The translations under genes were made by a program, and so were the position numbers. From positions 1 through 64,000 of IMG/VR virus record IMGVR_UViG_3300028591_000161: 64,000 nucleotides of DNA, one strand, 5' to 3'. Shown one piece after another: positions 1-64,000 of the stretch. How positions within the stretch are numbered: position 1 is the first letter of the stretch; each line of letters begins with the position of its first letter. The notes under the pieces were generated by a model that was given only the letters and a program-made list of their open reading frames with translations, searched no databases and was not told the DNA's origin. This stretch comes from a virus. Taxonomy: Duplodnaviria > Caudoviricetes.

Positions 1-2096
1 ATTGCAGTACCAGCTGCGTTCAGCTTGTAGACCTTGTTCTGATAATTGGTGGTCCAAGCAGAAGTCCAGTCAGCCGGCTGAGAACCGATCACAGTGTAAC
101 CCTCAGTCGGACCCGGCGTCGGAGTCGGGGTCGGGGTCTCTCCACCAGATACCAGACCAGCGTTGGAATCCGGCACGCACTCCTTGGTGTGCTTGCAGAT
201 CAGGCGAGCCTGGATACCCTGGATAGCGATGGTCTTGTACTGGCTGGAAGTGGTAACCAGAACAGCCTGACCGCCAGGGTTGTTTGCATCTGCATACGCT
301 GCATTCTCCGGGCTGTTGGTCAGGTGACGAGCAAAGCGGAGGTGCTTGTAGCTGATGTGGAACTTATCCATCGGATAAGCGACGATCTTGTAGAAGTACT
401 CACGAGAAACATCGCCTTCCTGCGCGCCGGTCTGATACGGTTCGATGTTGATATAAGCATCGACACGGTTGGAAGCAACGACACGAATCGGAATGTCGGT
501 ATCAGTCATGACACCGAAAGCGTGGTTCATCATGACGCCGCCGATTTCGGTAGACTTCTTGACAGTCCAGGTGACGAACTTCTGCAGCAGACGTGCTGCC
601 TTCGGGTTTGCATAGATAACGAAGCCGAGGTTGTCCAGCTTACCACGATCACACAGCTCATAGATCAGAGATGCGAGACCATTGTGGATAGCATTGGTTC
701 TGTACTCCCACGGATCACCAGCAAAGTTTGGCGAGATCGCGGTAGGCATCAGATCGACATACTCGGTTGCAGTATAGGACTCGAGACTCCAGATGTCGGA
801 ATCATATCCGTCATACTTGTCGAACTCTTCATCCAGGAACTGCAGGATGTACTCATCCTCGAACATCTCCTGTGCAGTAACAAGCTCCTGAACGAGTCTG
901 TTGTACAGGTTGAAGTTCAGAGAGGAGTTTGCTTCAGCAAAGTCTTCCACGGTGAACGGAAGCTGGAAGCGAACGCCGTCAGAGATCTGGAACTTACGGA
1001 TTTCCGGATACTCGCGGAAGCCGATGGTTCTCAGGTTGGTCTCGTTGGAAACGTGACCGTTGACATAGATACCAGTAATGGTACCGCAGGAAGTAGCAGT
1101 GATCGTACCCTTGATGAAGTCGATAACACCAGAGAGACGATCTGCAACACCAGTGACAGTCTCACCAGTTGCCTTGCCGTCAGCGCCGATAACCGGAAGC
1201 TTCATGTCCTCGGTGATACCACCGTTCAGGAACACACCACCGGTCTGGATATCGATCTGGATACCACCGTGCGGAAGCTTAACCTTCTTGCCGTCGATCT
1301 GAACGTACTGAATACCGAAGTCATATGACATACGGGTACGGATCGTTCTCTTATCTGCCGGCAGAACATATGCATCGCCGTTGTCATCAAGCAGCCAGTC
1401 GAACAGAGAATACTTCTTGTTCGGAGCAGCCTGAATCGTAGCGAGAGTCAGAACGTCCTTATCATTGAGACGCAGACCCTTACCAGCGTTCCACAGCTTC
1501 TTCCACAGAGGCTGGCCGTCTTCATCCTTCTGGAAGTAGATTGCCGGGGTCTCATACTCTTCACCAGTCTGGTTGTTGACCAGGTACTTGATGAAGATAC
1601 GCTGCTCGATGTTCACCGAGGAAGCGGTCTGAACCGGAATCAGATCCTTACCGAGAAAGCGGATGTACTGCTTGATCAGAGCCGGGAAGTCCAGAGTGGA
1701 CAGCGGCAGATAGTTTGCGACATTATAAGACTCCTGAACCATGAAAGACTTCACAGAAGTATCCCATGCTTCGCTGAGCTGCTCAGCAACACACTCGAGG
1801 TGATATTTCTCAGCAGGGTCTTTGGTGTCATCAGCTGCTTTCTGCAGATCTTCCAGGATTGGCTCAAACATGAGAGTCTTATACTCCTGCATGACTTCCG
1901 GAGAATCGAGCATACGCTTGACATCCTTCATGACGTCAGTGCTCATCGTGCTCTTCATGGTGCCACAGACATCTTCGAAATGGTTATCGAATCCGTCGCG
2001 AAGGCCACGAAGTTCGGTTTCACTTGCGCTGTTGACCAGGCTAGTCTGTTCCTGGAACCATGAATTGTGGGTACCAGCATTACGACTGAATGCCAT
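1..2096 (-). CDS. Major capsid protein (jumbo-phage type), runs off the left edge; C-terminal Thr/Pro linker plus extra domain
   Basis: I translated the frame manually from ATG 2096 (RBS AAAGGAGTG); it is open to position 1 (>=698 codons) and absent from the ORF track because it has no stop. Strong high-expression codon bias, a putative maturation site FMVQE|SYNVANYLPL at E122, and position next to scaffold-like and protease genes support the call. Confidence 0.78.
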   Translation of the reverse strand, partial: MAFSRNAGTHNSWFQEQTSLVNSASETELRGLRDGFDNHFEDVCGTMKSTMSTDVMKDVKRMLDSPEVMQEYKTLMFEPILEDLQKAADDTKDPAEKYHLECVAEQLSEAWDTSVKSFMVQESYNVANYLPLSTLDFPALIKQYIRFLGKDLIPVQTASSVNIEQRIFIKYLVNNQTGEEYETPAIYFQKDEDGQPLWKKLWNAGKGLRLNDKDVLTLATIQAAPNKKYSLFDWLLDDNGDAYVLPADKRTIRTRMSYDFGIQYVQIDGKKVKLPHGGIQIDIQTGGVFLNGGITEDMKLPVIGADGKATGETVTGVADRLSGVIDFIKGTITATSCGTITGIYVNGHVSNETNLRTIGFREYPEIRKFQISDGVRFQLPFTVEDFAEANSSLNFNLYNRLVQELVTAQEMFEDEYILQFLDEEFDKYDGYDSDIWSLESYTATEYVDLMPTAISPNFAGDPWEYRTNAIHNGLASLIYELCDRGKLDNLGFVIYANPKAARLLQKFVTWTVKKSTEIGGVMMNHAFGVMTDTDIPIRVVASNRVDAYINIEPYQTGAQEGDVSREYFYKIVAYPMDKFHISYKHLRFARHLTNSPENAAYADANNPGGQAVLVTTSSQYKTIAIQGIQARLICKHTKECVPDSNAGLVSGGETPTPTPTPGPTEGYTVIGSQPADWTSAWTTNYQNKVYKLNAAGTA

Positions 2097-2148
2097 ATTA
2101 AAACACTCCTTTTTTATTATTTATTGATGCTTTGCATCGTGTGTAAAC

Positions 2149-2742
2149 CTATTCAGAATCGTTCTGAAACTTCTTCAACACCGAATCGATTTCATTCTGA
2201 AGCAAGGTGTACAACGTAACGAGTTTCTGATATTGCATCAGATTCTCACCGTACGACATATTCACGAACTTGTTCAAAACATAGTCCTTTGAATAATCAA
2301 ACGCACGGTTCAATCGGTTGATTGATTTGTCGATCTGATCGACAGTCTCACACGGAAGGGCTGGAATAATAGCCTGGATGTTTTGAATCAGAGTATCCAT
2401 ATTGTCGTTGGTGATCAACCATTGCTGATACAGATTCTGATTCAGAATATCATCAGATTTCTGTGCCAGTTGCTGACTCTCCATATCGCCATTCTGGTTT
2501 TCTTGATTCTCATCCTGGTTTTCCATGTCACCTCCGGTTTCATCGAAGCCTAAATCTTCCATTCCACCACCTGGGTCTGGTGGAAGATCAGCAGCTCCCA
2601 TGTCAGCCGGTGGTTGTTCGTTAGTTTGACCTTGCTGATCTGAAACTTCCGCCTGAGGCTCTTCCGATGGTGTAAACGGTTCGAGCAGATCTCCATCAGC
2701 TTCCATAACAATATCGAACAAGCTCTTTTCCATTCTGAACAA
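2149..2742 (-). CDS. Acidic head/scaffold-like protein
   Basis: 197-aa ORF with RBS GAGGTG and a D/E/Q-rich disordered N-half followed by a helical C-half. It lies directly upstream of the MCP and carries an N-terminal IVME|AD motif. Confidence 0.55.
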   Translation of the reverse strand: MFRMEKSLFDIVMEADGDLLEPFTPSEEPQAEVSDQQGQTNEQPPADMGAADLPPDPGGGMEDLGFDETGGDMENQDENQENQNGDMESQQLAQKSDDILNQNLYQQWLITNDNMDTLIQNIQAIIPALPCETVDQIDKSINRLNRAFDYSKDYVLNKFVNMSYGENLMQYQKLVTLYTLLQNEIDSVLKKFQNDSE

Positions 2743-2754
2743 TCACCTCTTTCA

Positions 2755-5700
2755 TTAGTAAACCGACTTCGGATTCGCGAATCGTTGTTTATGCGCACTC
2801 GTGGACATATCAACGAGCTTTTGACGCATACGCATCAATCTGTACAGCTCTTGACGATCCTCAGCAGATTGCTTTGATCCCCATCTTCCACCATGCTTCA
2901 GTTCTTCGATCTTTTCATCTACAATCTGAATCTCAGTGTTGATTTCACTTTCAGCTTCCTTACGAAGTCTATCACGATCAAGCGCTTTTGCACCTTCAGC
3001 AGCGAGGTCTAATGCCCCGAGCCATGGTGAGACCGAGAAGAACAATGCGAACTTTCCAGTCTTAATTGCCAATCGGGATATCTTGTAAAGAGCAGAGCGA
3101 TACGATGGGTTTTCAACGAGATCAGCCTTGACACGTTCTTCATCTCTCTTGATGAAAGAATCAACCGTTGTTCTCAGCCAATCCTTCGTCCGACGTATCG
3201 GTTTCTTAATCGCTTCACCGGTGTTCTTCACGTATTGTACACCGCGTTTCAGCTTTTGCTGCGCAGGCAGCGTAGCTTTGTCGACATCCATAGCGGCTGT
3301 CAACATATCTCCCTTTGGAGGGTTGCCAGAAACCGATTCTACAATTAGGGGCTCTTCGGAATGTAGAAGTGCGAACACTTCTTGGACGCTCTTTCCATTA
3401 GAAAAAGTATCCGATTCCTTAGAAATTGAAGAAGGTCTGGTATTATCATAATTGTTTGTAGGCTTTGTTTTAGCCCCCGAATTTGTACGTTTATTTTGAG
3501 ACAAATCATTGTTTGTCGTTGTAATATTCGACACGTTACTTTTCTGAGAAAGATCGTTATGTGTCGTGGTATTATGGGCATTCGAGTAGTTGTTGGTGAT
3601 ATTGTATACCACCGAGCCAGGTCCACCATGGTTTGCAGGTTTGATTTGACCCTTGTAATCCGCTCCAAGCATGTCTCCAAGTGAGGTTGCATCAGTTGTT
3701 AACCTCGCATTGATAGAACTTGCTAATTCCTCCGGTTTATTCGCCGGAACATCCGGAGGTAATTGAATGTCAACGATTGACGTATCAATGTCACCTTCCG
3801 AATCCATGCGGTTCTTCATGTAATCCGGCACGGGCATTTCATCATCAATATCATCATCGTCATCCTCGGGTTGTACCCGTTTTTTCTTTGCCTTTTGTTT
3901 TGCTTCTTCTTCGGCCTCTTTTGGTTTATCAGACAGACCGAGTCTGCTCTGAATATATCGTGGCATCTCACCATTCTCCGCGGCTTCCTGCACAATTGCA
4001 GCAATAACACTGTGAGAATTCCCGATCGCTCTGTCGACAGTGATTGCAGACATACCATTATTATACATCGCATCGCCAATGGTTTCGATATCGTCGTAAA
4101 CAGCTCCAGCGAATGATTCGCAATATTGCATATCCGCAATTGAAAGATTTCCAAGTTCTTTCATTGTGGACATAACCGACTCAACGACTTGTGAAGAACC
4201 TTCAATTGTGTTGGTCACATTCTTCCGTGTTTGATACGGATTCGCTGAATGCGAGTTCTGATTGATACGAGCCCGGATTCGTTTGATGAATCCGTCCAGC
4301 GGTTCCTTATCATCACCCATTGCTTTGTACATCAATGAGAGATAGATGTGAGAGTCGAAGATGTTGAACACACTCAACAGTGTGTTGTTTGAAATCACCG
4401 CGTTTGAATTGTTGACAAGATTCAACTTCAAAAAGTCTTCCAGGAATTGGATTGTACCCTCTTTGTCGGTCTTGAATGTAGAGAACAGATCGATTCGTTC
4501 GAATCTTTTCGCTCCACCATTCTTCTTGACAATCGAAAGATACGACTTTGTGTAGTTGGTGAATGCTTCTGATTGATCGACCGGATACTTCCTGGGATTC
4601 GTCAGAACCCGAACCAAGATTGCTGGAACAACCGTGTTCGCAAATACAGCGCCATTGATCTTGATTTTCTGAAGCATCGCCACAAGATCTTCAGTTGTAT
4701 TGCATTCACGAAGCTTCTTGATCAATGTATCAACCGCAGATTCAAATGACTTTGAAACTTTCCATTTACCATTGGAATATTTGATATTCTCGGAACCTGA
4801 CGTGAAATAATCAATCGCAGCAGCTTCTTGTACTGCATCATTGATGATAATCTCACAATCCTGAAGATCACCAAATGATTGGAATCTCTGAATCTCTGTG
4901 TCAGGTTGCATAGTCTCCGGAAGTTTGATCTGGTCATTATCGAAGATGCTGTTGACATAATCAGATGCATCAAACAACTTATAGTCACCAGGCAGTTTCG
5001 CAATTGCATCCAACTCAGGCATTGGAATTGCTGTGGTAAACACAGTAATTGCTTCACGATACTTTGATGGAGTTGTGAACAACTCAAACGAATAGATGCC
5101 GTTCATCAACTGCTCATACTTGTCAAAGTTATTCGTAATATATTGAAGAACCTTGAACCCGATGAACGCATGGAACACATCAGATGCCGCTTTGTTTTCA
5201 CCGGATATGATTTTGACCCATGGATTTGACGGATCTGCTGGGACTTCCTCAACCGCCTCGTTCACGATATCGGTGAAAATTTGCTTGTAACGTTCTGCGA
5301 ATTCTCGTGTCGTAGTTTCAAACTCATCACATGCTGTCTTAATTGGATCAATGTCCTCATGTGTGTAGAACTTCTTTTTGTCATAATTAATCTTTCCAAG
5401 TGTGAATGGATCGATCGTTTCCCAAATGAAGTTCGAGAACTCCCTTGTCTCTTTCGGAATTACAAGGTACAACGCAGTCTTTTTCTCTTCGCACTTCTTC
5501 AGGCAGTCTCCAAGCTGTGCAAGTTCGGCAACAACCTTATCACAATGCGCTTTGAAGTCGAGTTGATCATTATACCAATCATGATCATCATCCTTTGGAC
5601 CATCAAAATTCCAATCAGACTTCATGATTGCGAAATCTTTTGTAGATTCGATCAACTTTGCAACAACCTTGAGCTGTTCAAACATTGCTTTTTCAAATGT

Positions 5701-6099
5701 CTGCTTCTCATATGCTTTCTTGTCCCTGTAATGTCTGACAAGCATACTGGTCAGACTCGATGCTACTCCAACAGCTGCACATGTCGCGATCATTTCAAGC
5801 AATGTAAACTCCTGAACAAATTGAGCACTCTCAGTCTGTACACTTGGTACAGTCTGTTCAGCAGTCACCGCCTGTTTCAATGTATCCAATGCTTGAACAG
5901 CATTGTTCGGATTCTCGATCCAAGATGGTTCAACATTGTTCAACCACGACATAGTTCTTGTCAGAATACGGTCCAATTCAAAATCATTGTTCACGACCGG
6001 AAATGATTTCGTCTTGAAGTTAGATGCAAAGAAGTTGTTCATCGCATCAATTGCAACTTTGATATTGTCAAAGTATGTTTTACTGATAACAATCTGCAT
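2755..6099 (-). CDS. Large internal head (ejection-type) protein
   Basis: Start moved to ATG 6099 (RBS AAAGGAGTG). It has several xVQE/xVES motifs, low-complexity linkers and a C-terminal helical/coiled-coil region, and sits in the head operon. Confidence 0.6.
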   Translation of the reverse strand: MQIVISKTYFDNIKVAIDAMNNFFASNFKTKSFPVVNNDFELDRILTRTMSWLNNVEPSWIENPNNAVQALDTLKQAVTAEQTVPSVQTESAQFVQEFTLLEMIATCAAVGVASSLTSMLVRHYRDKKAYEKQTFEKAMFEQLKVVAKLIESTKDFAIMKSDWNFDGPKDDDHDWYNDQLDFKAHCDKVVAELAQLGDCLKKCEEKKTALYLVIPKETREFSNFIWETIDPFTLGKINYDKKKFYTHEDIDPIKTACDEFETTTREFAERYKQIFTDIVNEAVEEVPADPSNPWVKIISGENKAASDVFHAFIGFKVLQYITNNFDKYEQLMNGIYSFELFTTPSKYREAITVFTTAIPMPELDAIAKLPGDYKLFDASDYVNSIFDNDQIKLPETMQPDTEIQRFQSFGDLQDCEIIINDAVQEAAAIDYFTSGSENIKYSNGKWKVSKSFESAVDTLIKKLRECNTTEDLVAMLQKIKINGAVFANTVVPAILVRVLTNPRKYPVDQSEAFTNYTKSYLSIVKKNGGAKRFERIDLFSTFKTDKEGTIQFLEDFLKLNLVNNSNAVISNNTLLSVFNIFDSHIYLSLMYKAMGDDKEPLDGFIKRIRARINQNSHSANPYQTRKNVTNTIEGSSQVVESVMSTMKELGNLSIADMQYCESFAGAVYDDIETIGDAMYNNGMSAITVDRAIGNSHSVIAAIVQEAAENGEMPRYIQSRLGLSDKPKEAEEEAKQKAKKKRVQPEDDDDDIDDEMPVPDYMKNRMDSEGDIDTSIVDIQLPPDVPANKPEELASSINARLTTDATSLGDMLGADYKGQIKPANHGGPGSVVYNITNNYSNAHNTTTHNDLSQKSNVSNITTTNNDLSQNKRTNSGAKTKPTNNYDNTRPSSISKESDTFSNGKSVQEVFALLHSEEPLIVESVSGNPPKGDMLTAAMDVDKATLPAQQKLKRGVQYVKNTGEAIKKPIRRTKDWLRTTVDSFIKRDEERVKADLVENPSYRSALYKISRLAIKTGKFALFFSVSPWLGALDLAAEGAKALDRDRLRKEAESEINTEIQIVDEKIEELKHGGRWGSKQSAEDRQELYRLMRMRQKLVDMSTSAHKQRFANPKSVY

Positions 6100-6135
6100 C
6101 GTGATAATCACTCCTTTCTATAGTATTTTCATAAA

Positions 6136-7197
6136 TCAAGTTGATATAATTCGAGCTTGATCACGGGCTCCTCTATCATGTTCCCAAGCTTGCCATATCG
6201 TCGTCACATATGCGTTCAGCATCTTGAGGAAACGATTGTATTGACGCAGGATTTTGCCGATCAACTGGGATTCATCTGTCGGTTCTTCAGGCTTTTTGAT
6301 ATTCTGTAATTTCTGAATATTCTCCTGAACGAATGCGATCAGCATGTTACATGCATCGATGTCATCTTTGTTCATCTTCTCGAACTGTTCCATCTTTGCA
6401 ACAAACTCGGAATCCTTGATCTGAATGGAGACTCCGCCATTGTGATACCGTGTCTGCAGATCGCTATATGGACTTTTGAGATGTTTCACCCACTCAGTAA
6501 TTGTGTTCAAATGCTTTTGTAGTGCTGCAACATTATCCGTTCCTGCATCAAAAGCATTTTTCAGTTCCGATTTACAACCGGCAAACCAATCTTTCTCGAG
6601 AAAGACTCGATCAATATCACCAGAAGAATCATGAGCAAACAAAATCGATTGAATCGATTTGTATACGTCTCCAGTCGCAGATCGACGAGTTGGTGCATTA
6701 TTCCGAAGATCGGCAAATGATTGATTGATCTCGTCTTCGGTTGTGTCTTTGGGAATTTCCTTAGTCTTATCGGTTTTGGGTTGTTCCACAGGTGGTGTTT
6801 CTTGTGTTGCCGGTGAAGTCGTCGATACCTGTTGAATATCTCGTTTCATCTCAGCGACATCAGCTTCCATCCGCTGTGTAATTTTCTTATTTTTCACGAA
6901 AAGCTTTTTACACAACCGAATGATTGCTGCAATCAAACGTGGGATAATCATCGCAATCCGCTTACCAACACTCTCGCCTTCATTGCCAAGGATCGGAGCG
7001 TTTGTGTCTTCCTTGAACTTATCCCACTTTTCACCTTCCTGGAAAATCGCAAATGCACTGATATCATCACCAGTATAACTTTCGAGAATCATGAGTGATT
7101 TCTCGTATGAGTCAATCAACGATTCGATCACACTGATTTCTGCATCGATTGTAGCCACGTCAACATCGTCAACGTATTTCAATAACTCGTCATACAT
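6136..7197 (-). CDS. Internal head protein, paralog A (shares N-terminal ~115 aa with 18408..19904)
   Basis: The N-terminal sequence aligns directly with the paralog (…VIESLI.SY.KS…SAF.IFQEGE.WDKFKEDT.AP…MIIPRLI…). RBS AAGGAGTG. Confidence 0.65.
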   Translation of the reverse strand: MYDELLKYVDDVDVATIDAEISVIESLIDSYEKSLMILESYTGDDISAFAIFQEGEKWDKFKEDTNAPILGNEGESVGKRIAMIIPRLIAAIIRLCKKLFVKNKKITQRMEADVAEMKRDIQQVSTTSPATQETPPVEQPKTDKTKEIPKDTTEDEINQSFADLRNNAPTRRSATGDVYKSIQSILFAHDSSGDIDRVFLEKDWFAGCKSELKNAFDAGTDNVAALQKHLNTITEWVKHLKSPYSDLQTRYHNGGVSIQIKDSEFVAKMEQFEKMNKDDIDACNMLIAFVQENIQKLQNIKKPEEPTDESQLIGKILRQYNRFLKMLNAYVTTIWQAWEHDRGARDQARIIST

Positions 7198-7212
7198 GAA
7201 TCAACACTCCTT

Positions 7213-7701
7213 TCATGAATAAGAATCGATGTATTTGATTCGGGTATACATCCGACCCAATTGATTATATGTGATGCCAATAACAACAGATGGCATATTC
7301 GTGTGATATGTCAAACGTTCCGTACCAGAGACTCTGATAATCATCGCCGGATATCCATCCGAAGTCATGTCAGTTGTCACATCAACCGTGATCCCGACAT
7401 ATCCCAAAACGTTCAGCTGGTTATCCAATTTGCTTTTGATCGTATTCGGGATTGTTTCATCGTCGTTATACTCGTGCAGATATTGCTCAATATCGATCCC
7501 CAATTCGGGGATCGAAGGAAATTGTCCAGGTTTCATTTTCAACAACATCAGAATTGCATTTACACACATCTGAAATGTTGATATCACCTTAGGTTTGTTC
7601 ATTTCATCCGTATCAAGCAATACATCATATCCGAGGGTCTGTAAAACCCTCGGATACTTATGATCAACCTCTGCAAGATAAATGCCTTTTGGATCCAGCA
7701 T
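7213..7701 (-). CDS. Baseplate wedge subunit, T4 gp25-like
   Basis: Contains the GQFPSIPELGIDIEQYL motif typical of the gp25/GPW family and is about 160 aa. Start at 7701 after RBS GAGGTG. Confidence 0.65.
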   Translation of the reverse strand: MLDPKGIYLAEVDHKYPRVLQTLGYDVLLDTDEMNKPKVISTFQMCVNAILMLLKMKPGQFPSIPELGIDIEQYLHEYNDDETIPNTIKSKLDNQLNVLGYVGITVDVTTDMTSDGYPAMIIRVSGTERLTYHTNMPSVVIGITYNQLGRMYTRIKYIDSYS

Positions 7702-7720
7702 ATGTCTCACCTCGATCGAA

Positions 7721-8605
7721 TTATTTGCCGTAGTTCTTCAGGATGTCCAGAGCTTCGCGACGAATCTCTCCACGAAGCGGAATACGCATTTTGCAACCAT
7801 CAGCCTGTTCGATGCAGATAGATTCGTTTTGCATACCCATGATCTCTGACGGAGAAATCTGGAAAGACTCGCAGATAGCCCTCATATCTTCAGACTCTTC
7901 AGCACAATATTTGCCGAGTTCCTTCAGGAATATGACATAACCTTCATCGGGAGGTGTCACAATCGCACTTTCCTGATGAATGATTGGTGAAATATCACCG
8001 TCAGCACCTTCATGAGATGGATAGTCGACCATGTCATATGTAATGACTTTCGTGACACGCATGTTCGGTGCATTATATGGTGCATTCGGAATCATTGTAC
8101 CGAGCAGTCTGACAGAGAATGACGGAACCATGCCGAGATCAATGATCTCTTCAGCAACCTGTTGTCCACAAGCACACCCCGGATCAGTGGTGATGATCGC
8201 TTTGTACTTGTCACCTTCGCGGCGATTATGGCGGAGCATATGGGAACACCGTGTTGGTTCCGGGATTGTCATACGGATGTCAGTAAGCTGTTGACCCCGA
8301 ATATCGGGATTCGGATGATTGAGTTCTCCACGCCAGTCATTCTTACGTTTCAGCTCGGAGATACGTTCATCATTGTCGACAACGCCGCAATAGTTGATTG
8401 GATCATACCGACGCTTCATCCGGTTATAGCATCCAAATGTTTGTACAGTTGCATCAAACTCAACATATGCATGTCCATTGACAGAACGAAACTGTTTGAA
8501 GCCGCGCGGGTTTGTCTTGTAACTCTCCAAGCCACATTCGACAGGAGCTTCCTGAACAAAGCACGCGGTTTCGTATTTGTTTGTCTGTGTACTCTTCAAT
8601 GGCAT
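7721..8605 (-). CDS. Prohead core protease, T4 gp21-like (Ser/His)
   Basis: Motifs NRMKRRY, GELNHP (catalytic His), PSFSVRLLG (catalytic Ser) and YDMVDYPSH match the gp21/U9 pattern. Confidence 0.85.
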   Translation of the reverse strand: MPLKSTQTNKYETACFVQEAPVECGLESYKTNPRGFKQFRSVNGHAYVEFDATVQTFGCYNRMKRRYDPINYCGVVDNDERISELKRKNDWRGELNHPNPDIRGQQLTDIRMTIPEPTRCSHMLRHNRREGDKYKAIITTDPGCACGQQVAEEIIDLGMVPSFSVRLLGTMIPNAPYNAPNMRVTKVITYDMVDYPSHEGADGDISPIIHQESAIVTPPDEGYVIFLKELGKYCAEESEDMRAICESFQISPSEIMGMQNESICIEQADGCKMRIPLRGEIRREALDILKNYGK

Positions 8606-8618
8606 ATTCTTAACCTCC

Positions 8619-9881
8619 TTAATCAGTATTATTCAGCAGCTTATCGACGACATCATTTACACGTTGCATGATGTATGTTGCAACAAAACAGATGTATGCT
8701 TTGACAAGAGTGTCATTCGGTTCCTTGTATACACGGCACATTGGCAGAATGACAGGTTTGCCTGGGATCGCTCTGTCGATTGCTGTTGGGAATTTGGTGA
8801 TGCGCGCGATGTATTTCGATGAATTGATGTCCGTCAACTTGTTCTCTTCTTTTGTGATAAACACAAACAGAATCAAATCAATAATGTTTGAGATATCTTT
8901 CTTCGAAACTTTTTGAGCAAAATTGAACAACTGCTCAGGTTGTTTGATCGCTTTCAAATTTGCGATCGCTTTGTAAGTCGAATTCATCTTATGATACAGA
9001 TCATCACCATTATTGATCAAACGCATCAAGTTCGTACGAATCTTCGTAAGCTCGAGCGTTTCGATCGTTGTGCTATCATCTGTATCTTCAGATACCGAAT
9101 TACCAGCATCTTTGTCGGCGTAATATCGATTCGCCAACGTTCTCATATTCTGACGGAACGTGTTCCGAACACGGTTCAACATGTCCGCAAGAATCTGAGG
9201 AGTCAAACCAAGACCGATCTTGGTTCGGTAGAATGCATAACATGTCTCAATCGATTCACCGATCCATGTTACCATGTTTTCGTCTTTGACGATATTCCAT
9301 GATCGATCAAGATGCATGTATGTGTATTCCATAATAGACGGGATTGGAGGCGTTGGAAATGACATTCTGAATGACATGTCGTATGATGTCAGTCCATATT
9401 GCTGACGAGCGGAATCACGCAAACGATTCCGCCCATCTTTCATATCAATTGCTGGAGAATCCGCATCATGATGTGTAATTGCATCGGAATAAATCAGAGC
9501 CATTACATGAATGATATTTGTCGGATATGCGACAATTGAATTCCAGTCGGAAGAATTGATATACTTCTGAAGAATTTCTTTGATGAGTTTCTGCATATCG
9601 GATTTTGTGAAACCGAACAACGCCAACACATCATCGACGTATTTTCTGGGAAAGATGACCTTTGATGTCGGATACTGTTTTGCCAACATTTCCGCATTCA
9701 GATCAATAAACTCATTTCCCAAATCCAAATACTTTTTCAATCCGGATTTTGTCTTCAGAACATTGATGACTGGATCCAGCAGTTTCTCTTGGACTTCAAT
9801 ACGACCGGCATCATTGAATGCTTCCTGTACCATATGGAATGCTTCTTCTTCCGTCAAGAAAGGTTGCTCCATGATAAACAT
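8619..9881 (-). CDS. Conserved-looking hypothetical protein, probably virion-associated
   Basis: 420-aa helical ORF with RBS AAGGAAGG and an N-terminal MVQE|AF motif. It is co-oriented with the protease and the RNAP beta C-terminal piece. Confidence 0.55.
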   Translation of the reverse strand: MFIMEQPFLTEEEAFHMVQEAFNDAGRIEVQEKLLDPVINVLKTKSGLKKYLDLGNEFIDLNAEMLAKQYPTSKVIFPRKYVDDVLALFGFTKSDMQKLIKEILQKYINSSDWNSIVAYPTNIIHVMALIYSDAITHHDADSPAIDMKDGRNRLRDSARQQYGLTSYDMSFRMSFPTPPIPSIMEYTYMHLDRSWNIVKDENMVTWIGESIETCYAFYRTKIGLGLTPQILADMLNRVRNTFRQNMRTLANRYYADKDAGNSVSEDTDDSTTIETLELTKIRTNLMRLINNGDDLYHKMNSTYKAIANLKAIKQPEQLFNFAQKVSKKDISNIIDLILFVFITKEENKLTDINSSKYIARITKFPTAIDRAIPGKPVILPMCRVYKEPNDTLVKAYICFVATYIMQRVNDVVDKLLNNTD

Positions 9882-9899
9882 ACAGGATCCTTCCTTTCA

Positions 9900-10421
9900 T
9901 CAACGATGTCTGTTCTTCTTCTTTCCGCCGTTGTAATGCGGCTTCTCATCCTTTTCAGCAGAATCAGCTTCATCAGCGATCTCGGTGATCTCAGCAACTT
10001 CCTCAGCCGGCTCTTCGATTGCAGGTGCTTCCACTTCCTCAGTGAAAACAGGTGCCTCTTCGACCGGAACCTCAACGATTTCCTCAGCAACAGGCGTTTC
10101 GTCGATGGCAGGCTCTTCAACCTTTTCTTCGACGACGACTTCCGGTGCAGTATATGGCTTGGGTTCAACAATTTCAGCCTTAGGAGCTACAACCGGAGTT
10201 GTGGGAACAGCAGTCTTCTTTGCTTCAGCAGCCTTGGTAGCTTCAGCCTTCTTTTTGTCAAAGTAAGCCGGTGTCAAAAGTTCACCGGTAGAAGCGAGAT
10301 ATACCTTGCAATTGCGGAAGTTGAACAGACGGCGAACAGACATTTCACCCAGCTCAATGTTTCTTTGAGGGAGGAGTCCAACGCCCTGTACAAATCCACG
10401 TCCGAGTACATTAACTTTCAT
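9900..10421 (-). CDS. Hypothetical protein with small N-terminal domain and Ala/Glu/Pro-rich tail
   Basis: 173-aa ORF with RBS AAGGATG and a low-complexity acidic linker ending in a basic tip. Confidence 0.65.
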   Translation of the reverse strand: MKVNVLGRGFVQGVGLLPQRNIELGEMSVRRLFNFRNCKVYLASTGELLTPAYFDKKKAEATKAAEAKKTAVPTTPVVAPKAEIVEPKPYTAPEVVVEEKVEEPAIDETPVAEEIVEVPVEEAPVFTEEVEAPAIEEPAEEVAEITEIADEADSAEKDEKPHYNGGKKKNRHR

Positions 10422-10437
10422 GGTATTTCATCCTTTC

Positions 10438-11190
10438 TTATGGAGATTCACGATTGATATCCTTCATGTTCGCATGAAGTCTTTCAATACTATAGTATGA
10501 TTCTGAAATCAGATCCGTTTTTATTCCCATTGCTGCCAAGAACAGATCGGTTTGCAGCAATGTAGGTTTGTCGTAGACACCAGTCTTGATGTCTTCCAAA
10601 CGGACAGAACCACTTCGGGATATTTCCTCGAGCATATTATCATACTCGACAACATTATCTCCGCGGGCTCCAGATATTTCAGAAAGAATCACATCGGCAC
10701 CAGCACCTGCGAGAAGCTCATTTTCAACACCAGTGGTTGTGCCGGCTTTGGAATCACCTTTCACAGCACCAGTGTTTTCATCACGGTCCGTATCCGTAAT
10801 GGTCAGTCCCGTCTTTTTCATGACCATCTGTTGCGGACGCTTGATGTTGAGATATCCCACAAGGACAGGCTCCTTGGTTCTTACAGGTCGGTTGGGATCA
10901 GACGACAGATGCGGCATATATACATACTCGAATAATTTTATTCCGAGAATATCAGCAGCTTTTTCGATATTCTCAAAACGGAGTCGTCTTGAATCCGGAC
11001 CAAACTCTTCAATATCAACACGGATATTGGATTTGGGATCTGCTAAAAATCCTTTGATCCATTGATCAAATTGCTGATCGGACATAACTTGGAACATGTT
11101 TCGGTATTTCTCTGCATTCTTTCCAGATATGTCAATCGCCCGAAGCACTTTGTCAATCAGATCCTGGACTTTCTTACGTTTGTCATTCAT
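10438..11190 (-). CDS. rpoB: RNA polymerase beta subunit, C-terminal fragment (split, probably virion RNAP)
   Basis: PVLVGYLNIKRPQQ, GTTTGVENELLAGAG (diverged GQRFGEME..LEAYG) and ISGARGDNVVEY (cf. TVKSDDVVGR). The true start is ATG 11190 after AGGAAAGGAG. Confidence 0.75.
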   Translation of the reverse strand: MNDKRKKVQDLIDKVLRAIDISGKNAEKYRNMFQVMSDQQFDQWIKGFLADPKSNIRVDIEEFGPDSRRLRFENIEKAADILGIKLFEYVYMPHLSSDPNRPVRTKEPVLVGYLNIKRPQQMVMKKTGLTITDTDRDENTGAVKGDSKAGTTTGVENELLAGAGADVILSEISGARGDNVVEYDNMLEEISRSGSVRLEDIKTGVYDKPTLLQTDLFLAAMGIKTDLISESYYSIERLHANMKDINRESP

Positions 11191-11212
11191 ACTTACACTC
11201 CTTTCCTGTGTA

Positions 11213-11229
11213 AAGTTACCGAAACGTTT
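11213..11229 (-). promoter_or_regulatory. Late-type promoter motif AAACG-N6-TAACTT
   Basis: AAACG TTTCGG TAA CTT lies just upstream of the RBS of the RNAP beta C-terminal gene. Confidence 0.6.
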
Positions 11230-11245
11230 CATTTTTCTGATACGT

Positions 11246-11260
11246 CATATGTATATAATT
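11246..11260 (+). promoter_or_regulatory. Early-type AT-rich promoter motif CATATGTATATAATT
   Basis: An identical 15-mer occurs at 35512..35526; this copy is upstream of the isolated plus-strand gene 11336. Confidence 0.6.
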
Positions 11261-11335
11261 AATACGAATGGGAAATCAAGATCTCGTTCTAAATCCATTG
11301 ATTCCATAAGGAATAGAAAGGAAGGAAAACAATTT

Positions 11336-11848
11336 ATGGACAAACAAGAATTCTATGACAAAAATGTATCGCTTGTTAAGAAGATCGTCGAGCGATGCAG
11401 AAAGCTCACTATAGTAACGATCGTCCCAAAGGCGATCAAGTCGTTTGTCATCGTCAGAAAAATCGCGCATGCATTCGGTTATTCATCTATCATCAAATTT
11501 GTGTCGGATTGTGCATCTGATGAAGGGTCTGATAAACTTGTCGAAATGTATGAGCAGATGGATCCTGAGAAACAGGAATACATCGATAAACTTTACAATG
11601 ACAAGTTTGTTCCGGCGACAGATGAATTGATTGAAGACTGCGAAAACGGGGAAGCATTGTTGGCACAAACTGATATTCCCATGGCAGTGATTCAAGCAAT
11701 CAATGAATCCAAAGGTTCTGATGACGAAGATGAACCAGATGATGACGATGATGATTTATTCGACAGAATCAAATCTGAAATCATCGATGAGTTCTTTGAT
11801 GGCATTGATCCTGTTGATGCATGGAACGATACCGATGATGATAAGTAA
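11336..11848 (+). CDS. Acidic hypothetical protein (early-type cassette)
   Basis: ATG 11336 follows AAAGGAAGG. The gene has its own AT-rich promoter motif and terminator and an Asp-rich C-terminus. Confidence 0.7.
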   Translation: MDKQEFYDKNVSLVKKIVERCRKLTIVTIVPKAIKSFVIVRKIAHAFGYSSIIKFVSDCASDEGSDKLVEMYEQMDPEKQEYIDKLYNDKFVPATDELIEDCENGEALLAQTDIPMAVIQAINESKGSDDEDEPDDDDDDLFDRIKSEIIDEFFDGIDPVDAWNDTDDDK

Positions 11849-11853
11849 GAAAA

Positions 11854-11882
11854 ATATCGTGGGGCATTACGCCCCACGATAT
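11854..11882. terminator. Bidirectional intrinsic terminator
   Basis: 12-bp stem ATATCGTGGGGC/GCCCCACGATAT with A/T tracts between convergent genes. Confidence 0.8.
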
Positions 11883-11890
11883 TCTTTTTT

Positions 11891-14086
11891 TTAATGAGCA
11901 GACTCGGTAACTTGAATGTTGTTGTGGTCAACAATGCTCTGGAGATGCGCGTCAAGATCTTCAGCTTCCTTTGGATCGAAAATGTTAGAAGCATATACTT
12001 CCTTCAAGTTCGTATCCTCAAGGGACGAGTAATTTGCAACAATCCATTCACAATATTTCTTGATTGCAGGATCGAGCTTTTCACCAGATGCAAGAATCTT
12101 CTTTGCACAAGTCATCGCAGCATATGATCTTTCCTCCGGAGACGGATGCGGATCAAACATCAGTTTGCCAACCTCACGTTCCAGATTTACGATTTTCTGC
12201 AGACGATCTTTGTCAACCTGATTCGCAGTAATGTACTTAGAAGCAGGACCAACACTCCACACATTCGGAAGACCATACATCGCTGCAAACAGGTCAGCAT
12301 AGTATTCTTCCTTGTTAGTTGTGTTCAGCCACTTCTTAAGCTCATCTGCATAGAGTTCATTGACAGCCTTCTCAGTGCCACCAATTGTACCCATTGCAGT
12401 GCCGCCAATCATCATACCGATGCCGATTGGTGTAAAGACGTGAGTGATTGCCAGCAACGCACCGATGACAAACAATGCTGTGCCACCAATCTTTCTGCCA
12501 AGTCCGACATGCTTCTTCTGCTTAACAGTCTTCTTGGATGGATCATTCTTGTCAATGTATTTCTCCATTGCGGCGATATACTTATCAAGTGCAGCAAGAT
12601 CCGTTGAATCAGCTGCTTCCGCCTTCAATGATTCGATACGTCTCTGTTCATACTTCGTTGATGCAATTGTCATCAGCTTCTTGACGATGACGCGCTTTGT
12701 AAGTGCATTCATCTTCTGCCCAGAAGTTGCTGCCAACGTATTTACGCAGTTTGACATGATGACACGTCTGTTATGCATGTTATCTGTCGACGAAGCAAGC
12801 GCCATTGCTGATGAAACTGTGAATACGAATTGTCCATTCTCTTTTTCAAGAGAGCATGAGATCTGATGCCAAATCTCGTGCAGTATGATACCGAGAACAG
12901 TTTGCCCAAAGAGCTCACGATCTTTGGATGCCGGATTGATCTGGAGAATCTTTCCGCCGAAATCGATATCAACCGGGGTTCCGTGCAGTTGGAAACCTTT
13001 TGCCTTTGAAACGGTGATCGGCTGTTGGATGTCATTAAATGTCGAAACATATCCATCCGTGACTTCCTTGCCCTTATCATCCTTGAAATCAAAGAAACGA
13101 ATTGCCAAATGACAATCAAACTGTTTCTCGATGCATTTGATACCTTCCTTGAATTTTTCATTTCGGCAGATATCTTTCAATGTTGGATTTTCATCCAGCA
13201 AAGATACACGCGCAGCATTGAATAACTCAACCGCTTTCATGAGTTGTGTATTATCAAAGCGCATATGTTTCAGGTCTTTTGATGTCGGTGCAGATGAAGC
13301 ATCTTCTGCTTCCTGAATCATTCCAGATGTTGGTTGAACGAAATCAAACGATGGATGCAACATATCATATCCGAGCGTTGACGTTCCATTGTATTGGTCA
13401 ACAAGATCCATGAAGTACGCAGACTCATTGATCTTCTGTGAAATGTCGTGTGCTTGTTTGTCAATATCCATCTTGATGTTGTCATTGGTCGTCACGCCAT
13501 GCATGATGTCATCTTCTTCTGCAGAGAAGTAAGATGATGTTGTTGGTTTGTCCGGTTCAGAAACGAAATCCGGGATCTGTTTTGATGCCCGGAGTTCGTT
13601 TACTTTTGCATTTGCAGCAGGGGTGTTATCCATATCGACCAGTCCGGAAGAATATGCAATGATCTCACCGCCGTTTGCATCAAAGAACCGACCAACCACA
13701 TCACCTTTAGACGGGTCAGCTTGTCTCTGATTTGCAATTGCACGATTCTGTTGAATCTGCGTATTCTGATATGTGTTCAGCTTGGAATTAATCCGTTGAG
13801 AGATATTATCCAACACAGCGCCGATTGCACATACAATTGCTTTTGTATTTGCTGATGGATTCGGTTTGTCGGGTGCCATGATACAATCACCCATGACACG
13901 AATACCATTGACACGATCATCAACAACGATGTTTTCAGCAGGAATCTGGTACATCGCTGCGACAGACTCCAATGCTTCAACAAGCGTTTTAGACTTGTTG
14001 ATTGCTGATTCAACAGCTTCTTTTGTCGGAGCAATGGAATTACCTTGACGGGTTACATTCGGTGCTCCCATTTCGTTCGGTGTCAT
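11891..14086 (-). CDS. Probable internal head protein with zincin metallopeptidase domain and hydrophobic hairpin
   Basis: Carries ILHEIWHQ (HExxH), a downstream EEYYADLFA third-ligand motif, a Gly-rich hydrophobic hairpin, and MIQE|AE and VTE|SAH motifs. Confidence 0.7.
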   Translation of the reverse strand: MTPNEMGAPNVTRQGNSIAPTKEAVESAINKSKTLVEALESVAAMYQIPAENIVVDDRVNGIRVMGDCIMAPDKPNPSANTKAIVCAIGAVLDNISQRINSKLNTYQNTQIQQNRAIANQRQADPSKGDVVGRFFDANGGEIIAYSSGLVDMDNTPAANAKVNELRASKQIPDFVSEPDKPTTSSYFSAEEDDIMHGVTTNDNIKMDIDKQAHDISQKINESAYFMDLVDQYNGTSTLGYDMLHPSFDFVQPTSGMIQEAEDASSAPTSKDLKHMRFDNTQLMKAVELFNAARVSLLDENPTLKDICRNEKFKEGIKCIEKQFDCHLAIRFFDFKDDKGKEVTDGYVSTFNDIQQPITVSKAKGFQLHGTPVDIDFGGKILQINPASKDRELFGQTVLGIILHEIWHQISCSLEKENGQFVFTVSSAMALASSTDNMHNRRVIMSNCVNTLAATSGQKMNALTKRVIVKKLMTIASTKYEQRRIESLKAEAADSTDLAALDKYIAAMEKYIDKNDPSKKTVKQKKHVGLGRKIGGTALFVIGALLAITHVFTPIGIGMMIGGTAMGTIGGTEKAVNELYADELKKWLNTTNKEEYYADLFAAMYGLPNVWSVGPASKYITANQVDKDRLQKIVNLEREVGKLMFDPHPSPEERSYAAMTCAKKILASGEKLDPAIKKYCEWIVANYSSLEDTNLKEVYASNIFDPKEAEDLDAHLQSIVDHNNIQVTESAH

Positions 14087-14088
14087 TA

Positions 14089-17000
14089 TTACACACCTCC
14101 TGTCTGAGTTGCCGGGGCCGGAGTTTGGGCAGCAGCCGCCGGCTGTCCATTATTGACTGCATTGGTTGCAGATTGTGCTGCAGCATCCGCTTTCTCTGTC
14201 AGGTTGCTTTGTGTCTTACTCTGAGACTGATATGCTGCGACAATGTCTCTGTATGCGGAATAATACGTATTGAAGAACGTATTTGTGATTGCATTGATCA
14301 CATTGATCTGATATGTCTGAGCAATCTGCTGGAACAGCTTGAACAGTTGTTCAGCATTTGTACCCTGCTGTTGTGGTTGTTCCGCTTCTTGAGTTGGTTT
14401 CGGTTTGTTGGCTTCAGCTTCTTCCTTCTTACGAATAGACTCAAGTGCTTTCATACCAGACTCGAGAGACTTGACCATTGCTTTCGTAGCGTCCTGAACA
14501 AGTCTAGCAGAATTGGAAAGGTCGTCACACATGTCTTTCCACATTTCAGCACCCATAGGACCATTCACATATACAGGGTTTTGCTGTGGTCTGGCGTTGA
14601 ACAGGACATATTTTTGGATTGCTTCAGCTTCCTTTTTCGGATCATTCAATGCGGCAATCTCAGCAGCTATCTGTTGATTGCCAGGGTAGATTTCCGTCTT
14701 AATCTTTTCGATATTGAGTGGTGTATCTGGGTTACGAAGATACTCATCAAGAGCATTCTTCGCTCCATCAGCCTTGTTAACGATGTCTTTGAGCGGAATA
14801 CTATACCGTGGGAAATTATTCAGTACAGGTTTGAACGTTGTGCCGATTGCATTCGCAATCTCTTGGTTGAGTTGTGCATGCTTCGCAACATAGTTTGCTT
14901 TTGCACCATTGATCTTTTCAAACAATGCCGGAATCTGAGCCAGCTTGTTTGTAATCCACTGCGCGAATTGACGCATTGTAGACGTCAGTTTATTCAATGC
15001 AGCATTCTTCGGACCAGTCTTGATTTCCTGTCCATTCTGATCTTGGAATGTGACTTTCGGAGGAGCAGCTTTCTCACCAGGCTGTGTTTCTTCCATATAC
15101 ACAAATGCTTCGCAATATGTGTAACCCGGAATCATGGTATCCTTCATGTCATCGGAATATGTCACAATCGTACAGTGATTGTTATACAACTTAATCACAT
15201 TACGTGTGAAGCATTCACCGAGTACTGCAAGAATATCTCTTACGAGATCCTTGTTGTAGCAGGACCACGGTTGTTCATCGATCACAGCACGCATCACACC
15301 AGCAATCTTCAGAATATTATCAGCAAGCTCACTATTGGTCTTCAGAGAGCAGCCGCAGTACATCCGATGCAACGTTTGAAGCGTCAGATAGATTGGATGA
15401 CGATTGTCATTACCAACAGCATCCATGCGATAATTACCATCCAGGAAGTTGTTGCCATATGCAATCTTGTCCAGCCAATTGACATCCGTTTGGAATCCGG
15501 CTCTGTCATAATCAAACTCAAACGGACCATTTCCATGGCAGTCGGGTCTGAAGTATGGCTCAAACAATTGCAACGTTGCATTGCATCCAACTCGAGACGG
15601 AATCCGCTTTTCCGTTGCAGATTCGATCAACATTGCATGAATTGGAGAACGATTGTCTGTCAGCATGAAATGAATTGCGCTTCTGGTATCTTTGAAATTC
15701 GGCGTGCAATCCTGTAGAACGATATTCCGCATGTTGAAATCAAACGGAATGCGTGCGCGAATGTTGATGTCATTCGTCTTGACCAGGCAGAATTCAGACA
15801 CATACTCCGTGAATGCACGCTTCGTATCCGCTTCCTTCGCGAATTTCTTCAGATGTGTGACAACTGCATCTGAATCATACATCGTGCATGGTCCTTCATA
15901 CAGCTTTGTGAATTCATTTGCAGGCATCGTTTCCAATGCTTTGAACATATCATCCGGTGAAGGAGAATTCTTATCAGAAATCTTTCCGACGAATTCTTTG
16001 ATAATGGAATTCACGAATGCAGAACAAATCTTCTTGTTCTTATCAGCATTCTCTTCCGCCGCGTCATTAAACGCCTTCTTCACCAACAGACCGAGATCAT
16101 ACTTGGTTTTACCGGACTGAATGCGTTCATTGATAGATTCTCGCATATCCTTCACGGTTTTATTCGGAGCATAGAATCCATAGACACAAACCTCACCACC
16201 AATGTTGTTCAGCATCTTAATGGATTCCCGACGCAGACCCTGGGATGCAGGTGCATATTCCGTGGTTGCAAATGTATAGGAATACAGATGTTCCAGATCA
16301 GGATCGAATGAAATTGCTGCATGTGACCACTTGGAGTTCGTGAACTTCTTAATCGTGTTAGACACGATGTTTGTTCCGGAGATCAGGACAACGAACACCG
16401 GTTTACTGCCACGAGTAGAAACGCTCTCTTGTGTAATCGTTGCATTTTCTTTCCGCAGATAAGTTGTCATGGGTTCGCAGTAACCGATCATCTGTGTCAG
16501 CATACAAGTATTCATACCGCATGCAAACAGAATAAACGTTTCGATGTACGTCATGACAACATCGCAGTTGCAGCATACGAGACCATCGAGCATGGATTCC
16601 TTCATACACTTCTTGATGATCTCCGGCAGAGCTTTTACGACTGCTTTCATGCTGGGTCCGAAATGCATGTCATTGATCTTCTTGTAATCAGGCTTCATAT
16701 CAGCCGCACGTTTCTTCATTTCGAACTTGGAATACACACTGCGGTCAAAGAATGTATTCTCTGTCTCAACGAGAAGTTCCATCAGAGTTTGAACACGAGG
16801 ATCCGAGTATCTTGACATCGCAAAGATGTTTTCCGGATCAATCTCATTACCCGTGTTCTTTTCGATGAATCTCTTGGCCATCTCCACAGAGAACTTTTCC
16901 AAATCAGCAACATCACACGTGATCAGCTTCATGGAAATCGCCTTGAACAGATCATTGATGTATGTTGAAATGTCATTCGGTGTGATATACCGCATTTCAT

Positions 17001-17193
17001 ATCTGCAATTGCAGATGCCGTATTCATCCTCATATCCCGAACCATTCACAAGTGATTGGAGTTGGTCCAATGCTGAATCATATGATGTAATGGAAGCATC
17101 AAATGATTGCAGGAACTCGGGAGAGAATTCAACGACTGGTTTTCCATCCGGCTTGTTGATATCAACAACGGCCGTTGTACTTTTTTCAGTCAT
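14089..17193 (-). CDS. Probable internal head protein with permuted papain-like (YiiX/YaeF-type NlpC/P60) domain
   Basis: WSHAAISF (His), KYDLG and ICSAFVNSII (Cys) occur in permuted order. The true start is ATG 17193 after AAAAGGAG. Contains an ITQE|SV motif. Confidence 0.7.
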   Translation of the reverse strand: MTEKSTTAVVDINKPDGKPVVEFSPEFLQSFDASITSYDSALDQLQSLVNGSGYEDEYGICNCRYEMRYITPNDISTYINDLFKAISMKLITCDVADLEKFSVEMAKRFIEKNTGNEIDPENIFAMSRYSDPRVQTLMELLVETENTFFDRSVYSKFEMKKRAADMKPDYKKINDMHFGPSMKAVVKALPEIIKKCMKESMLDGLVCCNCDVVMTYIETFILFACGMNTCMLTQMIGYCEPMTTYLRKENATITQESVSTRGSKPVFVVLISGTNIVSNTIKKFTNSKWSHAAISFDPDLEHLYSYTFATTEYAPASQGLRRESIKMLNNIGGEVCVYGFYAPNKTVKDMRESINERIQSGKTKYDLGLLVKKAFNDAAEENADKNKKICSAFVNSIIKEFVGKISDKNSPSPDDMFKALETMPANEFTKLYEGPCTMYDSDAVVTHLKKFAKEADTKRAFTEYVSEFCLVKTNDINIRARIPFDFNMRNIVLQDCTPNFKDTRSAIHFMLTDNRSPIHAMLIESATEKRIPSRVGCNATLQLFEPYFRPDCHGNGPFEFDYDRAGFQTDVNWLDKIAYGNNFLDGNYRMDAVGNDNRHPIYLTLQTLHRMYCGCSLKTNSELADNILKIAGVMRAVIDEQPWSCYNKDLVRDILAVLGECFTRNVIKLYNNHCTIVTYSDDMKDTMIPGYTYCEAFVYMEETQPGEKAAPPKVTFQDQNGQEIKTGPKNAALNKLTSTMRQFAQWITNKLAQIPALFEKINGAKANYVAKHAQLNQEIANAIGTTFKPVLNNFPRYSIPLKDIVNKADGAKNALDEYLRNPDTPLNIEKIKTEIYPGNQQIAAEIAALNDPKKEAEAIQKYVLFNARPQQNPVYVNGPMGAEMWKDMCDDLSNSARLVQDATKAMVKSLESGMKALESIRKKEEAEANKPKPTQEAEQPQQQGTNAEQLFKLFQQIAQTYQINVINAITNTFFNTYYSAYRDIVAAYQSQSKTQSNLTEKADAAAQSATNAVNNGQPAAAAQTPAPATQTGGV

Positions 17194-17284
17194 GGCATTT
17201 AATCTCCTTTTCAAAAAATTTGGGTCAAAACTCTCTTTCATACGAGAGGTTTAACTCTTCGTTTTCGAGTAATATAAATGGTAT

Positions 17285-17540
17285 TATTTCTTCAGAAATT
17301 TTTTTAATTTTTGAAATATATAACATTCCTTCGAAATGTTATTTCGTATTCATTATAAAAAAAATTACATTGCTCTTCGACATCTTGAATGTCGCATGAC
17401 GTCATTTTTAGTGGGGATATTTTTTAATTTTTGATATCCCGATAGCAGGGAAAATAACAGAATGAAATCAAGAATTTCATTCTGTTGGAAATAATAAAAA
17501 TTTGACGTTCACTTCGTTCACATCATTTTTATTATTTCCT
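17285..17540. repeat. AT-rich cluster of six inverted repeats plus a duplicated TTTTTTAATTTTTGA
   Basis: Stems at 17320-17342, 17378-17394, 17396-17405 (palindrome), 17414-17440, 17456-17486 (13 bp) and 17487-17539 (15 bp). Confidence 0.8.
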
Positions 17541-17652
17541 GAATAAATAAAATGAAACGATACATCAATAGGTCGGTTTGACAAAATTTTAATCTATTCC
17601 AATATAGATGTATAACACCGAATCAATTTGTAGAAAGGAGGTTGCATATTCT

Positions 17653-18396
17653 ATGCGCAACACTCGTTGTCCGTTCTGCAGTAAGATATTTGATGACAAA
17701 CACAAGTTCTGTCATCACGTTGCAATGCAACATAATGATCAGATTCCGGAAGATCAACAACCTTTGGAATTTGCATATTCACTTCTTGTTCATAAACCAA
17801 CTGGAAGACAGTGTGTGATTTGTAGAAAGAATCCTGTCAATTTCAATAATGAAACGTTGAAATATGACAGAATCTGTGACAATCCCGCATGTAAAGATGA
17901 ATATGTCAGAATCATGAAAGCCCGCATGGTGAAAGTACACGGGCAAGAACATTTACTCAATGACGCAGACATGCAACGGAAGATGATATACAATCATCAC
18001 AATGCCAAAGATTTTGTCTGGGATGATCAACACAAGTTCAGAATCATCGGAACCTACGAAGAAGATTTCTTACGTAAATTGAAATCAATTGGTTGGTCAC
18101 CGAATGATGTAATTGCACCATCTCCAAACAATTATTGGTACAAATGGAAAGATGGTACCACACATCTTTACATTCCGGATTTCTATATTCCGTCTCTGTC
18201 ATTGGAGGTTGAGATCAAAGAATCTGACAACCAACATCCGAGAATGGAACATGAGCGCGAAATGGAAGCGCTCAAAGATAAACGTCTTCATGATGAAGAA
18301 CGCAAAACGAATATCCATTATATCAAGATCGTTGACAAAAAATATGATGAATTCATCAGAGACTATGTGAAGTCTGATGAAAATAAACCGGATTGA
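17653..18396 (+). CDS. C2H2/Cys Zn-finger plus PD-(D/E)xK (TnsA/T4 gp4-like) endonuclease
   Basis: CPFC..H...H finger, CVIC…CDNPAC and YIPDFYIPSLSLEVEIK nuclease motif. Start 17653 after AAAGGAGG. Confidence 0.7.
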   Translation: MRNTRCPFCSKIFDDKHKFCHHVAMQHNDQIPEDQQPLEFAYSLLVHKPTGRQCVICRKNPVNFNNETLKYDRICDNPACKDEYVRIMKARMVKVHGQEHLLNDADMQRKMIYNHHNAKDFVWDDQHKFRIIGTYEEDFLRKLKSIGWSPNDVIAPSPNNYWYKWKDGTTHLYIPDFYIPSLSLEVEIKESDNQHPRMEHEREMEALKDKRLHDEERKTNIHYIKIVDKKYDEFIRDYVKSDENKPD

Positions 18397-18407
18397 GGTG
18401 AATTTAA

Positions 18408-19904
18408 ATGGAGGGATTGCTCCAATACATTGATCAGATAGATCAGTCTGTTGCTGATGCAGAAATCGATGTCATTGAATCGTTGATTCAATCCTATGAC
18501 AAATCGATTACGATCATCACAGAGGCTTCTGATGATACAGATTTATCCGCGTTTGACATTTTCCAGGAAGGTGAAAATTGGGATAAGTTCAAGGAAGACA
18601 CGAAAGCTCCCGTATTCGGAAAAAAGGGTGAGGGTCTTGCCAAGAGACTGCTGATGATTATTCCGAGACTGATTCAAAAGCTTGTTGCTTTGATTCGTAA
18701 ATTGTTTACGAAGAATAAGTCTTTTGAACAGAAAATGGATAAAGATGTTGATAATCTGAAAAAGCAATCACAAACAGTTGTTCCCGAACAATTGTCCGAA
18801 GAACAAGCTAAGAATCTTGCGAACAAAATCAATGAAGCAGCAAAAGCTTCATCACAAGCAGTTGCACAATCTGAACGCGATTTCAAATCGAAACGGGACG
18901 CTGTCATGGATTCCATCGACAAACGGCATGAACAACTTCGGGAATACATTCGTGACAGTGAAAAGGCATTTCAGCCAAAAATGGATGATCTGCACAGTTA
19001 CACAAGATCCATCAATGATCCTTTCGGCAATTCAAAAGCATTGGAAGAACTTGGGAAGATGATAAATGACGATGGTCCGGTATTTAAATCAATTACACCA
19101 GAAACGGTTGAGAAAATTGATAAGAAAAATCCTGGATTGATTGATGATCTTCTCGAAGAACTCGGCGGTCCACCTCGCAAGAAAACAAAATTTGAGGATG
19201 TTAAGATTGAAATCCAGCACACAACATTCTTTGGAACAAGCATGTCCGGCGACAATAGAATGGAGAATTCTCAAGCTGCTGCGATGAAGATATATGCGGA
19301 TCCATTGATTAATGGATTTGATGAATTAAAATCAAACGGATATTCTAATCAAGCAAAGAGAAAGTATGCCACCGTTCTTGAAGAAATTCATGAAAACTGG
19401 TTGGACACCGTCGACTATATCATCAATAATCGTATAATTGGTAAAACAATATACGTTACGTTTGGTGAGGTTGTCAAAGTATTTGAACAGATGAAGCAAA
19501 TCTTTGAAAATGATGTAAAAGAATCAAAGAAGTCGTGCGATGCTATCAATCAACTCATTAAAAAAATTAACGATGAATATGATACATTTAATTCTGCCGG
19601 CGTTCCGGGACAGGCTGGTATGTCGCAAGGAGAATTATTAATGTATTTGAAAGACGTCATCACAGTATTGTCTAACATCGTTGAGATGGCTTCGCGTTGT
19701 CTTGAAGGCTGGGAGATGATATGGAACATCAATTGGAACGCTGTTCAAGATGTACTCAAAGATGATAATTTCAAAAATGATACACATCCAACGTTCCATA
19801 TGCCATTCATTAATAGCTACACTCATCCGGTATATGATGGATGGGAAAACAAAATACGCAAGGATCTCAACAGATGGAAACACACACCCATGCCCGCGAA
19901 GTGA
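18408..19904 (+). CDS. Internal head protein, paralog B
   Basis: The N-terminal ~115 aa are homologous to 6136..7197, while the helical C-terminus is unrelated. RBS GAGGTG. Confidence 0.65.
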   Translation: MEGLLQYIDQIDQSVADAEIDVIESLIQSYDKSITIITEASDDTDLSAFDIFQEGENWDKFKEDTKAPVFGKKGEGLAKRLLMIIPRLIQKLVALIRKLFTKNKSFEQKMDKDVDNLKKQSQTVVPEQLSEEQAKNLANKINEAAKASSQAVAQSERDFKSKRDAVMDSIDKRHEQLREYIRDSEKAFQPKMDDLHSYTRSINDPFGNSKALEELGKMINDDGPVFKSITPETVEKIDKKNPGLIDDLLEELGGPPRKKTKFEDVKIEIQHTTFFGTSMSGDNRMENSQAAAMKIYADPLINGFDELKSNGYSNQAKRKYATVLEEIHENWLDTVDYIINNRIIGKTIYVTFGEVVKVFEQMKQIFENDVKESKKSCDAINQLIKKINDEYDTFNSAGVPGQAGMSQGELLMYLKDVITVLSNIVEMASRCLEGWEMIWNINWNAVQDVLKDDNFKNDTHPTFHMPFINSYTHPVYDGWENKIRKDLNRWKHTPMPAK

Positions 19905-19932
19905 AATTAATCATATAAAGGAGGAATAACAC

Positions 19933-22119
19933 ATGGCAAAACCGAGAAAGACGGAAAACCCTGATGAGGTCATCAAGTGGATGAATCCGGATATGGAAGA
20001 GGAAACGACGTCCGGAAAGGGTGATGATGAAGACCTCGATGCAACGCCGGAAGGTGTTGGTGCTGGTGGATTTACCAATTCGCCCCTGGTGACATACACA
20101 AAGCTGTCACCATTTAAGAACTCTCCAAGAAACCAGCCGATCTCAAAGATCATCATTCACCATATGGCAGGTGTTGCATCAGTTGAATCATTCGGTACAA
20201 TTGTCACAACACCTGGACGCGAGATGTCTGCGAACTATGCAATCGGTAATGATGGACGGATTGGTCTGTATTGCCCTGAAGAAGACAGATGCTGGTGTTC
20301 TTCTTCTGCATGGGTGGATAACCGTGGCATCGCAATCGAAGTATCAAATTCCAAGCTTGGTGAACCATGGCCGATCTCCAAAAAAGCATGGGATTCGATG
20401 ATTGCGTTGTGCGCAGATATCTGCAAGCGCAACAATATTCCGAAGCTCACATATACTGGTGACAAGGAAGGATCCCTCTGTTTCCACAGATGGTTCGCGC
20501 CAACAGGTTGTGTTCCGATCGATACAACAGAAGTGCTGACACCGACCGGTTGGGTTCCAATTCGGGATGTACAGATCGGTGATGTGATTGCAACGGTATC
20601 GCCACAAGATTTCTCAATCCGGTTCGACAAGGTTGAGAACATGGTTCCTGTTCATAAGGATACCATATTCAATCTTCGTGGCATGGATATCACAAAAGAT
20701 CATCGTATTCTGTATTCCGTGGAAGGTGGTAGTGGATATCATCTGAACGAGTATCAGAAGGTCGCAGAAGGACAGATGCTGAATATTCCTGAAGCAGGTA
20801 TCTATGACGCCAAAGGCATGGATATCACATCATCACAAATGATATTCCTGCTCGAGATGCAACGAGTTGGAATGTATGATGATGAATTCCATACACTCGA
20901 ATTCGCATATATATCCGAACAACAGGTTGGATATATGGACGGGCTTCTGAAGAATCTCGAGTATTCATTCACACGAGAACAAGACGACCTGGGTCCTGTT
21001 AGATTCGTTGTCACTGATCCGAGAGCATGGAATCTTTGCATCTCCTATTTGTCAGGAAGCGATTTCAACTGGAAATGGTTGGAGATGAATCCAACACAGT
21101 TCTCGTATTTCATCTACAAGGCAACATCTCATGTGCGTACAGGATGGACCCGTCGGTACACATCTAATTCAATGACGAATATCGATATCGTTCAAGCAAT
21201 CTGTGCTTTGAATGGACGTGGAACGGAATTTGATCCCGAAACGAATTCATTGTATGTGAAGAATGGATATCGTCAGGTATCGACAAAGGAAGCTCGCACA
21301 ACTGATGACGTCGATGTTGCATGTGTAACCGTCAAGTCCGGATGCTTCCTGATGCGTCAGCATGGAATGACGACTCTGACAGGTAACTGCCCTGGTGAGT
21401 ACATTTATTCACGTGCACAACAGATTTGCGATGAAGTCAACGCGAAGTTGGCTGAAATGCCTGAACCAACACCTGAACCGGATCCTGAACCAGTGCCGGT
21501 TCAAATCAAACCTGGTGTGCTGGTATCTGTGAAAACAGGTGCAAGCTATTACAATGGTGCAAAGATCCCTGACTGGGTCACAAAACAAAGATGGTACGTA
21601 ACATCAGTATCTGGTGATCGTGCTGTACTTGGCAAGAATGAAGCTGGAAATTCCAATATCAATTCACCGGTTTCAACCAAGAATCTCACCGTTGTCCAGA
21701 ACGCATCTGCACAACCGGAAACAAAATTCATGCCATACTTGACAAAGCTTGCTGCTGGCACAAATATCTATGACATCAATACTCTGAATCTGAAAGGACA
21801 AATCATGATTTCGACGGCATATACAATTGTCGAAGAGACTGTTCTGAATGGTGCTAAGTATGGTAAGTTGAAATCGGGTGCAGGATGGGTTCGTCTGGGA
21901 TCCGATACTACTCAGCCTGTTGACAATACGATTCATCCCGGTGATAAAGTGTCTGTCATAAGTAAAGATGGAACTGCTCCTACATATGAAGGTGGTTCAT
22001 TCCATGTTTACGAGAAGGAATATACCGTTCTTCGTGTCAACGGAGATCGTGTCGTGATTTCTTCGGATGGGAAAAATGTGACTGCTGCCGTTAAGGCATT
22101 GAATTTGATCAAAAAATAA
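19933..22119 (+). CDS. N-acetylmuramoyl-L-alanine amidase (Amidase_2/T7 lysozyme type) endolysin with intein and C-terminal SH3-like cell-wall-binding modules
   Basis: Amidase motifs IIIHHMAG, SANYAIG, IAIEVSN, HRWF..T.|CPG; Pro/Glu linker; C-terminal repeats (WYVTSVSGDRAVLG, YGKLKSGAGWV). Confidence 0.88.
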   Translation: MAKPRKTENPDEVIKWMNPDMEEETTSGKGDDEDLDATPEGVGAGGFTNSPLVTYTKLSPFKNSPRNQPISKIIIHHMAGVASVESFGTIVTTPGREMSANYAIGNDGRIGLYCPEEDRCWCSSSAWVDNRGIAIEVSNSKLGEPWPISKKAWDSMIALCADICKRNNIPKLTYTGDKEGSLCFHRWFAPTGCVPIDTTEVLTPTGWVPIRDVQIGDVIATVSPQDFSIRFDKVENMVPVHKDTIFNLRGMDITKDHRILYSVEGGSGYHLNEYQKVAEGQMLNIPEAGIYDAKGMDITSSQMIFLLEMQRVGMYDDEFHTLEFAYISEQQVGYMDGLLKNLEYSFTREQDDLGPVRFVVTDPRAWNLCISYLSGSDFNWKWLEMNPTQFSYFIYKATSHVRTGWTRRYTSNSMTNIDIVQAICALNGRGTEFDPETNSLYVKNGYRQVSTKEARTTDDVDVACVTVKSGCFLMRQHGMTTLTGNCPGEYIYSRAQQICDEVNAKLAEMPEPTPEPDPEPVPVQIKPGVLVSVKTGASYYNGAKIPDWVTKQRWYVTSVSGDRAVLGKNEAGNSNINSPVSTKNLTVVQNASAQPETKFMPYLTKLAAGTNIYDINTLNLKGQIMISTAYTIVEETVLNGAKYGKLKSGAGWVRLGSDTTQPVDNTIHPGDKVSVISKDGTAPTYEGGSFHVYEKEYTVLRVNGDRVVISSDGKNVTAAVKALNLIKK
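20509..21387 (+). mobile_element. Intein (293 aa) with degenerate LAGLIDADG-type endonuclease region
   Basis: Block A CVPIDTTEVLTPTGWVPIRDVQIGD, block B ITKDHRI, block F VACVTVKSGCFLMRQHG and block G TLTGN followed by +1 Cys. Removing it restores HRWFAPTG-CPG. Confidence 0.9.
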
Positions 22120-22123
22120 ATGA

Positions 22124-22150
22124 AATGGGGTGGCTGTACGCCACCCCATT
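22124..22150. terminator. Intrinsic terminator between convergent genes
   Basis: 11-bp stem AATGGGGTGGC/GCCACCCCATT. Confidence 0.75.
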
Positions 22151-22157
22151 CATCGCA

Positions 22158-22463
22158 TCAGTTTCGGTATGTAATCTCTGTGATATCTCCATCACGCAGT
22201 GCGCGGATAGAAATTACACAGAGACCTGTTCCCGAATGATCGAACTGAGTATACCAACCGATCAGAATTGCATCCATCTCAGCGGTGTCGACGATGACAC
22301 GGATACGATCCCCGTTTGTGTATACCCAGTTTCCGTTACAAAAATCCATTCGTTCACGAATGGATCCATTTATAAACGTGATCCGGTTGCCACGGATCAC
22401 GCATGTCATCCCCATAATTGATACGGGAATGAAAGGGATCTCTAATGTTTCTTTGTTCTTCAT
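22158..22463 (-). CDS. Hypothetical protein (early-type cassette)
   Basis: 101-aa ORF with RBS AAAGGAG, an upstream AT-rich promoter-like motif, and a convergent terminator shared with the amidase. Confidence 0.65.
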   Translation of the reverse strand: MKNKETLEIPFIPVSIMGMTCVIRGNRITFINGSIRERMDFCNGNWVYTNGDRIRVIVDTAEMDAILIGWYTQFDHSGTGLCVISIRALRDGDITEITYRN

Positions 22464-22512
22464 CTTTTTTAGTCTCCTTTTTATTTTTCTTGAGTACGTT
22501 GTCGGAGGTACT

Positions 22513-22533
22513 CATAATAATGATATATATACG
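22513..22533 (-). promoter_or_regulatory. Early-type promoter-like motif CGTATATATATCATTATTATG
   Basis: Resembles the 57902 site; upstream of 22158..22463. Confidence 0.4.
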
Positions 22534-22636
22534 AAAATAATGATTTTGCGTACACATATTATTTGCGCGATGACCCAAAAACTATCTAACAATCCATATT
22601 GGGTTTATCAAAAATATTGAAAGTGAGGACTATGAT

Positions 22637-24469
22637 ATGGCCGAGCTAATCAAATCACAACCTCCACGTCCGATGAAATTTGCACCGGATACATTACTCT
22701 TTGATGTGCGATATTATCGGCGGAGCAAGGATAATGCAGAATGTTTTGAAATCATCACATGGAATCCGGTGACACAAACACTCGAGGTTGATTATGAGGA
22801 TCCAATCATTGATATCTGGTTTTTGAAACCGGAATTCCGAAATAATAAGTATCAGATTGCACAAGTAGACATGGATAAATGTTATCCATTCTATTGTAGG
22901 CCATCGCAGGTAGCGGCAGTTATTGCACAGGAGATCGGTGGCGAATGGGCAGATTGGTATCAACATAATAAAGACCAATACCCACGAAATGATGTCCAGC
23001 GTCATATGTGTGAATGCCCATGGGTGTTTGCTGCAGACTTTGAACCACCTGTTTATTATAGACTGCGATGGTTCGAGCAGTATGGAAAACAGATCGACTT
23101 GACAAAAGTATCTGACAGCTATCTGGATATTGAGACCGATGTCATTGACCGCGAAATCAACATGAAAGATATCTTCAATTCACCGCATCCTGTGAATGCA
23201 GTAACATTGATTCTTCCACATGTTAAAATCGCGGTATTGCTTGCATTGGGCCCGAGACCAAAGCACAAGATCGACAAGAAATTCTGGGGTCTGTTGGAAA
23301 TGCAGCAAAAAGAATATGAATGGGTCATTTCCCATATGGATGAATTCAAACGAATGTTACGCGAAGATGATCCGGATAATATGAAATATCTGGAAGGGTT
23401 TGATATTCGGGTACACATGTTTGAGTTTGATGATGAAATCAAACTGATCAAGACTGTGTTTGATTATATCAATAAATATCGTCCGATGTTTGTTGAATCA
23501 TGGAACGGCAAGTTTGACCATCCAAGACTGTGGCATCGCATTGAATATCTCGGATATGATCCAATCGACATTATGATTCCAAAGGAATTCAAAACGAAAC
23601 GACTGTTCTATCAGGAAGACCAATCTGGTAACTTCCAGATGAAAAATTCACGTGACTGGTTCCATACATCTACATATTCAATCTATATCTGCCAGATGAG
23701 ATTGTTTGCAGCGATCAGAAAATCGCAACAAGAACGACGGTCATATTCATTGAACTCGGTTGGTTCTGAAATGTGTGGAATCGTAAAGTTAACCGATACG
23801 AAATCTGGCTCATTCCGTGTGTTCGCATATACCGACTATATCAAGTTTCTCTTATATAACTTCCGTGACGTGGTTGTGCAGTATGCAATTGGTGAAACGA
23901 CACATGATACACAGACACTCGTATCCCGTTCATTCAACTTTGCAACAGCATATCCGAAATGTTTCCAAGAGACACATATCGTTCGGAATGCACGCGAATA
24001 TTACTATCGGAAGTTTTCCAAGAAAGTACAAGCTTGTCGTCTGATTGTTGATAAGGACCGTGACACCGCATTCAAAGGCGCATTTGTTGCACCGCCTGAA
24101 AAGAATGCACCGACGGGTTTGATCTTAAATGGTAAGAACCATAACAACATCATATTCGGAGCGTTGGATGCTGATGCTGCATCATATTATCCGTCCACAA
24201 AGATGGGTATGAACATGGATCCGATGTCATTGTTGTACAAATGTATCATCATGAATGATCGGTTCCAAAACGGTGAGTGTACGAATCGTTCTTTGTGTCA
24301 GGTATATGAATGGTATGATTCAAAGAACAAACCACATCCGGAAGATATGTCCGGACCGATTATCAATGCATTCAAGAATGGAAATCCGTGTTCATTGATG
24401 AATAACTGGTTTAGTCTTCCAACCGTATCGGAGTATTTCCAGTTCCTTGATACATGTGATACAAAATAA
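22637..24469 (+). CDS. polB: Family B DNA polymerase, N-terminal subunit (3'-5' exonuclease plus motif A) of a split enzyme
   Basis: ExoI YLDIETD, ExoII SWNGKFDHP, ExoIII YNFRDV, FKGAFV and motif A DADAASYYPS are present. The ORF stops before motifs B and C. Confidence 0.88.
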   Translation: MAELIKSQPPRPMKFAPDTLLFDVRYYRRSKDNAECFEIITWNPVTQTLEVDYEDPIIDIWFLKPEFRNNKYQIAQVDMDKCYPFYCRPSQVAAVIAQEIGGEWADWYQHNKDQYPRNDVQRHMCECPWVFAADFEPPVYYRLRWFEQYGKQIDLTKVSDSYLDIETDVIDREINMKDIFNSPHPVNAVTLILPHVKIAVLLALGPRPKHKIDKKFWGLLEMQQKEYEWVISHMDEFKRMLREDDPDNMKYLEGFDIRVHMFEFDDEIKLIKTVFDYINKYRPMFVESWNGKFDHPRLWHRIEYLGYDPIDIMIPKEFKTKRLFYQEDQSGNFQMKNSRDWFHTSTYSIYICQMRLFAAIRKSQQERRSYSLNSVGSEMCGIVKLTDTKSGSFRVFAYTDYIKFLLYNFRDVVVQYAIGETTHDTQTLVSRSFNFATAYPKCFQETHIVRNAREYYYRKFSKKVQACRLIVDKDRDTAFKGAFVAPPEKNAPTGLILNGKNHNNIIFGALDADAASYYPSTKMGMNMDPMSLLYKCIIMNDRFQNGECTNRSLCQVYEWYDSKNKPHPEDMSGPIINAFKNGNPCSLMNNWFSLPTVSEYFQFLDTCDTK

Positions 24470-24488
24470 AGAAAGGAAGGATGCCTTT

Positions 24489-26762
24489 ATGACAGACGAA
24501 TACTTTGACGATATTGAGAGTATTGAACTCGGAGACATATCAAAGCGATATATGTGTTTATATGGATGGAACATCATCCTGCAAAGAGCAATCCCGATGC
24601 TTACTGACGGTTTGAAACCGTTGCACCGAAGAATCATGTGGGCATTGTATGAGAAGAACGGTGGAGACAAGATGAAAGTTGCAGAGATTCAGGGTTTGAC
24701 GATGCGTTATTCGCCACACTCTGAATTGAACACGCGTTTCACGATTGCAGGTTTGGTCCAACCGTTCTCGAATAATGTACCACTCATGACGGCAGACTCC
24801 GGTTTTGGTTCTTCCATTATGGGTGTTGATGTTGCTGCTGCGAGATACTGGGAAGCAGGAATCTCCCCGTTTGCTAAAGAAGTATTCTTCAAAGAATTCG
24901 ATTCCTCAGTAAATATGAAAGATTCATATGACGGAAAATATAAAGAACCTATCACATTTCCCGCACGTTTTCCAGTGATCCTTCTGAATGGATCGAATGG
25001 AATTGCATATTCCATGTCATCCAATATTCTCCCGTATAATATCAACGAAGTCGCTGATGCTACCATCAAACTGTTGAAGAATCCAGAAGCCAAAGTGCAT
25101 CTGATACCAGATTCACCAACATGCTGTGATGTTATCAAGCGTGATGATACCACATTTGTTTTCCAATCAACATACGATATTGATACCGTGAATTACACGA
25201 TATCGATTATGAACACCCCACCTGGTGAATATATCCATGTGATTGATAAAGCTTTGCGTGCAATTCAGGATTCACCGAATCCAATCAAAGAGATTATCTC
25301 TCCGGATAATGAGTGTGAACTCACTGAGGACATCTTCAAGTATGTGATTCGTTGTAAACCGTGTAATCTGTATCAAGTCATCGAGACATTGTTCCGACGT
25401 GTCCCTGGATTCAGAATCACGGTATCTACACGAAACTGTTCTGTGATTGATCCACAATTCAGGACGCAATACTACAATGAGCGTCAAATCCTGTTAGCGT
25501 GGATTGCCAACCGTTTGAAAGAAAAACGCTCATGGTTCCTGCGCAAGCTTGTTCATGTCCAGACGATGTATAACATGATGGAAGGCAAACGGTTTATGTT
25601 GTCACCCGAGAATCTGAATAAGACGATTAAAGTATTCCGCAAATGTGAAGATGAGAATGAGATCGTTCAAGCGTTGGTACAAGCGTACAATGGTAAAGTT
25701 TCCACTTCACAAGCAAACTTCGTATCGGGTTTGAGAATGTCCAAATTGACCAACGGCGAATACAAAAAGACTGTGGCTAAGATTGAAGAACTTGATGAAC
25801 AGATCACAAGTCTGAAAGCAATCGTGAACAGTCCGGAATGTATTCGCGATAAAGTCATTGAAGACATTAAGATGATTCGAGAGAAGTTTGGTCATCCGCG
25901 TCGTTCTAAGATTCTGAATTTGAAGGACGGAATGACAGCGAATATCTCAACATGCCAGATTCTGAAGGACGGCACAGTCCTGTTCTCTGAAACAGAAAAT
26001 CCGAATCATTTCGCGTCTGATGTAACTCCGATCAATGGCGATGAAGTTTGTCTGATTGATCAATATGGTAAGACATTGTGGGTGAATGTGAATAAGGTTC
26101 CGCATGACAGTCCAATTGCATTAACAGCAATCGGGAAAGAACCGATGGGTGCGTGCATCGCAGTAATTCCCAGATCTTCAAGATCCATTGTCATGCTCAC
26201 AAATAAGGGGCGTATTAAACTGATGCCAATCGAGAAGATTCCATCAAATCAATCTAGAAAGCCATTGATTCCGTTGAACAATGGCGAATATCTGGTATCT
26301 ATTTTGAATGTCGATGGTTCTTCCGAAGACCTTCTCGTATACACGTCTGATGGTTTTGGCAAACGTTTCTCCGTAACAGATTTGAACTCTGTAAATTCTC
26401 CTGATGCGCAAGGACAGTTCATTGTGAAGGATTGTGATGTCGCTGGTATCTTTGTACTCAATCCGAATAAACCGTACATTTTCTATGCTACAAAGCTCGG
26501 AAGGGTTCGGTTGAACAACAGTCGCTTCCTTGTTGCTACCAAGAAATTCGGAGGAATGAAACCGATCATCAAACTCTCTGCACAGGACGATCTGATTGCC
26601 GTATTCTGCACGGATAAAGATCAGACGGTGACGTTATATCATGAAGACGGTCGAATCTCATCCGTGAATATCGATACCATGGATCCAGTCACGATGAATA
26701 CGCCTCCAGCAAAACCCAAACATGTCCCAGGTGTAAGAGTGATACGCGCAACATTATCGTGA
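24489..26762 (+). CDS. gyrA: Type IIA topoisomerase subunit A (GyrA/ParC-like) with C-terminal beta-pinwheel repeats
   Basis: RAIPMLTDGLKPLHRRI, YSPH, AAARYWE (catalytic Tyr), PVILLNGSNGIA and repeated C-terminal blades. Start 24489 after AAAGGAAGG. Confidence 0.88.
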   Translation: MTDEYFDDIESIELGDISKRYMCLYGWNIILQRAIPMLTDGLKPLHRRIMWALYEKNGGDKMKVAEIQGLTMRYSPHSELNTRFTIAGLVQPFSNNVPLMTADSGFGSSIMGVDVAAARYWEAGISPFAKEVFFKEFDSSVNMKDSYDGKYKEPITFPARFPVILLNGSNGIAYSMSSNILPYNINEVADATIKLLKNPEAKVHLIPDSPTCCDVIKRDDTTFVFQSTYDIDTVNYTISIMNTPPGEYIHVIDKALRAIQDSPNPIKEIISPDNECELTEDIFKYVIRCKPCNLYQVIETLFRRVPGFRITVSTRNCSVIDPQFRTQYYNERQILLAWIANRLKEKRSWFLRKLVHVQTMYNMMEGKRFMLSPENLNKTIKVFRKCEDENEIVQALVQAYNGKVSTSQANFVSGLRMSKLTNGEYKKTVAKIEELDEQITSLKAIVNSPECIRDKVIEDIKMIREKFGHPRRSKILNLKDGMTANISTCQILKDGTVLFSETENPNHFASDVTPINGDEVCLIDQYGKTLWVNVNKVPHDSPIALTAIGKEPMGACIAVIPRSSRSIVMLTNKGRIKLMPIEKIPSNQSRKPLIPLNNGEYLVSILNVDGSSEDLLVYTSDGFGKRFSVTDLNSVNSPDAQGQFIVKDCDVAGIFVLNPNKPYIFYATKLGRVRLNNSRFLVATKKFGGMKPIIKLSAQDDLIAVFCTDKDQTVTLYHEDGRISSVNIDTMDPVTMNTPPAKPKHVPGVRVIRATLS

Positions 26763-26776
26763 AAGGATGAGGAACA

Positions 26777-27001
26777 ATGAGAAACCCCTTCAGATTCGGA
26801 AAGAAAATGCCAAGATCAAAGATCAACACAGATTCGGCAGGTCACAGTGTGTTGACAAAGACTGCGGATTTCAAAATGTATGCAATCCGTTCAACTGAAA
26901 ACGAAGATGAGCTGTTAGGTGCTATCTTATTGACAGAAGCACAACAGCTCGAGTTGAACAAAGCCATCAACGAGAAGGGTATCAAATTCACGAGGAAGTG
27001 A
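26777..27001 (+). CDS. Small hypothetical protein
   Basis: 74-aa ORF with RBS GAGGA, tightly packed in the replication operon. Confidence 0.65.
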   Translation: MRNPFRFGKKMPRSKINTDSAGHSVLTKTADFKMYAIRSTENEDELLGAILLTEAQQLELNKAINEKGIKFTRK

Positions 27002-27006
27002 TGTAA

Positions 27007-28548
27007 TTGTCATTTAAGGTGACAATTCGTGCGACGTCCATAACGGTGCAACCGGGACAAGAATCATTACTCCCGTTAGCACCGTTATTGGATATGCATG
27101 AGTATGAAGACGAATACCAACAGACAACAAAGGTACTGGGGTATATGTTGGACGAGACTCATGATGTATTGTATCTGCACAAAGGTGTTGACATTGATTA
27201 TCTTCGCAGATTGCTAAGTGATGTTGAGTTCGCATATGATCCATATGACTCATACAAAGAAATGAATTATCAATTCGAAGAAGCATTCCCACCCAAGAAT
27301 GAAGACCAAGAAGATGTTATCAAATTCTTATCCGGTAAACCACCATATCATGAAAATATGAAAGAATCGCAGATATTCTTGGTAAAGGTGGGAGGGTTCG
27401 GCAAATCGTTCTGTGCAGGATATGCAATGGGTGAACTCGGAATGAAGACATTGATTATCATGCACCGTGATAGTCTTCGTTCACAATGGGTCAATTCGCT
27501 ATATGATCTAAATGGATATTCATCGAAGGAAGTACACGAATTAACATCGTCAGGTGAATTGGAAGCGATCGCAAATGGGCAACTAGAATTAGATTATGAT
27601 ATCTATCTAATGACACATGCAACATTCCAAGCAGCATGTAACCGAATTCGTGATTGTGAGAAGATTCATAACATCACAAAGAATCTTCATATTGGATTGA
27701 AGATCATCGACGAGGCTCACCTATATTTCAGAGACACATTGTTGATGGATTTCTTGTTCAATGTGAAACGTAATGTGTACTTGACGGCAACAGATGGTCG
27801 CTCATCAAAAGATGAAGATGCTATTTTCCGGCATGCTTTCTCTAAAGCAGTCTTTTATCGAAAGATATCCGTTTCAGATGAAAAATCACATCCAGACAAA
27901 TGGGTTGAATATATCACGGTTGATATCAATACAAAATGTCCAACCAGTGTTTACAAGTATCGCGTAAATGGTGGTCGGGGCATGTCAGCTGTATCGTATG
28001 GCAAATGGGTTATTCAACGTGATAAAAAACAAACACACTTCAAAGTGTGTCGTGATATTTTGAAGACTATCTATGAGAACGAACCAAGTGCGAAAGTGAT
28101 CATATTCATGCCTCTGATTGATTTGTGTACAGACTGTGCATATTTCCTAAATATGGAATTGAGCAATGATCCATCGTTCGAATATTCGCTCGACGTTAGG
28201 ACAGTGAATTCTCACAATTCCAAATCAGAGAATGAATACAACAAACGCTCTGCAGATGTGATTGTCACTACTGTACAATCACTCGGAACAGGTTCAGACA
28301 TCAAAGGAATCACGGACATCATTAATTGTTCGCCGATCGTTTCGAAAATTGTTGTGAAGCAGGTTTTGTGGCGTATTCGATACATTCCGAAACCGTGTCA
28401 TTACTATGACATCGTAGATGTATCTGTTCCAATGGATCGACATTGGTGGAGTTCCCGCAAACGAACACTAGAAGCGATGACGACGAAATATTCTCATATT
28501 GCATGGGTTGAGGAGGACTCACATGACACCGATCAAGTCAATAACTAA
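27007..28548 (+). CDS. Superfamily 2 DExH helicase (UvsW/XPB-like)
   Basis: Variant Walker A GGFGKS, IIDEAH, LTAT motif III, and VIVTTVQSLGTGSDIKGI motif V. TTG start. Confidence 0.85.
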   Translation: MSFKVTIRATSITVQPGQESLLPLAPLLDMHEYEDEYQQTTKVLGYMLDETHDVLYLHKGVDIDYLRRLLSDVEFAYDPYDSYKEMNYQFEEAFPPKNEDQEDVIKFLSGKPPYHENMKESQIFLVKVGGFGKSFCAGYAMGELGMKTLIIMHRDSLRSQWVNSLYDLNGYSSKEVHELTSSGELEAIANGQLELDYDIYLMTHATFQAACNRIRDCEKIHNITKNLHIGLKIIDEAHLYFRDTLLMDFLFNVKRNVYLTATDGRSSKDEDAIFRHAFSKAVFYRKISVSDEKSHPDKWVEYITVDINTKCPTSVYKYRVNGGRGMSAVSYGKWVIQRDKKQTHFKVCRDILKTIYENEPSAKVIIFMPLIDLCTDCAYFLNMELSNDPSFEYSLDVRTVNSHNSKSENEYNKRSADVIVTTVQSLGTGSDIKGITDIINCSPIVSKIVVKQVLWRIRYIPKPCHYYDIVDVSVPMDRHWWSSRKRTLEAMTTKYSHIAWVEEDSHDTDQVNN

Positions 28549-28900
28549 AATTACGATGCGTTATTTGACACGATTGCATGCGGTGATGCTTTTTATGGCA
28601 ATCCCATGGATATTATATATGATTCTCGATATCATGTATGGTTCATTTATGAATAATCATGGTATCGAGAAATCATTGATCGTGTTACTCGCATATATGA
28701 TTATCTGGAAATGGATGACGCATTATCTGAAAAAGAAATCGTTGTCAGATATTCTTGACTATAACAAACTGCGCGACGAAGAAAATCATGAATTTGCAAA
28801 GCTTGTTTTGGAAGGGAAACTTTATACAGATAATCGTATCTTGGATATTGTCAGAGAAATGGGCAAAATCATGATAGAAGAAGAACGTAAGAATGATTAA
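28523..28900 (+). CDS. Small membrane protein (2 TM)
   Basis: Two hydrophobic stretches; ATG 28523 after GAGGAGG. Confidence 0.65.
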   Translation: MTPIKSITKITMRYLTRLHAVMLFMAIPWILYMILDIMYGSFMNNHGIEKSLIVLLAYMIIWKWMTHYLKKKSLSDILDYNKLRDEENHEFAKLVLEGKLYTDNRILDIVREMGKIMIEEERKND

Positions 28901-28927
28901 CAGTGGGGCAAAAGCCCCACTGTTAAT
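28896..28927. terminator. Intrinsic terminator between convergent genes
   Basis: 14-bp stem ATTAACAGTGGGGC/GCCCCACTGTTAAT with AAAA loop. Confidence 0.75.
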
Positions 28928-28933
28928 ATACAC

Positions 28934-29407
28934 TCATTCTACTGGAGTGTCAGTTTTGTCATCAGCATAGACATTCGGCGGGTCTGAAGTATCCGGGAAT
29001 CGAATCGAAGGATCAAGCTCTTGGAGCTTATTCTCGAGCCATTCACGATATCGTCTGTTGTCTCCCTCGACCCACGACATAAGAGAAGACAACTTGTGGT
29101 TCAGGTCCTTGACGGCGGCATCCAATACAGAATTGGATTCTTTGAGTTTGTCGATCTCTTCATGGAGAGATTGAATCTCGATTTTCGCCGATTCCCGGAA
29201 CTCACTGAATTGCTTTTTCGTATCTTCATTCAATTCTTTGAACGACTTCTTGATGTATTCCATCTCAGTCTGTTCATTTGCAACGCGGGCAGCATCCGCT
29301 TCGGCTTTATATTTTCTATATTGGAAAATAGCGGTTAGTGTGGCAGCGATGCCTGTACCACCACCGATCGTACCGATGAGAACTGCAAGAGCGTTAATTG
29401 ATTCCAT
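28934..29407 (-). CDS. Membrane-anchored coiled-coil protein (holin-like/lysis accessory)
   Basis: N-terminal Gly-rich TM segment followed by a long coiled coil. Start ATG 29407 after GAGG. Confidence 0.55.
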   Translation of the reverse strand: MESINALAVLIGTIGGGTGIAATLTAIFQYRKYKAEADAARVANEQTEMEYIKKSFKELNEDTKKQFSEFRESAKIEIQSLHEEIDKLKESNSVLDAAVKDLNHKLSSLMSWVEGDNRRYREWLENKLQELDPSIRFPDTSDPPNVYADDKTDTPVE

Positions 29408-29507
29408 GTCTGATAACCTCGTTTCTTTAAAAATAAAAATGATAAGTGTGATGTAAAAGTAGATGTCTAGTTCCACTTACATTTGAGTTTTCTATGAAAC
29501 AAACACG

Positions 29508-29524
29508 TTAACCGTTACGGTTAA
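29508..29524. promoter_or_regulatory. Operator-like palindrome TTAACCGT-T-ACGGTTAA
   Basis: Perfect 8-bp inverted repeat with a 1-nt spacer in a divergent intergenic region. Confidence 0.4.
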
Positions 29525-29547
29525 ACTATATCTTTTAGGAGGGTTAT

Positions 29548-29796
29548 ATGAAGAAAGGCGTTAAATTTATTACGATCGAGATTACATCAGGTGGTACTAC
29601 GGCGTATGTCATTGACAAAAAACAACAGGTTTCCCGTTTTACTCTCACAAGAACACAGCGGGATATATTCGAACATTACAATGCGAAGGATTTTCTCGAG
29701 AGAGTTCGGATGGAATTTAACGCCGATGTTCTCGATGAAAACTTCATCATTACAAAATTCGGAGAACAGGTATATCCGAAAAAGAAAGATTCATAA
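29548..29796 (+). CDS. Hypothetical protein
   Basis: 82-aa ORF with RBS AGGAGG followed by a terminator. Confidence 0.7.
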   Translation: MKKGVKFITIEITSGGTTAYVIDKKQQVSRFTLTRTQRDIFEHYNAKDFLERVRMEFNADVLDENFIITKFGEQVYPKKKDS

Positions 29797-29798
29797 AC

Positions 29799-29826
29799 AG
29801 GTGGGCGCCGAAGCGCCCACCTTTTA
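29799..29826. terminator. Intrinsic terminator between convergent genes
   Basis: 10-bp stem AGGTGGGCGC/GCGCCCACCT with CGAA loop and T tract. Confidence 0.75.
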
Positions 29827-29828
29827 CA

Positions 29829-30245
29829 TCAATCATTCTCACCGTTTTCATCGGTGCCGGGTTCTTCCGGGTCGTCGACGTCTTCATCGCATTCATCATC
29901 AGCTTCATCATCGTCTGAGAGAAGCAGCTCTTCAATGACAGATGGATCGATCGCAGTGACTTGCACATTTGGTTTTGTCAACTGATGTCCAACCTGATGA
30001 CCACCTGTTGCAGCCAGACCGGATGCAATACCGGTGATGATTGCGGTGATAATGTTATCACCCATTTTCATAGACGGAATGAAGTATCCGCCGACTCCAA
30101 GGATAAGTCCAAACGCGACTGAGAAAATGGGAATGAAACGATTGATATCCTTGCCGAGAGATTTCGCAATTCCTTTCGTTGCCTCATTGAGAATAAAAAC
30201 AAATGCGACAATCGTCGGGATGCTGAGAGCATTCAGATCAGTCAT
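29829..30245 (-). CDS. Holin (3 TM, Firmicutes phage type) with acidic tail
   Basis: Three TM segments with RFIPIFSVAFGLILG and IITGIASGLAATGGHQ holin-like motifs. Start 30245 after AAGGAG. Confidence 0.75.
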   Translation of the reverse strand: MTDLNALSIPTIVAFVFILNEATKGIAKSLGKDINRFIPIFSVAFGLILGVGGYFIPSMKMGDNIITAIITGIASGLAATGGHQVGHQLTKPNVQVTAIDPSVIEELLLSDDDEADDECDEDVDDPEEPGTDENGEND

Positions 30246-30334
30246 GATTTTCACTCCTTAAATATATATTCTTGACATGATACCACAGGAGTCGGATGTG
30301 GTATTATTACAACGTATTTGATTGGAGGAAATGT

Positions 30335-30511
30335 ATGCGAATACCCAGAAGGAAAGTGACAAATCCGGGTACTAAGATATGGAGAATGTCACGGAAACAG
30401 AAAACACATCGATCTGATCAACGGGAAAAGGTTGTGAATGAAGAACCAATTCAACCCGTTTTCAGAAATAAAGTAACCAGAAAGGATGAGAACCCCAATG
30501 ACAAATTATGA
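30335..30511 (+). CDS. Small basic hypothetical protein
   Basis: ATG 30335 after GGAGG; Arg/Lys-rich 58 aa. Confidence 0.55.
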   Translation: MRIPRRKVTNPGTKIWRMSRKQKTHRSDQREKVVNEEPIQPVFRNKVTRKDENPNDKL

Positions 30512-31016
30512 AGATATCACCGATGACAGAGATGTATCAGAAGCTGTCATGGATCATGACGAGGCAACAGCGCCGGATACCGAGATACCATTGTATCAGG
30601 AAGTGCCGGATAATGCTTTCGTTTTCCATTCCATGGATGGACATCATTATCTGATCGACAGAACATTGATCGACTGGGAACAGACTGCTGCAAATGAGGA
30701 AGTCATTCAGCAGAATATGTTTGTTGTTCGGCAGCAATTGTTGAATCTGTTTCTGAGTCGTGATGGTGTCACGGAATCAGATACTGAATTTGCTAATACT
30801 GTTGTCAAGGATATTGTAACAGGATTTGGCTGTACACCTAAATATACAGCAACTTTTCCGGAAGCGGATCATTATGATATTGCACAGATGTACTGCATCG
30901 ATGCATTGGAAATTATGAATCTGCTTTTGAAGGAAATTGCGGTATTCAATGTGAACAAATCCATCGCGGATTGTTTAAATTCATTTACACAGGAGGATAC
31001 AACCCATGAAGACTGA
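30498..31016 (+). CDS. Acidic hypothetical protein
   Basis: ORF overlapping both neighbours; AAAGGA is properly spaced from ATG 30498. Confidence 0.65.
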   Translation: MTNYEDITDDRDVSEAVMDHDEATAPDTEIPLYQEVPDNAFVFHSMDGHHYLIDRTLIDWEQTAANEEVIQQNMFVVRQQLLNLFLSRDGVTESDTEFANTVVKDIVTGFGCTPKYTATFPEADHYDIAQMYCIDALEIMNLLLKEIAVFNVNKSIADCLNSFTQEDTTHED

Positions 31017-31827
31017 ATTCCAAATGATCAACCCGCCGTTCCCGGAGGGAACCCAACAAATCACTGAGAGCGTGCATCTGCGTGAATTGATGGACGAAGA
31101 GTCGAAAACACTGAAGATCGAGCTCTATTTTCCGTCCAAAGCAAATCCGGCGAACATTTATATGTTCACACTGTATCCGGATGCAAACTTCGGTTCACTG
31201 ACCGAAATCACAAACGATATGGTCCGTCAGCTGTATACCGGGGAACTTCAGCTTCCGGATGATGTCAAGCTGGATGCCATGCGTGTTGTCCAGATCGGTG
31301 TCGGCGAAATGGCTGCTGATGGACGTGACTATGATGACGGTGATAAGATCTACTATCGTCTGCTGAATGGTTCTGTACTGACGACACCTGCTGCAGCGGT
31401 TGACTGGGAGAACAACATCAAACGCATTCATGAAATGCAATATGTGATGGATCATACCCGTAACTTGATTGTGGCATTGCTCACAAAAGAAACGGTTGAG
31501 ATCAAGAAAGCGAACGAAGACGGCAGCGAAGGTGAGACGATTCAGAAGAATATCATCGAACTCGCAACCGAAGAACTCCAGAAATTCCATGAGAGCAATC
31601 GGTTGAACATCGACTACAGTATGTTTACTGATAACGGTATCACAACCGAACGGGATGTGCTGATTGCACAGCTGATCGATGTTCTCGAGATTCATCAGCA
31701 GATGATCACTGCAACGATCGCGGTTGCAACACGGAAGCAGGTCGCTGATATGTATGAACAGCGGGTTGCTGCAGAGAAAGAAGCTGAACCGGAAACTGTT
31801 CAGGCTGAAGTTGTGAGTGAGGAGTAA
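31006..31827 (+). CDS. Acidic hypothetical protein (high-expression codon bias)
   Basis: 273-aa ORF with RBS AGGAGG. Confidence 0.7.
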   Translation: MKTEFQMINPPFPEGTQQITESVHLRELMDEESKTLKIELYFPSKANPANIYMFTLYPDANFGSLTEITNDMVRQLYTGELQLPDDVKLDAMRVVQIGVGEMAADGRDYDDGDKIYYRLLNGSVLTTPAAAVDWENNIKRIHEMQYVMDHTRNLIVALLTKETVEIKKANEDGSEGETIQKNIIELATEELQKFHESNRLNIDYSMFTDNGITTERDVLIAQLIDVLEIHQQMITATIAVATRKQVADMYEQRVAAEKEAEPETVQAEVVSEE

Positions 31828-31832
31828 TCGTT

Positions 31833-32003
31833 ATGAAGAAGCTGCTGATTGGAGTTACAATTGCTACTGTAGCAGCAATTCTTCTCAAACGGTTCTATGA
31901 AAAACACGATAATGATCAAATACGGACAGCCGATGAAGACTGTCCGTATTTGATTGAACGTGATAACGGAGGAAAATACAATGCCATTTATTTTTCATCA
32001 TAA
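31833..32003 (+). CDS. Small single-TM protein (56 aa, not in ORF track)
   Basis: RBS GAGGAG; MKKLLIGVTIATVAAILLKRF… fills the gap between two operon genes. Confidence 0.6.
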   Translation: MKKLLIGVTIATVAAILLKRFYEKHDNDQIRTADEDCPYLIERDNGGKYNAIYFSS

Positions 32004-33003
32004 TGATGATGATGGTCGGTGTTCTGCCGCGATCATTTATAATGAACTCTGCGCGGAATCAAAGCCAACATTCATTGAGTATTCTCATGGAATGAAAATG
32101 CCTACAGTTCCCGCAGATGAGTTCCACGATAATGACACCGTCTACATTGTGGATCTCGCATTGGATCAGGTCATTTTCAGCACCATTCAGCGTATTCAGA
32201 ATATCAATCCGACCGTCAAGATCGTACATATCGATCATCACAAGACGACATTCGATTTCATGGACGACATGAATGATGAACAACGGGAAACCATGAAGAA
32301 TGTCCGGAAGTTCTATCGGAATGGTATTTCTGCATCCATGTTATGCTGGGTATATGCATGCATGTTGGAAGATGATCGTAATCGGATGGATGATGACACA
32401 ATTCCTGTGGGGTCTCGCGATACATTTGACTTTACTGAGAATTTTTCACATGTCGGCTTTAATCTGGGTAAACGGAATGAAAGAGTCATCAGAGTCCCGA
32501 TGATCATTCGTTGGATTGATGATTGGGATGTATGGCGTCATGCACTCGACGGGACAAGGGAATTCAATGCTGGATTTGGTCTTGTAGAAGATAAACTTCC
32601 AGAGAATAAATTCTGGGCAGATTATTTCTATACGAACAATGAAATGATTCTGCATGATAGATTTATAAGACCAGGTGCAACCATTCTTGAATACAACACA
32701 AAGCAGTACAAGAGAATGATGAAGCATGCTTTTGAATATACACTTCCGTCTGGCGAGACGATCTTGTGCTTGAATGCAGACGGCAATTCCACAGTGTTTG
32801 GCGATCAGATCAATGATTATCCGGCATGTTGTCTGTTCAACTATGAAGGAGACAAGGGTCTCTGGATGTACTCCATGTATTCAAAAGAAGACGGCGCTGA
32901 TGTATCCGCCATTTGCAAGAGTTATGGTGGTGGTGGTCATGTTCATGCTGCCGGTTTCCAGAGTCCGGATAATATATTCGCGGATCACAATAAAATGAAA
33001 TGA
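31981..33003 (+). CDS. DHH/DHHA1 phosphoesterase
   Basis: HHNDDDG, YIVDL, HIDHH and GGGGHVHAAG motifs. Start ATG 31981 after GGAGG. Confidence 0.88.
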   Translation: MPFIFHHNDDDGRCSAAIIYNELCAESKPTFIEYSHGMKMPTVPADEFHDNDTVYIVDLALDQVIFSTIQRIQNINPTVKIVHIDHHKTTFDFMDDMNDEQRETMKNVRKFYRNGISASMLCWVYACMLEDDRNRMDDDTIPVGSRDTFDFTENFSHVGFNLGKRNERVIRVPMIIRWIDDWDVWRHALDGTREFNAGFGLVEDKLPENKFWADYFYTNNEMILHDRFIRPGATILEYNTKQYKRMMKHAFEYTLPSGETILCLNADGNSTVFGDQINDYPACCLFNYEGDKGLWMYSMYSKEDGADVSAICKSYGGGGHVHAAGFQSPDNIFADHNKMK

Positions 33004-33004
33004 A

Positions 33005-33027
33005 ATGTGGGGGCTTTGCCCCCACAT
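33005..33027 (+). terminator. Intrinsic terminator after DHH gene
   Basis: Stem ATGTGGGGGC/GCCCCCACAT. Confidence 0.7.
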
Positions 33028-33060
33028 ACTCATGTACTGATTTTTTTTTGTAAAGTAGAT

Positions 33061-33213
33061 GTGTATGTCCCGCCTCATAGCTCGAATCGAGGCGGGACTC
33101 ACACACTGCTTTCTTTTGACATTACCGACCGAAAATCAGGATCCTGTACAGAAACTGACTTCGACAAAATCGATCGGCTGTGACGATTCAGAATAATGTC
33201 AAAATTCTGAATC
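33061..33213 (-). ncRNA. Candidate structured non-coding RNA
   Basis: ORF-free interval with several nested or alternative helices. G-U pairs favour the minus strand. No family recognised. Confidence 0.35.
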
Positions 33214-33517
33214 CATTTCAGAGGTTTCCATGACCATCAATGTCATTGCCAATTAGCCCTTCAATTGTGGATCATGAATAAAGTATATGTATAAATTACA
33301 CGAAACCATTGCATCATGCGTCATGTTCCGGATCCGTGTGCGTGATCACGGAGATGGCCATCATTTACCGAATTCATATGTCCACATGAATCATATATAA
33401 AACAGGGCGTTTTCATTTTTTTAAACATAACCTGTTTGAGTTTCCCGTTATGTATATTTTCACATGAAACATATTACACGATGCATGATACTTTGACATC
33501 ATGTAATTGTCAACATA

Positions 33518-35437
33518 TCAAGCTTTTACAACCTTTTCAAGAGGTGTTGTTGTTGGTGTAATACCGTCGATATTCTGTGACAAACCAACATTAATTGCAG
33601 TTGAGATATCTTGGAATAATAATCCTTGGAGGATACCGGCACGTTGAACTGCAACGCGGAATGGCTCCTTGTCGTATGACATTGGATCAACACCACCTTG
33701 ACCATATCGCAATGCGAATGACTTTCCACCTGAACGACACACACGACGTGCCATAATTTCATATGTGATGGACGGACCGGTCAAGTCGATCTTGTTGATT
33801 TCCAAACAACGGAACATCATTTCTGTCATCATGTTGTATGGAATTTGTGCCGTTTTTGAATGCAAATATATTTGGTTGATATAATATTCGACATTCTTGA
33901 CGGATTGCCGAATCGCTACGGAGCAGATATTAGAATCCGGCTCATATTGTAGAATGTAGTAGTCTGGATCTTCTTGTACATCGTCGTAGATATGGAAGTC
34001 CAATGTCGCAGGTACCGTCATGCGTGTTGACAATACTTCACGTCCAGAATTATCATAGAACTTGACAGGAACAACACCGAATGATGAGCATGTCGTTGCT
34101 TCCAATGAGAAACCTTTAAACTCTTCGAACATTCTCGGAATAAAAATTTTCATTGGGATTTTGTTCACGATAAAACCTTCCCGAATGTCAAAGTAATTGT
34201 TCGGCTGTTCGAACAACCACTTCTTGTCGATAACTGATGCAGACTGTGAAAGGTCGTGTTTGGATTTCAATTTTAGGTTCAGAAGTTTCTGTGTAATAGA
34301 TGTAACCAACAAACCGATCTGTGTGACTTCCAAATTATGGAATACGCGTCCTGCACACTTTCCACAAATGGATTCGTGCTTACAACATTGCGGGGAATAC
34401 AGATTGACAGTCTTACCAACGTACTGACCAATGTTATCAAGTGTAGTAAGAACTTTCTTACCACCCTCATTAATGTATCGATACAATACGTACTGTTTAT
34501 TGTTGTCTGTAATTGTCAGCGGAATTGTTTGCGTAGTTCCACAATCTGAATTTGGATTCGGATCAATGTTGACAGATTGCAATAATGCGAGAATGATTTT
34601 TGCCATGTAACCTGCATCGGCAGTACCAATTGCAGACGGATATGCACCTGCAACAACCGAATTTGCAAATGATGGGATATCTTTGACTTTAATACCATCC
34701 ATCAATGATGATTCACATACATCAAACTTTCCGGTCAGACCATTGAAAACTGCGCCACGCATGACATTGATTGTCTTGTAATTATTGTCAAGATTACCAT
34801 CTCCTGATGCATACATGTCATAACCATAATCGTTCTTAAGATTCTGACGGACAAGAGTCATGAGTTCCTTTTCCATAGCATTTGATGCAATCAGTTGTTT
34901 CGTTGGATCGGATGAATGTAAATCATCTTTGTATTTCTCCAACAATTGCAATTTCAATTGTTGTACATTATGCATCGGGCGAACAAGCGATGGTGAAATC
35001 GATGATGAAAGAAATGCCGCACATTGGAATCCGAGTTTGTCACGACGATCGACAAACTTTCCAAGAATTTTCGTGTCAATGACACCGGTAATAACAAGGT
35101 TGTTCACGAAGATGTTTAACTTCTTCAAACCCTTTGAATCCAAAGGTGTATTCCAGTATCCAAGATGTTGTATGATACCAGTATATTCCAATAGGTATCG
35201 ATTCATGAACAGGAGTCCGAGTGTTGTCTCGATCTCCTCGGTCACATATTGATATTCAGATTTTGTCAACTTGATATGATCATTTGCATTGAATGCCGAA
35301 GATTTCTGGGAGTTTGTCGTTCGATCAAAATATGATGCGAACATACCTTCCAACAATGCTTTGTTGAATTCATTAATATCCGCCGCAAGAATACGTTGTT
35401 TTCCAACCTGTGCGGTAGATGATGTAGGCTGAGCCAT
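33518..35437 (-). CDS. rpoC: RNA polymerase beta' subunit, C-terminal fragment (split, probably virion RNAP)
   Basis: ASGDGN (cf. SGARG), bridge helix GTADAGYMAK, Zn site DCGT…CC…ICGKCAG, and trigger loop IGLLVTSITQKLLNLKLKSKH. Confidence 0.85.
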   Translation of the reverse strand: MAQPTSSTAQVGKQRILAADINEFNKALLEGMFASYFDRTTNSQKSSAFNANDHIKLTKSEYQYVTEEIETTLGLLFMNRYLLEYTGIIQHLGYWNTPLDSKGLKKLNIFVNNLVITGVIDTKILGKFVDRRDKLGFQCAAFLSSSISPSLVRPMHNVQQLKLQLLEKYKDDLHSSDPTKQLIASNAMEKELMTLVRQNLKNDYGYDMYASGDGNLDNNYKTINVMRGAVFNGLTGKFDVCESSLMDGIKVKDIPSFANSVVAGAYPSAIGTADAGYMAKIILALLQSVNIDPNPNSDCGTTQTIPLTITDNNKQYVLYRYINEGGKKVLTTLDNIGQYVGKTVNLYSPQCCKHESICGKCAGRVFHNLEVTQIGLLVTSITQKLLNLKLKSKHDLSQSASVIDKKWLFEQPNNYFDIREGFIVNKIPMKIFIPRMFEEFKGFSLEATTCSSFGVVPVKFYDNSGREVLSTRMTVPATLDFHIYDDVQEDPDYYILQYEPDSNICSVAIRQSVKNVEYYINQIYLHSKTAQIPYNMMTEMMFRCLEINKIDLTGPSITYEIMARRVCRSGGKSFALRYGQGGVDPMSYDKEPFRVAVQRAGILQGLLFQDISTAINVGLSQNIDGITPTTTPLEKVVKA

Positions 35438-35460
35438 ATTCTTTCCTCCTTTATAGAATC

Positions 35461-35478
35461 AAGATTATCGTTCGGTTT
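35461..35478 (-). promoter_or_regulatory. Late-type promoter motif AAACC-N6-TAATCTT
   Basis: AAACC GAACGA TAA TCTT lies upstream of the RNAP beta' gene. Confidence 0.55.
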
Positions 35479-35479
35479 C

Positions 35480-35503
35480 GTGGGGCATGAAGCCCCACTT
35501 TTT
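35480..35503. terminator. GC hairpin insulating divergent promoters
   Basis: GTGGGGC-ATGAA-GCCCCAC followed by a T tract. Confidence 0.6.
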
Positions 35504-35511
35504 CGAACGTT

Positions 35512-35526
35512 CATATGTATATAATT
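35512..35526 (+). promoter_or_regulatory. Early-type AT-rich promoter motif CATATGTATATAATT
   Basis: Identical to 11246..11260; upstream of small ORF 35582. Confidence 0.6.
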
Positions 35527-35581
35527 AAAATGACATCATGGTGCAATCATAATTAAAAATACATGAAAGGAGTGAAGAACC

Positions 35582-35755
35582 ATGCGTCATGAAATAAGTC
35601 GGATTCTGACTGCCAGAGATGAGAGAGCATCCAAAGCACAGTCAGAATGCGCAACGATTGTTGCATGTGGCGATTCGAGAGAATCGTTCCATGCGATGAT
35701 CGAAAAGATCGCGACGGTTATCCCGAAACATACATCGGGGTGCTTTGTTCGCTGA
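35582..35755 (+). CDS. Small hypothetical protein (57 aa, not in ORF track)
   Basis: Strong RBS GAAAGGAGTG; lies between an early-type promoter and a hairpin (35767-35789). Confidence 0.6.
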   Translation: MRHEISRILTARDERASKAQSECATIVACGDSRESFHAMIEKIATVIPKHTSGCFVR

Positions 35756-35828
35756 TCTTTTTAATAGGGAGATGTGTCCGCATCTCCCCATTTCATTATT
35801 GTTTCAGAAAGTGAGGAATTAATTAATT

Positions 35829-36437
35829 ATGATTATCGAAGATCGTCTGCTTGAAACTATCATCAGACAAAACCTGAACATGTTGTTCTCTGAAGACATG
35901 TTCAAAATCCGTATCGAGCATAATGAATACGGTGACAGAACAAAGATTACTGTGCATCAAAGCGAGTTGCATGAAGTCATCCTCTCAAGTATATTTGAGA
36001 TTCAGACAGATACGAAGCATCAGTGCTCTTCAATGCGAGTCGTCGCAACTCAATTCTATTGTGAAGATATCAATGACACGTTTGAAGACTTCGTAAAGTG
36101 CTGCAAAGAAATCAAAGCGAAAATTGAAGAAATCTCATCTCACAGAACTATGTATCACGAAACTGAAGATGGGATCATCGTTAATTTCCGCGAGATCGGC
36201 ATCGAGTATGTAGATTCATATATATCAACACGTGATCTTTTTGTGAAAAGATCCAATGACATCTCGTATGTGAAATTCAATAATGGCGGTGTCATAACAC
36301 AATCGCTTGACAGAGATGCTTTCGATGTCATGTTAATGAAATACATCAATGATGAAAATGTGTATCTCGATTTTAGCGCAGCAGATATGATCCAATTCGT
36401 CGATTATGACAAATATATTCGTGATGACGGCGAGTAA
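35829..36437 (+). CDS. Hypothetical protein
   Basis: 202-aa ORF with RBS GAGGA followed by a terminator. Confidence 0.7.
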   Translation: MIIEDRLLETIIRQNLNMLFSEDMFKIRIEHNEYGDRTKITVHQSELHEVILSSIFEIQTDTKHQCSSMRVVATQFYCEDINDTFEDFVKCCKEIKAKIEEISSHRTMYHETEDGIIVNFREIGIEYVDSYISTRDLFVKRSNDISYVKFNNGGVITQSLDRDAFDVMLMKYINDENVYLDFSAADMIQFVDYDKYIRDDGE

Positions 36438-36478
36438 TGGTGTGGGGGCTTTCGCCCCCACATTCCATTTTTTTTTAT
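36436..36478. terminator. Intrinsic terminator between convergent genes
   Basis: TGTGGGGGC-TTTC-GCCCCCACA with an extended stem and long T tract. Confidence 0.8.
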
Positions 36479-36927
36479 CTTGGTTTCTTCTTGAAAAGAA
36501 TGTAACGTGGACGCTCCTCATTGAACCAGGCCCATCGGATACAATCATCAAGAACAACTGCAACCCCGGATAATATGAACCATAAACAGGAATTTGCAAG
36601 ACAGATTTGCCCTTTCAGATTCAAAAACCGACCGGTGTAGTCCCATACATTCCATCCAAGTCGAATATTGATGAAATATCCGGAGATTAATTCCAATGCC
36701 GTGATCACAAATGCCCCATAGAACATTTGCAATGGAAAAGGAATATCCCATGTGTACCATTCATTCAACAAACCGATGATGACGAAACAGAGTCCGCCAA
36801 CAATGAACATCGTCCAGTGCGTGAATCCGCGCATCGCGATTTCGATCATTGCGTATATAATGCCTCCGATTAGAAATAATACCGATTCACGTAACATCCA
36901 TTTCATCACTGTTTGGGCTGTTTTCAT
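36475..36927 (-). CDS. CmpB/DUF1113-like ('putative ABC transporter type IV') membrane protein of phage tail modules
   Basis: FLIGGIIYAMIEIAMRGFTHWTMFIVGG and WNVWDYT…NLKGQICL motifs; four TM segments. Confidence 0.75.
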   Translation of the reverse strand: MKTAQTVMKWMLRESVLFLIGGIIYAMIEIAMRGFTHWTMFIVGGLCFVIIGLLNEWYTWDIPFPLQMFYGAFVITALELISGYFINIRLGWNVWDYTGRFLNLKGQICLANSCLWFILSGVAVVLDDCIRWAWFNEERPRYILFKKKPR

Positions 36928-37333
36928 TTTGATCACCCTCCAAAACAATATCAGTTGCGGTTTTGATTGTATCGAAGATTACTGAGAATACATTGACGAT
37001 TGCTGCATGCAGATTTGGATTCTGAATGTTATTAATAACTTCTTGGGTTGCGAGTCGTGATGTGATCGTCATTGTCGCAACACGTGAAGCACCCATGCCG
37101 GAGATGTCGTTTGCGTTGATGGCAATAACAACAGTTCCACCAGCAAGGCCTTCATTCAGAATCACAATGTAATCCGCGAGTTCGGTTTCGATTCTGTACG
37201 TCATTTCACCAGCCTGCTCTGACGTCAAATTCAAAGTGCTCTCGATTGTTGAGATAACACGGTCGAAAATGACGTACTGATTTTGCAGATCTGATACATT
37301 CTCTGACATACGTGTTTGGATTTCTTCTCTCAT
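36887..37333 (-). CDS. Hypothetical protein (tail module)
   Basis: 148-aa ORF with RBS AAGGAGG. Confidence 0.65.
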   Translation of the reverse strand: MREEIQTRMSENVSDLQNQYVIFDRVISTIESTLNLTSEQAGEMTYRIETELADYIVILNEGLAGGTVVIAINANDISGMGASRVATMTITSRLATQEVINNIQNPNLHAAIVNVFSVIFDTIKTATDIVLEGDQNENSPNSDEMDVT

Positions 37334-37346
37334 GATATAGACCTCC

Positions 37347-38027
37347 TTAAGTCATAAAATCTGGAAGCGTGTCATTCACAAACTCCCGTTGTGGATGCAC
37401 AATCGTGTCATAATCGAATGGGTCATCGATTGTTGTCTCGAAATGAATCTGCGTTGTCTCGATGATCCTTTGCATTTGTTGATTCAAATCAGGATCGTCG
37501 ATTGGTGAGCCATATTTGAAATTCTTGATTTTGTCAAAGTCTCGCAGTGATTCGATATATGCTTTCGCAAAGTTGTTGTATGTTGTATGGTATGTAACCC
37601 ATGCAACGCCAATTTGAGAAATTTGAAGAATCTCCTGTGGGGTATATTGCCGACACAGCTTTCCGTCAGCATGATAGAACAGTGGCATTTCCGGCATCAT
37701 TGCAGCTTGTGTTGCAAGCTTGGACAGATTCATCTGGTCTGTTGCGTCCAGAGAATAATGGTCTTCACCAATCTGAATACCCGATTCAATCACAGTGTGG
37801 CATGTTGCTGAAATGAATGCGAGCTTGTGATGTTTTGCTTCGCGAATATGTTCCGCATCTGCATCAGTACGAAGTACAAATTGCCCATCAAAATATCTGT
37901 ATGAGAAGATGTCTTCCATGATATCTGGTGGAACAGCTTGTACCTCACAACACCCTTCATCATTCGGATTACCACCGACAGTGATTGCTTCAATGATGTT
38001 GTAATCATTATCGAGTCTAAGAATCAT
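37347..38027 (-). CDS. DUF4376-like tail-fibre assembly/chaperone protein
   Basis: K…ISATCHTVIESG…HYSLDATDQMNL…YHADGKLCRQYT pattern, directly downstream of a tail fibre. Start 38027 after AAGGAGG. Confidence 0.65.
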   Translation of the reverse strand: MILRLDNDYNIIEAITVGGNPNDEGCCEVQAVPPDIMEDIFSYRYFDGQFVLRTDADAEHIREAKHHKLAFISATCHTVIESGIQIGEDHYSLDATDQMNLSKLATQAAMMPEMPLFYHADGKLCRQYTPQEILQISQIGVAWVTYHTTYNNFAKAYIESLRDFDKIKNFKYGSPIDDPDLNQQMQRIIETTQIHFETTIDDPFDYDTIVHPQREFVNDTLPDFMT

Positions 38028-38040
38028 TTGATTTCCCTCC

Positions 38041-41000
38041 TTAATAAATTCCGTAAATACGGATGATACCAACCTTTGCATTGCTTGCATGTGTAAACAC
38101 AATCGTGTTGTCGTCTTTCCATTGCACAAGCATTCTTGTTGCACTGGATGAACCTGTATTTGATGGGTTATATCCTTCACCGGCATAATATCCAGGATTC
38201 GATGAACTAATCGCTGCATTGTAATTTGATTTCGATTTCACGTATTCAAGCGGTACAAGGAAATTGTAATTTGTCGCATTCGTGTTTGATGACGTCCAAG
38301 TTGAATTCTGGATGCATACATACACGACTTTCCAGTTTGTAAATAGATTGGTAACACTACATTGCGCGGATGTCGTGGATGAAGATGATGCTTCATATAA
38401 CAATGATTGCCCTGAAGCTTTGCGAATCATGATGTTTCCATTTTCATTTGGCAAATATAATGTTCGATTTTCGCCAGAAACATTCGACATGATTTGTGAA
38501 TAATATGCACCTGCACCACATATTCTACAATAACCACGCTTATTACCAGCGGTGCCGGTTGGTATAGTATTACCCAATTCAATCAAACCATATCCAGCGG
38601 TACTTGACGTACCTTCGACCGTTCGATACTTTAAACCATCATTCTTCAATGGATCCACACCAATTAAATCTGAATCTGATTGTGCCATGAATGGAATCTG
38701 ATATGTCGTTGCTGAAGCAGGATTAGTATTTTTTGGATGGATAATATCAGCATAGTCCATGGTCAATGCGGTTCCTTCGTATGTCGACGAACCGTTACCG
38801 GCATTATTGATTACTTCCCATCCAGAGTTTAGTGAGTAGCCATTTAATCCAGCTTCGAAAATAGGTGCGACAGAAATAGATTCATATCTGGCTTTTTCAC
38901 ATTTCACCCAAATTTGAAATGTAACATGGGTTGGTGATGTTGTTGATACATTTGTTGTTACAACAACTTTGTCATGAATCTGTCCATCTGTTACGAGCCA
39001 TTTAACGGTTGATCCATTTATGACTCCCGTTGATCCGTTTGCATTAATGACTACATATAATATACCAATACCTGTATGCGATGTATAGTTTGCTGATACG
39101 ATAAAAGTCGTCGCTCTGTAGGTATTTGCAGTTGTGGAAGTGAATTCAGCAACTTTTGCCCAACAATTTGTTGCATATGCGGTATTCGAATTATAAAACC
39201 AACCAGAGCGGTGTTTTAATTGCCATGCAAATGATGTTGTTGCAATCTTTGTAGATGAATCCGCATTACGCGGTTTTACATCCTGTGTCACACCTGTTGT
39301 AGATCCATCGATGGTTCCGATTAACTTTCCAGATATGTTTGTGAAGTATCCATAGTTCCATCGTTTTGATGCAGCACCGACTGAGTACATATCATCATTC
39401 CACGGACGTAATGTTCCGGCTGAAGACCAGATAAACGTCTTTAAGTTTGTACCTTCTTCATGCGTTGTATCGGTAAGTGAATTCGCTCCTGATACGAAGT
39501 ACACATCACTGTCTGCACCAATCATAACAGATTCTGAACCATATGTCATGGCGGAACTATACGGTGTTGTATCAGCATCGGTAACAGTCGTACGCAGATT
39601 GTGTCCAGCTTCACCACCACCAATGATTGTCAATCCACCGCTGCCTTCACCGATACACAAACAGTATCCATATCGATCATATGGGTACAGACCAATGAAA
39701 GCACCTTCGAATGTACCCGAGGTGCCGCTTGCGGACCATGGGTACCTGTATCGAAGCAGCCATCCATGTAAATCATTATCGACAATCGAGTGTTCCCCGT
39801 ATGCAAATTCATACCATTGATTATTGTAAGCCTTTCCAATAAAGAAATATCCCATCATATTGTTGGCTGATGTTTCTGCATTGCCGAACATTCCATATGA
39901 ACCGAGGGCTGTGCCAGAAAAATCATCTTTATAGGCGGTGACAGATCGGCCCCATCCATACAATGAAGAGACTTTGTATACTTGACCTGTTGATTTATAC
40001 TGGACACCTTGCGACTCCGATGCATCGCTGTATATCGATATAATTGCACCGGTATCCATTTTACCACCTGCAAGTGGTAAATAATCATCAGCCAATGCGA
40101 AATCATCAAGATTATATGTCGTTGCATTTGTACCGGTTAGAGAAAAATACCACCGCGGTGAAAGTTCACTTGCAGTTCGCTGACCACCACCGAATGTAAT
40201 TTTTTCTGTATCATATGCACTTGACATGAAGCACTTAACATCGCCGCCACCGTACACCAATCCTGCTGAATAATTACCCGCAAGATATGGCGGCGTTGTT
40301 GCAGCTGTATTTCCTCTGATTACATATAACGCATGACCCGAACCAGTGATACCCATTGCTTCCCATGTGGCATCATTCGATGTTGTCAAGTAATATGTAT
40401 TACCAGTATGCAGTATGGAATAAATACTGTCATTTGTGTTGGCATCGTTTGGGACAGAAATCAGAACAGATTTATTACCGGTTCCCGTAGTGGGATTGTA
40501 TCCAGTACTGATATATGTTTCACCGATGTGGTCGTGTGTTGCTCGTTGTGATTTTCCAATCCATAGGTTTGAAGTATTATATGATATTAATGAAAATTCA
40601 TAACCATCTGGATTGGTAGAGTCGCCTCGATCCTTGGTGTAAATGTATGAACCTTTTCGATTCATACGGAATATTCCGTTACTCGGATTAAATGTCAGCA
40701 GATTTGATCGGTTTACAGTCTGTGCAGTAGTTCCTGTTTGTGATGCTGTGTAATATGAAAGAAGCAAAGGGACTTCTGCATTTACGGTTGTTATGTTCTG
40801 AGTCACCTTTGTATCAGTTGGAGTCCCTGTTGTCAATACAATATTCCCATTTTCAATAGAAATGTCTGAGATAAAACCACCTGAAGATGATCTCGATATT
40901 GAAGGTAATGAGAAAACCCATGGTGAAAAATTTTCATACCAGGAGTGAATTTTTCCAAGACCGATTGCCAAATCTTCTGTGTGATTGAGATTCGGTCCTT

Positions 41001-41094
41001 GTATCTCATGTGTCCAATCTATATCTGATGAATCACCAGTCCATGGTTTCAATTCAACGGGAATAATTGCTCCATAGAAATGTTTCTCACTCAC
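38041..41094 (-). CDS. Tail fibre / receptor-binding protein
   Basis: 1017-aa Gly/Ser/Thr-rich beta-type protein with YLPLAGG and SVGAASKRW fibre repeats. Confidence 0.75.
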   Translation of the reverse strand: MSEKHFYGAIIPVELKPWTGDSSDIDWTHEIQGPNLNHTEDLAIGLGKIHSWYENFSPWVFSLPSISRSSSGGFISDISIENGNIVLTTGTPTDTKVTQNITTVNAEVPLLLSYYTASQTGTTAQTVNRSNLLTFNPSNGIFRMNRKGSYIYTKDRGDSTNPDGYEFSLISYNTSNLWIGKSQRATHDHIGETYISTGYNPTTGTGNKSVLISVPNDANTNDSIYSILHTGNTYYLTTSNDATWEAMGITGSGHALYVIRGNTAATTPPYLAGNYSAGLVYGGGDVKCFMSSAYDTEKITFGGGQRTASELSPRWYFSLTGTNATTYNLDDFALADDYLPLAGGKMDTGAIISIYSDASESQGVQYKSTGQVYKVSSLYGWGRSVTAYKDDFSGTALGSYGMFGNAETSANNMMGYFFIGKAYNNQWYEFAYGEHSIVDNDLHGWLLRYRYPWSASGTSGTFEGAFIGLYPYDRYGYCLCIGEGSGGLTIIGGGEAGHNLRTTVTDADTTPYSSAMTYGSESVMIGADSDVYFVSGANSLTDTTHEEGTNLKTFIWSSAGTLRPWNDDMYSVGAASKRWNYGYFTNISGKLIGTIDGSTTGVTQDVKPRNADSSTKIATTSFAWQLKHRSGWFYNSNTAYATNCWAKVAEFTSTTANTYRATTFIVSANYTSHTGIGILYVVINANGSTGVINGSTVKWLVTDGQIHDKVVVTTNVSTTSPTHVTFQIWVKCEKARYESISVAPIFEAGLNGYSLNSGWEVINNAGNGSSTYEGTALTMDYADIIHPKNTNPASATTYQIPFMAQSDSDLIGVDPLKNDGLKYRTVEGTSSTAGYGLIELGNTIPTGTAGNKRGYCRICGAGAYYSQIMSNVSGENRTLYLPNENGNIMIRKASGQSLLYEASSSSTTSAQCSVTNLFTNWKVVYVCIQNSTWTSSNTNATNYNFLVPLEYVKSKSNYNAAISSSNPGYYAGEGYNPSNTGSSSATRMLVQWKDDNTIVFTHASNAKVGIIRIYGIY

Positions 41095-41116
41095 ATTATC
41101 TCCTCCTTATTTAGTA

Positions 41117-41134
41117 AAGATTACCTTAGCGTTT
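41117..41134 (-). promoter_or_regulatory. Late-type promoter motif AAACG-N6-TAATCTT
   Basis: AAACG CTAAGG TAA TCTT lies upstream of tail fibre 38041..41094. Confidence 0.6.
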
Positions 41135-41146
41135 TCCGAATATAAT

Positions 41147-41183
41147 GATGTAATACGCGGGGTCAAGCCCCGCGTATTACATC
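41147..41183 (-). terminator. Intrinsic terminator upstream of a late promoter
   Basis: 16-bp stem GATGTAATACGCGGGG/CCCCGCGTATTACATC. Confidence 0.7.
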
Positions 41184-41188
41184 TTGTT

Positions 41189-42814
41189 TCATGAACCTGC
41201 TACGACATGAAGTACGAGTGTATCCGCTGTTGTAACCGGATCATCACTCCATGCACCATCGCTTCGGAGATAATGTCGATTTCCGTTTGCATTATATGTA
41301 TCCGCTGCAGGTGCTGGTACGATACCACGTGTTCCAGCAGCAGAAGCCGTTGCACCAGTAAAGTTGTTCAGCTGACCCCATTTTGCAGTACCGGATGAAC
41401 CCCCATACATCAATACGGCAAATCCTGCATATGACCCAGAAGCATATGCTGTCAAGACGCCAGATGAATCATCACCACCACCAGTTGGAATGTGTTTATT
41501 TCCTGCAGTCGTTGGATGTGTATAGATTGTCAGATCTGCGTCCGCAGCATTTGTGTATTTTCTCGTAATAACACCGTTAGATTTATAAATCACATCCGAC
41601 AATGCATCGACAGATGGAGACTTCAGTGAAATCCATGCAGAACCACTCCAACGATATGTCGGACCATCTGCTTTTGTTGGTGTACTGACATCGACATAGA
41701 TCTTACCCTTTTCCGGTGTAAGTTCGGTTGTTGGGGAATCGGGATCATAAATCTTTCCGGTCGTGGCATCATAAAGTACTTCGACGGTATCGTCAACATA
41801 CGACGGAAGATACTTTGAGTTGACAACCAGACCGGAATCCAGGAAGTCGACAGTTCCATCTGGTTTTGCAGGAACAAATGCCGTTGTAGCTTCATATGCT
41901 GCGGATCCGAGTCCGTGAATAGAGATCGTTTTTGCAGATCCGCCAGCTGGTGTCACGGTGAATGCACCATTTGTAGAACCTTCGGCAAATGTGTAAGTCG
42001 TATCTGTAAATACAGCATCCGCGGGAACCGTTTTTCCGATTGTAAACCCATTGACAGTACCAAGGAAATTCGTTGCAGTCAATGTTCCTGTTGATGGATT
42101 CACATAAATGGAATTGTTTCTGTTTGCAAAATCAGCTGCAGGAGATGCTGATGTATTTGATGTTTCAAACACAGAGAACAACAGTGGATACATTTTGTTG
42201 TCGCTCTTCAGTTGTTGCATAACACGGTCATTACCAGTTCCTGCAGGCGCATACAGAGTTACCGCTGTTCCATCGATTGTCAGGGTGCCGACTTCAGATC
42301 CAGATGTCATCGTTTGTGTAAATGAAACCGTAGACTTTCCAGCAGCGAGATCATATGCAGACTTAACTGCAGATGGAGTTGCTGCAAGTGATGTTGACGT
42401 GGATGATGTCGAAGTTGACAACTTGACCAAACCGTATGTGGAAGTCGAACCAGCTGGAACAGTCGCAGTTGTCGCAGTTCCAGAAGATGGTGTCAACGTT
42501 ATGACATATGTGTCATCACTTGCTGCTCCAGAAAGTGAGAATGTTGTATCAGTAAATACAGCTGTCGAAGGGACATCCTTGGCAACAGTATGACCGGATA
42601 CTTTAGAAGCATTACCAGTCCACACAACTGGATTCCAGTTGTTATACCAGTTTTGAATTTTACCAAATGCAAGAGCAAGGTCTTGTTCGGTAGGGGAACC
42701 TGATATGTTCGAAGCATGATTGTTTCCACCTTCGACAGTAACGTCCGAAGCAGCTTCGGTAAACGCCATAGGAATGATGACGTTTGTAAATATCTTTTGA
42801 GGCATATCATTCAT
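41189..42814 (-). CDS. Tail fibre protein
   Basis: TYGLVKLS…ATPSAVK fibre repeat, VPADAVFTDTTY repeats and a LPSYVDD motif. Confidence 0.75.
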   Translation of the reverse strand: MNDMPQKIFTNVIIPMAFTEAASDVTVEGGNNHASNISGSPTEQDLALAFGKIQNWYNNWNPVVWTGNASKVSGHTVAKDVPSTAVFTDTTFSLSGAASDDTYVITLTPSSGTATTATVPAGSTSTYGLVKLSTSTSSTSTSLAATPSAVKSAYDLAAGKSTVSFTQTMTSGSEVGTLTIDGTAVTLYAPAGTGNDRVMQQLKSDNKMYPLLFSVFETSNTSASPAADFANRNNSIYVNPSTGTLTATNFLGTVNGFTIGKTVPADAVFTDTTYTFAEGSTNGAFTVTPAGGSAKTISIHGLGSAAYEATTAFVPAKPDGTVDFLDSGLVVNSKYLPSYVDDTVEVLYDATTGKIYDPDSPTTELTPEKGKIYVDVSTPTKADGPTYRWSGSAWISLKSPSVDALSDVIYKSNGVITRKYTNAADADLTIYTHPTTAGNKHIPTGGGDDSSGVLTAYASGSYAGFAVLMYGGSSGTAKWGQLNNFTGATASAAGTRGIVPAPAADTYNANGNRHYLRSDGAWSDDPVTTADTLVLHVVAGS

Positions 42815-42822
42815 CCTTTCTA

Positions 42823-45177
42823 TTATGAGTTATCAGATATCACATGTAATACGAGATTCTGGTAATCGGGTATTGATACGACACCATTTGAAACGGTAAA
42901 ATCATTTGTAAACTGCATCACAGATGTCGTTTCACCATTTTCAACAGAAACCAATTTGTTTCCTTGCGTCTCAAGATGTGTAACGCCCGTATTTGTGATA
43001 ACGTACTTTCCAATTTCGATTGGCCATGATAATTCGCATGTCAACAAATCATTTTCATCGATTGTCGTTTCTGGATCATCTCGGAGGACAATGATGAAAT
43101 ACGATGCATTTGAAGGTTTTGTGTCATCGCCTTCAAATGTTTGCCAATTCGATGTCATCGATATGAACTGGTGTGCTGAATCATAGAACGCAGCTTTCCA
43201 TTTCATATTATGACCGCCAACTGTCTGTGCCGACACATTCAACATTGGCGTCAAACCAACTTCGATTTCCGGAGAACGAATCGCGGTCGTCACAGCATTA
43301 TCCAATTCGCCATTATCCGAACGAACCGAGCCCTGTGACCATTGCAAGGAAGTGATATCCGTTGTTGTTGACCCAGGATCGATGGATATACCATCTCCGG
43401 CCGTGTATTCTGTTCCACTTCCACCGCCAGTTACAGTCAAAGCGCCATTCTGATCAAGGGACAGACCATCACCATATTTGACGTTGATTGCCTGTATGCC
43501 GATTATTACAGGGAAACTGTTCGTATATGTATTTCTGACGGTCGGAATTGATTCATTTCCTTTTGTATCAATTGTAAACCATGTTAACCCATTATCGGAT
43601 GATGCGAAAACAGTCCATGATACAGGATCACGCGCCGGAAAATCATTACCTGTGCAATACCGATATGACTTTAACGTACCCACAGTAATCGGTGTCGTCA
43701 GCACCATATCAATACGAATTCCAACATCATACCAATAACAACACATTTTTGTTGTAATGTCTCCGTCGAATAACTTAGTGACATTATCGGCTGCAACAGG
43801 ATAACTTGGCGATGATGAAGATTCGCCGACGTATGCTGCAACTGACGAAAATGTGATCAAATTGTCTGACGTATTGTAGAACTCGAGTTCTGACATTTGG
43901 AAATAGGTATCAGAAGAACGTTTGGATGTAGCAAAGAATCGGAGATTTGTAATTGGTATTTGTGAACCTGCACGGCGGAATTCGATTGCGTCTCCCGCTG
44001 TATAGTTTCCGCCACCACTACCACCGCCGCCTATTGCGGACAATACACCATCTTGATCAATAGACAATCCATCACCAACTTTGACACCACCTAATGTATT
44101 TGATGATGCTGCTGGTAATGTGTATACGGTGTCGGTTGCAGATAGAACGCCATTCGAATCAACCGAAAGGTTTTCTCCAATTTTAATACCACCGAGTGTA
44201 TCGGCAGCAGCAATCGGCAATTCATAGGGTGGATCTAATACCGCAGACAGAACACCTTCGGGTGTAATTGTCAGATGTGCTCCAACAATGATTCCACCGA
44301 GTGTTGTTGTTGTAGCAGGATCGATTGATCCTGCTGAAACCGATTTCCATGTACCGTCCGCACATAAAAATTTTGTGTAATCAGAAGCGGTCGGTGCTGG
44401 TACCAAACCAGATGTGCCATCATGAGATGATGTTGCACCCGTGAATGGTTCATAGTTATGTAAACTAGCGAGTTTTTGTTTCTCAGCAGTTGTATAATTC
44501 GCAGTCGTCGCATTCAGAATATCAATGTTATTGTGCGTATGCGCCTTTCGTTCAAGGGATGCTAATTCGGATTTCACTTCAGTATCATCATAATTCTCTA
44601 ATGACCGAAGTTTTGTCTGTTGTTCGATTGTAAACGCTGCACTGGTTGCATCCAATATTGGTTTGTTTGGATGTGTATGTGAAGCGGCATCAAGCCTGTT
44701 AATCGTGGGCATGATTTCGCTTCGTTTCACATATTCAGATAGATCAATATCAAATACACCACCAATGGAAATCCATCGAGATTCATTCCATAAATATGTG
44801 ATTGGATCTGGATAACCTGGGTTTTCTACAAATCGAATTTCACCGAGTTTATTACCGGCAATCGGCAATGATTCTTTTGATGGATAGATACGAGTTGTCG
44901 GAATGGTGACAGCCTTCAGGTTTGTGATGATTCGGTCGACTTCTTCTTTGGTATAATAATTTGATAAATCTCCACCGCCTTCCCCACCAACATACGGTAG
45001 TTGACGATAAAATTTGTTTCCTTCACCGACTTTCAACTTTGTAGTTCCATCAGTGAATAATTCGATACACAATACACCGCGTGGAATTGCAAAATTCGCA
45101 ATACCTGCTTCGGCCCATTGCGCCGAAGTGCGGATGATATGTTCAAAATGATCATATTGAACATTTTGAGAAGGCAT
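42823..45177 (-). CDS. Tail fibre/spike protein with Mtd-N-like N-terminus, LGG(I/V)K repeats and discoidin/F5-8-like domain
   Basis: N-terminal W…GVLCIE…KLKVGEG…LPY, HTHPNK repeats, three TLGG(I/V)(I/K)(V/I)G repeats, and FDGDITTK…NDFPARDPVSW. Confidence 0.72.
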   Translation of the reverse strand: MPSQNVQYDHFEHIIRTSAQWAEAGIANFAIPRGVLCIELFTDGTTKLKVGEGNKFYRQLPYVGGEGGGDLSNYYTKEEVDRIITNLKAVTIPTTRIYPSKESLPIAGNKLGEIRFVENPGYPDPITYLWNESRWISIGGVFDIDLSEYVKRSEIMPTINRLDAASHTHPNKPILDATSAAFTIEQQTKLRSLENYDDTEVKSELASLERKAHTHNNIDILNATTANYTTAEKQKLASLHNYEPFTGATSSHDGTSGLVPAPTASDYTKFLCADGTWKSVSAGSIDPATTTTLGGIIVGAHLTITPEGVLSAVLDPPYELPIAAADTLGGIKIGENLSVDSNGVLSATDTVYTLPAASSNTLGGVKVGDGLSIDQDGVLSAIGGGGSGGGNYTAGDAIEFRRAGSQIPITNLRFFATSKRSSDTYFQMSELEFYNTSDNLITFSSVAAYVGESSSSPSYPVAADNVTKLFDGDITTKMCCYWYDVGIRIDMVLTTPITVGTLKSYRYCTGNDFPARDPVSWTVFASSDNGLTWFTIDTKGNESIPTVRNTYTNSFPVIIGIQAINVKYGDGLSLDQNGALTVTGGGSGTEYTAGDGISIDPGSTTTDITSLQWSQGSVRSDNGELDNAVTTAIRSPEIEVGLTPMLNVSAQTVGGHNMKWKAAFYDSAHQFISMTSNWQTFEGDDTKPSNASYFIIVLRDDPETTIDENDLLTCELSWPIEIGKYVITNTGVTHLETQGNKLVSVENGETTSVMQFTNDFTVSNGVVSIPDYQNLVLHVISDNS

Positions 45178-45197
45178 TGTAATTCCTCCTTTCTTAC

Positions 45198-45215
45198 AAG
45201 GTTACTGAAACGTTT
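45198..45215 (-). promoter_or_regulatory. Late-type promoter motif AAACG-N6-TAACCTT
   Basis: AAACG TTTCAG TAA CCTT lies upstream of tail gene 42823..45177. Confidence 0.6.
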
Positions 45216-45221
45216 TGGGTG

Positions 45222-45249
45222 TATGTGCGGGGGATATCCCCCGCACATA
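45222..45249 (-). terminator. Perfect 28-bp palindrome/terminator upstream of a late promoter
   Basis: TATGTGCGGGGGAT|ATCCCCCGCACATA. Confidence 0.7.
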
Positions 45250-45256
45250 TTATTCG

Positions 45257-45931
45257 TTATTCGTCTTTTATCACGATTGCACCATCCGTATAATATTTTT
45301 CGTCATTTAACGTAATGATGCCTTCGTATGCCTTGAATTGTGTGAATGGCATGTAGTACGTATTGACAGAATAATTTCCGGTCGGACTGTTTGTTGGGAT
45401 TGACATCAGTCCGGTAAAAGATTGATGTGAATTCGAATCAATATTTACATTCGAATATGGATTCTGGTCGTTCCATGCAACAAAATATCCAGTATATATT
45501 ACACTTCCTGTAGTTGAGTAACGAACAAAACAACCAGTTTCGCCTCCCTTCGTTTCTGTGAAGAGAATAATACCACCCTGTGACGTCGATCCGCTGGATG
45601 TTGCGGTTTTGAACAAAACGCCGTGTTTACAAACAATCATTCTGTAAATGAATCTGGATCTACTGACACCCGTTGAATTTGGGGAAACCCACGCATCAGT
45701 CGGATTTCCAAACAGCGAAACTTTGTAACTACCTGAGCCAGCCATGTTTGCAAATTCAGCAATTATCTTGTCCCCATTGAAAAACCGAATACTGTCATCA
45801 GCGTCTGTTGTTGTAAATACCTCAACACGCGTGAAGACTTTAATGTCACCGCTTGTGATATATTTGGTGATCAATGTAGCGAGCTCGTTCATATTTGTAC
45901 TCGCATAACCCTGTATGTTTTCTACATACAC
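45257..45931 (-). CDS. Putative tail structural protein
   Basis: 224-aa beta-rich ORF in the tail operon with RBS AAAGGAG. Confidence 0.6.
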   Translation of the reverse strand: MYVENIQGYASTNMNELATLITKYITSGDIKVFTRVEVFTTTDADDSIRFFNGDKIIAEFANMAGSGSYKVSLFGNPTDAWVSPNSTGVSRSRFIYRMIVCKHGVLFKTATSSGSTSQGGIILFTETKGGETGCFVRYSTTGSVIYTGYFVAWNDQNPYSNVNIDSNSHQSFTGLMSIPTNSPTGNYSVNTYYMPFTQFKAYEGIITLNDEKYYTDGAIVIKDE

Positions 45932-45945
45932 AATGTATCACTCCT

Positions 45946-46287
45946 TTATTCATGTTCAGCCGATTCTACAACGATTCCCTCGAAGTAGACAGGTTTTGGA
46001 AAAGCATATCCCCATGGAGAACTTGTTCCTGATGGAGAAGGTTCGGGTCCAGGTCCAGGATCAGGTCGATAATCTGGGAATAAATCGTAGAAGGTGGTTC
46101 CGTCAACAGGTTTATGATTGTCAGTTTGTGTGATGTAGTATCGCGGGAAATGAAGTAATTCAAGAATCTGATCTGGTGTTGCAGTGTAACCTATGACGGG
46201 GTTGGGTTGATTAATGACCGTGATGTTTTTATGGCTGTCTGGTGGCAATGTAACATCAACGACATTAATTTTCAAAGTGTCTGCCAT
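45946..46287 (-). CDS. Small putative structural protein with Pro-rich linker
   Basis: 113-aa ORF containing PDPGPGPEPSPS. Confidence 0.6.
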   Translation of the reverse strand: MADTLKINVVDVTLPPDSHKNITVINQPNPVIGYTATPDQILELLHFPRYYITQTDNHKPVDGTTFYDLFPDYRPDPGPGPEPSPSGTSSPWGYAFPKPVYFEGIVVESAEHE

Positions 46288-46307
46288 TCAACTCAACCCC
46301 CATTCAT

Positions 46308-47474
46308 TCAAATTTGTGTATTGAGTTCGATCAGCTTGCCATCAAGAACATCTTGTGCAAGCGCTTCTTCAACCGTGACTTGCTCACTGTTTGTCGTTGT
46401 ATATGTGAGCAGAGATTGATACAGTGTACCCGGTGTGATCCAGGTAATTGCGCCCTTGCGAATCTCTGTACTCTTCTTGTATTCGAGATTCATCGGGTAC
46501 AGCGTGTTCAACTTCATCTGCATTTCGGTGACGGTTGTCTCGAGTGCTTCGATACGCTGCAGCAGTGTTGCGATGATATGCTCGGTCGGATTGTACAGAG
46601 CTTTGTAGATTCCATACGCGTCGGTTGTCTTGATTGTATTGGACATGTATACGGTAAACGCAATACGGAGTCTCGTTGTAATATTCAGCTGAACCGCAAT
46701 GCTGTAATTGATATTCACGGATCCGATCATGATCTGTGAATCCTGCGCGGTTGATTGAACCGTGTCATGCTGAATAGCAATCTTCGTGTTGTTGTCGGTC
46801 CACTGGTAATATGGATTCAACGTTGCAGTTGCATGTGTCTTAGTATCAACAACACCGACATATGCTTCAATACGATCGATTGACAGAGAATAGATACCGG
46901 CATAATCCAGCTGCGGGATGTTCGTAACAGCAACATTCTTGAATGAGGTGATGAAGAAATCCTGAATGTCCGTGTAATGGAACAAATGATTCGGGCAGAT
47001 GGAATCAACATGATTCGAATATGCCAGGCCGCCGTTCTGATCACGCAGCGAATAATAAATGCGGAATGTCACGGAAGACTTCTGAATCGGGAGAACGTTC
47101 TCCAGTGTTTCAAATTGAGATGAAATCACGCTCTCGATGAATGCTTCCATTGAAGTATTCGTGATGATATCACCAGTCATATCGATTGCTGCGGTCAGAT
47201 TGATGCAGCTTGGATCGGTTGACTTCGAAATTTTTGTGTAAATATTTTCGGACACGCTGATCTTCGTACCATAGTTCGTCGTGGTATTATCCAGCAGATA
47301 TGGTACAGAATTGATGAGCATAAAAGCATTTTCTTGCATCGGACCTGAAATCGGATATTGTGCTGAATTCGGCTGATGCATCTGTGTGCAACAATCGCAT
47401 TGGTACAACGGTGCCTTCTTGAAGGGGAAGGCAGGGATCAGTACCGGGTTGCATCCACAACCAGTTGTGTTCAT
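46308..47474 (-). CDS. Putative virion structural protein
   Basis: 388-aa ORF with RBS AAGGAGG, a Cys-rich N-terminus and a C-terminal coiled coil. Confidence 0.6.
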   Translation of the reverse strand: MNTTGCGCNPVLIPAFPFKKAPLYQCDCCTQMHQPNSAQYPISGPMQENAFMLINSVPYLLDNTTTNYGTKISVSENIYTKISKSTDPSCINLTAAIDMTGDIITNTSMEAFIESVISSQFETLENVLPIQKSSVTFRIYYSLRDQNGGLAYSNHVDSICPNHLFHYTDIQDFFITSFKNVAVTNIPQLDYAGIYSLSIDRIEAYVGVVDTKTHATATLNPYYQWTDNNTKIAIQHDTVQSTAQDSQIMIGSVNINYSIAVQLNITTRLRIAFTVYMSNTIKTTDAYGIYKALYNPTEHIIATLLQRIEALETTVTEMQMKLNTLYPMNLEYKKSTEIRKGAITWITPGTLYQSLLTYTTTNSEQVTVEEALAQDVLDGKLIELNTQI

Positions 47475-47489
47475 AAAGGTTCCTCCTTG

Positions 47490-48770
47490 TTATTTGATTT
47501 TCAAAGTTTGTTTGATAATATAGATGATCAACGGCGTCCATAAGAATACCTGTTGCGACATCGAATTATCAAACAATTGATCACCCGTATAGAGTGATAA
47601 ATCCTGAATGGTTCTCAGTCGTCCATGAATATAATCATGAATCAATGAAATATAATCATGACGTGAGAGTTTGTATGCTCGAATACATGTTTCACGACAT
47701 TTGCAACAACAGCAATTGCATTCATCACATGTACGAATGTCATTCTCAGCCGCGAGAATTTCATATACAGGCATTGGAAAATACAGATCTTCTCCTGGAT
47801 TCAGACACCATTCATCACCGTAAATCATGATATCCACATCATCTCCGTATTTTGCAAAAGATGAATCTGGATAATTATCGGCTTTGACTGTACGATATTT
47901 GAATGTTGACAGATATCGAAGCGGTGCCTCTCGTTCAATCCATTTGTAAGGAGAACGTTGATAATGGAACAACATCTCGGGATTTCGAATTTTGTTCTCA
48001 TTCAACACAATGTTGCGATGACCATTGTCGCGAATCACAGTTCCTTGTCGAGCCATGAACATGTTTCCACACAGATCAAACAGCGTTCTGCCATTCAAAT
48101 GCAATAGGAAACAATTATGCTTATGATCGTAGAAATTCGCAATGTAATTTTCGACCATGTCATCGATCATTTTGATCAATCTCGACCGCAATTCGTAATC
48201 TTCTTTTCCGATAACCGGAGTCAGGTCTTCACCACCGATTGTCTGCAAATCTGTGACATATTCTCCGATAACTTGTTTCTCCAACGCTTGGAGATCTCTT
48301 GGTTCGGTTGAATACAAACTGTACGTAATGCGATACGAACCGTCTGTATTCAATCCATCCTGAATGACTTCTGTAATACGAATCAGATGCGTCATCCGCA
48401 AATGTTCAACAACCATGAAGTCATTTTCTTTCGGCATAACAGTTCCTGGAATGATGAAACCATCGCCATTCAGTTTATAATCCCGAACGTTGGTTGATCC
48501 AGCATTGCCGTTTTCAGGATTCAGCGGTGAAAATCCCAATATCGGGAAATGCCGAATTTTATTATATCGGAACGGTGAATCAGTTCCAAGGATCTGATAA
48601 GCCGCATTCAATCCAACAGAATCGGTTGTGTTCCGCTCATCAATGCTGTAATATGTAACAAGCGTACGTCCCTGTCCTGTATATTTGTTGGTGCGAGAAT
48701 GCATGAATTTGTCATATTTGTATATTTGCTGATCAATCAATGCGTGCTCATCATAAATAAGCTGATTCAT
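47490..48770 (-). CDS. Putative virion structural (neck/tail-completion-like) protein
   Basis: The true start is ATG 48770 after AAAGTAGGTG. It heads a late-type operon; the specific function is not resolvable by eye. Confidence 0.55.
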   Translation of the reverse strand: MNQLIYDEHALIDQQIYKYDKFMHSRTNKYTGQGRTLVTYYSIDERNTTDSVGLNAAYQILGTDSPFRYNKIRHFPILGFSPLNPENGNAGSTNVRDYKLNGDGFIIPGTVMPKENDFMVVEHLRMTHLIRITEVIQDGLNTDGSYRITYSLYSTEPRDLQALEKQVIGEYVTDLQTIGGEDLTPVIGKEDYELRSRLIKMIDDMVENYIANFYDHKHNCFLLHLNGRTLFDLCGNMFMARQGTVIRDNGHRNIVLNENKIRNPEMLFHYQRSPYKWIEREAPLRYLSTFKYRTVKADNYPDSSFAKYGDDVDIMIYGDEWCLNPGEDLYFPMPVYEILAAENDIRTCDECNCCCCKCRETCIRAYKLSRHDYISLIHDYIHGRLRTIQDLSLYTGDQLFDNSMSQQVFLWTPLIIYIIKQTLKIK

Positions 48771-48814
48771 ACCATCACCTACTTTCTGTATAGAATAAAA
48801 CGTAATAGGCACGT

Positions 48815-48828
48815 TTACAATGCGGTTT
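48815..48828 (-). promoter_or_regulatory. Late-type promoter motif AAACC-N6-TAA
   Basis: AAACC GCATTG TAA lies upstream of the 47490..48770 operon. Confidence 0.45.
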
Positions 48829-48851
48829 AATGAAAATATTTTATTTCTGAA

Positions 48852-48864
48852 CACATATATTATT
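48852..48864 (+). promoter_or_regulatory. Early-type promoter motif CACATATATTATT
   Basis: TATATTAT core upstream of 48919. Confidence 0.5.
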
Positions 48865-48918
48865 CGGGTGCACGGATACAAAATATTCTTCATACCGTGC
48901 AGAAAGGATTGATTTATT

Positions 48919-49527
48919 ATGGTACGAGTTAAGATTAATGCAAATGCACAGTCAGATGTCACTGATATGCGAGCAAAGGGATGGCATATCCTTGTATTCA
49001 GGGGACAGACTCCCGATGCGGACTTCGTAACAGCTGAAAAGAAAGATGTTCGGTTCGTCATGAGAGTCGTTAACAATGACAATACAAAATGTGTCGAGAT
49101 CACAAAATATCTCGACGGATATGTCAAAGACGTTAAGAAATTCTATGAGAACGGCTGCTATTTGAATGGCACATTGTGTATTTCGGAAGGGAAGGATACT
49201 GACCAAACGTACGCATTTTTCAGAAATGAGAAACTGCAGGAAATCATTGACGAATTCGGTCTTCGCCGAATTGTATTTCCACGTGAAGACGGCAATACAT
49301 TCTCGAAGATTGTATGGACAAAAGAAGACAAACAATCGCATGGCGTACCAACTCCGATGTTTCATACCGATGGTTCATATGAGGACCAGGGTGTCGAGAA
49401 TGATACACGCAAATGGCTTGTATCGGGTGCGTCATATATCTATGAATACGTCAGTGGTACACTGACAATCCCACAGCAGTATGATACTGAAAAAATCCGT
49501 GAGATTCTGACCAGTCTGACGGAATGA
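48919..49527 (+). CDS. Hypothetical protein (early-type cassette)
   Basis: 202-aa ORF with RBS AAAGGA and an upstream CATATATTATT motif. Confidence 0.7.
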   Translation: MVRVKINANAQSDVTDMRAKGWHILVFRGQTPDADFVTAEKKDVRFVMRVVNNDNTKCVEITKYLDGYVKDVKKFYENGCYLNGTLCISEGKDTDQTYAFFRNEKLQEIIDEFGLRRIVFPREDGNTFSKIVWTKEDKQSHGVPTPMFHTDGSYEDQGVENDTRKWLVSGASYIYEYVSGTLTIPQQYDTEKIREILTSLTE

Positions 49528-49543
49528 TCAAAGGAGGATTGGA

Positions 49544-50737
49544 ATGGCAATCCAATATAATTATCCCATCGAACAATTGGATGAATTAATCCAAGACATA
49601 TATGAACGTGGGATAACTCCCATGATGACACCTGACCTCAAAGCAGAAGTCGAGCTTCGTTATCAAGAGCTGATTCATGGTGGAGATGACGATGATGATT
49701 TCTATGACGATGAAGATGAAGATGAAAATGAAGCCAACGCATTCAGGATTGCAAAACGAAAGCATGAAGAAGCGATGGCGAAAATCGAACAGGAACGTCG
49801 AAAATCACATTCTCGAAATGTCATAATTCTGGATTTGACAGATGAAGAACAACAGGAGCTCCATGAATCGATGGAATCCTCTTATGTCAGATCGGATCCG
49901 AATTCTATCTATAATATGTCTGATGATGATATCGCCGGTGATGCAGAACGCAGAAGAATCTACAAACAGCTGCAAGGACTGGGTAAAGTATATTATCATC
50001 AGGAAGATTATCGGAATGCGATCAATATCATTCGGGAAGCAATCGATTATTCGTTGCGGAATGATTATCCGTGGATGACATATGAAGAAGCCTGTCGTGA
50101 ATTTGCAGCAGGAAAGATTCGATATACATTTGCAGAGCTTCCAATTCTGTATATCGATTATAATACACAAATCACTGATCCGAAGATTCTTGCAGGTATT
50201 GTATCTGGAGAAATCAATCTCATCGATAAGGATTCTGTACCGGTCAAGAAGAAGAAAGTTAAAGCAAAACCTGTTTCGATGCCGTATGATGTTATTGGTC
50301 CAGAACAGCATGCTGAAATGGCGAGAATGCATCAGGCAGGTTTCAATACTGATATCTCCACGATTCTCAAATCACGGTCTACGATTTACAATCGTTATGT
50401 GATTCCACAATCACTTTTCCAAGAGCAGCAGCAAAAATCTGAAATGGGACCGCCGATTGACTGGTCACTGCCCGGTACAGGTGAATCGTATTTCAATCAG
50501 GTGTACGGAAAGAAGACCAATCCGCTGAATGAAATCGTTTCGTTGTTGAATACAGAGAATGATGGAAAGCTGAATCATTCTATCGGTCATCAGTTAAAGA
50601 TGTTCACCGACTCATGGAAACCTGAAACAGTCACGGGATATTCTGTGTTATCAACATCACTGGAACAAGACAAACAAGCGGTTGAAATCGAGAAGAAGCT
50701 GATGGATCAGATCCGAATGACCAATCCAAATCTATGA
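49544..50737 (+). CDS. Acidic hypothetical protein
   Basis: 397-aa ORF with RBS AAGGAGG and a D/E tract. Confidence 0.7.
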   Translation: MAIQYNYPIEQLDELIQDIYERGITPMMTPDLKAEVELRYQELIHGGDDDDDFYDDEDEDENEANAFRIAKRKHEEAMAKIEQERRKSHSRNVIILDLTDEEQQELHESMESSYVRSDPNSIYNMSDDDIAGDAERRRIYKQLQGLGKVYYHQEDYRNAINIIREAIDYSLRNDYPWMTYEEACREFAAGKIRYTFAELPILYIDYNTQITDPKILAGIVSGEINLIDKDSVPVKKKKVKAKPVSMPYDVIGPEQHAEMARMHQAGFNTDISTILKSRSTIYNRYVIPQSLFQEQQQKSEMGPPIDWSLPGTGESYFNQVYGKKTNPLNEIVSLLNTENDGKLNHSIGHQLKMFTDSWKPETVTGYSVLSTSLEQDKQAVEIEKKLMDQIRMTNPNL

Positions 50738-50811
50738 CAAAACAGTAAATCATGACCTATACCGTTCCCGTGTATATGGTTCATGACAACTTCTCCTTCT
50801 CGAAAGGATAT

Positions 50812-50850
50812 TGGCGGGGCGAAAGCCCCGCCACATCCTTTATTTTTTTA
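50812..50850. terminator. Intrinsic terminator between convergent genes
   Basis: TGGCGGGGC-GAAA-GCCCCGCCA followed by a T tract. Confidence 0.8.
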
Positions 50851-53800
50851 TTCGATTTTGATTGCTGTTGTGTTCGGAATCGTGGAATGCAACCAGTTTC
50901 CAGCAAATCGTTCATGAATCAGTACATGTGTTCCAGGTCTGATCATCGGGATGATTTGTTGTGTTTTGTCAGTCTCATCAATCTTTCCATATTTGGATGT
51001 AGAGATGTACAATGTGAAGCAATCATCAGACAAACCTGTTGCGTATACTTCATAACCATCTGCCACTTTCTCAACATGAAGTGATTGCGCTTCACCGACG
51101 GTGTCAATATATGCGGACATGTGTTTGAATGGTGTCACACCATCAAGACCTTCACGTTTCCATACTTTGTCAAATGTATGGAGAATTTCCCGATTTGGAA
51201 TTTCTTGGAATCCAATATCCGATGTGCGAAGATTGAATATCGACACACCATTGATTGTCGGGATGTTGTGAAGCTCCAAATAAGATGTAACTTCAGGCTG
51301 TACGATATAATTCATGATGTCCGTCTCATAATCATGATTGTGTGCATCACGAATCTTCTCGTACAGATATGTGTCAAAGTCAGAATGTGTATCCTGATTG
51401 AACATGAATGTCACAGATTGATCCACAATATCAGCACGTTTCCGGAGAATCTCCAGATAAGAGGAATATGTATTGCCATCAAAGTCGATGTATGTTGGTC
51501 CCAACCGGTTGATCATATTTGGCATGATATCATCCACCAGTTCAATCACATCCAGATTCTTCAATGATGTCATATTCCGAAGTTGGAATGTGGTTGGTGA
51601 CAGAATGATGATTTGATCCGGATTCGATACGTATCGTCCATTCACCCAGAACTCATAACGATCACGAGATAACGGTGTTGGAATCAATCCGGTAAGATCA
51701 ATCACACCGTTAGATGGAATCTTCTGAGTTGCATATCGACAGATGCCGATAAAGTTTGAACGAATTGACTCGACGTCTGTATTTGATACCAGATCGGGAA
51801 CGAAACGGTTTTGTGGTTTGTTTGTCAGCACGTTACCGACCGGATATCTGATGTCATGTGCTTTGTCGTAATAGTATACGTACATATCGTCATGTCCAGA
51901 GTTATCCGTCTCAACAGTATGTGATGTATCGCGTGCATAGTGATTGCTTAACGTGATATATGTTGACCCATCCAGAATGACATCCTGATGTGGTAACAAC
52001 GCAACACGTTTTGGAATCAGTTTATATGCAATATCCGGTGTTGCTGGGAGAAGAATCCATGGACCAACATCAGGTGTGGATATACGTTCAGATGATACTG
52101 AAACGCGATACACGCCGCCAATCATGGGATGTGATCTGTTTGGAATAATTGTACAGGTGTATTCCCGATTTTGATAATCTGGCATAACCGCATTTTGAAT
52201 TACGATGCCATCATCCGTTGTGATGCCGGTGAACATGACGCTTGATGCACTCTTTCCGAATGTTACATAGTCATTGTCATCCACAGCAATCAATGTAACA
52301 GTATGGCCAACTTCGTAATTGTCAACAGCATGGATCGAAGAAACAGCATATGAAACATTGAGATGATTCTGTTCCATAGAGTTATATTCCAAAGGATCTT
52401 CGATATAGATATCAAAATCTCCATAGGTATATTCTGTGGCGCTGGTATGCACAATCAAATCTCCGAATCGGATTGGAGAACCTGTCGTATATCGTCCAGA
52501 ACGGTTTGGACGTTCAAATACGAAACCATTGACCGAACCAAACGATTCTGGCAATGGTTGCAAGTTGCCGGTTCGATATGTTTCATTCTCATCGTAGTGT
52601 TTTCTGATACGAATGTTCTCATACATGTTCTTCTCGTCATTGATGTCTGCTTTGTACACCGTCAGAACAGGTTGGAATCGAACAACACATCCCATATCGT
52701 TCAATGGAATATTGTCGAATACATCCGATGTTTCATATGCAAAGTAAATCAGAATCCGTTTCGACTTGAATGACGCATCGGCAAATGTAATACACATCGT
52801 TGTCAGAACATTGTCCGTGTTGGAACTGCATACTGGATCAATTGAGATGTCATCTTCCATCAATGTCTCAACAGAGTACATGATTGGATTAATCCATTCC
52901 TTTGCATCCCAATCATACAGCAGTACTTGCAATTGATCGGAATATGGAATATCTTGTACATGTGGAATGAATGTCTTTGCAAGTTTTGCACGACCATTGT
53001 TGATATACACCAATGCATCGTCATATGCTCTGACATTATACCAGGTTGTCGGAGTTTCCAATTGCTTCAAATATTCATCCATTCTGTTCGTGTAATCTTG
53101 CCAATACTTCAGTTTCAGCTCTTTGTCTTCAATCTTCAAACGAATCTCTTGACGGCGCTCTTCGGTTGACGCATATGAAAGTTGTCTATACAACGATACA
53201 ATCTGCATCGAGAATTGATTTGCCGCCATGACACCCTTTGAAGCTTCTCGTAAAAAGACTTCACGTTCTTCATTCCAAACGATATGATCATCCGGTTCTG
53301 AACGAAGAATCTCATACAACTCTGGCAATGTAAATGGATTGAAATTGTGATTGATCATGTTTACATAGATTTCTCGATCTTCCGTTACAACCTCACCGGA
53401 TCCGATGTACACGAAATGATGACGAACATCTGTATCAACATGGAACCGATTCGGAATTTCATCATGGAACATCCAAGCCAATCGTGTATACACGTATTCA
53501 GAATTCGATTGTACATAAAGTGGGTCGCCGGGAAGTTCGACCATTGTACCATCTTTTTTCTTACGAAGTTCCGGAATCATATACACCGATCCGTCATATT
53601 CGGAAAACTCGTCCAAGAAGTTGCGGATGTTGTCATCCACGACGGTACAATTGATGTCGGTCGTCAGGTATTTATGCATGACTTCCGGATCATTTGTTTC
53701 AAACCATTTTGTATGCTGCAGGTCGACTTTTGCCTCAATAAAACCACGTTCCAACGAATGGTCTATTGCCGTGATTACGATTGGGAATAATGACAGACCG

Positions 53801-56800
53801 TCATCAGTCACAACGTAAACTGTCTGACCTTCGAAGTATTTACCGCCAATGGATGTAATTATGCCACCAGTGGGTTCGATATGATATACATCACACGCAC
53901 GGAAATGCATCGTTTGTGTTGGACGATTACTTTCGTCAACAACCGCAAGACGATTCATCTGTTCACATGACAGATACATCTTATCGATTGGACCTTGGAG
54001 TTCGAAGATGTATGGTGAGCAATATTCGGATGTATGCTCGAGTGGTGTGAAATGATTTCCACACAACAACTCATAATGCAACTCGGCATGACGTTCCTGA
54101 ATAATATCCGATCCGTCTACATCAAATGTCTCATGAACGTTCATCGTTTCGATCGGAACAGACTGACTGTTCAGATACCGACGTGAATCATATTTAACAT
54201 CGGACGATAAGCCGATTTTCGTGAATGATACATTCACATCGTTGAATATATGAATCTGGTTACCATTTGCATCATACAATACGATTGTCACTGTTGTATC
54301 TTCACCAGACACGAAAGCATTCTCACAGGTTGGAATGATCTCTGTGATATAACTTACACCTGATGATCTATCACATTTGACTTGTGCCAACATCGCATAG
54401 ATTTTATCCGAAACCGGATGAATATCCCATGCAACATGTGGATCGTCAGATGATATCTGGATTTCAGCATATGCCGGTACGCCGTTTACCTGCTGGACAA
54501 ATGGAATCTTATTCATGACATAGAAATCAAAAATGTAATTCTGAATAACATCGTCACAGAATGCAACCAATGTGTCGATATACGATGTCTGAACATTACG
54601 CAAGAAATCGTCAATCACTGGTTGGATTGAATCAATCCGAGTATTCGCAATCAAAACGGATGCTTTGAAATTCCGAATCGCATTACTAAGCTCGATACTT
54701 CCGTATGGTTTGTTCGGATTGTCAGTCAGATATGCATTCAGATTGTCAACAGTTTCCATATCGATGTCAGCCAACCATTGTTTGTATTCATAAAGACCCA
54801 TTGTTGTTTGAATCTGTTTCAGATGGATGTACAGCTCTCGCACATTTCGAATTGCAAACCGATCAAATCCAGACCATTCATGGATTTTACGAAGCATCAT
54901 CAGTAAACGTTGTGTATTCGTAAAGATATTTGACTCGGTTCCTTGGGATGTAATGGTACCTTTGACAAATGGCAGCATTGATTCCAATTCAGTCAATTTG
55001 AAATAGACTGGGTTTGATGTGTGTACACTCATGAACTGTTCGACCACATTTGCCGCACCAGCAGAATGGAATTGCAGATCAGAACCACGTGTTGCAATAT
55101 AATGTTGGATATCACGGGTTCGTTTTTCGATCATGTTCTTCATAGACGTAATGATCGGTTGACAATTCCAGCAACTCTTGTAGTTGGTTGTCAATTCACT
55201 AATCCCATCATATACTTCTGCCAAGAAGATGGATACCAGCGAAGCAAGTTGCGCGTCATCATAGTACGTTGTGATTGGATGCTCACCCATGCACCCAGAA
55301 ATGTTAGAATACTGAATGTAGTGTTCTGTATCAACACCCTCGGATGTCAGCATATAGAATGGAGACATTGATCGATATGTATTGAACACGAACGGATACC
55401 GAACGATGTTACCAGACGGATCAATCGCAGTATATGTCGATGGATTCAGAGGGAACTGTAAACCATTAAAGATTTTCAGATCCGTTGTATCTGGTAAGGA
55501 AGCGTAAGATACATCAGGAGACAATGTTGTTGTTGGTGAATATGATATGACAGAATAATTGATATCTTCTTCTTTCAGATCAATATCAATATCAGACAGC
55601 TTCAGATCAGCATATCGAGGATAGAATTCCTTTCTCGTGATCGCATTCAGCAAGAATGATTGCATCCGATTCTGATTGCCATAATACAATGACAATGTAT
55701 AGAAAAGGAAATTGATTGTGAATGGAGCACGTATAGAAGTTTCGGTATACCCATCGATATTGTCGGAAGTCACATTCGACAACTCGTAATTTACATCCGA
55801 AGCATATTCAAGGAAGATATCTCCGTCAAGCTTGTGTTTCATGATTTTTGTGATGATTGCAAGCTCTGAAATCTGATCACGTGTGCGGTAGAACATGTGA
55901 CACAACTTCATCAACCGGTTGGATACGTCCCAGTATCGGATATAACCCATGTGCTTCTCGACTTCTTTTGAGAACAGATCGAAATCGAGCAGCTGTTCAT
56001 CCGTCATTTCTGACATAACTGGTTCAGAAGGATTCTCGGTATCTGTGTACAGATATAAGAATTTGAATAGTTCATCACCATTCAATTCCGTATCAATGTA
56101 GAACATGTTGTCAATACCATGGAAATGTTTGATATTCGGGAGATCAAACACCCAACAACCATAACCTTCGTTGGTGTTGTACCGAAGTGGAATGAAACAT
56201 TGTTCAGACACCGGACGATTCACACATACTGGCATTGCTGGGAAGAAGTCTGGATATGTCACCTGACCGAATGTAGAAAACGGAGGTTTATTCAACGGCT
56301 CGCAGATCTTCTTCATGAGCAGTTCATAGTTATCACCATACAACAGCTCGAATGAATGTTCCTGAATGGATTCATAGGTCGGTTGACAAAACGCGAGTGT
56401 ATTGAAACGTTCGATTTCATTTTCAAATGTTGAAATCAGATCTAACGGTATCAACGCAGTCATCATTGCTCCGGCAGTATAATGTGTATATGCCATATAG
56501 AGCGTATTGAAGATACTCCGGGACAAATCCAGCACATTTGTCTGATACCAGTCTTGTACAGATTGTCCTTCCTTGAGCGGTGGATTTTTTGTGTTTACAT
56601 TATTTCCGAGAGCACGAATTGCGAGTCTGACTGACTCCATATCAGATTTCACTTTGTAGCAGCTCGTAATCACAGTATGACGGTTGTCATCTTGAGATAC
56701 ATGGGACAACGAAATCGGAGGTGTACAGATAGGAAGTTTCTCATCAATCTGTTGATTCTGTAAAGCGATTCGTTTTCCCTCATTACTCGCAACACGTCCA

Positions 56801-57825
56801 TAGTCTTCCGTGTATGCATATTTACCCGACATCATGTCGTAGTAATTTACAGCAGGGAAAATACCAGGGACTTCACGAAGATATTTCAGAATGTAGATAC
56901 GAATCTTTGCAGTTGTCGACTTGTAATTTGTGAAATCCTGATATGTTTTGGCTTGCAGATTCGGGCATCTCAAACCAGTTTCTGTGAAATATCCGAAGTT
57001 CGGAGCAATCACAACAGACTTCCGAACAACGGTATCCATTATCTGGAGAATCGCATTTTTACCAATCACATACTCAGGATTCAAGCCGAGCTCTTCATAC
57101 GAGATCTCACGGTCTGAACGGATTTTGTTTGTATCGATGTCAACATCATACACGAAGGACTCATCGAGTTTCATGATCATAAACTCAACATCAGCAGAAT
57201 ATCTCCAACCAATCTTGAATCGAAAACCCTGTTCAGAGATGCCGACATACCAATCATCGGACATAAATCCATTTGTGCAACAGATAATTGTGAATCCGAG
57301 AATCTTGGAGATCTCGTCTGACAAGAACCTGTCTGCAGGCATGAAGTATTGACTTTCCGTTTCATAGAAAGCATGCAACTTTTGACGGACAAATTCATCT
57401 CTTTCGCCAAAGTGCATCTGTGCAAATGGGACATCGATGATGTAATAATGATCATATTTGTCATGAGATACATGACGTTTATCATTATATTTGTACTTGG
57501 CAATGACTGCATGGGTATTCACCATCATATTACCCATAGCATTCTGCAAAGTAGCACGATATGTTTCAATCAATGATTGGTCAATATCTTCAAAGGTATA
57601 ATTCGATTTTGTCATCAGATCGAAATATTGCTGATACCCTGTGTAGTTGCCGATGACATTATACGGTTGCTCATCCAGCAATGTAGAGAACGTCTCGGTC
57701 AGCTGTGTATACCGATCATTGATCGTCTTCCATTTTGTATCATTGAATGTCCTGGTCCCATTTCGGATACCTGTCAGGTATCTATGGTATTTATTGAACC
57801 AGGCTTTATAGTTCATAATACTCAT
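50848..57825 (-). CDS. Giant (~2325 aa) virion structural protein, probably baseplate/tail
   Basis: Single long ORF with start ATG 57825 after AAAGGAG, its own late-type promoter and terminator, and an aromatic beta-rich composition. Confidence 0.6.
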   Translation of the reverse strand: MSIMNYKAWFNKYHRYLTGIRNGTRTFNDTKWKTINDRYTQLTETFSTLLDEQPYNVIGNYTGYQQYFDLMTKSNYTFEDIDQSLIETYRATLQNAMGNMMVNTHAVIAKYKYNDKRHVSHDKYDHYYIIDVPFAQMHFGERDEFVRQKLHAFYETESQYFMPADRFLSDEISKILGFTIICCTNGFMSDDWYVGISEQGFRFKIGWRYSADVEFMIMKLDESFVYDVDIDTNKIRSDREISYEELGLNPEYVIGKNAILQIMDTVVRKSVVIAPNFGYFTETGLRCPNLQAKTYQDFTNYKSTTAKIRIYILKYLREVPGIFPAVNYYDMMSGKYAYTEDYGRVASNEGKRIALQNQQIDEKLPICTPPISLSHVSQDDNRHTVITSCYKVKSDMESVRLAIRALGNNVNTKNPPLKEGQSVQDWYQTNVLDLSRSIFNTLYMAYTHYTAGAMMTALIPLDLISTFENEIERFNTLAFCQPTYESIQEHSFELLYGDNYELLMKKICEPLNKPPFSTFGQVTYPDFFPAMPVCVNRPVSEQCFIPLRYNTNEGYGCWVFDLPNIKHFHGIDNMFYIDTELNGDELFKFLYLYTDTENPSEPVMSEMTDEQLLDFDLFSKEVEKHMGYIRYWDVSNRLMKLCHMFYRTRDQISELAIITKIMKHKLDGDIFLEYASDVNYELSNVTSDNIDGYTETSIRAPFTINFLFYTLSLYYGNQNRMQSFLLNAITRKEFYPRYADLKLSDIDIDLKEEDINYSVISYSPTTTLSPDVSYASLPDTTDLKIFNGLQFPLNPSTYTAIDPSGNIVRYPFVFNTYRSMSPFYMLTSEGVDTEHYIQYSNISGCMGEHPITTYYDDAQLASLVSIFLAEVYDGISELTTNYKSCWNCQPIITSMKNMIEKRTRDIQHYIATRGSDLQFHSAGAANVVEQFMSVHTSNPVYFKLTELESMLPFVKGTITSQGTESNIFTNTQRLLMMLRKIHEWSGFDRFAIRNVRELYIHLKQIQTTMGLYEYKQWLADIDMETVDNLNAYLTDNPNKPYGSIELSNAIRNFKASVLIANTRIDSIQPVIDDFLRNVQTSYIDTLVAFCDDVIQNYIFDFYVMNKIPFVQQVNGVPAYAEIQISSDDPHVAWDIHPVSDKIYAMLAQVKCDRSSGVSYITEIIPTCENAFVSGEDTTVTIVLYDANGNQIHIFNDVNVSFTKIGLSSDVKYDSRRYLNSQSVPIETMNVHETFDVDGSDIIQERHAELHYELLCGNHFTPLEHTSEYCSPYIFELQGPIDKMYLSCEQMNRLAVVDESNRPTQTMHFRACDVYHIEPTGGIITSIGGKYFEGQTVYVVTDDGLSLFPIVITAIDHSLERGFIEAKVDLQHTKWFETNDPEVMHKYLTTDINCTVVDDNIRNFLDEFSEYDGSVYMIPELRKKKDGTMVELPGDPLYVQSNSEYVYTRLAWMFHDEIPNRFHVDTDVRHHFVYIGSGEVVTEDREIYVNMINHNFNPFTLPELYEILRSEPDDHIVWNEEREVFLREASKGVMAANQFSMQIVSLYRQLSYASTEERRQEIRLKIEDKELKLKYWQDYTNRMDEYLKQLETPTTWYNVRAYDDALVYINNGRAKLAKTFIPHVQDIPYSDQLQVLLYDWDAKEWINPIMYSVETLMEDDISIDPVCSSNTDNVLTTMCITFADASFKSKRILIYFAYETSDVFDNIPLNDMGCVVRFQPVLTVYKADINDEKNMYENIRIRKHYDENETYRTGNLQPLPESFGSVNGFVFERPNRSGRYTTGSPIRFGDLIVHTSATEYTYGDFDIYIEDPLEYNSMEQNHLNVSYAVSSIHAVDNYEVGHTVTLIAVDDNDYVTFGKSASSVMFTGITTDDGIVIQNAVMPDYQNREYTCTIIPNRSHPMIGGVYRVSVSSERISTPDVGPWILLPATPDIAYKLIPKRVALLPHQDVILDGSTYITLSNHYARDTSHTVETDNSGHDDMYVYYYDKAHDIRYPVGNVLTNKPQNRFVPDLVSNTDVESIRSNFIGICRYATQKIPSNGVIDLTGLIPTPLSRDRYEFWVNGRYVSNPDQIIILSPTTFQLRNMTSLKNLDVIELVDDIMPNMINRLGPTYIDFDGNTYSSYLEILRKRADIVDQSVTFMFNQDTHSDFDTYLYEKIRDAHNHDYETDIMNYIVQPEVTSYLELHNIPTINGVSIFNLRTSDIGFQEIPNREILHTFDKVWKREGLDGVTPFKHMSAYIDTVGEAQSLHVEKVADGYEVYATGLSDDCFTLYISTSKYGKIDETDKTQQIIPMIRPGTHVLIHERFAGNWLHSTIPNTTAIKIE

Positions 57826-57845
57826 GAAGGATGCTCCTTTCATTT

Positions 57846-57863
57846 AAAGTTACAGAACCGTTT
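57846..57863 (-). promoter_or_regulatory. Late-type promoter motif AAACG-N6-TAACTTT
   Basis: AAACG GTTCTG TAA CTTT lies upstream of the giant virion gene. Confidence 0.6.
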
Positions 57864-57867
57864 TTAA

Positions 57868-57888
57868 TGTGGGGCATATAGCCCCACA
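57868..57888. terminator. GC hairpin insulating divergent promoters
   Basis: TGTGGGGC-ATATA-GCCCCACA. Confidence 0.6.
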
Positions 57889-57901
57889 AAATCACGATTT
57901 T

Positions 57902-57916
57902 CATATATATATTATT
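57902..57916 (+). promoter_or_regulatory. Early-type promoter motif CATATATATATTATT
   Basis: TATATTAT core upstream of the 58073 cassette. Confidence 0.55.
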
Positions 57917-58072
57917 ATTATGAATAGAAGATAAATGCATTCAATTCCCAGGTGATAGCGGAGAATTGAATTAGTCATTATCTAATATTCATAATACACA
58001 ATAAAACATAGACGGCGTAAAAGCTTAACGCCGTCGCATCGCCGCTTCAGCGGCAGAAAGTGAAGGTACATT

Positions 58073-58858
58073 ATGACAACTATCAATGAAAAGCTCGAAA
58101 AGGCAACTTCTCTGGAGGATAAGCTCTGGGCAATCCACCGTGAATTCCATGCAATCCCGGTCAGAGTCAGCTATGGCTCGTGGGAAGGATTCGAGATCCG
58201 GCTGACTACCGAGGGTGAATCGCTCTGCTATGGCCCGATGCGTTGGCAGGTCAACGTTGACGACATCGAGCTCGTCGGAAATCTGATCAAAGCATTCCAG
58301 CATATTGACCACACGATGCTGGATGTGCTCAACAAGGTGTGGGGGTACCAGCACCTCGGGATGCATCTCGGATTCATGGAGAAATGTGATCCCGAAGAGA
58401 TGCTCCACCGCTGGGAACGGTTCAACAACTGGGTCGGAAAGTATTATCCCGACTACCAGAAGGAACCGCTCGATCGGAAATTCGACTGGATGAAGCACAA
58501 GTCCCTCCCGGAGAATTCTATCGCATGGGCGGCACGTGTGATCCTTTACGGGATCAAGCCGTCGGCGGTTGGTCTGAAGCTCTACACGGAGCACAAGACC
58601 GAAGTTACTGAGAGTGGCATCCTCAAGCTGACAGAAGATTCCAATCTTGTCGGCAGATGGCACTTCTCTGATGAGTCTGGCACCGTCAGCACTATCGACA
58701 GCTTTGGCCTCAGTGGTTGCATCGGTGCTGCAATGCAGAAAGCATTCGGTGACGAAAAGGATATCGTCGAATGCGAGAAGGTCCCCGAACAGTGGGAAAT
58801 TGAGGCCAATGTTTTCATCGGCCTCAAGACCAAGAAGAATGGACTTTTCAAGAAGTGA
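58073..58858 (+). CDS. Hypothetical protein, strongly codon-biased, in its own cassette with structured UTRs
   Basis: 261-aa ORF with C/G-ending codon bias like the MCP, an early-type promoter and a terminator. Confidence 0.75.
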   Translation: MTTINEKLEKATSLEDKLWAIHREFHAIPVRVSYGSWEGFEIRLTTEGESLCYGPMRWQVNVDDIELVGNLIKAFQHIDHTMLDVLNKVWGYQHLGMHLGFMEKCDPEEMLHRWERFNNWVGKYYPDYQKEPLDRKFDWMKHKSLPENSIAWAARVILYGIKPSAVGLKLYTEHKTEVTESGILKLTEDSNLVGRWHFSDESGTVSTIDSFGLSGCIGAAMQKAFGDEKDIVECEKVPEQWEIEANVFIGLKTKKNGLFKK

Positions 58859-58985
58859 TCCTTCTCCCCGATGAGCAGGGGCAAGCTCACAGATCGAGCC
58901 GGTCACAGTAGGGCGTTCAGTGCCTATAGATTCCTGTGACCGGCGAAACGGAACTGGGAGGTGAATCCCTGATGATGAAGAAGAT
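58859..58985 (+). ncRNA. Candidate structured 3'-UTR RNA (pseudoknot plus 11-bp stem)
   Basis: CCCC/GGGG and TGAGC/GCTCA form interleaved helices; GCCGGTCACAG/CTGTGACCGGC is an 11-bp stem. No family recognised. Confidence 0.4.
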
Positions 58986-58989
58986 GGTT

Positions 58990-59030
58990 ATGGGCGGGGA
59001 TTCACCCCGCCCATATCATTCTTTTTTTTT
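58990..59030. terminator. Intrinsic terminator between convergent genes
   Basis: ATGGGCGGGG-ATTCA-CCCCGCCCAT followed by a T tract. Confidence 0.8.
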
Positions 59031-62000
59031 ATCCGTTATATATACGATTGATTTGACGTTTGAGATTGATCAAAACTTTGTTGGCTGCAGCCGTCAAAAC
59101 GATTGAAGGAATCATACGTTTCAACACAGCACCAGGTGCGACAAACATTGAAATCTCTTCATCAGGATCAGTCTCACCATATGGCTCCAAACCTTCTGGA
59201 ACAACCTCGGAGATAACCTGTTTGGATGCGGCGTAAACAACGCACTTATCACCAACGGATACATCATCGCCATGCTCGATATAGATTTCAATCAGAACAT
59301 CACAACGGATACCCTTGATAGTCTGACCCTGCAAAGGAGCTGTTGGATAAGAATACAGCGTTCCGAGTTTGTAAACAGAATCTGAATTATCATACTTATC
59401 CAGAATCTTTTTTCGCTCTTTGTTCTCTTTAAAGTGTGCATCCAGCAATGAGAACAATGACGGAGAAAGCTTATCCATACTCTTGTTGGTGTACATCTTA
59501 ATCGATTTCACAACACCGGCATGTTTCGATTTGACTACTCGCTTTGCAGTATCGAGATTCGATCCAGCGGTTCGGAATGAATTCAAGAATGCGTCAACTG
59601 ATTTGTCTCCAGTATCACCCAGACCGAATACAATGAGAGGATCACCGATTTCAACTTCATCGCCAACCTTGACGACACTTTCTATATCATCAAGCGCTTC
59701 GATCTTGGTTGCCTGACACATTGTAACATGTGTTCCAAGACGTCGAGACATCTTATTTGTGATAATACCAGCATCTTCATATGTTGCGTATGTACCACAG
59801 AATGCAACCTTTGCCAACGGTCCGAGATTCATTCTCACCATTCCAGTTGAATCCTTTGAGAAGAATTTTGTATGATACGCGAGGATATCATTCTTCACAA
59901 ACTTGTCACCCTTTTGGAAATTGGAGACCAGCTTGTTATCGGTATAAAATCCCGAACCGGGGTTGAATGAATATCTGGAATCAACAGGAATTGCCTGTTT
60001 CTTCTTAGAGGCATATTGGACGATCATATATCCGTCAGAGATATCAATGACTTGTCCATCTTCTTTTGCCACGACGGCAAACTCATCGGACAAGTATGAT
60101 GGTGCAATCTCATCCATACCGTTCGAAATCAATACTGGTTCTGCATCATCAACCGGAAGAATATGTCCTGTCTGCGATGTTGCGATAGCGGTACGAATTG
60201 CATCATCATGGGTAACAGTACCAGGTGTCAGCAGTTCGGAGAATGATGCGAGTTGCAGATCATTGTACTCTGTTTGAGAGGGATCATCTGCAATTGTATA
60301 ACCACGAACTGATGAGACTTTTGGATCAACAGACAACTGACGTACCATACCAACGTTCGCAGAGTTCGGCGTAGACATACCCATCTTACCGATCATTGAC
60401 TCGTCAAATGAACGTTTTGCTTCGGTATAAGCTTTGTCTTGGTTGACACCGCCGTATCCCTTTTTGGATATGGTTTCATCCTCATGCAATTCGATCATTG
60501 GGTTCAGTGCAGATGATGTTGAAACCGTTTGTGTTGCCATCAGTTCGTTCAGAATCGTCATGCGGTTAAACACAAGCTTCGCATCACGAGTCTTTGAACC
60601 AACCGAGTTATTGTATTTTGCGATTGCAACTGCGAGATGATAATGAATCATTGCAGGAATGATCTCGGATGAACGAATGCGATACAATGAAGCATTATTC
60701 TCAGATGTGAAATTGTTATCAGCCAACAAATTCGCGGCATAGATCAACATATCTGCGATGTTATTCGGGACATGATAATGTTGACACACGTCTGCCGTGA
60801 TCGCGTCCACAAAGAAATGATAATATGTAATGAATGTCGTTCTCTGAGAATATTGCTTGAAGAACATCTGATTGAAGATGTCGACATATACCGAATTATC
60901 ATCCATGATGGATGTTTCAAAATCTGTCGTAGAATACTGCCGTGTATTCAGCCGATAGAAACCGTTGAAGATCAATTGATTTGGTACCGTATTCTTGATC
61001 GCGAGTGTCTTGTCCTTGAATGGGATCTTTAAGAATCCAGGGACATCGTCACGTGGACCAACATACTTGTATTCTGTACCAGATCTCTTCAGCAATGAAG
61101 ACAATCCTTCCCATGCAGCAATCGCAACACCGAGCGGAATTTGCACACCGATTTTAATGTCGGCATACATTGACAACTTGGTCGGTTTGCCCTTGTTGTA
61201 ATCCGCAACGATATCTGACGGCAATGCACCAATGATCACTTCCGTCAGAGATTTTCCATGACGATCCAATCCCGTTTCCGTATTCAATACGATCGGAACT
61301 TGGTTGATCATACCGCAGCAGAATTCATTATCATTGACTTGTACGAATCCAAAGTCGCGCAAACATTGGTCGCGGTTGAAAATGATTTTACAACCAGCTT
61401 CTTTGTTTTCGAACTTAAACCACTTTCGAGCATATTCATCATACTCGATTGTCGAAATGAATCGGCTGTTTGTCACCATCGAACTTCCATATTGTACATA
61501 TGGATTCCGACCATCGTTCAGATTCCGCTTTGCGACAGCTTTCAGCATCATAGTGATATCCACGAGAGATTTCGTATCATAACGAGACACGGTAATCTTA
61601 TTGTAGTTGGATGTCAACATGACCTTCTTTTTGTTGATTTTCAGAATCGGAATCGGGAAATCTTGTTTGCCGATATTGTATGTTGAACCATTATAAAGAA
61701 ACTTGCCGTTCTTCATAACTGGTACCACAATGTCAATATGACTCTGGGTTCCTGAACGCTTATTCTTCAATTGAACACGCCAATTGTGCAACATGGAAAT
61801 CGGTGATGAGATATCAGTAACATCGATCTTTGTGACATTGAAACCTTCCGGAAGTTTCTGAAGTGTCATAAAGGTCGCGATGATATCTTGGTCCATCATT
61901 TGTTCCTCATATGCTTCTGCAATCCTTGGGAATGATGAACCCCGCTGTGCACCAGGATTCAATGTTGTGATATGTGCAGGACGAATTGGTGGTGGCATCG

Positions 62001-63216
62001 GAATATCCGTTACAGAACTCACGGAATCAGCATTCAATTCTTTCAAACTGATTTGTCCGATGTTCTGTCGCAGTTGGAATTCACGTGGAGATGTTGTCGT
62101 ACGGAATACGGATTCCTCATTGGATGATTGACGCATCGTTGCCAATGATTTGGATGCTTGTTGAATCAGCTGGTTCTCAACTGGATTATCTCCACCAACT
62201 TCCAAATCACGCGCAATGTGTTTGTAATTGGCAACCGCAGTTTCATTCGGTGTGATACGATGCATCAATTTCGTGTTGATGTCGAGTGTCTGTGCACGAT
62301 ACATCTTATCATCTTGCTTTACACCTGGAGCGATACCATACCGATCACGGAGTGATTGTAAAGAAGCTGCAAGTGATGATGATTGACGAGCAGGGATCGG
62401 TTCTTCACCTGCTTCGGATGCAGATTTATCCGCATTGATGGAATCGATCATTTCATCAATGGATTCATCCGGTTCGGTAGCTGTCTGATTTGATGAAGAT
62501 TTATACGGCGTTCCGACTGTGGAACACATTGTACGGAGTGATTCAGCGTCACTCTGTGAAGTTGACCGAAGATCCATCTTATAATCATTGGATGCTGAGC
62601 GGAAGATCACGGTGATGTCTTGTGAAAGTGATCCGTTCTTTCCCGACAGATAAGAACCGATTAAACCATTCACAAGGTCAGAAGTAACGGTTTCATCCGA
62701 ATCATAAATACGGAATCGATCTGTATTTACGATAAGAATTTTCTTTTGTGCACCCGTAAATTGTTGCATCAATGTAGACAGCATCTGAGGCGCATTTCGT
62801 TCAATGTATTCCTGAGACAGTGAACGAACAGAACGATTCATTTGAAGCATAACATCCGACATTGAAATGTAGACACCGTCTTTTGACAGTTTATTGATTG
62901 GCGGTTTGGCAACCTGAATCGCCGGAGCCAGTTTCTGTTTCATCAGATAATCAACCTTTTTCCGATACTCGGAATCAGAAATTGAATATCTGAAGTTCAC
63001 AGGACCTATTTTACCATTTACGGAAAACGGAATAATAATTTTCGTTATCATCCGGGGTGGTGGCATCTTCTTGATCAATTCGATATCATATTCGAATGAT
63101 CCAGCCAACAGAAATACTGCAACGTCATTGGCTTCTTTCGGAAGCATGAATGGTGTTGATGTTGGTTGCAGATTCTTTCCAGATGATAGATCGATGGATT
63201 CTTTAAAGAATTGCAT
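59029..63216 (-). CDS. rpoB: RNA polymerase beta subunit, N-terminal/middle part with long N-terminal extension (split, probably virion RNAP)
   Basis: TPNSANVGMVRQL, THDDAIRTAIATSQTGHILP, TYEDAGII, VGDKCVVYAASKQVI and GAVLKRMI match beta conserved regions. The protein ends before the beta C-terminus. Confidence 0.88.
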   Translation of the reverse strand: MQFFKESIDLSSGKNLQPTSTPFMLPKEANDVAVFLLAGSFEYDIELIKKMPPPRMITKIIIPFSVNGKIGPVNFRYSISDSEYRKKVDYLMKQKLAPAIQVAKPPINKLSKDGVYISMSDVMLQMNRSVRSLSQEYIERNAPQMLSTLMQQFTGAQKKILIVNTDRFRIYDSDETVTSDLVNGLIGSYLSGKNGSLSQDITVIFRSASNDYKMDLRSTSQSDAESLRTMCSTVGTPYKSSSNQTATEPDESIDEMIDSINADKSASEAGEEPIPARQSSSLAASLQSLRDRYGIAPGVKQDDKMYRAQTLDINTKLMHRITPNETAVANYKHIARDLEVGGDNPVENQLIQQASKSLATMRQSSNEESVFRTTTSPREFQLRQNIGQISLKELNADSVSSVTDIPMPPPIRPAHITTLNPGAQRGSSFPRIAEAYEEQMMDQDIIATFMTLQKLPEGFNVTKIDVTDISSPISMLHNWRVQLKNKRSGTQSHIDIVVPVMKNGKFLYNGSTYNIGKQDFPIPILKINKKKVMLTSNYNKITVSRYDTKSLVDITMMLKAVAKRNLNDGRNPYVQYGSSMVTNSRFISTIEYDEYARKWFKFENKEAGCKIIFNRDQCLRDFGFVQVNDNEFCCGMINQVPIVLNTETGLDRHGKSLTEVIIGALPSDIVADYNKGKPTKLSMYADIKIGVQIPLGVAIAAWEGLSSLLKRSGTEYKYVGPRDDVPGFLKIPFKDKTLAIKNTVPNQLIFNGFYRLNTRQYSTTDFETSIMDDNSVYVDIFNQMFFKQYSQRTTFITYYHFFVDAITADVCQHYHVPNNIADMLIYAANLLADNNFTSENNASLYRIRSSEIIPAMIHYHLAVAIAKYNNSVGSKTRDAKLVFNRMTILNELMATQTVSTSSALNPMIELHEDETISKKGYGGVNQDKAYTEAKRSFDESMIGKMGMSTPNSANVGMVRQLSVDPKVSSVRGYTIADDPSQTEYNDLQLASFSELLTPGTVTHDDAIRTAIATSQTGHILPVDDAEPVLISNGMDEIAPSYLSDEFAVVAKEDGQVIDISDGYMIVQYASKKKQAIPVDSRYSFNPGSGFYTDNKLVSNFQKGDKFVKNDILAYHTKFFSKDSTGMVRMNLGPLAKVAFCGTYATYEDAGIITNKMSRRLGTHVTMCQATKIEALDDIESVVKVGDEVEIGDPLIVFGLGDTGDKSVDAFLNSFRTAGSNLDTAKRVVKSKHAGVVKSIKMYTNKSMDKLSPSLFSLLDAHFKENKERKKILDKYDNSDSVYKLGTLYSYPTAPLQGQTIKGIRCDVLIEIYIEHGDDVSVGDKCVVYAASKQVISEVVPEGLEPYGETDPDEEISMFVAPGAVLKRMIPSIVLTAAANKVLINLKRQINRIYNG

Positions 63217-63248
63217 GTGATCATCTCCTTAAGAAAAGAGGGATTTAA

Positions 63249-63404
63249 ATGTTATTTGAAGAAAAGCATACATATTATCACACGTGCCCATATTGCGGAG
63301 CGAATCTCGACCCCAATGAGAAATGTGACTGTCAGGATACTGAGGTTACAGAAAAGTCACAGGAAAGTGAAGTGAAAAACAACAATGAATGCCATAACAC
63401 CTGA
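63249..63404 (+). CDS. Small Zn-ribbon peptide (51 aa, not in ORF track)
   Basis: YYHTCPYCGANLDPNEKCDC, a motif I recognise from Clostridia phages; RBS AAGAGGGA. Confidence 0.7.
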   Translation: MLFEEKHTYYHTCPYCGANLDPNEKCDCQDTEVTEKSQESEVKNNNECHNT

Positions 63405-63645
63405 TATCCGATTTGTAACAATGGAAGATATCGCCGACACACCGCAAGAACCGAATTATGTGGTATACAATACCGCATTGAAGCCGGATCGTCGTAGAAT
63501 GCTATTCCAAGCATTCATGGCAAAAAAATATGATCATGTCTTTACAGAAGACGAACTTGATCGGTTGATGAAATTCGATGAGTTTCATCTTGTCGAATTT
63601 GTGAATGCCGTCAAGAATATAATTCGAAATGTAAAGTCACAATAA
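63385..63645 (+). CDS. Small hypothetical protein
   Basis: 86-aa ORF overlapping the Zn-ribbon gene. Confidence 0.6.
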   Translation: MNAITPDIRFVTMEDIADTPQEPNYVVYNTALKPDRRRMLFQAFMAKKYDHVFTEDELDRLMKFDEFHLVEFVNAVKNIIRNVKSQ

Positions 63646-63651
63646 CAGTAA

Positions 63652-63777
63652 TTTCAGAGCAGGGGCGTTCGTGTTCCATGGGTACTGTCAAACCTCCTTT
63701 CGTTTGTTCTGCTGGGATTCGCTTCAGATCGTTCCTCATGCATGTCGGCATGAGTTTGTCAACGACCTGCTCTGAAA
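63652..63777 (+). ncRNA. Candidate structured 3'-UTR RNA with anti-SD motif
   Basis: 12-bp closing stem TTTCAGAGCAGG/CCTGCTCTGAAA encloses CCTCCTTTC. Confidence 0.3.
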
Positions 63778-63786
63778 GAAAAAATG

Positions 63787-63822
63787 AGACGGCGGGGAAA
63801 CCCGCCGTCTTCATTCTTTTTT
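63787..63822. terminator. Intrinsic terminator between convergent genes
   Basis: AGACGGCGGG-GAAA-CCCGCCGTCT followed by a T tract. Confidence 0.8.
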
Positions 63823-64000
63823 ATTCGTCATCGATGAATTCAGCATTCAACATTCCCCCAGACATGTTTGCAAGTCTATGGATTGTTGAAATTGAAATCA
63901 CCATTTTATCACGTTCGTCCGGGCTTGCTTTGTAGAATTTTGAAACCAACTGGGAAACATTATTTACGATTGTCGGTTTCAATGTTGCTGTCAGTTTCTT
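63821..64000 (-). CDS. 3' end of a hypothetical protein running off the right edge
   Basis: Open frame …ETDNRKYVSQLVSKFYKASPDERDKM…AEFIDDE* ends at TAA 63823-63821, just before a terminator. Confidence 0.6.
   Translation of the reverse strand, partial: KKLTATLKPTIVNNVSQLVSKFYKASPDERDKMVISISTIHRLANMSGGMLNAEFIDDE

Follow-up and report, generated by a model that had tools for sequence, protein, structure and literature searches.

An intein at the zinc-binding cysteine of a phage endolysin

The window, that is the whole 64,000-nt stretch of DNA analysed here, derives from an uncultured jumbo phage in which the endolysin gene is cut at its zinc-binding cysteine by an intein. The features of the locus are as follows.

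19933..22119, plus strand: endolysin precursor gene, 728 aa plus stop (ORF list; Pfam Amidase_2, residues 67-172; PHROG endolysin families)
19933..20508, plus strand: N-extein, 192 aa, Amidase_2 core with zinc ligands H76 and H185
20158-20160, plus strand: zinc ligand H76 of the N-extein
20485-20487, plus strand: zinc ligand H185 of the N-extein
20509..21387, plus strand: intein, 293 aa, Cys1 to terminal Gly-Asn (sequence, AF2, Foldseek, intein-less homologues)
20509..20802, plus strand: Hint N-lobe, intein residues 1-98, with Cys1 (block A) and block B; the model's beta strands span 7-94
20509-20511 (TGT), plus strand: intein Cys1 (sequence)
20692-20703, plus strand: block B T62-K-D-H65 (TxxH) of the Hint N-lobe
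20803..21264, plus strand: degenerate LAGLIDADG homing-endonuclease domain, intein residues 99-252 (model fold, Foldseek)
20836..20871, plus strand: LAGLIDADG motif 1, QMIFLLEMQRVG, with V120 at the position of the relatives' catalytic Asp
20866-20868, plus strand: V120 of motif 1
21097..21147, plus strand: LAGLIDADG motif 2, QFSYFIYKATSHVRTGW, with V209-R210 at the position of the relatives' Asp-Gly
21133-21138, plus strand: V209-R210 of motif 2
21265..21387, plus strand: Hint C-lobe, intein residues 253-293, with C272, R283 and G292-N293
21322-21324, plus strand: C272, assigned to block F position 4 from its location
21382-21384 (GGT), plus strand: penultimate Gly292 of the intein (sequence)
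21385-21387 (AAC), plus strand: terminal Asn293 of the intein (sequence)
21388..22116, plus strand: C-extein, 243 aa, with the +1 Cys in CPGEY, the last amidase helix, then linker and repeats
21388-21390 (TGC), plus strand: +1 Cys in CPGEY, assigned as third zinc ligand (profile alignment to PlyL C137 and T7 lysozyme Cys130)

The host protein matches Pfam Amidase_2 (E 1.1e-15) and the PHROG endolysin families (best E 9.5e-45). Its N-extein begins with an acidic extension of ~46 aa that is found in part of the clade only, and past the last amidase helix the C-extein continues into a Pro/Glu linker and repeated wall-binding modules, its C-terminal part being common to 382 shorter homologues. The gene order endolysin, PolB-exo, GyrA is common to the window and to related phages whose endolysin is intein-less or carries the type A intein described below.

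The insert has the fold and the splicing residues of an intein

With a 138-row alignment the intein was modelled by AF2 at pLDDT 97.3 and pTM 0.93 (a single-sequence run gave only pLDDT 34), and in Foldseek searches the model matched the TliVMA, PhoVMA, PI-SceI and PI-PfuI inteins (E 2.6e-11 to 7e-7) as well as the hedgehog Hint domain (probability 1.00). The intein sequence alone gave no match in the PDB (phmmer) or among the PHROGs, and in Pfam a weak match to Hint_2 only (E 0.2). The junctions read HRWFAPTG/C...TLTGN/CPG. An insert of this kind goes well beyond chance. An element acting at the RNA or DNA level (an intron) was rejected because the insert keeps the frame, contains no stop in any member and has a Hint fold. 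A search of the 83-kb record that holds the window found no second intein. The GC content of the intein (0.444) is close to that of the window (0.421), so that the element looks long resident.

The signature residues are nearly invariant across the family: Cys1 (194/194 aligned members), T62 and H65 (218/220 each), C272 (218/220), R283 (219/220), G292 (215/216), N293 (211/213) and the +1 Cys (201/201 aligned members). Three members begin with Pro in place of Cys and would need an internal nucleophile. Position 280, where the block F His is expected, holds I, F, L, V or M, and the penultimate His (block G position 6) is replaced in the window by Gly292. The initial annotation had pointed out this Gly in place of His; it proves to be a trait of the family, and since the His is dispensable in phage inteins, one of which has a penultimate Gly and splices completely (Kelley 2016, PMC5050341), its absence is no bar to membership. 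Class 3 inteins lack a nucleophile at position 1 and are defined by Trp(B:12)-Cys(F:4)-Thr(G:5) (PMC5050341, PMC7664689); assignment to this class was rejected, with Cys1 present, B:12 being Ile67, and only Cys272 and Thr291 fitting. The splicing signature of the window's lineage (type B) is that of its mobile relatives, with no clade-specific change in the splicing residues.

Additionally, the amidase exteins are strongly constrained (dN/dS 0.03-0.11, a rough estimate because dS is saturated in every informative pair, for which reason we relied on relative dN and on per-domain identity). Such constraint indicates a gene in use, and thus an intein that must splice. By its residues and predicted fold the insert is a genuine intein, and we infer splicing itself, indirectly, from the selection on both exteins.

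The zinc site would be completed only by splicing

In a profile alignment using the wider amidase profile A2, the family's H185-x7-Cys falls on H129 and C137 of PlyL (1yb0), and the same profile aligns onto T7 lysozyme with Cys130 as the last aligned residue (zinc-ligand identities in PlyL and T7 lysozyme from PMC4573324). The predicted His, His, Cys triad is present as H76, H185 and the +1 Cys, all three of which fall on the zinc ligands of PlyL and T7 lysozyme, and the accompanying Tyr as Y102, conserved within SANYAIG. Other comparisons were less informative: phmmer found no match in the PDB for an intein-less homologue, a 38-row profile matched AmpDh2 alone, with the Cys outside the aligned part, and hhalign against T7 lysozyme returned the expected H...C register at a probability of 0.24%, which is without significance.

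Since the third zinc ligand and the last amidase helix lie 293 residues downstream in the precursor, the endolysin is incomplete before splicing, and the zinc triad of this Amidase_2 enzyme is predicted to be complete only afterwards. The initial annotation had placed a real intein at the zinc-ligand Cys and held the enzyme to be inactive until spliced; its coordinates are exact, the first proposal is borne out by the AF2/Foldseek fold and by the alignment to PlyL and T7 lysozyme, and the second is supported by the position of the ligand and helix.

A LAGLIDADG domain without its catalytic acids

In the model the central domain runs alpha-beta-beta-alpha-beta-beta-alpha twice, with two interface helices (108-120 and 195-205, 87 residues apart) that coincide with the LAGLIDADG-like segments quoted in the initial annotation. 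I-DmoI, I-SceI and I-Tsp061I match it (Foldseek, probability 1.00), as does WhiA. The helices end in V120 and V209-R210-T211 in the window, where relatives have QADG and xDGC (canonical Asp-Gly). An acid at motif 1 is found in 0/63 members of type B, in 28/30 of type A and in 114/127 wider representatives; for [DE]G at motif 2 the counts are 16/63, 28/30 and 108/127, and a relaxed [DE]x?G occurs in 37/63 type B members. The window's HVRTGW, which holds no acid, is unique within the clade. The domain thus has the LAGLIDADG fold, and the loss of the acidic residues supports the view that it is not an active member.

The domain is nevertheless conserved as well as the Hint domain or better, which sits awkwardly with a stranded element: within the clade, pairs are on average 57% identical in the endonuclease domain, 49% in Hint-N and 57% in Hint-C, and in the closest pair dN is 0.095 for the endonuclease domain vs 0.177 for Hint. 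It is shortened in 0/63 type B members (intein lengths 290-298 aa); mini-inteins might be expected of such an element. Judged from these values, the apparently dead domain is under purifying selection, which is explicable without a regulatory role.

Distribution of the intein family

An exhaustive phmmer search recovered 291 related clusters (at 50% identity), mostly at the same amidase site; no relatives were present among 50,697 GenBank phage records, and we found no published description of the family. A search for relatives in a genome collection yielded only two loci, both metagenome-assembled, so that bacterial genomes add little. Intein-less alleles, whose search among homologous amidases the initial annotation had proposed, number 66, all with a continuous H-x7-C-P-G and no gap at the junction (in P0059, FHRFFAATACPGEY). 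Far from being an odd one-off, the H-x7-C-P-G site of phage amidases is, as the positions of its members indicate, the place into which a large intein family regularly homes.

In related jumbo phages the intein occurs as two lineages. Type A keeps both catalytic Asp residues and is scattered among intein-less alleles, whereas type B, the lineage of the window (63 clusters), is confined to one clade. In an extein tree of 159 proteins type B requires 2 changes for its 63 rows (one clade and one loss, P0059, the single loss in a deep clade being a further awkward point for a stranded element), and type A 23 changes among the 66 intein-less alleles; type B was never found in the other extein clade of this tree. 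The nearest intein-less allele is up to 98.5% identical in its exteins for type A and at most 72% for type B. Phages of both types were found together in one sample.

Within the clade, P0015, the nearest extein relative, shows 95% and 81% identity in the two exteins, 58-64% in Hint-N and the endonuclease domain and 71% in Hint-C. The coupling between the two exteins (Spearman 0.47) is as loose as that between exteins and intein. We rejected a strictly vertical descent for the intein, the gene segments having partly different histories.

The earlier proposal that homing is dead gains support both from the loss of the two catalytic acids and from the failure of type B to spread into intein-less alleles. 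It had also been argued that a sporadic distribution would mark the intein as a simple parasite; the family as a whole is indeed sporadic, whereas type B itself is clade-bound and does not show the sporadic pattern of a homing endonuclease.

Retention of an apparently immobile intein

We think it fairly probable that the insert is a stranded selfish element, a genuine intein with a dead endonuclease that is kept intact by selection. The precursor would be translated as a single 728-aa chain, from which the intein would excise itself by an N-S acyl shift at Cys1 followed by transfer to the +1 Cys and cyclization of Asn293 without a penultimate His, joining ...FAPTG to CPGEY... and completing the zinc site and the last amidase helix; splicing is most likely constitutive. 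Ancestors of the type B lineage probably spread via a two-motif LAGLIDADG endonuclease, which has lost the motif-1 acid in the window's lineage and the motif-2 acid also in the window, so that the element presumably can no longer cut empty sites. The intein is now fixed in one endolysin clade, where it is probably transmitted vertically, with reshuffling by ordinary recombination. We infer that it stays intact because changes impairing folding or splicing would destroy an essential lysis enzyme, and that it stays in place because removal is possible solely by exact deletion. Occupation of the site probably also protects it from being cut by the active endonucleases that co-infecting relatives carry.

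An unlikely alternative, which could coexist with a stranded element, is that the endonuclease-like domain still works in a non-canonical way, by binding DNA, by nicking through a single motif-2 acid or by protecting the site against type A. Its conservation at or above the level of the Hint domain, its never being deleted and the acid kept at motif 2 by 16/63 members ([DE]G) or 37/63 ([DE]x?G) would fit such activity, but the window has no acid at either motif. Active type A elements in the same sample would provide an opponent for a site-protecting domain; however, type B is absent from the other extein clade, so that no invasion is seen. The partly uncoupled histories of intein and exteins in the clade (P0015) could likewise point to a working domain, yet the exteins are mutually as uncoupled, and ordinary recombination suffices.

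We regard as doubtful the proposal, made in the initial annotation as domestication for a lysis timer or sensor, that conditional splicing keeps the endolysin off until late in infection and that the immobile intein is retained for this purpose. Phages normally time lysis through their holins, endolysin being present in excess. Moreover, close relatives with the same gene order have intein-less or mobile-intein endolysins, and P0059 has lost the intein within the clade, so that the intein is unnecessary for lysis control in this phage family. The endolysin is, on the other hand, incomplete before splicing, and Cys1 occupies the H-x7-C ligand position in the precursor, such that zinc might hold either nucleophile; the candidate signals for such a gate would be temperature, junction-bound zinc or disulfide formation within the trio Cys1, Cys272 and +1 Cys. 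Conditional splicing by zinc or oxidants has precedent in other inteins, e.g. mycobacterial DnaB (PMC6195587). The whole intein is under purifying selection, is unreduced in size and was lost once only, but the need to fold and splice can account for the sequence constraint, and the catalytic signature is identical to that of mobile relatives. Nothing so far shows that the intein times lysis, and a regulatory role is not favoured. It also seems improbable that the jumbo-phage clade has co-opted its homing-dead intein, whether for zinc- or redox-conditional maturation of the endolysin or as a shield against the endonucleases of rival phages; were this true, a selfish element would have become a module of lysis control or interference immunity.

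Finally, a non-splicing insert, either a cleavage-only Hint-type domain or an insertion that has decayed inside a dead gene, is very improbable. The missing penultimate His, the missing block F His at position 280 and the weak Pfam match (Hint_2, E 0.2) might speak for it. Against it, the splicing residues (Cys1, TxxH, terminal Asn, +1 Cys) are all in place and nearly invariant, an amidase cleaved without ligation would lack its third zinc ligand, strong purifying selection acts on both exteins across the 63 clusters, and the reading frame is open in every member.

Comparison with known inteins

Most known inteins reside in proteins of replication, repair and packaging. Among mycobacteriophage Lysin A genes 0/224 are interrupted (PMC3314691). 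We found no earlier description of an intein family that, like this one, resides in phage endolysins at the cysteine that binds zinc. One gene in one uncultured jumbo-phage family is found in three states: empty, with a mobile intein, and with a fixed intein whose endonuclease appears dead. These states offer a natural test bed for whether fixed inteins decay or gain a use, and for whether an enzyme can be controlled by protein splicing when its metal ligand doubles as the splice nucleophile. In endolysin engineering, the family flags precursors that would be inactive unless spliced.

Like TliVMA, PhoVMA (7qsu, 7qss, 7qst), PI-SceI (1vde) and PI-PfuI (1dq3), the window's intein consists of a Hint domain with an inserted two-lobed LAGLIDADG domain (TM up to 0.68), shares Cys1, TxxH, the terminal Asn and a +1 nucleophile, and is inserted at a conserved active-site motif of its host protein. 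Unlike them, it carries Gly in the penultimate position, Cys at block F position 4 and the invariant Arg283, is compact (293 aa) with both catalytic acids replaced, and resides in a lysis enzyme rather than an ATPase or polymerase; identity is just 8-12%. Another system with common features is the Bethlehem gp51 RDF intein (mycobacteriophage class 1, without a penultimate His), which also combines a penultimate Gly with a LAGLIDADG endonuclease and which splices completely, and more slowly when the His is restored (Kelley et al. 2016, PMC5050341). The likeness lies in these features; the host protein and site are different, and the RDF endonuclease was active (toxic in E. coli). With the class 3 inteins (WCT triplet; MP-Be DnaB, MchDnaB1; PMC2807308, PMC7664689) the family shares the Cys at block F position 4 (218/220), and the window has Thr at block G position 5, a residue present in 117/220 family members only; in contrast to class 3, the window has Cys1, and block B position 12 is I, V or M in the family and never Trp. 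In agreement with the homing cycle of invasion, fixation, degeneration and loss, as outlined in PMC13619312, active sporadic copies and fixed degenerate copies occur in one gene family; the degenerate stage, however, is here long-lived, under purifying selection and free of shortening, which the simple cycle in that outline does not predict.

The interrupted endolysin and its zinc site

The 293-aa insert in the window endolysin is a real intein. It carries the splicing residues Cys1, T62-x-x-H65, Asn293 and a +1 Cys, it lies directly after ...CFHRWFAPTG (start CVPIDTTEVLTPTGW, end ...GMTTLTGN), and beyond it the host sequence picks up again at CPGEYIYSRAQQ. Intein-less alleles, which the initial annotation had proposed to seek among homologous amidases, do exist, with a continuous junction (for example FHRFFAATACPGEY in protein cluster P0059); the coordinates in that annotation, checked against the sequence, were exact throughout.

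Features of the endolysin gene (window positions)
19933–22119, + strand: endolysin precursor ORF, 728 aa (ORF list)
19933–20070: acidic N-terminal extension, MAKPRKTENPDEV...GVG, ahead of the amidase (endolysin residues 1–46)
20509–21387, + strand: intein
21388–21390: +1 Cys
21388–22116: C-extein with repeated wall-binding modules

Pfam places Amidase_2 at precursor residues 67–172 (E 1.1e-15), and several PHROG endolysin families match the precursor (best E 9.5e-45). Because the insert breaks the chain, coverage of the Amidase_2 profile ends at position 113 of 131. The family profile aligns the amidase part to PlyL (1yb0; E 4e-22), to PlyG and XlyA, and to T7 lysozyme (1lba/1aro; E 6e-6), terminating on a Cys eight positions after His. 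The zinc ligands of T7 lysozyme are His17, His122 and Cys130, and the equivalent C139S change abolishes the activity of the Ts2631 endolysin (PMC4573324). The +1 Cys aligns with the ligand Cys of PlyL and T7 lysozyme, which bears out the proposal that the intein sits at the zinc-ligand Cys, and the predicted zinc triad of the window enzyme is H76, H185 and the +1 Cys. Since the latter lies beyond the intein, the enzyme is, as had been suggested, incomplete before splicing. In the unspliced chain intein Cys1 occupies the ligand's sequence position (H185-x7-C193), and a zinc ion in this partly assembled site might in principle capture either splice nucleophile.

The acidic extension is limited to part of the clade, the remaining members beginning at FTNSPL, and may serve as a propeptide, or as a tag for targeting or packaging. 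The wall-binding modules have no Pfam match; C-terminal fragments of two C-extein homologues (P0057, P0112) are labelled transcription factor NusG by JGI, likely a misannotation that presumably stems from a KOW/SH3-like fold.

An intein family at amidase sites

When the intein alone was searched exhaustively with phmmer against 1.84 billion cluster representatives, relatives emerged in 291 clusters at E <= 1e-3 (114 at E <= 1e-10), in most of which the intein lies about 150 residues into a 550–650-aa protein. Amidase_2 lysins account for 14 of 19 sampled matches, the intein beginning where the profile stops; in the sampled lysins the amidase is partnered by CHAP, glucosaminidase, PG_binding_1, SPOR, phage tail lysozyme or DUF4214. 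Weaker full-length relatives are hosted by DNA polymerase A and the ribonucleotide reductase small subunit.

The family signature comprises Cys1 (194/194 aligned members), T62, H65 and Cys272 (218/220 each), Arg283 (219/220), Gly292 (215/216) and Asn293 (211/213); a Gly at the penultimate position is thus characteristic of the family. Cys272 (window 21322–21324) falls at the expected block F position 4, the block being assigned by position only; this position is taken by the branch nucleophile Cys in inteins of class 3 and, as a rule, by Asp in those of class 1. Three clusters (P0234, P0244 and P0249) have Pro in place of Cys1 and keep Cys272, and members of the family may be capable of employing an internal nucleophile.

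Two lineages and their distribution

Queries with the intein and the C-extein retrieved endolysins with the same wall-binding C-terminus, the longest of their contigs being 285 kb. Type A inteins (30 clusters) have the canonical endonuclease motifs FLVAVQADG and x[YF]DGC, with both acids in 28/30. In type B (63 clusters, including the window) motif 1 reads FLLExQ[RK][IV]G, with the acid in none of the 63; motif 2 is variable, with [DE]G in 16/63 and frequently Asn-Gly. The window version, HVRTGW, is the sole one in type B with Arg and without any acid. By the defining catalytic criterion the window endonuclease is predicted to be dead, and some type B relatives could, at best, be capable of nicking. 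Within the type A lineage, P0385 and P0359 have a degenerate motif 1 (QSAG and NACG), as if endonuclease decay were beginning independently in each.

On an extein-only FastTree tree of 159 rows (93 with intein, 66 without), type A requires 23 gains or losses (mean for shuffled labels 27.9), and its exteins are up to 98.5% identical, over the full length, to those of intein-less twins. Type B requires 2 changes, one clade and one loss (P0059), and is absent from the other extein clade; no intein-less relative comes closer to a type B allele than 72% identity. Such a pattern is expected of an active homing element beside a descendant that has become fixed and immobile, and the initial view that homing looks dead agrees both with the two acid-free positions and with the confinement of type B to one clade. 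Metagenome ERZ28633325 holds both a 195-kb scaffold with a dead type B (L010) and a 285-kb one with a canonical type A in a homologous endolysin (L012), so the two lineages do encounter each other in nature. In composition the window intein is like its genome (GC 0.444 vs 0.421).

The order endolysin, PolB-exonuclease, GyrA is common to carriers of all three states (intein-less, type A and type B).

Genes downstream of the endolysin (window positions)
22158–22463, − strand: small ORF, 101 aa
22637–24469: 610-aa protein with a family B polymerase exonuclease domain only (Pfam E 6.5e-6)
24447–26762: GyrA homologue
27007–28548: DEAD/ResIII helicase

In L012, HNH/NUMOD4 endonuclease genes border the PolB-exonuclease/GyrA/helicase block. 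The small ORF has 90–103-aa counterparts at the same place in four relatives (L008, L009, L010 and L013); it matches no family and lacks obvious membrane segments, and is therefore probably not the holin.

Constraint and recombination in type B

Mean pairwise identity within type B is 71% for the amidase core, 49% for Hint-N (intein residues 1–98), 57% each for the endonuclease-like domain (99–252) and Hint-C (253–293), and 52% for the wall-binding part. In codon comparisons of eleven genes, dN of the endonuclease-like domain was no higher than that of Hint-N in all informative pairs but one (closest pair, 0.095 vs 0.177); dS was saturated (>1), so that the dN/dS values, 0.09–0.26 for this domain and 0.03–0.11 for the amidase core, are rough. 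Moreover, intein length is 290–298 aa in 63/63 members, none of which has become a mini-intein. Identity, dN and steady length indicate that the domain is not decaying freely, in line with the earlier claim that selection maintains the intein.

Identities of the gene segments correlate only moderately across type B (Spearman 0.34–0.63; extein vs extein 0.47). P0015 and the window share exteins at 95% and 81%, Hint-N plus the endonuclease domain at 58–64% and Hint-C at 71%; for P0002 the intein is 76–85% identical and the C-extein 72%. Type B descent is thus not strictly vertical, and ordinary recombination among related phages explains the mismatch without any endonuclease.

Why the intein stays

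We think it probable that the window intein is a stranded element. It would hold an essential enzyme hostage: disturbed folding or splicing would be lethal to the phage, and only exact deletion would free the gene. This is the simplest reason for the conservation of the endonuclease-like domain. That the central domain keeps a function of its own, be it binding or nicking DNA or shielding the site against type A enzymes, is compatible with a stranded element, and we consider it unlikely. The suggestion that the intein is a timer or sensor of lysis seems distinctly improbable, as we saw no sign of regulated splicing: the splicing signature is identical to that of mobile relatives, sister phages achieve lysis without the intein, and one clade member (P0059) has lost it.

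Comparison with known inteins

We found no description in the literature of inteins in endolysins or amidases, and no relative of the window intein among 50,697 GenBank phage records; in a survey of mycobacteriophages, 0/224 Lysin A genes were interrupted (PMC3314691). Complete splicing is documented for a mycobacteriophage intein whose penultimate residue is Gly and which becomes slower when His is restored (PMC5050341). A phmmer search of the PDB with the intein gave no match, Pfam gave only Hint_2 (E 0.2), and prediction from the single sequence reached pLDDT 34; an AF2 model built with an alignment of 137 homologues reached pLDDT 97.3 and pTM 0.93. In Foldseek the central part of this model matches the free-standing I-Tsp061I, I-SceI and I-DmoI, and the rest matches hedgehog Hint domains and mini-inteins. 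The model as a whole matches TliVMA and PhoVMA (E 2.6e-11 to 9e-10), PI-SceI, and PI-PfuI (TM 0.68), which places it among inteins with a LAGLIDADG endonuclease.
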